From IMG/VR virus record IMGVR_UViG_2651869755_000021: 11,431 bases of DNA; one strand, written 5' to 3'. A program made the position numbers and the translations under genes. The DNA comes from a virus (lineage: Duplodnaviria; Heunggongvirae; Uroviricota; Caudoviricetes). The notes under the pieces were generated by a model that was given only the letters and a program-made list of their open reading frames with translations, was not told where the DNA came from and made no database searches. Positions 1 to 11,431 of this stretch are shown here, piece by piece (within the stretch, counting starts at the first letter, position 1; each line of letters opens with the position of its first letter).

Positions 1-159
1 AACGCCATTCATGGCCATATCAATGATTTTCTGGTGCGTACCGGGTTGAGAAGCGGTGTAAGTGAACTGCAGTTGCCATGTTTTACGGCAGTGAGAGCAG
101 AGATAGCGCTGATGTCCGGCAGTGCTTTTGCCGTTACGCACCACCCCGTCAGTAGCTGA
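1..159 (+). CDS. Possible 3' end of an upstream ORF (partial, unknown function)
   Basis: Frame 1 is open from the window edge to a TGA at 157-159 (52 codons). No recognisable motifs. A competing minus-strand ORF (9-221) has a GTG start and no SD. Could equally be non-coding. Confidence 0.25.
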
Positions 160-318
160 ACAGGAGGGACAGCTGATAGAAACAGAAGCCACTGGAGCAC
201 CTCAAAAACACCATCATACACTAAATCAGTAAGTTGGCAGCATCACCAAACCAGTCTAGAACTTAATAATCAACTTCTGGCACAACATAATGCGCTGCTT
301 GAACGTCTTATCCGCACA

Positions 319-1140
319 ATGGCATCAGGTATTGTTATGCATCCTGACACGATTTCACGAGTGCAGGAATGTCGGGATACAGCAACTGAAACTGAAAATA
401 TGTCAGCGGCAATGACACTGGATGATCTGGAGTTCAGCGACGTTATCGCACTGGCTGGTTTCTACCCGGTAGCCACCCCTATCACAGAAGATATGCTGCA
501 ACGTGCTGTTGCCTACCGTGATGCTGAAGGCGATAAACGAGTAGTTCAGATTGATGCTCTCGACAGCGCATTGCAGGGCGTCAAACGAGCCAGGGCGCTG
601 CTTAAACCTGCTCTCCTGGACCTGTCCCGTAACATCCTTAAGTTCTGGGACGACCTGCCAACCATCGGCGAGCGACGTGCTTTTGCCGAGCAGCTACTTG
701 ATGCACCTGCAGATGGGCGTGATGAAGTTAAGCCGAAAAAGGCCAGTAACAAAGATGGAGAACGCACGGGGCCGTTTTACGTCAAAAATGTATCCGGCAC
801 AGCAGCCAGTGAACTCCACACCTTACGCAAGTTGAACGAGATGCTTAAAAAAGGCCATATCGAGATCAACCGTGTTGAGTACCTTCAGCTGCAGGAAGAA
901 TTTGCACGCAGAGACGCAGCAAATTCCAGCCAGAATAATGACGCCAAAGATGACCATACAATTGATTTCGCGGCACTACGCAAACAAGCTGAAGGGTTGA
1001 TCCTCCAGTTAGCAAAAGGGGGCTACCGGGCAGAAGCTATTGCAATTCTGGAAAAACAGGGAGCCAGGAAACTTGGTGAAGTAACGGATGAAAATCTCGC
1101 TGAAGTAATCACCCTGGCTGAAAAAGCACTGGAGGGTTAA
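319..1140 (+). CDS. Hypothetical phage protein (273 aa), first gene of the replication operon in this window
   Basis: Long ATG-initiated ORF co-directional with the module; its stop (1138-1140) sits 2 nt before the next start, with GAGGG just upstream of that start. No SD before ATG 319; ATG 337 has a weak AGGT 8 nt upstream and is an alternative start. No family recognised. Confidence 0.65.
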
Positions 1141-1142
1141 TC

Positions 1143-2444
1143 ATGCCAGACGTTCACGCACAACTTTCTCCATCATCAGCGCATCGATGGATGCGCTGCC
1201 CAGGAAGTCTGGCGCTGGAGGCCACACAACCGGATAAAGAAACAACTTTTGCAATCGAGGGCACTGCAGCGCACGCGCTTGCTGAAAAAGTTCTACGAAA
1301 CAGGCAAAGCCACCCGGAACACTACGCCGGATGCAATGTTTCTATGTTTCTCGGCTCATACCCCCTTCGCGAAAATCCTGATGATAAATCTGGCCCACAG
1401 GTGGATGATGAAATGGTCGAAGCCGTCGGCCGGTATGTTGATACGGTCTGGACTCTTGCAAAGAATAATGAACTATTGGTTGAACAACGTGTTGATTTCT
1501 CACATATAACGGGTGTGGAAGAATCTTTCGGAACTGCCGACGGCATAATCATCGCTGGTAACGAATTACAAATCCACGACCTGAAATATGGCAAAGGCGT
1601 CCGCATTGATGCAGAACAAAATGAGCAACTACAACTGTATGCTCTGGGTGCGCTTGAACAATTCAGCATGCTGTATGACTTTGAAACTGTAAGATTATTT
1701 ATTCACCAACCAAGGCTCAACCACGTTTCAGAATGGTCGTTAACCGTACAGGAACTTCAGTCTTTCGGTGAACGGGCGCTGGAGGCCGCAACCAGTGCGA
1801 TCCTTGTTCTCAATATTGCTGAATGCGAAGGCATTGAGACACTACCGCTGGAAAACTTCATACCTGGAGAAAAACAGTGCCGCTTCTGTAAAGCAAAAGC
1901 TATTTGCACTGCCCAGAAAATGCAGCATTTACAAACAGCGGCCAGCGATTTTGAAGATCTGACAAAGCCTGTCAGCGAAATAATCACCAATGCCAGCGCA
2001 CGTGTACCTCTGTTAACCATTGAGCAGCTTGCAGAGATCTATAGCCAGGCCGACTTTATTGAATCCTGGCTAAAGGCAGTACGGGACCGGGTTCACAATG
2101 AACTCAATGCCGGACATCCGGTACCGGGGTTTAAACTGGTAACAGGAAAACAAGGTAACCGGGCCTGGAGTGACGAAGAGGCAGCTCGCGCACTTCTGAA
2201 GGACCAGTTCAGGTACAAAACTGAAGAAGTATTCGACTTTAAACTTATTAGTCCCACAAAAGCCGAAAAACTTATCAAAAAGGCCAGTCCGCGCCGTTGG
2301 TCAAAAGTCGAGGCACTGATAACACGAGCTGATGGTAAACCCACCGTCGTTCCCGAGTCAGACCCACGCCCCGCACTCAATATCAACCCTGTAAATGATT
2401 TCGACGACGTATCCGACGATACGCTAACCGCAGACCTCATCTGA
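1143..2444 (+). CDS. PD-(D/E)XK nuclease, DUF2800 / Cas4-like phage exonuclease with Fe-S cysteine cluster
   Basis: N-terminal '[15 protein letters not shown]' signature; 'IHDLKYGKG' (D-x-K) and 'QLQLYALGA' (QxxxY) RecB-type nuclease motifs; one N-terminal Cys plus C-terminal '[10 protein letters not shown]' (CX2CX5C) as in Cas4/AddB. ATG 1143 preceded by GAGGG. Confidence 0.85.
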
Positions 2445-2459
2445 TTTAAGGAAATCCCC

Positions 2460-3008
2460 ATGAAACTGAAGCTGAACAATGTTCGTCTGGCCTTCCCGTC
2501 TCTGTTTGAAGCTAAAACTGTAAACGGCGAAGGCGATCCGCGTTTCTCCGCAGTATTTTTAATGTCTCCCAAACACCCACAACTGGAAGAAATCCGTAAA
2601 GCTATGAAGCAGGTAGCGAAGGAAAAATGGGGGGAGAAGTGGGAGTCCATTTATAACCAGCTGGAGAAAAAACTCAATCTGTGCCTGCATGATGGTGATG
2701 AAAAAGCAGAGTATGAAGGCTTTCCCGGCAATTTCTTCCTGAACGCTGCTAACAAAGCGCGCCCAGCTGTTCTTGATCGCGATCGTTCGCCACTAATTCA
2801 GGCTGATGGACGTCCCTATGCAGGGTGCTATGTAAACGCCGTTATCGATATCTGGGCACAGGACAATAATTTCGGTAAACGCATTAATGCCTCACTCGGC
2901 GGAGTCCAGTTCCTGCGAGACGGCGATGCATTTGCTGGCGGCGGAGTGGCAAGCGCTGACGATTTCGACGATATCAGCGAAGGTGCTGATGCTGAAGCAC
3001 TAATTTAA
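2460..3008 (+). CDS. Phage SSB-like ssDNA-binding protein (DUF2815-like) with acidic C-terminal tail
   Basis: 182 aa; AAGGA SD 8 nt before ATG 2460; N-terminus 'MKLKLNNVRLAFPSLFE' and acidic tail '...DDFDDISEGADAEALI' resemble the DUF2815/SSB family; sits between nuclease and polymerase as in known phage replication modules. Confidence 0.8.
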   Translation: MKLKLNNVRLAFPSLFEAKTVNGEGDPRFSAVFLMSPKHPQLEEIRKAMKQVAKEKWGEKWESIYNQLEKKLNLCLHDGDEKAEYEGFPGNFFLNAANKARPAVLDRDRSPLIQADGRPYAGCYVNAVIDIWAQDNNFGKRINASLGGVQFLRDGDAFAGGGVASADDFDDISEGADAEALI

Positions 3009-3019
3009 AAATATTCATC

Positions 3020-3038
3020 CCCCAGCTACGTGCTGGGG
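3020..3038 (+). promoter_or_regulatory. Perfect 7-bp stem / 5-nt loop hairpin (CCCCAGC-tacgt-GCTGGGG) just after the SSB-like gene stop
   Basis: Exact inverted repeat 3020-3026 / 3032-3038. No downstream U-run, so not a classical intrinsic terminator; possibly an RNA processing, stability or translational-control element overlapping the candidate starts at 3030 and 3045. Confidence 0.35.
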
Positions 3039-3059
3039 TATCTCATGAGGGAAAGAATA

Positions 3060-3707
3060 ATGTCACAGCCCGTATTAACTAATCACCTTAAAACTCAAAT
3101 CATCAATAACGCACTTGAGAAAGCGGGTATCCCCAAACGTAAATCAGCACTACGAGCTGCTCGTGTTGAATGGGCCGAACGTGTTCGGCTTGCAGCTATC
3201 GGGGGCGTAGAGAAAGAAGCTGAAATATTAAAAATATTAAAAATTATAAAAAAAATAGAAACACTGGTATCAAAATTACCCGAAGCATTAAAAACCGCCA
3301 ATAATATTATCAGGAAAGAGTGTTACATGTGTCTGAATCTGGCAGGTTCTCGGGTTACCGTCTATTTCAACGGTAACTATCGAGGATATGAATCAGGGTC
3401 ACCAGACCATATTCACAAAATCGCGCCGGGGGAATTTACCCTTCTGGCAAATGACCCTCTAGTTACAGAGTTTTACGGGTTTGATGCACTTTATGAGCAG
3501 ATACAGAGCGATGAGTCAGACATTCGACAGAATGTCAGCGCTGCACTCAGTAAAGTGCGCACAGTTAAGCGCCTGCTGGAAGAGTGGCCTGAAGCTAAAG
3601 AACTTCTGCCAGCCGATGCACCATCTGCTCCGCTTCCGCCAGCTATACGACGCGAAACTCTCAACGAAATGATCGGCCTCCCTTCTGACGAAGGGGTAGA
3701 TGCTTAA
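3060..3707 (+). CDS. Hypothetical protein with AT-rich Ile/Lys-rich repeat segment
   Basis: ORF is open from GTG 3030; in-frame ATGs at 3045 and 3060. ATG 3060 has GAGGG 8 nt upstream (preferred); 3030 and 3045 lie in or beside a hairpin. No recognised domain. Contains a 9-nt tandem repeat and an internal SD plus in-frame ATG at 3327. Confidence 0.6.
   Translation: MSQPVLTNHLKTQIINNALEKAGIPKRKSALRAARVEWAERVRLAAIGGVEKEAEILKILKIIKKIETLVSKLPEALKTANNIIRKECYMCLNLAGSRVTVYFNGNYRGYESGSPDHIHKIAPGEFTLLANDPLVTEFYGFDALYEQIQSDESDIRQNVSAALSKVRTVKRLLEEWPEAKELLPADAPSAPLPPAIRRETLNEMIGLPSDEGVDA
3225..3251 (+). repeat. Intragenic tandem 9-nt repeat (ATATTAAAA x2, then ATTATAAAA) followed by an A8 tract at 3248-3255
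   Basis: Read directly: atattaaaa/atattaaaa/attataaaa encoding ILK-ILK-IIK; strongly AT-rich compared with the rest of the gene. Confidence 0.8.
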
Positions 3708-3774
3708 TATTTCTTATAACAAAGGCTGGCTTAAGAAAATAGTTATCCAAACCAGCCTACCGCAATACTAAAAA

Positions 3775-4044
3775 TTAAAATTCATTGAATTTAAAAAGAC
3801 ATTTCCCTATTGGATTGCCATAGTCTCTACATGCCGAAATGCTGTCCCATACAGGCTGAGCCAAACACCCAAGAAAGAACCCAATAAGCGCAAAAATTAT
3901 AATTTTGGGAAGAACACGATCCTTAGGACCTTCTTCACGTTCGAGCCATGCGCCACCAGCCCGAACTATTCTCCCTAAAATATAAAGAATGGGGAAAGCA
4001 ATAATACCTATCAATGAAAGTATTCCGATACCAAAGCTAAACAC
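3775..4044 (-). CDS. Small membrane protein (89 aa, two predicted TM helices), opposite-strand accessory gene
   Basis: GTG start at 4044 preceded on the minus strand by AAGGAG with a 6-nt spacer. Hydrophobic stretches 'FSFGIGILSLIGIIAFPILYILG' and 'IIIFALIGFFLGCLAQPVW'. Lies in an AT-rich island between plus-strand genes. Confidence 0.6.
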   Translation of the reverse strand: MFSFGIGILSLIGIIAFPILYILGRIVRAGGAWLEREEGPKDRVLPKIIIFALIGFFLGCLAQPVWDSISACRDYGNPIGKCLFKFNEF

Positions 4045-4100
4045 CGCCGTCTCCTTGTTTATTTACACCTACATAACCATATATCACACAAGGTTATTTT

Positions 4101-6164
4101 ATGTCCAATATACTATGGGGTGACCTAGAAACCTATTGCGAAATCCCTATTACGAACGGTACCCATGCGTATGCCGAAGGCGTTGAAGTGATGCTGTTCG
4201 CATGGGCTATCAACGACGGGCCCATAAACGTGTGGGATATCACTGCCGGTGGTGGTATTCCACACGGCTTATACGAAGCAATCGCAGACCCTGAAACCCA
4301 GCTTTATTTCCATAACTCTCACTTCGACCGCACCGTCCTGCGTTATGCAATGCCGCGCCTGGCACCGCCAGTCGAACGTTGGCGCGACACAATGGTGCAG
4401 GCGCTGGCGCACGGTCTCCCGGGGTCTCTGGGGGAACTCTGCGAAGTACTAGGCGTCCCGCAAGACAAAGCGAAGGACAAAGAAGGTAAAGCGCTGATCC
4501 AGCTGTTCTGTAAGCCACGCCCGAAAAACAGCAAACTGCGCCGGGCCACCAGCAAAACTCACCCGGAAGAATGGCGGCGCTTTGTTGCTTACGCCGGACT
4601 GGATATCGAGGCAATGCGCGAAGTCTATAAACGTCTGCCGAAGTGGAATTATCAGGGGACAGAACTGGCGCTCTGGCATCGTGATCAGCAGATCAACGAC
4701 CGGGGCGTCTGCATGGACGTGGAACTCGCACGCGCTGCGATCGACGCGGTAGACCAGGAACAAAAGCGCCTGGCAAAGCGTACACAGGAAATGACTGATG
4801 GCGAAGTGCAGGCAGCCACACAACGAGACGCGTTGATTAAGCACATTGTTGAATCCTACGGTGTGGAGCTACCAGACATGCAACGCAGTACTCTGGAACG
4901 TCGTATTGCCGACCCCGATTTACCATCTGCCGTGAAAGAACTGCTGGCTATCCGCCTGCAGGCCAGTACTACCAGCACCAGTAAATACAAGGCACTGATG
5001 AAAGGCGTAAGCCACGACGGGCGCTTACGCGGTACGCTACAGTTCTGCGGGGCGTCACGTACCGGTCGTTGGGCCGGACGGCTATTCCAGCCCCAGAACC
5101 TTCCCCGCCCTTCACTAAAACAGGAACAAATAGACGAAGGCATCGAAGCACTGAAAGCCGGATGTGCAGACCTGCTGTTTGACAATATCATGGAACTAAC
5201 CAGTTCAGCGTTACGTGGCTGCATTATCGCGCCAACAGGCAAAAAGCTGGTGGTAAGTGACTTGTCGAACATTGAAGGCCGTATGCTGGCATGGCTGGCG
5301 GGAGAAGAATGGAAACTGAATGCATTCAGAGAGTACGACGCCGGAACGGGTCCGGACTTATATAAACTGGCGTATGCAAAAGCTTTCGATATTGCACCAG
5401 ATGATGTTGATAAACACATGCGTCAGATCGGTAAAGTCATGGAGCTCGGTCTGGGTTATGGTGGTGGTGTATCGGCTTTCATCACTTTTGCGCTGGTTTA
5501 CGGTCTCGATCTCGACGAGCTGGCGAACGCCGCACTGCCAAACATTCCCCGCGATGTTATCCGCGAGGCGAAAAGCTGGTACGACGAATCGGTTAAACGC
5601 AAGTCAACCTACGGGCTTTCTGAACGGGTATTTATCGCCTGCGACTCACTTAAACGTCTCTGGCGCAGGGCGCACCCGGCGACCTGCGATTTCTGGTACG
5701 AACTGGAGCGCACCGTCCGCACTGCAATCGCCACACCGCAAAAAACATTGTATTGCGGTTATCTTAAAATCCGCCGCGATGGCGCGTGGCTGCGCATACA
5801 GCTACCATCCGGACGCGCTGTATGCTACCCGTCTCCGGTTATCGAACAAGGGAATATCACCTACATGGGTGTTAACTCTTATTCGCGTAAATGGCAACGA
5901 CTCAAAACCTACGGCGGAAAGCTGGTGGAGAACGTCACCCAGGCGGCCGCCCGCGACGTTCTGGCCGGAAACATACCGCTTATCGAAGATGCCGGTTACA
6001 GCATTGTGCTGACGGTACACGACGAGGTGATCACCGAATCACCTGACACAGAAGATTTCAACGATAAAGCGCTTTCCGCGCTTCTCTCCACTAACCCCGA
6101 ATGGGCGCCCGATATCCCACTGAACGCTGGCGGTTTTGAGGCGTACCACTACCGTAAGGATTAA
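4101..6164 (+). CDS. Family A DNA polymerase (PolA-like) with 3'-5' exonuclease domain
   Basis: Exo I 'GDLET', Exo II '[10 protein letters not shown]', Exo III '[13 protein letters not shown]'; pol motif A '[15 protein letters not shown]', motif B '[16 protein letters not shown]', motif C 'VHDEVITE'. ATG 4101 with AAGG 8 nt upstream. Confidence 0.9.
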
Positions 6165-6169
6165 CTCCT

Positions 6170-6385
6170 ATGTCATTTAAATACCGGGATAATCCACTTT
6201 ATTACAGGGCTGCAAGGGAGGCTTTGCGACTTGAACAATCCGGCGAATATGACCGGGCAGCGAAGGTCTGGGCAAAAGCCAACCGCGAATCACATCACGA
6301 ACTGAATCAGGAATGGAGTGAACGCAGATCTGATTTTTGCCTGATGCAGAATATGCGTGAAAAGCGTAAGGCGGTCGAAGAATGA
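6170..6385 (+). CDS. Small hypothetical protein (71 aa)
   Basis: ATG 6170 six nt after the polymerase stop, AAGGA upstream; its stop overlaps the next start (ATGA at 6382-6385), suggesting translational coupling. No family recognised. Confidence 0.5.
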   Translation: MSFKYRDNPLYYRAAREALRLEQSGEYDRAAKVWAKANRESHHELNQEWSERRSDFCLMQNMREKRKAVEE

Positions 6386-6681
6386 TCGTTTACGTTGCCG
6401 GGCCGATGAGCGGTTACGAGCAATTTAACCGCCCGGCCTTTCATTCCGCAGCAAAGAGGCTAACGGACAAGGGATATGTTGTGCTTAACCCCGCAACTTT
6501 ACCCGATGGTTTGACACAGGCTCAGTACATGGACATCTGCCTCGCAATGCTTCGCTGTGCCGATACGATTTATATGCTCAAAGAGTGGGAGTACTCTGCC
6601 GGCGCACGTGCAGAAAACGCGTTGGCAGAGAAACTGGAATTGAATGTGCTTTTTGAAGAGTGGGATTCAGATGGCCTATGA
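6382..6681 (+). CDS. DUF4406 family protein (nucleoside 2-deoxyribosyltransferase-like fold)
   Basis: 99 aa; 'MIVYVAGPMSG...FN.PAF..AA..L...G..V.NPA...IYML..WE.S.GA..E...A..L' matches the DUF4406 pattern as I recall it; overlapping start/stop with the upstream gene. Confidence 0.7.
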   Translation: MIVYVAGPMSGYEQFNRPAFHSAAKRLTDKGYVVLNPATLPDGLTQAQYMDICLAMLRCADTIYMLKEWEYSAGARAENALAEKLELNVLFEEWDSDGL

Positions 6682-6952
6682 ACGTGAAAACCTAATCGAG
6701 AAGCATCTCGTCGCCGAAGTGAAAAAGGCTGGTGGGGTCGCCTTTAAGTTCATATCACCTGGTCGCCGCTCGGTACCAGATCGCATTGTTCTGCTACCCG
6801 GCGGCCGTCTCGTTTTCGTTGAATGTAAATCTCCCGGCAAGCCACCACGGCCTGACCAGTTGCGCGAGCATGAACGTCTGCGAAAGCTGGGCTTTACCGT
6901 GGTGGTGCTGGATAGCAAAGAGCTTACTGAAGTATTACCGCGAGCTCCCTAA
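6671..6952 (+). CDS. VRR-NUC domain nuclease (PD-(D/E)XK fold)
   Basis: 'VPDRIVLLPGGRLVFVECKSPGKPPRPDQLREHERL..GFTVVVLDS' carries the VRR-NUC D...E-x-K and Q signature. Start ambiguous: ATG 6671 (11-nt overlap with upstream gene, GGGA 5 nt upstream) or ATG 6644 (38-nt overlap). Confidence 0.75.
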   Translation: MAYERENLIEKHLVAEVKKAGGVAFKFISPGRRSVPDRIVLLPGGRLVFVECKSPGKPPRPDQLREHERLRKLGFTVVVLDSKELTEVLPRAP

Positions 6953-7867
6953 CTGAGTTTTTCGAAAGTTATCAGCGATTCTTGCTGCCTCAGAGCGCCC
7001 ACCAGGCAATAAACCAGCTTTACCAAGAATGTAATTTGGGAATTTAGTAGGTAGGTACTCATGACGGAACCAACGACGAAATTCTGGTAAAGCGTCATTG
7101 GGGTATGCCTGAATCATCTGTGGGTTCGAAGCTGCTTGGTTAAAATCATCCGGATAATGGTGCGCACACTTTACACGTTCTCCAAATTTTTCAGACAACC
7201 CTCTAGCGCTCCAATGTTTCGCCCAGCAGGAACCTACACTGATATCAGGTACCGTATACATATTAACTACGAGACCCGCGGTAATCAAATCAACCATCAA
7301 ACCTGCAATTTCATTAAAAACAATAAAATACCCATCCGGTACAGCTCCCGTACTTTGAATAAGAGAGACCCGGTCATGATAGTGGCGCCATGGATCTTCT
7401 GGCTGGTAATGTAACGCACCATAAATATAATCGCGGAGACCAACACGTGCTAGTTCACGATAGTATTGCTGAGCGGTCGCATTCGACGCTGTTTGTGATT
7501 CAAATGCGTAAAACTCCAGCAGTGCCATACAGACAATATCTGGAAACGCATAATGGACAGACCCATTACGCATAATCGGTATAAATAGTACTGGTTCACG
7601 GTAACCAGCCTGCTGCAGATAGGTACTTATAAACTCCATTCGCCCACGGGTGAATACGCCACTTGCAAAACATTGTGCGTATTCCGTTGCAATATCTGCA
7701 ATATTTGTTCGATTTACACCGCAAATTCTCGCCAAACCATTCTGAGTAAGGTACGGAATTCCGTTCTCCAAAACGCCCATTTCGATATCATTAAAAACCC
7801 CTTCCTGCTTGACACCAAGATCTAAGACCGCGCGGGGTGTGGGCTGAGGCTGACTCTGTGCATTCAT
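6935..7867 (-). CDS. Hypothetical protein (310 aa), opposite-strand accessory gene inside the replication module
   Basis: ATG at 7867 with AGGAA about 9 nt upstream on the minus strand; no comparable plus-strand ORF across the 918 bp beyond the VRR-NUC stop (6953-7870); visibly lower GC than its neighbours; 3' end overlaps the VRR-NUC 3' end by 18 nt (convergent). N-terminal segment 'IPYLTQNGLARICGVNRTNIADIA' may be a DNA-binding (HTH-like) region; no catalytic motif recognised. Confidence 0.7.
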   Translation of the reverse strand: MNAQSQPQPTPRAVLDLGVKQEGVFNDIEMGVLENGIPYLTQNGLARICGVNRTNIADIATEYAQCFASGVFTRGRMEFISTYLQQAGYREPVLFIPIMRNGSVHYAFPDIVCMALLEFYAFESQTASNATAQQYYRELARVGLRDYIYGALHYQPEDPWRHYHDRVSLIQSTGAVPDGYFIVFNEIAGLMVDLITAGLVVNMYTVPDISVGSCWAKHWSARGLSEKFGERVKCAHHYPDDFNQAASNPQMIQAYPNDALPEFRRWFRHEYLPTKFPNYILGKAGLLPGGRSEAARIADNFRKTQLGSSR

Positions 7868-7970
7868 CTTATTGATTTCCTTATTTTTATACCCTGAGAG
7901 CTACGTATTAGGACGTAATCTTAATCCCCCTGTTTATACGCCAACTTGCAATTTTTTGCGAGGTACTACT
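7868..7970. promoter_or_regulatory. Divergent intergenic control region between the 310-aa minus-strand gene and the SNF2 helicase gene
   Basis: About 100 bp AT-rich spacer holding the SDs of both divergent genes. Promoter elements are presumed, not individually resolved. Confidence 0.35.
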
Positions 7971-9365
7971 TTGAATACACTTTTCACCCCCCGCCCTTAT
8001 CAAGATCTCATCATCAATCATCAAATCGAAACCCTGCGCGGCAACATCTGGGCAGGGATGGGGATGGGTAAAACCGTAGCGACACTCACCACGCTGGAAG
8101 ATCTTTTCATGGCTGGAGCAGAAACACGCCCCGCGCTGGTCCTCGCGCCGCTACGCGTTGCAGCAAGCACCTGGCCTGATGAAGCTGTTAAATGGGGGCA
8201 TCTGCGTAATATTGAGGTACAGCCGATTATCGGTAACGCCAAAGCGCGCTCTACGGCGCTGGCGAACAGCAACGCGAGCGTGTTCACCATCAACTACGAT
8301 AACCTTGTCTGGCTGGTTGAGGAATTGGGAGAACGATGGCCGTTCGGTACTGTCATTCCAGATGAAAGCACCCGGCTAAAATCCTTCCGGCTACGAGGTG
8401 GTGGTAAGCGCGCTGCGGCACTAGGCAAAGTGGCGCATAAGTATGTCCGGCGCTGGATAAATCTCACCGGTACGCCAGCACCGAACGGCCTGGTAGATTT
8501 GTGGGGACAATCGTGGTTTGTGGACCAAGGGCAACGTCTCGGGCGCACTTACGGCGCGTTTACCTCACGCTGGTTCAACTCAATACAGTTTCCGGGGCAG
8601 AGCTGGACCAAACTGGAGCCGTTTGCTCACTCACAGGGTGAAATACAGCGAGCGTTAGCCGATGTGACTCTCTCGCTGGATGCGGCCGACTGGTTCGATA
8701 TCAAAGACCCTATCCATAACGTAATCCACGTGGATATGCCGCCGAAGGCCCGTCAGCAGTATCGTGAAATGGAAAAAGAAATGTTCCTCGAGCTGAATGG
8801 CGAAGGCATCGAAGCACCGAACGCCGCGGCAAAGACACTGAAGTGTCTGCAAATCGCCAGTGGCGCAGTATACACAGACGACACCGGAAGTTGGTCAGAA
8901 CTGCATGACATCAAACTGCAGGCGCTGGACAGCATACTGACCGAAGCAGCTGGCGCACCTGTGCTGGTTGCTTATCACTGGAAACACGATCTTGAACGCT
9001 TGCTTAAAGCATTCCCTCGCGGTCGTCACCTCGACCAGGATCCAAAGACACTGCGCGACTGGAATTCCGGAAAGATTCCTGTTCTCTTTGCACACCCAGC
9101 CAGCGCGGGCCACGGCCTGAACATGCAGGACGGCGGAAATATACTGGTATTTTTCTCACACTGGTGGGACCTGGAGCAATATCAGCAAATTATTGAACGT
9201 ATCGGCCCCACCAGGCAGATACAGGCCGGACACAATCGTCCGGTATTTATTCACCACATTATTGCTGCCGACACTATGGACGAAATGGTGATGGAGCGGC
9301 GCAACTCAAAACGAACAGTGCAGGACATCCTGCTCGATGCCATGAAAAAGAGAGGTATAGCATGA
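7971..9365 (+). CDS. SNF2/DEAD-like family helicase (phage replication helicase)
   Basis: 'RPYQ' then motif I 'GMGMGKT', motif II 'IPDESTRLK', motif III 'LTGTPAPNGL', C-terminal 'HPASAGHGLNMQ' and 'QQIIERIGPTRQ'. Proposed TTG start at 7971 with GAGGT 6 nt upstream; the ORF is open from TTG 7872, but that would begin at the neighbouring gene's start. Confidence 0.8.
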   Translation: MNTLFTPRPYQDLIINHQIETLRGNIWAGMGMGKTVATLTTLEDLFMAGAETRPALVLAPLRVAASTWPDEAVKWGHLRNIEVQPIIGNAKARSTALANSNASVFTINYDNLVWLVEELGERWPFGTVIPDESTRLKSFRLRGGGKRAAALGKVAHKYVRRWINLTGTPAPNGLVDLWGQSWFVDQGQRLGRTYGAFTSRWFNSIQFPGQSWTKLEPFAHSQGEIQRALADVTLSLDAADWFDIKDPIHNVIHVDMPPKARQQYREMEKEMFLELNGEGIEAPNAAAKTLKCLQIASGAVYTDDTGSWSELHDIKLQALDSILTEAAGAPVLVAYHWKHDLERLLKAFPRGRHLDQDPKTLRDWNSGKIPVLFAHPASAGHGLNMQDGGNILVFFSHWWDLEQYQQIIERIGPTRQIQAGHNRPVFIHHIIAADTMDEMVMERRNSKRTVQDILLDAMKKRGIA

Positions 9366-9562
9366 GCGAGAAACCCAACGATTTACTCACCCCGGATGAA
9401 GTATGCCAAAAGTTAGGCATTACACAGAAAACGCTATGTGAGTGGAATATTAAGCATCGTCATCGGGCTATCCTGGCACCAATTCGTTTCAGTGCAAAAG
9501 TAGTTCGTTATGAGCGCCGAAATGTCGACGCTTTTATTCAAAAATGTCGCAGCCAGTATTAA
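9362..9562 (+). CDS. AlpA/Xis-like HTH DNA-binding protein (putative excisionase or transcriptional regulator)
   Basis: 66 aa; 'LLTPDEVCQKLGITQKTLCEW...RYERRNVDAFI' resembles the AlpA/excisionase family; ATG overlaps the helicase stop (ATGA 9362-9365); GAGAGG SD upstream. Confidence 0.75.
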   Translation: MSEKPNDLLTPDEVCQKLGITQKTLCEWNIKHRHRAILAPIRFSAKVVRYERRNVDAFIQKCRSQY

Positions 9563-10956
9563 CCTCGCCGCCGTAGCAATGCCACCTGCGCAAGTATGCT
9601 CCGCTCGTGAGCCTCGAAAGCTTCGCGCTTTAACGCAATCTCTTCCTGTAAAATCTCATCAGAAAAGTCGTAATGTTCTGCCATCGGGTCATCTGACTTG
9701 CTGGAGTGGTGAAGGCAAAGGAGGCTGATTTCCCTTCGGTCTGATCGGGAATAGCCTCTTTCCTTCATCAAGGCAATAACATTGCTCTTAAGGAATTTAC
9801 GGCACATCGTATTAAATGCACCGTCTTTCCCTTTAACAGTCCCATCATGTTTTATTCCTTTTACAGCCCCGTCCGGGCTGTATGTTTTCACCAGCTTATC
9901 CAGTGATCGTTTTGAAAATGGCTGCATTGGATCACGTGGCTGCAAAAATACATAATCCCTGTTGCACTCAGGAACTGAATCACGCCAGGCTTTCTGCTCG
10001 TCGATAATCCGCCGGATCTCAGGCGTTATCGGCAGGCGGAAAGCCTTTTGTGTTTTCATAGCCCCTCGCATGCCGATAACCCCTTCCGGATAAACAATTT
10101 CACCAGCCTCCTCGTGAACGTAGTCCCAGCGCAGGTTATGGACATTAATCGGACGAACGCCAGTGATGATCATGAAGCGAACAGCATTCTTCTGGTGTAC
10201 AGAGGTGCAGGCAGCAACATTGAGCCAGAGTCGGGCGATTGATTCAATATCGGTAAAAAGCCGTGTGGGGGTGGGTTTCTGTACGCGGGAGGAAACATAA
10301 TCATCTGGCAAACTGGCGGCAACATTGCGGCCGTTGCAAAGAGTAGGTGCGCAGAACTTCCAGAACCGACGGAGCTCGGCAAACAACTCTAGGGCGTTAT
10401 TGTTCGAGCGAGTGGCGATCCACTCGTCCAGCACTTCCACCAGCCGACTGTATGTTACGTCGCTGAACACCTCGCGCTCGCCGAACGTTGCTTTAATCCG
10501 GTCGATACGCACCCCGTAGGTTGTGAAACTGTCCGGGCTCAGCTTCTGCCGGGCTACTTTGGCTTTGAGGTCATCCCGGTACATTTCCAGCGCTGCATGT
10601 ACGGACTCTGCCCGCAGTCCACCGTCAGCCATACCTAGTGCTTTTTCGCGCGCCAGCTGGATAGCGAGCTCCGGCCACTCGCCGAGCTTTTTACCTTTGA
10701 GGCCCATCTTTTTTGGAAACTCGGCGTAAAATGTAACCTTACCGGCTTTGCTGAAATCGATACGGAGATAGTTCTCTTTTTCGTATTTGGAACGGCGAGC
10801 CACACCGGAAGCAGCGAGGATGATTTTGGCGGCAGCAACACAGATTTTCATGTGTGCGCTGGTATAGGGGGGTTTACAAGCGTCCCATTTTTCAGATGCG
10901 GCTAAAACATCGTCATTATTGGGGCTATCCGGATTATGTGTTACAGTGCACGGCAT
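9559..10956 (-). CDS. Tyrosine recombinase (phage integrase)
   Basis: Catalytic-core features: 'ITGVRPINV' (Arg box), 'LLCLHHSSKSDDPMAEHYDF' (His and Tyr region). ATG 10956 has AAGGA with a 6-nt spacer; the ORF is open from TTG 10962, and ATG 10851 is another candidate but lacks an SD. Stop overlaps the AlpA-like stop. Confidence 0.8.
   Translation of the reverse strand: MPCTVTHNPDSPNNDDVLAASEKWDACKPPYTSAHMKICVAAAKIILAASGVARRSKYEKENYLRIDFSKAGKVTFYAEFPKKMGLKGKKLGEWPELAIQLAREKALGMADGGLRAESVHAALEMYRDDLKAKVARQKLSPDSFTTYGVRIDRIKATFGEREVFSDVTYSRLVEVLDEWIATRSNNNALELFAELRRFWKFCAPTLCNGRNVAASLPDDYVSSRVQKPTPTRLFTDIESIARLWLNVAACTSVHQKNAVRFMIITGVRPINVHNLRWDYVHEEAGEIVYPEGVIGMRGAMKTQKAFRLPITPEIRRIIDEQKAWRDSVPECNRDYVFLQPRDPMQPFSKRSLDKLVKTYSPDGAVKGIKHDGTVKGKDGAFNTMCRKFLKSNVIALMKERGYSRSDRREISLLCLHHSSKSDDPMAEHYDFSDEILQEEIALKREAFEAHERSILAQVALLRRRG

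Positions 10957-11431
<475 letters not shown>

Follow-up and report, generated by a model that had tools for sequence, protein, structure and literature searches.

Locus organization

The window, i.e., the whole 11,431-nucleotide stretch of viral DNA (IMGVR_UViG_2651869755_000021) analyzed here, holds one end of an IS1 element, an operon of phage genes, a convergent integrase gene and an attachment core within yfhL (Table 1). A nuclease, an SSB-like protein, a PolA, a VRR-NUC protein and an SNF2 helicase had been listed in a preliminary description as a single co-directional unit ending at int, and all five were found, in that order, on the plus strand. The main genes do run in one direction, but two minus-strand genes are embedded among them; int does adjoin the operon, but on the minus strand, convergent with it and beyond position 9562, where the unit had been taken to end. 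The unit had likewise been taken to begin at position 1, whereas phage genes were found from 250 onward and positions 1–247 belong to IS1, outside the module. The statement that no structural genes fall in the window was borne out by Pfam and PHROG scans.

Table 1. Features of the 11,431-nucleotide window.
Feature	Position	Strand	Evidence
IS1 end (IRL and start of insA, pointing away from phage genes)	1..247	-	99.6% identity to annotated IS1
First-gene remnant, phrog_6784, function unknown	250..1140	+	PHROG 1.2e-162
DUF2800 / PD-(D/E)XK (RecB/Cas4-like) exonuclease	1143..2444	+	Pfam, PHROG 69
Gp2.5/Enc34-type ssDNA-binding and annealing protein (predicted)	2460..3008	+	Pfam, PHROG 112, PDB
Cassette 1 gene a, Nmad5 family, function unknown	3060..3707	+	Pfam Nmad5 2.9e-55
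Cassette 1 gene b, 89 aa, two hydrophobic segments (small membrane protein)	3775..4044	-	Translation
Family A DNA polymerase, N-terminal 3'-5' exonuclease-like domain	4101..6164	+	Pfam DNA_pol_A, PHROG 17
Cassette 2 gene a, ANR-family (PerC-like) small regulator	6170..6385	+	NCBIfam, PHROG 2227
Cassette 2 gene b, DUF4406 (nucleoside 2-deoxyribosyltransferase-like)	6382..6681	+	Pfam 8.6e-34, PHROG 355
VRR-NUC nuclease, phage-type	6671..6952	+	PDB 4QBO, 4QBN, PHROG 93
Cassette 3, BstA abortive-infection (replication-inhibiting) defence gene	6935..7867	-	PADLOC, PHROG 6287
SNF2-family (SF2) helicase/translocase	7971..9365	+	Pfam, PHROG 62
Excisionase-like HTH_17 DNA-binding protein (predicted), last operon gene	9362..9562	+	Pfam, PHROG
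Tyrosine integrase, convergent with operon	9559..10956	-	Pfam, PHROG 1
Phage-supplied replacement yfhL 5' end (11171–11200) and att core (11201–11218)	11171..11218	+	NZ_CP047378 comparison

Backbone genes

Boundaries between backbone and cassettes were defined by comparison with relatives. Four backbone blocks were kept in each of the seven full-length relatives that were retrieved, as well as in vB_EcoM-606R2 (over the extent of its record), and the backbone gene order recurred in the virulent Dhillonvirus B2, which carries a divergent primase/helicase-like gene; given this conservation, the gene order is not a matter of chance.

The polymerase scored 50.3 bits against Pfam DNA_pol_A (cut-off 34.3) and matched PHROG 17 at 2e-125. 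DNA_pol_A was matched by 11 of the 11 members of the polymerase family alignment, and a search with the family profile recovered Taq and Klenow (2e-20), with motifs A, B and C in register. D387 of motif A (VVSD387LSNIEGR) was aligned with Taq DYSQIELR, motif B (R441QIGK445VMELGLGYG; R441, K445 and L449) with Taq RRAAKTINFGVLYG, and motif C (VH640D641E642) with Taq VHDEL. Alignments to Taq made with the single sequence and with the family profile both gave these correspondences, and the residues of all three motifs were invariant across the family alignment, down to 31% identity. A PolA without its catalytic Asp residues had been named as an example of a finding that would undo the assignment; D387 and D641 are both kept. 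L449 occupies the position of Taq F667 and E. coli F762 and was also invariant, and the Leu at the Phe762 position was found together with flanking DUF2800/PDDEXK and SNF2 genes, as in Leu762-type PolA. As for the proofreading motifs that had been reported, the conserved residues were seen (ExoI D8xE10, ExoII N72SHFD76, ExoIII Y164AGLD168), but matches to domain profiles were weak (Pfam exo1 17.5 bits, below the cut-off of 23.6; PHROG exonuclease-subunit families at ~1e-6), and no exonuclease domain was aligned when the PDB was searched with the polymerase family profile. The polymerase gene was present in 159 of 5426 complete E. coli genomes, and the family in 1733 phage records.

The exonuclease matched Pfam DUF2800 at 1.9e-110, PDDEXK_1 at 2.9e-10 and PHROG 69 ('exonuclease') at 2.6e-136. 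The protein encoded next to it matched Pfam Enc34_ssDNA-bd (PF10991) at 2.4e-44 (151.5 bits; cut-off 26) and the solved structures 4JG2 (1e-16), 5ODJ (4e-16) and 4KLK (range 1e-16 to 2e-14), and ends in an acidic C-terminal tail (...SADDFDDISEGADAEALI; tail letters DDFDDISEGADAEALI). Profile, structures and tail together point to a Gp2.5/Enc34 (DUF2815) protein.

The VRR-NUC protein was matched to PDB 4QBO (7e-15) and 4QBN (2e-12), with the PD...ExK residues aligned (VPDRIV...FVECK), and to PHROG 93 (3.2e-32); its Pfam score of 20.1 falls just under the cut-off of 23.8. Judged by its family, it is likely a junction-resolving enzyme. The SNF2 helicase matched SNF2-rel_dom at 1.3e-11 (44.6 bits; cut-off 24.9), Helicase_C at a borderline 2.2e-4 (21.9; cut-off 23.5) and PHROG 62 at 1e-155, and carries the GMGKT (Walker A) and DEST (DExx) motifs of SF2 proteins. 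Its start codon is TTG, preceded by a GAGG ribosome-binding site, and the same start is annotated in RefSeq relatives.

Exchangeable cassettes

Three cassettes between the backbone genes are exchanged among relatives and make up about one quarter of the span. These cassettes had been overlooked in the preliminary description, as had the left-hand IS1 end and the loss of the control region (below).

In the first cassette, the Nmad5 gene is kept in some relatives and replaced by SIR2_2 or other genes elsewhere. The fold of its product was predicted with confidence by AF2 (pLDDT 83.6), and the model gave no match among solved folds. Nmad5 is found again in several phage lineages bearing the same PolA family. 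The 89-aa protein gave no match in Pfam, PHROG, PADLOC or NCBIfam, and its counterparts in RefSeq relatives are labelled 'hypothetical protein'. In the second cassette, the ANR gene matched NCBIfam ANR_neg_reg at 9.4e-20 (70.2 bits; cut-off 32), and the slot of DUF4406 is filled by a TIR-like or HATPase_c gene in relatives.

The BstA protein of the third cassette was matched by PADLOC at 1.4e-115 over residues 12–304 and by PHROG 6287 at 2.9e-105, with 39% identity to BstA of prophage BTP1 across 91% of its length. Both a KilA-N-like N-terminus and BstA_C were present, as in full-length BstA (BstA_C as precomputed for identical proteins). The cassette was found in 11 of the 159 polymerase-bearing E. 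coli genomes. BstA and its self-immunity element, aba, have been described previously; aba elements are homologue-specific and defined functionally (PMC8585504). No terminal CCCGCC direct repeat of the BTP1 aba type was seen around 7838–7900, only a GGCTGA tandem. The orientation of BstA opposite to the operon fits an independently transcribed accessory gene, which might be switched on in the lysogen even with the operon repressed.

On a tentative reading, which we regard as somewhat unlikely, the operon would be a platform with three slots at which genes of defence and counter-defence (SIR2, TIR-like, HATPase_c, Dcm methylase, BstA, Nmad5) are exchanged, with BstA placed inside it so that its self-immunity element is amplified with the PolA-driven replicon, and with Nmad5 acting as a replisome accessory or anti-defence factor rather than as a DNA-modifying enzyme.

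Integration site and relatives

The last operon gene matched Pfam HTH_17 at 1.3e-5 and PHROG 4745 at 1e-26, and excisionase families PHROG 66 and 1553 as well. The integrase scored 30.4 bits against Pfam Phage_integrase (cut-off 27.1) and matched PHROG 1 ('integrase') at 1.7e-26. The att core is 18 bp long (AATTGTGATATGTGTGAA), and after it comes host yfhL, up to 11431. At the other prophage end in NZ_CP047378, the identical 18 bp follow a native yfhL stub beside yfhH. An integrase and a duplicated att core, the marks of an integrated prophage, are thereby both present, one end being read in the window and the second in NZ_CP047378.

Positions 248–11431 were 99.6–99.9% identical to copies inside complete prophages. 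These near-identical relatives are full temperate myovirus prophages of ~42 kb, lying between yfhH and yfhL and carrying CI/Cro, primase, Q, lysis, terminase, portal, head, tail and baseplate genes; that of NZ_CP047378 spans yfhH–yfhL over ~48 kb with IS copies included. Related phage genomes deposited under vB_EcoM names measure 36–43 kb and have the full morphogenesis set. Of the temperate phage and the phage-derived island that had been offered as options, the temperate phage was upheld by int, the xis-like gene, the att core inside yfhL, the copies in full prophages and the deposited genomes of related phages. Whether the element was a prophage or a satellite had been left open; from the near-identical relatives, the element type is a full prophage. 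It does not have the character of a phage satellite (PICI/P4-like; no capsid, tail or terminase genes, ~10–15 kb). A satellite-like or phage-derived island with its own replication genes, devoid of virion genes and dependent on a helper, might be suggested by a window that has no structural genes and whose left edge lies inside an IS element, and this particular copy could be a remnant, given that IS1; such an island is nevertheless extremely improbable, since relatives of 99.6–99.9% identity run on into immunity, lysis and virion genes and related genomes of ~36–43 kb were deposited as vB_EcoM phages. The window very probably represents the right arm of a temperate myovirus prophage that sits in yfhL, at its 5' end, and holds the early-left operon. 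The temperate phage is a common one in E. coli, and the operon is an ordinary one.

IS1 end and state of this copy

Positions 1–247 were 99.6% identical to annotated IS1 of phage P1 and others, with the IS1 IRL (GGTGATGCTGCC) present as its reverse complement at 236–247. Matches of the relatives all begin at 248, with none to the left of it. The first operon gene is truncated by IS1, which has removed its start codon and first ~4 codons; the gene is intact at 300 aa in the relatives. Its product gave no match in Pfam, NCBIfam, PADLOC or PDB sequence searches, and its AF2 model (pLDDT 66) gave no Foldseek match. IS1 also separates the operon of this copy from the cI-side control region found in relatives. 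With the start of the first gene lost to IS1 and the control region set apart by it, expression of the module is probably low or absent in this copy.

Immunity, lysis and virion genes are present in every near-identical relative, and the window of this copy begins in IS1. It is possible, if rather less than probable, that this copy is an IS1-bounded remnant in which everything left of 248 (immunity, primase and late genes) was deleted, leaving operon, int and att. IS1 directly adjoins the first gene at codon ~4, database searches found no genome or contig with the IS1 junction or a matching far side, and NZ_CP047378 is itself full of IS elements and pseudogenes. However, a plain IS1 insertion would look identical within the window, and the backbone ORFs from 1143 onward are all intact and 99.9% identical to relatives, so that any decay is recent.

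Replication autonomy and control

The replication module had been called self-contained, which does not hold for the window: no primase, replicative helicase or initiator was found in it with Pfam, PHROG, PADLOC or NCBIfam, and no iteron-type origin repeats were found in a repeat search. In relatives, a primase-helicase (PrimPol+DUF5906 or VapE-like, ~730–750 aa) adjoins cro in the divergent early operon, across the immunity region. Independence from host initiation factors may therefore be inferred for the whole phage rather than for the window. Scans of the window for consensus promoters and terminators gave nothing above chance. In one relative, mirrored operator-like repeats flank cI on both sides, which fits CI control of the left operon. 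A strong terminator-like hairpin lies upstream of the operon in relatives and complicates an account of how the operon is switched on.

Proposed roles

Roles were assigned to individual proteins from family membership or homology and by analogy with T7. PolA (polymerase and proofreading exonuclease, Leu762 type) would copy phage DNA; the Gp2.5-like protein would coat and anneal single strands, its acidic tail probably contacting the polymerase. The DUF2800 exonuclease may resect ends for annealing and recombination-dependent replication, VRR-NUC may cleave branched intermediates ahead of packaging, and the SNF2 translocase may remodel forks or junctions. Priming and fork unwinding would come from the PrimPol/DUF5906 or VapE-like primase-helicase of the opposite early operon, as in relatives.

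Alternatively, the backbone could serve mainly Red-like recombination or repair, with bulk synthesis left to a host replisome that the primase-helicase recruits, and PolA restricted to gap filling. Within the left operon, the module stands where lambda has exo-bet-gam; an exonuclease and an annealing protein form a recombination pair (PMC8093625); Leu762 polymerases have been described as working more slowly and more accurately, and the SF2 helicases beside them as being of the repair type (PMC6302109); and no processivity factor was identified. We nonetheless consider this improbable: many virulent phages (Dhillonvirus; Jersey-, Kaguna- and Chi-like) have this PolA family and its neighbours, with PolA as their sole polymerase, and dependence on a host polymerase is less likely in such phages; moreover, the genes around the polymerase are swapped, whereas the polymerase itself is a strictly conserved part of the backbone. 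Copying of phage DNA by PolA is the preferred reading.

Comparison with known systems

The early-left operon is the positional counterpart of the lambda PL operon (exo-bet-gam...xis, int). The two are alike in position relative to cI, in recombination functions and in having the excision and integration genes last, beside att (gam-bet-exo...xis-int in lambda). Unlike that of lambda, the operon of the window bears a DNA polymerase and a helicase, its int is inverted with its own direction of transcription, and no N-like antiterminator was identified.

T7 (gp5 polymerase, gp2.5 SSB, gp6 exonuclease, gp3 endonuclease I, gp4 primase-helicase) would offer a functional equivalent for each protein: the family A polymerase and its proofreading domain, the acidic-tailed OB-fold SSB, the 5' exonuclease, the nuclease that cuts junctions and, as a separate protein, the primase-helicase. 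However, pairwise similarity of the polymerases was not significant, the nuclease families differ, T7 has Tyr at position 762 where Leu is found here (PMC6302109), and the primase-helicase, of the PrimPol/DUF5906 or VapE-like type, is encoded in a different operon (as read in relatives).

Like BstA-aba of prophage BTP1 (PMC8585504), the BstA gene is prophage-borne and encodes a full-length homologue; it lies between VRR-NUC and SNF2 in a replication operon rather than downstream of cI, and no terminal CCCGCC repeat was seen around its start.

Over the backbone blocks, phages vB_EcoM-606R2, -611R2/R5 and -689R2 (ON470579 and related) are 96–99% identical to the window in nucleotide sequence, and their gene order is the same; E. 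coli prophages integrated in yfhL also have the integrase and attachment site in common with the window. These phages and prophages differ in having TIR-like and other genes instead of ANR/DUF4406 and BstA, and a minus-strand gene instead of Nmad5; the vB_EcoM records are without IS1.

The duf2800-gp2.5-polA module has been named (PMC8093625), and Leu762 PolA with RecB-like and SNF2-like neighbours has been linked to temperate phages (PMC6302109). With these 'Leu762 group I' sets the window shares, in the same order, a DUF2800 nuclease, a DUF2815/Gp2.5-like SSB, a Leu762 PolA and a nearby SNF2-like helicase, as well as the lack of a bacterial-type ssb gene and the association with temperate phages. 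It differs from them in the three exchangeable cassettes that interrupt the module and in its setting, an early-left operon on the CI side that has xis as its last gene and a convergent int beyond it. The gene set is that of the duf2800-gp2.5-polA module in the literature, its polymerase being of the Leu762 type and SNF2 a neighbour, and as such is already known.

Gene content of the window

The gene map was drawn from an ORF listing and profile searches of the window. All genes named in the preliminary description (nuclease, SSB-like protein, PolA, VRR-NUC, SNF2 helicase and integrase) were recovered, in the order it gave. No tRNA gene was found in the window, and a scan for promoter and terminator consensus sequences gave no excess over shuffled expectation. 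The PD...ExK residues of the VRR-NUC protein aligned with the solved phage-type VRR-NUC nucleases 4QBO and 4QBN, the SSB matched the Enc34 ORF6 and DUF2815 structures and carried an acidic tail, and GMGKT and DEST motifs were present in the SNF2 protein. The 300-aa first gene always lies upstream of DUF2800, in the prophage family and across Enterobacteriaceae. It matched nothing in Pfam, NCBIfam, PADLOC or PDB sequences; the best 120 of its 597 homologues were all "hypothetical" enterobacterial proteins, and Foldseek with its moderate AF2 model (pLDDT 66) retrieved nothing from PDB at E<1.

Features of the window, with coordinates and strand
Feature	Position	Strand
IS1 end	1-247	-
Remnant of conserved 300-aa gene, phrog_6784, function unknown	250-1140	+
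DUF2800/PD-(D/E)XK exonuclease	1143-2444	+
Enc34/Gp2.5-type SSB	2460-3008	+
Nmad5	3060-3707	+
89-aa protein, two hydrophobic segments	3775-4044	-
Family A DNA polymerase	4101-6164	+
ANR/PerC-like small regulator	6170-6385	+
DUF4406	6382-6681	+
VRR-NUC	6671-6952	+
BstA	6935-7867	-
SNF2 helicase	7971-9365	+
Excisionase-like HTH_17 protein	9362-9562	+
Tyrosine integrase	9559-10956	-
yfhL (4Fe-4S ferredoxin)	11171-11431	+

Polymerase assignment

The polymerase scored 50.3 bits against Pfam DNA_pol_A (cut-off 34.3), and a single-sequence PDB search aligned it with Pol I enzymes, Taq among them, in motifs A and B and less strongly in motif C. Direct BLASTP of PolA against T7 gp5 was not significant, and a family profile search was used in its place. 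The family was aligned down to 31% identity and took in polymerases of Edwardsiella, Dhillonvirus, Paenibacillus, Staphylococcus, Streptococcus, Bacteroides, Xanthomonas and Chi-like phages. The resulting profile matched Taq and Klenow at about 2e-20 and paired DlSaiE with DYSQIE, RqkgKvaeLglGyg with RRAAKTINFGVLYG, and vHDE with VHDE. Residues D387, R441, K445, H640, D641 and E642 were aligned and invariant across the family, and the catalytic aspartates are therefore present; the motif-level misassignment that the preliminary description had allowed for, a PolA lacking them, is set aside. Leu449, also invariant, is the residue aligned to Taq F667 (E. coli F762), which makes the enzyme a "Leu762" polymerase. 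The proofreading domain is a less secure prediction: D8xE10, N72SHFD76 and Y164xxxD168 fit ExoI-III, with D8, E10, Y164 and D168 conserved, while Pfam exo1 fell below threshold and support came only from PHROG exonuclease families (about 1e-6). The polymerase gene was present in 159 of 5426 complete E. coli genomes, chromosomal every time, and the family in 1733 deposited phage genomes.

Element type and relatives

Megablast of window 248-11431 returned E. coli chromosomal prophages such as NZ_CP047378 at 99.9% identity, and backbone blocks were 95-99% identical to Escherichia phages vB_EcoM-606R2, -611R5 and -689R2. Upstream of the segment corresponding to the window, these relatives carry, in this order, a 49-aa gene, sometimes a 172-aa minus-strand gene, a CI-like repressor (HTH + Peptidase_S24), a divergent Cro-like gene and a primase-helicase of 730-750 aa (PrimPol+DUF5906, PHROG "DNA primase" 7e-87; or a VapE-like alternative). 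Next come a Q antiterminator, holin, endolysin and Rz, and after them the genes for both terminase subunits (small and large), portal, head, neck, a sheath-type tail and the baseplate. This series, from immunity to baseplate, identifies the element type as a complete temperate myovirus. The preliminary description had left the choice between a full prophage and a satellite-like island; the upstream genes of the relatives settle it for the former, and their full morphogenesis set rules out a satellite as the element type. The closest complete-genome relative (L012; NZ_CP047378 4219327-4238000) is itself a decayed prophage, with IS3, IS4, IS30 and IS421 copies breaking tail, tape-measure-like and baseplate genes and with a frameshifted primase gene.

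Division of replication functions

Profile searches of the window found no primase, replicative helicase or initiator, and an origin/iteron search of the same stretch gave iteron-like and tandem repeats at chance level only. The primase-helicase of the relatives belongs to the cro-led operon, across the immunity region from the window genes. In the virulent Dhillonvirus B2, DUF2800, a small gene, SSB, PolA, VRR-NUC and SNF2 share one orientation, and the gene for a 750-aa AAA_25 protein diverges from them. With the primase-helicase in the cro-led operon and the same split in B2, the replication machinery is divided between the two early operons, and its polymerase/recombination half lies in the window. 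The module is thus not an autonomous replicon, and "self-contained", as it had been called, does not describe it.

The most likely working scheme is inferred from the protein families and from the T7 paradigm. Upon CI inactivation the left operon would supply PolA as the phage replicase, with the Gp2.5-like protein acting as SSB and annealase, DUF2800 as an end-resecting exonuclease and SNF2 as a fork or junction translocase; VRR-NUC would resolve branched DNA ahead of packaging. The primase-helicase would come from the right operon, and excision at the yfhL core would be the work of the xis-like protein together with the integrase, which is transcribed separately. The main rival reading, that the module is chiefly a Red-like recombination system and that bulk synthesis falls to the host replisome, is considered improbable because the same gene set is the sole polymerase system in many virulent phages.

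IS1 insertion and control region

The first 247 nt of the window were 99.6% identical to IS1 (IRL at 236-247); the beginning of insA lies here on the minus strand and points outward from the phage genes. Comparison with an intact relative placed the junction about four codons into the 300-aa gene, so that the operon is separated from the cI-side region seen in relatives. IS1 insertions are strongly polar, and we therefore infer weak or no expression of the module in this copy, which would be disabled at its head. The junction was not found by megablast against complete E. coli genomes, via exact-protein matches to the truncated first gene, DUF2800 or the 215-aa Nmad5 variant, or in exact scans of GTDB genomes and JGI metagenomes.

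In an intact relative (L009), mirrored operator-like repeats flank cI (6999-7022 with 7841-7864; 7052-7069 with 7871-7888), which makes 6999-7091 and 7841-7888 candidates for the PR and PL regions. Just upstream of the left operon lies a strong hairpin resembling an intrinsic terminator (L009 8866-8893), a sign that antitermination may be required; no N-like gene was recognised in L009.

Integration site

The NZ_CP047378 prophage sits between yfhH and yfhL. At its yfhH-side end the native yfhL start is left as a stub terminating in AATTGTGATATGTGTGAA, and this 18-bp core recurs at window 11201-11218, inside the yfhL coding sequence. The yfhL start at window 11171-11200 is phage-borne and differs from the native MALLITKKCI...; given this substitute 5' end, yfhL is rebuilt and intact after insertion. 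The stretches compared are window 11171-11218 and L012 7094-7141. The core at both ends is direct evidence of site-specific integration. It also sets the border between phage and host DNA at about 11200-11218, well past the 9562 at which the preliminary description had ended.

Replaceable segments within the early operon

Limits of backbone and cassettes were taken from blastn of the window against relatives. Four conserved blocks (248-3008, 4101-6152, 6671-6919 and about 7975-11431) alternate with three replaceable segments (3009-4100, 6153-6670 and 6920-7975) that are exchanged between prophages with 95-99% identity elsewhere. Between SSB and PolA, where the window carries Nmad5 and the 89-aa membrane protein, relatives have a SIR2_2 protein, a 166-aa gene, or Nmad5 with another gene. 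Between PolA and VRR-NUC, ANR and DUF4406 are replaced by a TIR-like (CAP12/PCTIR) gene or a HATPase_c gene, and between VRR-NUC and SNF2, BstA gives way to a TfpB-like gene or to a Dcm methylase with a small gene. Given that SIR2_2, TIR-like, HATPase_c, TfpB-like and Dcm methylase genes are among the replacements, the segments look like slots for the exchange of defence and anti-defence genes; they are a handy and well-delimited place to seek new ones in enterobacterial prophages. The ANR-family (AraC negative regulator, PerC-like) and DUF4406 (deoxyribosyltransferase-like fold) genes form one cassette (6170-6681).

Nmad5 gave a confident AF2 model (pLDDT 83.6) of three long helices, a small sheet and one long helix, with no counterpart among solved structures and only Nmad5-family proteins in BFVD. 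In the sole experimental paper, a point mutation, not a deletion, lets Dhillonviruses escape Tmn defence, and no Nmad5 activity is given (PMC11846954). The family recurs in phages that also bear the PolA family of the window (Dhillonvirus, Edwardsiella phage eiAU); a Pfam scan of nine B2 genes other than the polymerase did not detect it. Within the Nmad5 gene of the window, a 9-nt tandem repeat (AAATATTAA x3.3, 3223-3252) explains the 212- and 215-aa length variants. Nmad5 and the 300-aa first gene are conserved phage proteins still without known function.

Comparison with known systems

The protein of the third cassette (PADLOC BstA, 1.4e-115; 39% identity to BTP1 BstA) is a bona fide BstA homologue, and its cassette occurs in 11 of the 159 polymerase-bearing E. 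coli genomes. Experiments have established BstA as an abortive-infection protein; it blocks the replication of phage DNA and is neutralised by a cognate DNA element, aba, spanning the bstA start (PMC8585504). In the window bstA is antisense inside the replication operon, whereas in BTP1 it adjoins cI. No BTP1-like aba terminal repeat was recognisable in the start region (7838-7975), which held only a GGCTGA GGCTGA tandem (7842-7853); since aba elements are homologue-specific, the missing repeat is not informative.

The "duf2800-gp2.5-polA module" has been so named for phages of Firmicutes and Gram-negative bacteria (PMC8093625), and the window module matches "Leu762 group I", in which a Leu762 PolA with RecB-like and SNF2-like neighbours is tied to temperate phages (PMC6302109). 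Because the module is named, the polymerase class described and the prophage family deposited and annotated in public records, the finding is already known; BstA likewise is described or annotated, and little here is new.

Follow-up and report, generated by a model that had tools for sequence, protein, structure and literature searches.

A moron for a small inner-membrane protein is a well-known kind of phage gene, and lambda Bor provides a counterpart in the outer membrane: it is a lipoprotein moron, expressed from the prophage and encoded by a lone opposite-strand gene between the lysis and packaging genes. HK97 gp15 is a small inner-membrane superinfection-exclusion protein encoded by a moron, a self-contained cassette in a phage operon with its own terminator; most of its homologues are YebO proteins encoded on chromosomes, which implies that a host gene was captured (PMC3594210). 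T4 Imm is an 83-residue protein with two transmembrane helices and a short basic loop, encoded next to the phage DNA polymerase gene, and it prevents the entry of DNA at the inner membrane (T4 record annotation; review PMC11436027). P22 SieA is a prophage-expressed inner-membrane protein that blocks DNA entry (PMC11436027; PMC10883804). BstA, a soluble DNA-binding protein of 310 residues, has been characterised as an abortive-infection protein of prophages, with high expression in lysogens (PMC8585504).

The 89-residue protein described here is encoded on the reverse strand at positions 3775-4044 of an 11,431-nucleotide stretch of prophage DNA (hereafter the window), and resembles each of the first four systems in part. 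Like HK97 gp15 it is a small, predicted inner-membrane protein in a self-contained cassette with its own predicted terminator, but gp15 has 62 residues, a single hydrophobic helix and no cysteine pair, and is co-oriented with the tail operon in which it lies; hhalign of the family profile with gp15 gives a probability of 1.7%, with only 15 hydrophobic columns aligned. T4 Imm has in common with it the size, the two helices with a basic loop and the place beside a polymerase gene, but Imm lacks a conserved periplasmic C-x9-C tail and belongs to a virulent phage, in which it is expressed during infection and not from a prophage; hhalign gives a probability of 0.6%, and there is no Pfam match either. 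P22 SieA would share the prophage-borne inner-membrane location but is another protein, with no PHROG or Pfam family common to both in a comparison by family scans only. Many homologues of the 89-residue protein occupy exactly the lysis/packaging junction favoured by Bor-type morons, but Bor is an outer-membrane lipoprotein and not a two-helix inner-membrane protein, and the gene in the window lies in the replication module.

The window is the early/replication arm of an Escherichia coli prophage integrated beside yfhL. Its genes encode, in order, a 273-residue protein of unknown function, a DUF2800 PD-(D/E)XK nuclease, a DUF2815/Enc34-type single-stranded DNA binding protein (SSB), Nmad5, the 89-residue protein (reverse strand), a family A DNA polymerase, an ANR/PerC-like regulator, a DUF4406 protein, a VRR-NUC protein, a 310-residue protein (reverse strand), an SNF2 helicase, an HTH protein and a tyrosine integrase (reverse strand), followed by yfhL. 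Bases 1-248 are the end of an IS1 element, which truncates the prophage in this genome. An intact relative in E. coli CREC-544 goes on into repressor, lysis and structural genes, with the lysis cassette (holin and endolysin) approximately 10 kb from the 89-aa gene, and sequence records exist for phages of this type that can be induced, among them vB_EcoM-611R5.

An initial annotation, made from the sequence, had reported an open reading frame of 89 codons with a GTG start and an AAGGAG Shine-Dalgarno sequence, placed antisense in a prophage replication operon and within an AT-rich island, and all of this stands. The coordinates are exact, the reading frame ends in TAA, and the minus strand reads AAGGAG (4056-4051), a 6-nt spacer ACGGCG (4050-4045) and GTG (4044-4042), with Nmad5 and the polymerase gene on the forward strand to either side. 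PGAP annotates the identical coding sequence in CREC-544 as a 'hypothetical protein' (WP_000490740.1). The G+C content is 37.9% over positions 3708-4100, with 39.6% in the ORF and 32.8% and 35.7% in its intergenic flanks, compared to 49.5% over the whole window and 54.4% in the polymerase gene; third-position G+C (GC3) is 0.30 in the ORF and 0.576 in the polymerase gene. Because the window contains many longer and spurious antisense ORFs, length alone is no proof of a gene. The ORF nonetheless has a conserved, full-length protein family and is therefore more than a chance reading frame, and we regard it as almost certainly a real gene.

Word-indexed protein searches recovered only E. coli copies of at least 98% identity, together with five distant members when the family profile was used, and taken alone would suggest an orphan. 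This was corrected by scanning 1.84 billion cluster representatives exhaustively with HMMER: 121 matched at E≤1e-3 (37 of them at E≤1e-10), and almost every one of the 121 is 80-100 residues long and aligned end to end. Four residues never vary in an alignment of 60 sequences (G59, Q63, C72 and C82), and two more, G7 and G55, are nearly invariant. The first helix has the consensus F-S-x-G-x-x-S, the loop A-W...R...P-K-[D/E]-R-V, the second helix G-F-x-x-G-S-x-x-Q-P-x-W-D, and the tail C-x9-C. The second helix includes a GxxxG sequence (G55-x3-G59), a classic helix-packing motif.

Kyte-Doolittle analysis with a 19-residue window gives maxima of 2.44 (residues 5-24) and 2.40 (residues 44-62), and AlphaFold2 with the alignment predicts helices at residues 8-34, 44-74 and 79-86 with a mean pLDDT of 86.8 (72 for the single-sequence model), in agreement with the two hydrophobic helices originally noted. 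A topology prediction had been suggested at the same time, and counts of lysine and arginine supply one: across 91 members the mean number is 5.1 for the loop, 2.5 for the tail and 0.25 for the residues preceding helix 1, and the loop exceeds the tail in 81 of the 91, so that by the positive-inside rule both termini are placed in the periplasm and the loop in the cytoplasm. An invariant cysteine pair makes sense only in the periplasm, given established DsbA biology. The protein is thus probably an inner-membrane hairpin with both ends outside, and in the oxidising periplasm a C-x9-C disulfide may staple the third helix onto the end of the second. Two other readings of the hydrophobic N-terminus were rejected, a lipoprotein since there is no lipobox, and a cleavable signal peptide since there is no basic n-region and the basic loop comes after helix 1.

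Matches to described families are scarce. When the 89-residue protein and 60 members were scanned one by one against Pfam and NCBIfam only scattered hydrophobic noise was seen, and PADLOC-DB 2.0 has no family for the protein itself and a single marginal match (E = 0.0034) among the 60 members. PHROGs has nothing for the protein itself, and two distant members match phrog_8574, which has no annotated function. A profile search of PDB sequences with the family found nothing significant, and the best Foldseek E-values, 1.1 in BFVD and 1.9 in PDB, are non-significant helical-hairpin noise. The literature, including that on related phages and on the DUF2800/DUF2815 prophage module, yielded no description of the gene or of its slot. 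As far as the searched libraries and literature show, the family, its sequence hallmarks and the position upstream of the polymerase gene are all undescribed.

The region between the SSB and polymerase genes is variable. Of 5,426 complete E. coli genomes, 151 are matched by a 601-bp probe spanning the 89-aa gene. In 32 of these the match extends across the gene itself, with 99.3-100% identity and always in the order Nmad5, hypothetical protein, polymerase; in the remaining 119 it begins only at base 4074 or 4101. Pairwise blastn comparison with relatives lacking Nmad5 shows 95-99% homology that stops at the SSB stop codon and restarts at the polymerase ATG, with breakpoints at 3006-3009 and 4101 (4109 in L005) in all six (L002, L004, L005, L013, L031 and L032), defining a 1.09-kb variable slot (3009-4100) that here holds Nmad5 on the plus strand and the 89-aa gene on the minus strand. 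In sisters that retain Nmad5 and have a gene for a 229-residue protein in place of the 89-aa gene (L003 and L034), homology ends at 3683 and resumes at 4074, so delimiting a 390-bp exchangeable cassette (3684-4073).

In all nine loci compared, the intact prophage with the 89-aa gene and eight sisters without it, one reverse-strand gene, and only one, immediately precedes the polymerase gene. The sister genes, with products of 166-229 residues, are unrelated to the 89-aa gene, and most of them have a GC content of 29-35% and encode membrane proteins. The 166-residue product has a hydrophobic N-terminal segment (28.7% GC), those of 199 and 209 residues have hydrophobic segments at both termini (34.5% and 29.5% GC, respectively), and the 229-residue product is soluble (39.3% GC); a fifth has 207 residues. 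Pfam and PADLOC scans of the 166-, 199-, 209- and 229-residue proteins gave no match. The alternative cargos of slot 3009-4100 are also without an assigned function, which we counted against an exclusion role. Absence of the ORF from close relatives with the region otherwise conserved had been put forward in the initial annotation as grounds for rejecting it, and the ORF is indeed absent from the 119; yet all eight sisters examined have a different antisense gene at the same position, which argues for dispensable cargo and not for a spurious ORF. The 89-aa gene is very probably swappable accessory cargo.

The cassette can be compared with the definition of a moron by Hendrix and Juhala, as summarised in PMC3594210. 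It is an extra gene present in only some close relatives (32 of 151) with sharp breakpoints between flanks of 95-99% identity, its base composition departs from that of its neighbours (39.6% GC, as against 54.4% in the polymerase gene and 49.5% in the window), and it has in silico a terminator of its own in the form of a minus-strand hairpin. For a promoter of its own no site reaches 9 of 12 matches to the sigma-70 consensus, the best candidates being two -10-like hexamers with weak -35 elements, described below.

The initial annotation had noted a weak hairpin at 3723-3758. The hairpin exists, and is weak only as plus-strand RNA, which lacks a U tract and pairs over no more than 7 bp around a loop of 22 nt (-10.6 kcal/mol over 81 nt, z = -0.85). 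The minus-strand RNA folds at -18.7 kcal/mol (z = -3.6; one of 200 shuffles equals it), with G-U pairs available on this strand only that lengthen the stem to approximately 12 bp. Its stem, AGGCUGGUUU/AAGCCAGCCU, is followed by UUUGUUAU, giving a likely intrinsic terminator of the 89-aa gene at 3715-3758 on the minus strand. A strand-specific terminator is plausible on these in silico grounds, and its position plausibly keeps transcripts of the gene from running antisense into Nmad5; the plus-strand form, being poorly structured and without a U tract, should not stop the early operon.

The promoter of the 89-aa gene is expected within 4074-4112, where the best -10-like hexamers on the minus strand are TAAAAT (4101-4096), which overlaps the polymerase ATG, and TATATT (4112-4107), which falls within codons 3-4 of the polymerase gene. 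The -35 elements of the two are poor, and a sigma-70 scan of both strands from 3400 to 4500 finds no site with as many as 9 of 12 consensus matches. The first 30 nt of the polymerase gene show no conservation beyond ordinary coding constraint, and so carry no mark of an embedded divergent promoter. In sister prophages the divergent start codons of the cargo and polymerase genes can be as close as 21-26 nt. It would follow that any promoter for the cargo there has to extend into the beginning of the polymerase gene, and that transcripts of the latter have to come through the cargo gene and do not restart in the gap. Two routes to the polymerase gene had been considered at the outset, transcription antisense across the small gene or a restart within 4045-4100. 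A restart is unlikely, as a more lenient sigma-70 search of that interval also yields nothing usable for the polymerase gene, and read-through is the more likely route.

A second reverse-strand cargo gene (6935-7867) lies between the VRR-NUC and SNF2 helicase genes. It codes for the 310-residue protein, which is a BstA homologue (PADLOC, 1.4e-115; phrog_6287). The same position in CREC-544 is occupied by a PDC-S42 candidate defence protein and two small membrane proteins, and in other relatives by a five-helix membrane protein, another BstA or a cytosine methyltransferase. This prophage family thus keeps at least two antisense cargo slots in its early operon, and the VRR-NUC/SNF2 slot is demonstrably a defence hotspot. 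The 89-aa gene shares with the BstA and PDC-S42 cargo its reverse orientation, low GC content, exchangeability and location in the same early operon of the same prophage family, but its product is unrelated to BstA. Since its slot is swappable and the second antisense slot contains BstA, its context fits the accessory (moron) class that includes exclusion factors.

Members of the family are found in a variety of other phages. Serratia nevei has a copy of 46% identity in the same slot, divergent from a family A polymerase gene, and in a decayed Serratia element the polymerase gene is lost and the small gene is intact. In a lambdoid prophage of Pantoea ananatis the gene separates the lysis cassette from the terminase genes and is on the opposite strand, in an Undibacterium umbellatum prophage it is on the opposite strand in the early region near an S24 repressor, in Pseudomonas phage Pacha_bin_1 it lies between the lysis and packaging genes and is convergent with the endolysin gene, and in a metagenomic lambda-like phage it is co-oriented between the terminase and portal genes. 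A nucleotide search of viral contigs and genomes with a back-translated motif pattern matched 23 IMG/VR contigs, all of them true members when verified by HMM, from at least eight lineages; in several (L042, L048/49, L051 and L052) the gene is at the lysis/packaging junction on the strand opposite the flanking module. The GC content of the gene is below that of its locus in all 12 viral loci checked. At least eight further lineages of temperate phages thus carry a member of the family as a solitary gene on the opposite strand.

We propose, tentatively and with rather less than even confidence in the explanation as a whole, that the 89-aa gene is an exchangeable moron, which a temperate phage of E. 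coli, integrated beside yfhL, carries in its early/replication operon. Its product would be an inner-membrane helical hairpin of 89 residues with the N-terminus and C-terminal tail in the periplasm, and with the basic loop (residues 25-47) and its conserved AW...R...PK[D/E]R motif facing the cytoplasm; the conserved GxxxG of helix 2 would pack, and a periplasmic C-x9-C disulfide would staple the short third helix onto helix 2. The cassette would supply its own ribosome binding site and its own strand-specific terminator. Because the gene opposes the repressed early operon it could be transcribed in the lysogen, and after induction early transcripts would read antisense through the cassette to reach the polymerase gene. 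We infer that the gene is expressed in the lysogen and that its benefit is felt at the membrane. There, the protein would obstruct incoming phages at a membrane step, DNA entry being the likeliest, by means of the conserved periplasmic loop and the transmembrane surface, as in HK97 gp15, T4 Imm and P22 SieA, and to the advantage of host and prophage alike. Superinfection exclusion at the DNA-entry step may be regarded as the single most likely activity, although we rate it as somewhat doubtful; it is favoured by the analogy with gp15, Imm and SieA and by the company that the gene keeps, and the finding that neither PADLOC nor homology links the 89-residue protein to known defence proteins counts against it.

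The family is not restricted to phages. The motif pattern also identifies ordinary chromosomal copies, lone among housekeeping genes, in Xanthomonas, Castellaniella, Methylophilus and Roseateles, as well as a pseudogene in Undibacterium terreum; one member is on a Sulfuricurvum plasmid, and three follow immediately after type I secretion/RTX loci, where immunity genes are classically found. This mixed phage and chromosomal distribution mirrors that of HK97 gp15, and the chromosomal and RTX-adjacent members suggest that the ancestral role of the family was probably not phage exclusion. The phage may have borrowed a cellular gene, and the protein may be a lysogenic-conversion factor unrelated to exclusion, which either modulates a host inner-membrane protein (such as a sensor kinase, transporter, secretion or envelope-stress component) or confers immunity to a membrane-damaging toxin or bacteriocin. 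A specific protein partner is suggested by the conserved motifs on both faces of the membrane and by GxxxG, and small regulators such as MgrB likewise rely on a pair of periplasmic cysteines. However, no neighbour is conserved across contexts, so that no partner can be named, both prophage slots are filled with membrane or defence-type cargo, and repeated capture by unrelated temperate phages at typical moron positions fits phage-phage competition at least equally well. We consider a conversion role, the main rival to exclusion, possible but unlikely.

A toxin or lysis role, also raised in the initial annotation, fares less well. A small and very hydrophobic protein with a strong ribosome binding site, encoded antisense to a long operon that could supply an antisense RNA, might permeabilise the membrane as an Abi effector or as a type I-like toxin curbed by early-operon antisense, and the several homologues that adjoin lysis cassettes could point to a holin/antiholin-like modulator of lysis. 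But lone homologues are present in many chromosomes with no antitoxin candidate or partner, the conservation covers specific loop motifs and the cysteine pair and not hydrophobicity alone, and there is no match to a PHROG holin or toxin family. The homologues beside lysis genes are on the opposite strand, and hence outside the lysis transcript, and in CREC-544 the cassette is as distant as noted above; at 89 residues the protein also exceeds typical type I toxins. On this evidence a membrane-permeabilising function is improbable. Two narrower candidates were examined and rejected. A class II holin or pinholin would call for a match to a holin family and for co-transcription with an endolysin gene, whereas no PHROG holin matches and the homologues that adjoin lysis genes are on the opposite strand; a type I toxin of fewer than 60 residues, with a single helix and an antisense sRNA, does not correspond to 89 residues with two helices and a structured tail. 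No Rfam family matches in the window, which may nevertheless encode a dedicated, unannotated sRNA.

That the slot is never empty in the nine prophages, and directly adjoins the polymerase gene, might indicate that its occupants are analogous versions of one essential lytic function, such as membrane anchoring of replication or packaging. Against this, the occupants share neither sequence nor architecture, one of them being soluble; the gene is oriented against the early operon and has survived in the Serratia remnant from which the polymerase gene is lost, and homologues are at quite different positions in other phages; a lytic requirement of this kind is most improbable. Least credible of all is that the ORF is an unexpressed fossil or chance reading frame. 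In favour of this, the sigma-70 scans identify no promoter and 119 of the 151 related prophages lack it, but it belongs to a full-length family with invariant residues across the Gamma- and Betaproteobacteria and one Campylobacterota plasmid, is without interruption in 32 E. coli genomes (99.3-100% identical DNA), and has a consensus Shine-Dalgarno sequence and its own predicted terminator.

Returning to exclusion, a more far-reaching proposal is that the 89-residue protein founds a widespread, single-gene, phage-borne exclusion/defence family characterised by the GxxxG hairpin and a periplasmic C-x9-C loop stapled by a disulfide, and that the polymerase-upstream position is an unrecognised hotspot, always filled with alternative antisense membrane cargos that set exclusion specificity, alongside the BstA/PDC-S42 hotspot 3 kb away. 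We offer this as a speculation that is unlikely to hold in full, and nothing in the evidence itself would surprise a phage biologist. Small membrane proteins are nevertheless the least annotated of prophage cargo, and gp15, Imm and SieA proved to be potent and specific barriers to DNA entry. The present family, conserved at 85-95 residues, with clear hallmarks and captured repeatedly by unrelated temperate phages, is a testable candidate. If it acts in exclusion, it would be a one-gene defence family absent from current defence databases, and the slot would be a new hotspot to mine, with five other uncharacterised cargo genes already found there. If instead it modulates a host protein or confers immunity to a toxin, it would be a new lysogenic-conversion factor.

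In the sister prophages, the slot upstream of the polymerase gene that holds the small gene in the window carries five further uncharacterised cargo genes, encoding proteins of 166-229 aa and all on the minus strand. They lie at 4325-4954 in L002 (the prophage of ETEC H10407; 209 aa), 4277-4966 in L003 (229 aa), 4375-4974 in L004, 4471-4971 in L005 and 1525-2148 in L032 (207 aa). None of the four that were analysed (166, 199, 209 and 229 aa) has a Pfam or PADLOC match; three of these four are membrane proteins encoded at 29-35% GC, and the 209-aa and 199-aa products share phrog_10579, a family whose function is not known.

The VRR-NUC and SNF2 helicase genes flank a second reverse-strand slot, which in the window is occupied by a BstA abortive-infection defence gene (6935-7867, minus strand; PADLOC 1.4e-115). 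The BstA self-immunity element, aba, is expected near the 5' end of the bstA gene. The occupants of this variable slot in the relatives are a PDC-S42 gene with two small membrane protein genes, a five-helix membrane protein gene, another bstA, and a cytosine methyltransferase gene. In some sister phages the ANR and DUF4406 genes are replaced by a TIR-domain gene that directly follows the polymerase gene (L013 7118-7879; L033 4329-4500), possibly a further variable site of defence-like character and the third in the operon.

The ETEC H10407 prophage has a frameshifted polymerase gene (L002 5001-7075) and an internal stop in its SNF2 gene (9904-10100), with the 209-aa antisense cargo and a BstA-like gene still intact. 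One copy of the Serratia nevei element has decayed (L009 8803-9279): only a 47-aa stub of its polymerase gene is left, and the small membrane-protein gene is intact; a CAP12/PCTIR TIR-domain gene is located about 2 kb away.

The rightwards-transcribed replication operon of the window includes genes for Nmad5, a nucleotide-modification-associated protein (3030-3707), and for a DUF4406/nucleoside 2-deoxyribosyltransferase-like protein (6382-6681), and the presence of both hints at DNA modification by this phage family. Nmad5 is optional: of the eight sister prophages used for comparison, six lack it. Its longest open reading frame starts with GTG at 3030 (225 aa), whereas RefSeq annotates the identical gene as 639 nt long (212 aa; start at 3069); this discrepancy is irrelevant to the finding on the small gene.

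At the left end of the window, bases 1-248 correspond to an IS1 end, with 99-100% identity to the IS1 copies of P1, SfIV and others. Because homology to the intact sister prophages begins exactly at base 248, IS1 must interrupt or truncate this copy of the prophage. The junction is absent from the complete E. coli genomes of the collection searched.

One near-identical E. coli-type variant of the small protein (P0003, from an ENA metagenome contig) carries C82F and thus lacks one of two otherwise invariant cysteines; this is one lone sequence, and an assembly error could account for it. Three distant family members (L011/L012 9001-9336, L014 8001-8276 and L016 8001-8258) directly follow type I secretion/RTX loci, which encode either ABC-MFP-OEP-HlyC or a 1281-aa RTX protein, and one of the three also adjoins CTD7/MC3 conflict-system domains. 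These placements suggest a possible immunity-like role.

Follow-up and report, generated by a model that had tools for sequence, protein, structure and literature searches.

The DUF4406 gene at positions 6382-6681 (+ strand) of an E. coli prophage replication operon may encode an accessory phage enzyme that cleaves the base from 2'-deoxynucleoside 5'-monophosphates (dNMPs), that is, an N-glycosidase of the DNPH1/MilB/DmtZ type. Judging from residue alignments, a structural model and analogy with characterised enzymes, we consider the chances of this assignment to be about even. The gene lies in a stretch of 11,431 nucleotides that was analysed as a whole (the window). It begins with ATG and encodes 99 amino acids (the end coordinate includes the stop codon). 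The protein matches the Pfam family PF14359 (DUF4406) with an E-value of 8.6e-34 and 116.3 bits against a gathering cut-off of 22, and the match is full length (residues 1-90 on profile positions 1-90 of 91). It also matches phrog_355 of PHROG, 'nucleoside 2-deoxyribosyltransferase' (E 1.8e-44), and its RefSeq entry is WP_000637722.1, 'DUF4406 domain-containing protein'. The original prediction of a 99-residue DUF4406 protein at this position was therefore correct. That the open reading frame is a real gene, far beyond chance, is confirmed by the presence of the exact protein in 6890 indexed blocks of public assemblies, with thousands of E. coli assemblies among them, and by 10,077 matching cluster representatives (E ≤ 0.001). 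DUF4406 is present in 710 out of 50,697 phage records and ranks among the more common small phage proteins that lack an explanation.

The names that databases give to DUF4406 homologues are inconsistent and include deoxyribosyltransferase, hydrolase, CMP hydrolase, dCMP deaminase and MazG. Literature searches for PF14359, for 'deoxyribosyltransferase-like' together with phage and for DrHyd retrieved no functional work on the family, which appears in the literature only as an annotation. The statement that the family is functionally uncharacterised thus appears to hold. If the protein proves to be an ordinary one, the practical gain would be a corrected annotation.

We assessed the fold using an AlphaFold model of the protein (pLDDT 94). 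The predicted fold is a three-layer alpha/beta structure of the minimal type found in nucleoside 2'-deoxyribosyltransferases (NDTs), DNPH1 and MilB. Foldseek searches against the PDB returned NDTs, human and rat DNPH1, MilB and BcmB with a probability of 1.00, which bears out the earlier proposal of a nucleoside 2-deoxyribosyltransferase-like fold. The DUF4406 family profile matched T. brucei NDT (E 2.7e-4). As judged from the model and the alignments, the fold, the Glu nucleophile at the start of the helix that follows strand 3/4 and the Tyr on strand 1 place the protein in the N-(deoxy)ribosyltransferase-like superfamily. NDT, BcmB, BlsM and 1T1J were reached by profiles and not by the single sequence. 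A single-sequence search of the PDB gave a spurious match only, and a 14-residue hhalign match to the single sequence of L. leichmannii NDT was also spurious and was discarded. The closest solved structure, PDB 1T1J (PA1492-like, DUF1937), has 18% identity to the protein and belongs to another Pfam family. Because 1T1J is itself uncharacterised, it adds nothing on the function of DUF4406. In the model, the domain extends to about residue 92, with the last strand at residues 88-91 and residues 96-99 disordered.

The residues that would carry out the chemistry are highly conserved. Ser72, Glu78, Tyr49, Asn16 and Arg17 are near-invariant among 150 representatives of the family. Ser72 and Glu78 form the motif Ser72-x-Gly74-Ala75-x-x-Glu78 (6595..6615, + strand), in which Ser is predicted to contact the 5'-phosphate and Glu to be the covalent nucleophile. 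Position 72 is Ser in all 144 aligned representatives and position 78 is Glu in 138 out of 142. We aligned these positions to solved enzymes, noting that the residue-level alignments are statistically weak (E 0.05-1). Ser72 and Glu78 fall on DNPH1 Ser98 and Glu104 (hhalign), on the S-P-G-T-H-x-E of BcmB and BlsM and on the S-A-G-I-R-R-E of 1T1J, and Glu78 falls on T. brucei NDT Glu82 and DmtZ Glu103 as well; the Ser72 position in DmtZ is Thr97. In the DNPH1 reaction, Ser98 is a ligand of the phosphate and Glu104 becomes linked to the sugar in the glycosyl-enzyme intermediate (PMC10603095), and the phosphate-coordinating Ser that DNPH1/Rcl-type enzymes carry six residues before the nucleophile is present here as Ser72. 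Tyr4 (codon at 6391..6393, + strand) falls on DNPH1 Tyr24 and DmtZ Tyr6 (hhalign). Among the 141 of the 150 representatives that align at this position, 123 have Tyr and 18 have Phe. A Tyr at the equivalent position orients the nucleophile and excludes ribose (PMC10603095, PMC12884076), whereas MilB has Phe at this position and prefers ribonucleotides (PMC10603095).

The third catalytic residue, which is an Asp or Asn in the helix preceding strand 3, is replaced. Its position is taken by Cys53 (codons of Asp51-Ile52-Cys53 at 6532..6540, + strand), which profile alignments place on DNPH1 Asp80, BcmB Asp90 and DmtZ Asn77. Asp51, two residues upstream, falls on T. brucei NDT Asp48 only, and neither position 51 nor position 53 is Asp or Glu in 63 out of 150 representatives (42%). 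The suggested comparison with the catalytic residues of NDT and Rcl enzymes thus gave a divided result, with Tyr4 and Glu78 conserved but not the third residue. DNPH1/Rcl is a 2'-deoxynucleoside 5'-phosphate N-hydrolase that acts on 5-hydroxymethyl-dUMP (PMC10603095). It has about 20% identity to the DUF4406 protein, with no significant sequence match, and its catalytic core has about 145 amino acids compared with 99. Both the shielding loop and the C-terminal helical extension of DNPH1 are missing from the DUF4406 protein. In DNPH1, the extension of the partner subunit supplies Ser128', a second phosphate ligand (PMC10603095). Because the DUF4406 model has no C-terminal extension, it has no equivalent of Ser128', although the conserved Asn16-Arg17 might take its place, as Arg23 does in MilB (PMC10603095). 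MilB, BcmB and BlsM are CMP/hydroxymethyl-CMP N-glycosidases of nucleoside-antibiotic pathways, and their genomic context is unlike that of DUF4406. The variable third residue and the predicted loss of the second phosphate-binding Ser both argue against an N-glycosidase. Should the protein prove active despite having Cys instead of Asp/Asn and no C-terminal extension, it would shed light on the mechanism of the DNPH1 family, a drug target.

We propose a mechanism by analogy with these enzymes. The protein, probably a homodimer, would bind a dNMP whose 5'-phosphate is held by Ser72 together with Asn16-Arg17, and Tyr4 would orient the nucleophile and select deoxyribose. Glu78 would attack C1' to form a covalent deoxyribose-5-phosphate-enzyme ester, after which the free base would leave. 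The acceptor of the sugar phosphate would then be water, as in a hydrolase, or possibly a second base, as in phosphodeoxyribosyl transfer. Co-expressed with polymerase and nuclease genes, the enzyme might eliminate or divert certain dNMPs while the phage replicates, such as those left by the degradation of DNA or produced by dNTP pyrophosphatases.

The gene is tightly packed in its operon. Its start overlaps the stop of the upstream open reading frame by 4 nt (ATGA, 6382-6385), and the downstream open reading frame starts at 6671, overlapping the 3' end by 11 nt, which agrees with the proposed translational coupling between a small protein and VRR-NUC. The upstream product (6170..6385, + strand) is small, as described, with 71 amino acids, but it is not an unknown protein: it is an ANR/PerC-like regulator (NF033650, E 9.4e-20). 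The downstream product (6671..6952, + strand, 93 amino acids) is a VRR-NUC-like nuclease that matches the phrog_93 endonuclease (E 1.6e-31) and is named VRR-NUC in RefSeq, and its match to Pfam VRR_NUC is under the cut-off (E 8.3e-4). A family A DNA polymerase (4101..6164, + strand; PF00476, phrog_17) lies upstream and is co-directional with DUF4406. Pfam and PHROG matches also identified a DUF2800 PD-(D/E)XK exonuclease (1143-2444) and a SNF2 helicase (7971-9365), so that polymerase and nucleases do surround the gene as originally noted. We found no promoter-like sites and no + strand terminator-like sites in 3700-8000, the interval between the polymerase and DUF4406 included.

The gene is dispensable for this module. 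A sister phage has a 97%-identical replication module with the same polymerase and nuclease genes and carries a TIR-domain gene in the DUF4406 slot; no DUF4406 gene was found anywhere in its genome. Because the same module occurs without it, DUF4406 is accessory and not part of the core replication machinery. Of the 80 closest viral loci, a single one shares the replication-operon context. The placement on which the original prediction drew is therefore not a feature of the family as a whole, and the narrow distribution of this context led us to reject VRR-NUC, the polymerase and DUF2800 as functional partners.

We compared the protein with DmtZ of the Z-genome phages Ghobes and Wayne, a dAMP hydrolase/deoxyribose-5-phosphate transferase (PMC12884076). 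DmtZ belongs to the NDT superfamily and hydrolyses dAMP from a fused or adjacent dNTP pyrophosphatase (PMC12884076). The Tyr, Pro and Glu positions of the two proteins align, with a sequence similarity that is not significant (hhalign E 0.12), and the DUF4406 model had no match in the DmtZ sequence. DmtZ has 161 amino acids, carries Asn77 at the position of Cys53 and comes from PurZ0 phages. The window protein lies outside the DmtZ clade and is not paired with DutZ/DUF5664 in a PurZ0 phage, and no purZ-type gene was recognised in the window using Pfam and PHROG. DmtZ-like pairing with a dNTP pyrophosphatase does occur for DUF4406 elsewhere. In mycobacteriophage ZoeJ, the DUF4406 gene gp54 overlaps gp55, a PF18909 dATP/dGTP diphosphohydrolase, and in phage Ariel, the DUF4406 gene gp162 is near a MazG-like gp164 and a PF18909 gp166. 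BFVD contains viral proteins of 216 and 462 amino acids that are named for a diphosphohydrolase domain and have a DUF4406-like fold (34-36% identity), which makes them fusions by their BFVD name. Such neighbours are rare, with 1-2 out of 267 neighbour proteins in mainly proteobacterial and metagenomic loci, and the Pfam and PHROG matches in the window included neither a dNTP pyrophosphatase nor any other gene of nucleotide metabolism; both observations count against an N-glycosidase. Among 49 long homologues, the only fusion partners recognised with Pfam were DUF551, zinc ribbons and related NDT-clan models, which are uninformative.

Three roles had been suggested for the gene: manipulation of the nucleotide pool, DNA base modification and salvage. 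The first is the best supported, by the Ser-x5-Glu motif, the diphosphohydrolase neighbours and fusions in other phages and the biochemical precedent of DmtZ, and the other two found no support. If DUF4406 is a dNMP N-glycosidase, a widespread minimal enzyme would join the means by which phages reshape nucleotide pools, and the DmtZ result, obtained in rare Z-genome phages, would reach ordinary temperate phages as well. As for base modification, no pathway gene besides the uncharacterised Nmad5 was recognised in the window (Pfam, PHROG and NF-type profiles), and none was annotated in 41 kb of an intact copy, a length that spans part of the prophage. The prophage copy in the window is interrupted by IS1; strain CAU16175 has an intact one. 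Strict co-occurrence of DUF4406 with Nmad5 was rejected, as some prophage variants with DUF4406 lack Nmad5.

As for salvage, the protein would be a classical nucleoside 2'-deoxyribosyltransferase that swaps bases between deoxynucleosides, and we consider this reading unlikely. It is the name used by PHROG and by many GenBank records, and NDTs (PF05014; L. leichmannii, T. brucei, C. thermalis) share the fold and the Tyr and Glu positions with DUF4406 and are its best Foldseek and profile matches. Pro37 (6490..6492, + strand), part of a conserved Asn-Pro after strand 2, is kept in 148 out of 150 representatives and falls on DmtZ Pro57, the position of the 'water-excluding' proline conserved in transferases (PMC12884076). 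However, the residue six positions before the nucleophile, which in nucleoside transferases is an Asp that binds the 5'-OH (T. brucei NDT; L. leichmannii Asp92, verified in the sequence), is replaced by Ser72 in the DUF4406 protein, which resembles the nucleotide hydrolases in this respect, and it is this substitution that disfavours classical nucleoside salvage. DmtZ, too, is without the Asp/Asn that stabilises the 5'-hydroxyl in NDTs (PMC12884076). PF05014 did not match the window protein at E ≤ 0.01; on DUF4406 homologues it scored 18-29 bits, with only Tweety19 gp28 (29.2) just above the cut-off of 28.8. NDT chains are 150-160 amino acids long, compared with 99 for DUF4406, which is missing their C-terminal segment; in NDTs, this segment completes the active site of the partner subunit. 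The database names themselves are unvalidated as well as mutually inconsistent.

DNA methyltransferases are the most frequent class of DUF4406 neighbour (C5, Dam, N6/N4, MT-A70 and D12), and they peak at the position directly adjoining the gene. The enrichment is modest (Fisher p 0.037, 40 sequence clusters). In phage N15, gp57 (DUF4406) overlaps gp58, a C5 methylase, and in sister prophages a C5 methylase lies two genes downstream of DUF4406. Those Ser-type relatives that have been characterised use pyrimidine nucleotides with a modified base, hmdUMP and hmCMP, as substrates (PMC10603095). Because of the five classes of methyltransferase neighbour, the N15 pair, the sister-prophage methylase and these relatives, we allow a small chance that DUF4406 is a sanitiser that travels with phage methyltransferases and destroys N6-methyl-dAMP and/or 5-methyl-dCMP from degraded methylated DNA. 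Such an enzyme would keep these nucleotides from being built back into DNA at the wrong sites, where they invite type IV restriction, and it would erase a modified-nucleotide danger signal such as m6-dAMP, which triggers the PUA-Calcineurin-HAD defence (bioRxiv 10.64898/2026.01.15.699771). If functional, the methyltransferase link would mean that sanitation of the nucleotide pool is connected with epigenetic marks as well as with defence systems that recognise modified nucleotides.

It is quite unlikely that the protein cleaves NAD+, a signal derived from ADP-ribose or some other substrate whose leaving group is good, as a factor in host takeover, defence or counter-defence. Tyr4 occupies the position that excludes the 2'-OH, which argues for a deoxyribose substrate (PMC10603095, PMC12884076), and the association with dNTP diphosphohydrolases suggests that dNMPs are the substrates. 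PADLOC returned no match for DUF4406 as a member of a defence system, and the viral NAD-related members of the superfamily were of the cyclase type only in one survey (PMC9503650).

We also considered a non-catalytic nucleotide binder, acting as a sponge or sensor of a (modified) nucleotide or as a partner of the ANR regulator or the nuclease, and judged it very unlikely. The incomplete triad, the truncated domain relative to active enzymes and the translational coupling to both neighbours would suit such a protein, and inactive members of the fold class have been described as nucleotide sensors (PMC9503650). The conservation of Glu78 and of Tyr4 (otherwise Phe) is hard to explain without chemistry, and neither ANR nor VRR-NUC is a conserved partner beyond this prophage family. 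Each of the eight prophage variants examined has the ANR regulator together with DUF4406, but ANR is upstream of the gene in a single one of the 80 closest viral loci, so that a conserved two-gene module was rejected; N15 gp56 has no similarity to ANR.

Although the commonest neighbours are methyltransferases of several unrelated classes, and the trait common to these classes would be their cofactor, it is highly improbable that DUF4406 is an S-adenosylhomocysteine nucleosidase clearing the inhibitory methylation product for phage DNA methyltransferases, because the enrichment is modest, no methyltransferase gene was recognised in the window (Pfam, PHROG) and S-adenosylhomocysteine is a ribonucleoside without a 5'-phosphate, which fits neither Tyr4 nor Ser72.

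The DUF4406 gene (6382-6681, + strand, 99 aa) is genuine and was correctly identified; it belongs to a large phage family that has yet to be characterised. Pfam's DUF4406 model aligns with the whole protein (E 8.6e-34; 116 bits, cut-off 22), phrog_355, named 'nucleoside 2-deoxyribosyltransferase', matches it with E 1.8e-44, and RefSeq labels it a DUF4406 domain-containing protein. The 71-aa ORF upstream is an ANR-family regulator (NF033650, E 9.4e-20) whose stop shares ATGA with the DUF4406 ATG, and the downstream VRR-NUC-like gene begins 11 nt ahead of the DUF4406 stop, at 6671. These ORF calls, family matches and overlaps confirm the gene and the translational-coupling geometry described in the original prediction. 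No promoter-like or terminator-like sites were detected on the + strand from the polymerase through VRR-NUC.

An AlphaFold2 model built on a 67-sequence alignment predicts an alpha/beta domain of four strands and four helices (pLDDT 94). The top Foldseek matches in the PDB were nucleoside 2'-deoxyribosyltransferases (NDTs), human and rat DNPH1, and MilB/BcmB, each with probability 1.00; the top match of the family profile among PDB sequences was the T. brucei NDT (E 2.7e-4). The sequences used for DNPH1 and L. leichmannii NDT had first been verified against PDB entries. In sequence alignments that are each weak taken singly, DNPH1 Tyr24, Ser98 and Glu104 correspond to Tyr4, Ser72 and Glu78 of the DUF4406 protein. 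The DNPH1 triad is Tyr24/Asp80/Glu104, with Glu104 as covalent nucleophile; the phosphate is bound by Ser98 and Ser128', and the Ser is also present in MilB (PMC10603095). BcmB, BlsM and the PA1492-like structure 1T1J share the Ser-x-Gly-x-x-x-Glu register with the DUF4406 protein.

The best reading, at middling confidence, is that the protein is a dNMP N-glycosidase, in whose reaction Glu78 would form a covalent intermediate. This reading rests on the fold, the Tyr/Ser/Glu set, links to pyrophosphatases and the precedent of DmtZ, which also make nucleotide-pool manipulation the best supported of the roles first proposed. DmtZ, an NDT-superfamily enzyme of Z-genome phages, hydrolyses dAMP and moves deoxyribose 5-phosphate onto the Z base; its substrate is supplied by a dNTP pyrophosphatase that is either encoded adjacently or fused to it. 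Tyr6/Asn77/Glu103 form its triad, and small uncharged residues occupy the positions at which nucleoside transferases carry Asp (2026 study, PMC12884076). The Gly and Glu are common to DmtZ and the DUF4406 protein, whereas DmtZ has Thr at the Ser72 position. DmtZ is a functional precedent for DUF4406; as a member of the family it was rejected by sequence comparison and a DUF4406 model scan. In mycobacteriophage ZoeJ, the DUF4406 gene gp54 overlaps gp55, a PF18909 (DUF5664) dATP/dGTP diphosphohydrolase (locus L232, 2126-3438), and in mycobacteriophage Ariel the DUF4406 gene gp162 sits beside gp164, which is MazG-like, and gp166, another PF18909 protein (locus L011, 3977-5976). BFVD also has entries for viral proteins that take their name from the dATP/dGTP diphosphohydrolase domain and include a DUF4406-like fold (34-36% identity).

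That the protein is instead a nucleoside transferase is unlikely: the fold matches include such enzymes, but the T. brucei transferase and L. leichmannii NDT (Asp92...Glu98) have Asp, not Ser, at the Ser72 position, and the proposed salvage role is not supported for the same reason. An NAD+/ADPR-type glycohydrolase is a slightly poorer candidate. A non-catalytic binder is poorer again.

The DUF4406 protein departs from the known enzymes in two respects, the third triad position and the short domain. The third position is Cys53, aligned with DNPH1 Asp80, BcmB Asp90 and DmtZ Asn77; Asp51 lies two residues away, and 42% of relatives are without an acidic residue at either 51 or 53. The modelled domain ends near residue 92 and lacks the partner-subunit extension bearing Ser128' in DNPH1. 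Ser72 and Glu78 are near-invariant in 150 diverse representatives, as are Tyr49, Pro37, Asn16 and Arg17. The protein belongs to a known enzyme superfamily, as a minimal member with a variant active site.

We scanned with Pfam the proteins flanking DUF4406 at 214 loci, representing 40 DUF4406 sequence clusters. The commonest neighbour class was DNA methyltransferases (C5, Dam, N6/N4, MT-A70, D12), which made up 18 of the 267 proteins one or two genes away versus ~3 of the 148 lying three to five genes away (Fisher p 0.037). One lies within two genes in 9 of the 40 clusters, with a peak immediately upstream (position -1). The association is real but modest, and limited to a minority of lineages. 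Examples are N15 gp57-gp58 (L012, 5001-6309), Gordonia phage Brylie gp65-gp66 (L100, 2516-3579) and a further locus (L027, 1813-3780). In unrelated phages, genes directly beside DUF4406 repeatedly encode methyltransferases, from at least five classes in all; one such neighbour is a 656-aa C5 + Dam methylase fusion. The window contains no methyltransferase, and an S-adenosylhomocysteine nucleosidase is very improbable. For mechanism, the diphosphohydrolase association bears more directly than the methyltransferase one.

A role in DNA base modification found no support: no further pathway gene was recognised in the window except the uncharacterised Nmad5-family ORF (3060-3707, + strand, E 2.5e-55), and none is annotated in a 41-kb stretch of an intact copy that covers part of the prophage. 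Nmad5 occurs in some prophage variants and is missing from others, independently of DUF4406. In Dhillonvirus, mutation of nmad5 allows phages to avoid being sensed by Tmn, a defence system (PMC11846954).

The emphasis first put on the replication operon is not supported, and this placement is not general: polymerase, ANR and VRR-NUC occur together in only 1 of the 80 closest IMG/VR loci. Most of these loci are lambdoid early regions with DUF4406 between DUF977 (LygF-like) and Ead/Ea22 genes. Across the prophage family of the window the ANR-DUF4406-VRR-NUC trio is invariable, whereas the flanking slots differ (BstA, C5 methylase, AntA, Arc, pRha or UCP028583). The sister phage ON470588 has a ~97% identical module, and DUF4406 is absent from its whole genome; the DUF4406 gene is therefore accessory. 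In the sister phage, the polymerase-to-nuclease slot (equivalent to window 6170-6681) holds a CAP12/Pycsar-effector-type TIR-domain protein (253 aa, L002 25618-26379, PF10137, E 2.9e-31) and two small ORFs in place of ANR and DUF4406, which marks this gap as an accessory-gene swap site.

A BstA abortive-infection gene (6935-7867, - strand; PADLOC E 1.4e-115, phrog_6287) is inserted, in convergent orientation, between the genes for VRR-NUC and the SNF2 helicase and shares 18 nt with the 3' end of the former; sister prophages carry C5 DNA methylase + BstA, Arc/pRha genes or unknown ORFs there. The slot separating Nmad5 from the polymerase is variable as well: here it holds an ORF of 89 aa (3775-4044, - strand) that has hydrophobic stretches and no family match, and in sister prophages a UCP028583 protein of 229 aa or different ORFs. 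The helicase ORF (7872-9365) has a TTG start at 7872 (497 aa) in our ORF list and a start equivalent to 7971 (464 aa) in RefSeq; its first ~33 codons are probably untranslated.

The interest of the gene rests mainly on an abundant, untested family and its methyltransferase and pyrophosphatase associations. The index of public assemblies has the exact 99-aa protein in 6890 blocks, an exhaustive HMMER search matched 10,077 cluster representatives (E<=0.001), and by tblastn 710 phage records contain homologues, among them N15 gp57 and many from actinophages. These go by GenBank names that contradict one another (deoxyribosyltransferase, hydrolase, CMP hydrolase, dCMP deaminase, MazG); the phage homologues scanned are single-domain DUF4406 proteins. 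Ariel gp162 is annotated 'MazG-like pyrophosphatase' yet is a DUF4406 protein, and several further actinophage labels ('deoxycytidylate deaminase', 'hydrolase') look wrong. Full-text searches turned up DUF4406 in three papers, each time solely as an annotation, and gave nothing for PF14359.

The window comes from an E. coli prophage that sits beside yfhL, and represents its early/replication arm. Among 5,426 complete E. coli genomes, 57 give a single match spanning 80% or more of the window, at identities of up to 99.9%. In an intact copy from strain CAU16175, the left flank carries the head, lysis and immunity modules and the right flank the integrase and yfhL. An IS1 fragment (1-248) borders the replication operon's first gene (238-1140, 300 aa, extent as in intact copies) and has taken the place of its first ~11 nt, so that the operon is severed in this genome from its former upstream sequence; this prophage may be defective. 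At the right end (9362-11431) are a 66-aa HTH_17 (excisionase-like) gene and a tyrosine integrase (9559-10962, - strand). The host ferredoxin gene yfhL follows from 11171 onward, and the attachment site should lie within 10963-11170.

Follow-up and report, generated by a model that had tools for sequence, protein, structure and literature searches.

The minus-strand gene between the VRR-NUC nuclease and SNF2 helicase genes of the viral sequence IMGVR_UViG_2651869755_000021 (a stretch of 11,431 nucleotides, here termed the window) very probably codes for an abortive-infection protein of the BstA family and forms exchangeable cargo in an APSE/BPP-1-like E. coli prophage that looks intact and is integrated beside yfhL. 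We put the probability of this reading at roughly 0.88. Comparison of the start regions of bstA genes from diverse phages and prophages further revealed a direct repeat, with a spacing of about 57 bp and arms that co-vary within each locus, straddling the start codon in most loci.

The properties of BstA have been described by Owen et al. 2021 (PMC8585504). The protein is made constitutively in the lysogen and, upon infection by many unrelated phages, moves to replicating phage DNA; the phage DNA then fails to replicate and the infected cell dies, yielding no progeny, which constitutes abortive infection. Members tested for defence include those of BTP1, E. coli NCTC10963 and K. pneumoniae Kp52.145, and phages sensitive to the BTP1 protein include lambda, phi80, P1 and T7, T4 and T5 being insensitive. 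The resident prophage is spared through aba, in BTP1 a 63-bp segment of DNA extending from -29 to +34 of bstA, which acts as DNA, needs amplification and is specific for its own BstA; its function depends on a CCCGCC direct repeat at both ends and was abolished by a single substitution in either arm (PMC8585504).

Identity of the encoded protein

The translated product matched the PADLOC model PDLC02356 (BstA) with E=1.4e-115, residues 12-304 aligning with positions 6-290 of the 292 in the model, and its sole PHROG match, over the full length, was PHROG 6287, "BstA abortive infection system, replication inhibitor" (E=2.9e-105). Interrogation of phage genomes by tblastn retrieved BTP1 BstA at 39.0% identity and 91% query coverage (E=5e-59). 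Since two other defence-tested homologs are 41.7% and 48.4% identical to BTP1 BstA (PMC8585504), the window protein appears to be about as distant from BTP1 BstA as are functionally validated members of the family. In alignments, every column invariant among nine diverse homologs, and every column invariant among 63, is kept in the window protein. A large protein collection contained 807 homologous clusters (90% identity) at E<=1e-5; PF26567 occurs in all 120 of the clusters listed from these 807, and the sources name their proteins "BstA-like C-terminal domain-containing protein". Scans of the window protein with Pfam and NCBIfam returned no match, for Pfam even at E<=10. BTP1 BstA itself likewise lacked a Pfam match at E<=10, and the Pfam set searched was evidently without PF26567, so that the missing match says nothing about novelty.

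In RefSeq the product is WP_042043889.1, a "BstA C-terminal domain-containing protein". The 72 BstA homologs tabulated by Owen et al. 2021 (Table S1; PMC8585504) include one from E. coli NCTC9022 (LR134237, 1366652-1367500), and the product of that locus, also WP_042043889.1, shows zero differences from the window protein when the translations are compared. Judged by its sequence, the window gene is a known member of the BstA family, and the same protein already stood in the founding paper's table. An earlier note, made from the DNA sequence before these searches, had assigned the gene an unknown, possibly undescribed function; this no longer holds, as a description and tests of the family appeared in 2021 (PMC8585504) and PADLOC, PHROGs and RefSeq all name it. 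With high confidence we recommend the name bstA for this gene, with the annotation of prophage defence by abortive infection, and removal of the flag of undescribed function.

An AF2 model of the window protein comprises two domains (Table 1), with a pLDDT of 86.4 over its whole length (85.4 for the C-terminal domain), and an N-terminal tail that is variable in the alignment and of low confidence in the model. What the earlier note had perceived as a possible HTH-like N-terminal segment corresponds to the KilA-N-like DNA-binding domain described for BstA. The profile and structure searches proposed there had a divided outcome: the profiles gave the full-length BstA matches reported above, and Foldseek comparison of the predicted model with the PDB gave no convincing solved relative (best E = 0.37). 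A search of PDB sequences with a profile of 63 sequences likewise retrieved no match at E<=1, and in the literature collection searched, no subsequent study of BstA mechanism or structure was found.

The protein might alternatively be a KilA-N/Ant-type regulator, either an antirepressor or Bro-like, that serves the induction or gene control of the prophage itself and not defence. We regard this as very improbable. The BstA match is full-length and includes the C-terminal domain that antirepressors lack, and three BstA members of a comparable range of divergence all conferred phage defence when tested. Resemblance to an antirepressor-type protein, which had been named beforehand as an outcome that would count against a defence role, did not appear: no antirepressor (Ant/Bro/Rha) family of PHROG or Pfam was matched, in Pfam even at E<=10.

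Gene structure, composition and selection

Coordinates of the features described are compiled in Table 1. As noted earlier from the sequence, the 933-nt open reading frame has its own ATG and Shine-Dalgarno sequence (AAGGAAA), lies in a patch of lower GC content and overlaps the 3' end of the VRR-NUC gene by 18 nt; each of these features was borne out. The GC content is 0.443 in the cassette containing bstA, compared with 0.536 and 0.528 in the flanks, and GC3 is 0.37 for the bstA region, compared with 0.58 in the polymerase and helicase genes. Relative to sister alleles (85-91% protein identity), bstA shows dN/dS of 0.03-0.07. These values, and the 807 homologous clusters, identify the ORF as a real gene and not a chance ORF. 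Because the sister alleles fill the same slot in more diverged prophages, and because dN/dS is so low, bstA is a long-resident, selected gene under strong purifying selection.

Contrary to the earlier note, bstA is not the sole minus-strand ORF in the replication module. RefSeq contains a second, hypothetical gene of 89 aa, situated between Nmad5 and PolA in a segment with GC of ~0.42-0.43; its product had no Pfam or PHROG match, and it may be another small moron.

Table 1. Features of the window and of alternative cassettes occupying the same slot. Positions are those of the window unless residues or another locus (L002-L005) are indicated; positions such as -35 are relative to the bstA start codon.
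Feature	Location	Strand	Description and basis
Hypothetical gene, WP_000490740.1	3775-4044	(-)	89 aa; RefSeq
VRR-NUC/PDDEXK nuclease gene	6671..6952	(+)	Left flank of slot; RefSeq start; Pfam VRR_NUC E=7e-4, PHROG 93 E=3e-32
Exchangeable cargo cassette	6920..7978		Last 11 VRR-NUC codons, bstA, 103-bp upstream region, SNF2 RBS and start codon
bstA/VRR-NUC convergent 3'-end overlap	6935..6952	both	18 nt; coordinates and RefSeq
bstA CDS	6935..7867	(-)	310 aa, ATG start; ORF and translation
KilA-N-like DNA-binding domain of BstA	residues ~19-150		N-terminal
BstA C-terminal domain	residues ~156-300
Candidate aba	7837..7903	(-)	Position and homology with sister alleles
Candidate downstream arm, AGCCCACA	7838..7845	(-)	+23..+30; 57 bp from upstream arm
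bstA Shine-Dalgarno AAGGAAA	7876..7882	(-)	8 nt upstream of ATG; sequence
Candidate upstream arm, AGCTCTCA	7895..7902	(-)	-35..-28
SNF2-family helicase gene	7971..9365	(+)	Right flank of slot; RefSeq TTG start; Pfam SNF2-rel_dom E=1.3e-11, PHROG 62 E=1e-155
Tyrosine integrase	9559-10962	(-)	Prophage end
Host gene yfhL	11171-11431	(+)	Directly after integrase
Cargo class L002	L002 1277-1987		236-aa minus-strand protein, no family match
Cargo class L003	L003 1268-3214		Cytosine methyltransferase and second BstA allele, 65% identical to window BstA
Cargo class L004	L004 1268-2901		Arc/Arc/Rha-Ant cassette
Cargo class L005	L005 1276-2949		Three minus-strand genes; one matches PADLOC defence candidate PDC-S42, E=6e-40
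Further cargo classes			From RefSeq annotation of matches only: DUF6338 protein; Dcm and class I SAM methyltransferase

Prophage context and flanking genes

Positions 6170-9562 of the window are 100% identical in E. coli CAU16175 and EPSSH018. In EPSSH018 the locus lies in a complete-looking prophage, a stretch of ~24 kb integrated beside yfhL, with genes for terminase, head morphogenesis, lysis, Q, Cro-like and CI-like HTH proteins, a DUF5906 primase and an integrase; this identical locus shows the gene to be prophage-encoded, as expected for the BstA family. The replication module, in the order DUF2800, Enc34-type SSB, Nmad5, PolA, ANR/PerC-like, DUF4406, VRR-NUC, bstA (on the opposite strand), SNF2, HTH/Xis-like and integrase, resembles those of APSE- and BPP-1-type phages. 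Since yfhL directly follows the integrase that marks the prophage end, the window spans the attachment junction (~10963-11170).

Two features of this module were observed in passing. In RefSeq, PolA is frameshifted in EPSSH018 (L001 17166-19230), compared with an intact 687-aa ORF in the window (4101-6164), which may mean that the prophage is defective in replication in some hosts. The module contains a nucleotide-modification-associated gene, Nmad5 (3030-3707, plus strand; Pfam E=2.9e-55), and another Nmad5 gene adjoins N in an unrelated lambdoid prophage that carries a BstA-Ec-like allele (L099 898-1521).

The SNF2 helicase gene most likely starts at the TTG at 7971, the RefSeq start, which has a GAGG Shine-Dalgarno sequence, and not at 7872; a divergent intergenic region of 103 bp (7868-7970) is therefore present upstream of bstA. 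The ribosome-binding site and TTG start of the helicase gene fall within the exchangeable cassette, so that every cargo cassette supplies its own SNF2 translation start region.

A variable cargo slot between VRR-NUC and SNF2

When the window was compared by blastn with four prophages carrying other cargo, homology broke at 6918-6920 and again at 7979-7981 in all four; the left breakpoint (6919/6920) is 33 nt before the VRR-NUC stop codon and the right lies just inside the SNF2 start. The VRR-NUC/SNF2 junction is thus a sharply bounded slot, in which E. coli prophages carry one of seven or more alternative cassettes (examples in Table 1). The earlier note had taken the gene for acquired cargo at a variable VRR-NUC/helicase junction and had proposed comparing related elements for a hotspot; that comparison upheld the view, revealing different cassettes between the same two breakpoints, and the suggestion that the cargo is an anti-phage defence gene gains strong support from the homology to BstA. 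A query spanning 6170-9562 matched 265 complete E. coli genomes, ~110 of them only by the short conserved N-terminal stretch of bstA; among the ~155 genomes with the replication module, 11 carry the window allele of bstA (at least 80% query coverage).

Judged by predicted content, defence-type genes are enriched in the slot. No family match was obtained for the 176-aa and 82-aa neighbours of the PDC-S42 candidate in L005, and these two, together with the 236-aa gene of L002, are candidate defence genes in unannotated cassettes. With two BstA alleles, a PADLOC candidate and several unannotated cassettes, the VRR-NUC/SNF2 slot is a place to seek new defence genes.

Arrangement, expression signals and proposed mechanism

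Genes for BstA are usually found downstream of the prophage repressor, a strikingly conserved position in which the promoter is probably shared (PMC8585504). This position, frequent and not obligatory, is not the one seen here: some 8 kb separate bstA from the CI-like gene, and it runs antisense to the early replication operon in which it lies, a context that among the loci fetched was confined to the window clade and the bstA2 clade (the second allele of the slot). Being neither adjacent to the repressor nor co-oriented with the operon, bstA needs its own promoter, in 7868-7970. A scan of 6500-8100 detected no sigma-70-like promoter, either for bstA or for the divergent SNF2 gene. A conserved TATAAA at 7886-7891 was considered as a -10 element and rejected because it is too close to the Shine-Dalgarno sequence of the mRNA that would use it. 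Over the same interval no Rho-independent terminator was found after bstA; only weak terminator-like sites occurred, of which the sole one on the minus strand (6710-6697) is itself weak and lies inside VRR-NUC, and the 18-nt overlap was without any terminator-like site.

By homology with the tested BstA proteins, the window protein would be produced in the lysogen. Infection by a foreign phage would then direct it to the replicating phage DNA, where replication would be blocked and the cell would die without progeny. On replication of the resident prophage, amplified copies of the cognate aba, which would overlap the 5' end of bstA, would suppress BstA; as a matter of speculation, convergent transcription from the replication operon at induction could also lower bstA expression. 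From this analogy we infer the lysogenic expression and defence phenotype of the window allele, as well as the position and function of its aba.

A co-varying direct repeat across bstA start codons

The mention of a repeat in Owen et al. 2021 and its supplements pertains to BTP1 only. To assemble a comparative set, bstA start regions were gathered from 80 viral contigs, seven genomes and several phages and dereplicated to 45 loci; scanning genome contigs with a single protein yielded seven loci, and the diversity came from an alignment-based scan of viral contigs. A repeat was defined as having one arm upstream of the ATG and the other in the first 70 nt of the coding sequence. The strongest such repeat had a spacing of 56-58 bp in 31 of the 45 loci, and of exactly 57 in 26 of them, as against 9 of 135 control windows placed within the coding sequence in which the spacing was 56-58 bp. 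Mean identity between the segments -d..-1 and +1..+d correspondingly peaks at d=57, reaching 0.347 compared with 0.22-0.29 elsewhere, and the excess is concentrated at -47..-31 and +11..+27. Tandem duplication of a whole 57-bp unit was rejected as a description, identity being raised mainly in the 17-nt block (-47..-31) and not across the unit; for this reason we prefer to describe two arms.

The arms differ between loci, each matching its own partner (examples are CCGGCCACCCATT, CAGCAGGCCGCC, AAAAGAGATCACCCT, AGAGAACG and GCTCCTCA). Scores between arms averaged 7.06 within a locus and 3.76 across loci (Mann-Whitney p=6.5e-20), and scores of at least 8 made up 38% of within-locus and 1.4% of cross-locus comparisons, the loci in both calculations being phylogenetically non-independent. 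The essential CCCGCC repeat of BTP1 conforms in having a spacing of 56. The codons for the N-terminal tail of BstA contain the downstream arm.

A co-varying repeat with a spacing of ~57 bp has the appearance that cognate aba elements would be expected to have. In a joint reading, whose chances we consider evenly balanced, an aba architecture would be conserved throughout the family and its arms would set cognate specificity, probably as binding sites of the predicted KilA-N-like domain; the pair in the window allele is unusually degenerate (6/8), so that its own phage may be partly spared in some other way; and the slot would be an exchange site for defence genes. The architecture may consist of two copies of an allele-specific motif of 8-17 nt, about 57 bp apart and flanking a conserved core around the ribosome-binding site, with one arm upstream of that site and the other in the sequence coding for the disordered N-terminal tail. 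The rule of a co-varying repeat at ~57 bp appears to locate the cognate aba in most BstA loci; as aba has been mapped experimentally in BTP1 only, it supplies targets for mutagenesis and DNA-binding assays.

The candidate aba of the window allele

The two arms proposed for the window allele (Table 1) match at 6 of 8 positions, which is not significant alone, and their assignment therefore rests on positional homology. In sister alleles the arms are AGCCCTCA (-35) and AGCCCACA (+23), matched at 7 of 8 positions with a spacing of 57; those of the bstA2 clade, AACCCACA/AACCCGCA, occupy identical positions and are again imperfect (7/8). The window pair occurs identically in three further E. coli copies (L096-L098). 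An alternative pairing with a spacing of 50 is also present, represented by CTCAG at -31 and +20 in the window and by a perfect CAGCCTCAG in one sister allele.

Constraint at the DNA level is also indicated at the 5' end of bstA. Positions -1..-30, directly before the ATG, show 89-100% identity across sister alleles, and identity at third codon positions among these alleles is 0.80 in the first 15 codons, compared with ~0.5 later. In addition, an 18-nt core, ATAAAAATAAGGAAATCA, which contains AAGGAAA, is common to the window allele and to the bstA of 2012C-4431, a gene beside a CI repressor whose product has 34% protein identity to window BstA. A model of aba as a hairpin was dropped, since single-strand folding of the DNA gave z = +2 and 198 of 200 shuffled sequences folded at least as well.

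The imperfect pair could signify a BstA homolog without defence activity or self-immunity, decaying or domesticated, in which aba, for example, was inactivated by having AGCTCTCA in place of AGCCCTCA. The window upstream arm does differ from those of all sister alleles at one position, the kind of single-base change in an arm that eliminates aba function in BTP1, and the scan for promoters and terminators found neither for bstA. Against decay, the ORF is intact and under the strong purifying selection documented above, every invariant residue of the family is kept, and the sister and bstA2 clades, too, have imperfect arms. The upstream arm, moreover, is fixed in all four copies, across two backbone variants with either DUF4406 or DUF7446 beside VRR-NUC, which argues against a recent disabling mutation. 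We consider decay very improbable. Within the joint reading above, the degenerate arm pair and the antisense position in the replication operon suggest that this allele may spare its own phage partly by other means, such as convergent transcription at induction.

Comparison with known systems

The founding member of the family is BstA of the Salmonella prophage BTP1 (st313-td; PMC8585504), with which the window protein shares the two-domain organisation of the family, 39% identity over 91% of its length and the invariant residues. Both are single-gene systems encoded by prophages; both genes have an A-rich core at the ribosome-binding site, AAGGAAA(A)TCA, before the ATG, and both have a short direct repeat, a candidate one in the window allele, spaced ~56-57 bp, across the start codon. 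They differ in setting, BTP1 bstA following cI immediately and in the same orientation whereas the window gene is antisense and distant from the CI-like gene, and in termination, BTP1 bstA having its own Rho-independent terminator whereas the window gene overlaps VRR-NUC and lacks one. The repeat arms are CCCGCC in BTP1 but AGC[T/C]C[T/A]CA, and imperfect, in the window.

BstA-Ec of NCTC10963, and the allele of the same length in 2012C-4431, are likewise BstA proteins of E. coli prophages, with the core ATAAAAATAAGGAAATCA upstream of the ATG. The 2012C-4431 allele has an imperfect repeat (13/17) at the 57-bp spacing proposed for the window allele. The BstA-Ec-like allele, at 34% protein identity to the window protein, belongs instead to a lambdoid prophage, where it follows the gene for a CI repressor of the LexA family; defence by BstA-Ec has been shown by experiment, whereas the window allele is known from sequence.

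The second BstA allele of the slot, WP_001288450.1 (E. coli O103:H2 12009; Table S1 of Owen et al.), occupies the same slot and strand as the window allele at 65% identity, and its repeat arms are also at -35 and +23. It differs in being accompanied by a plus-strand DNA cytosine methyltransferase gene and in the sequence of its arms, AACCCACA/AACCCGCA. Lambda RexAB, like BstA, is a prophage-encoded abortive-infection system expressed from a mosaic cargo slot, for which a means of sparing the resident phage has been proposed, but it has no sequence relationship to BstA, and its two proteins, encoded between cI and N, depolarise the membrane.
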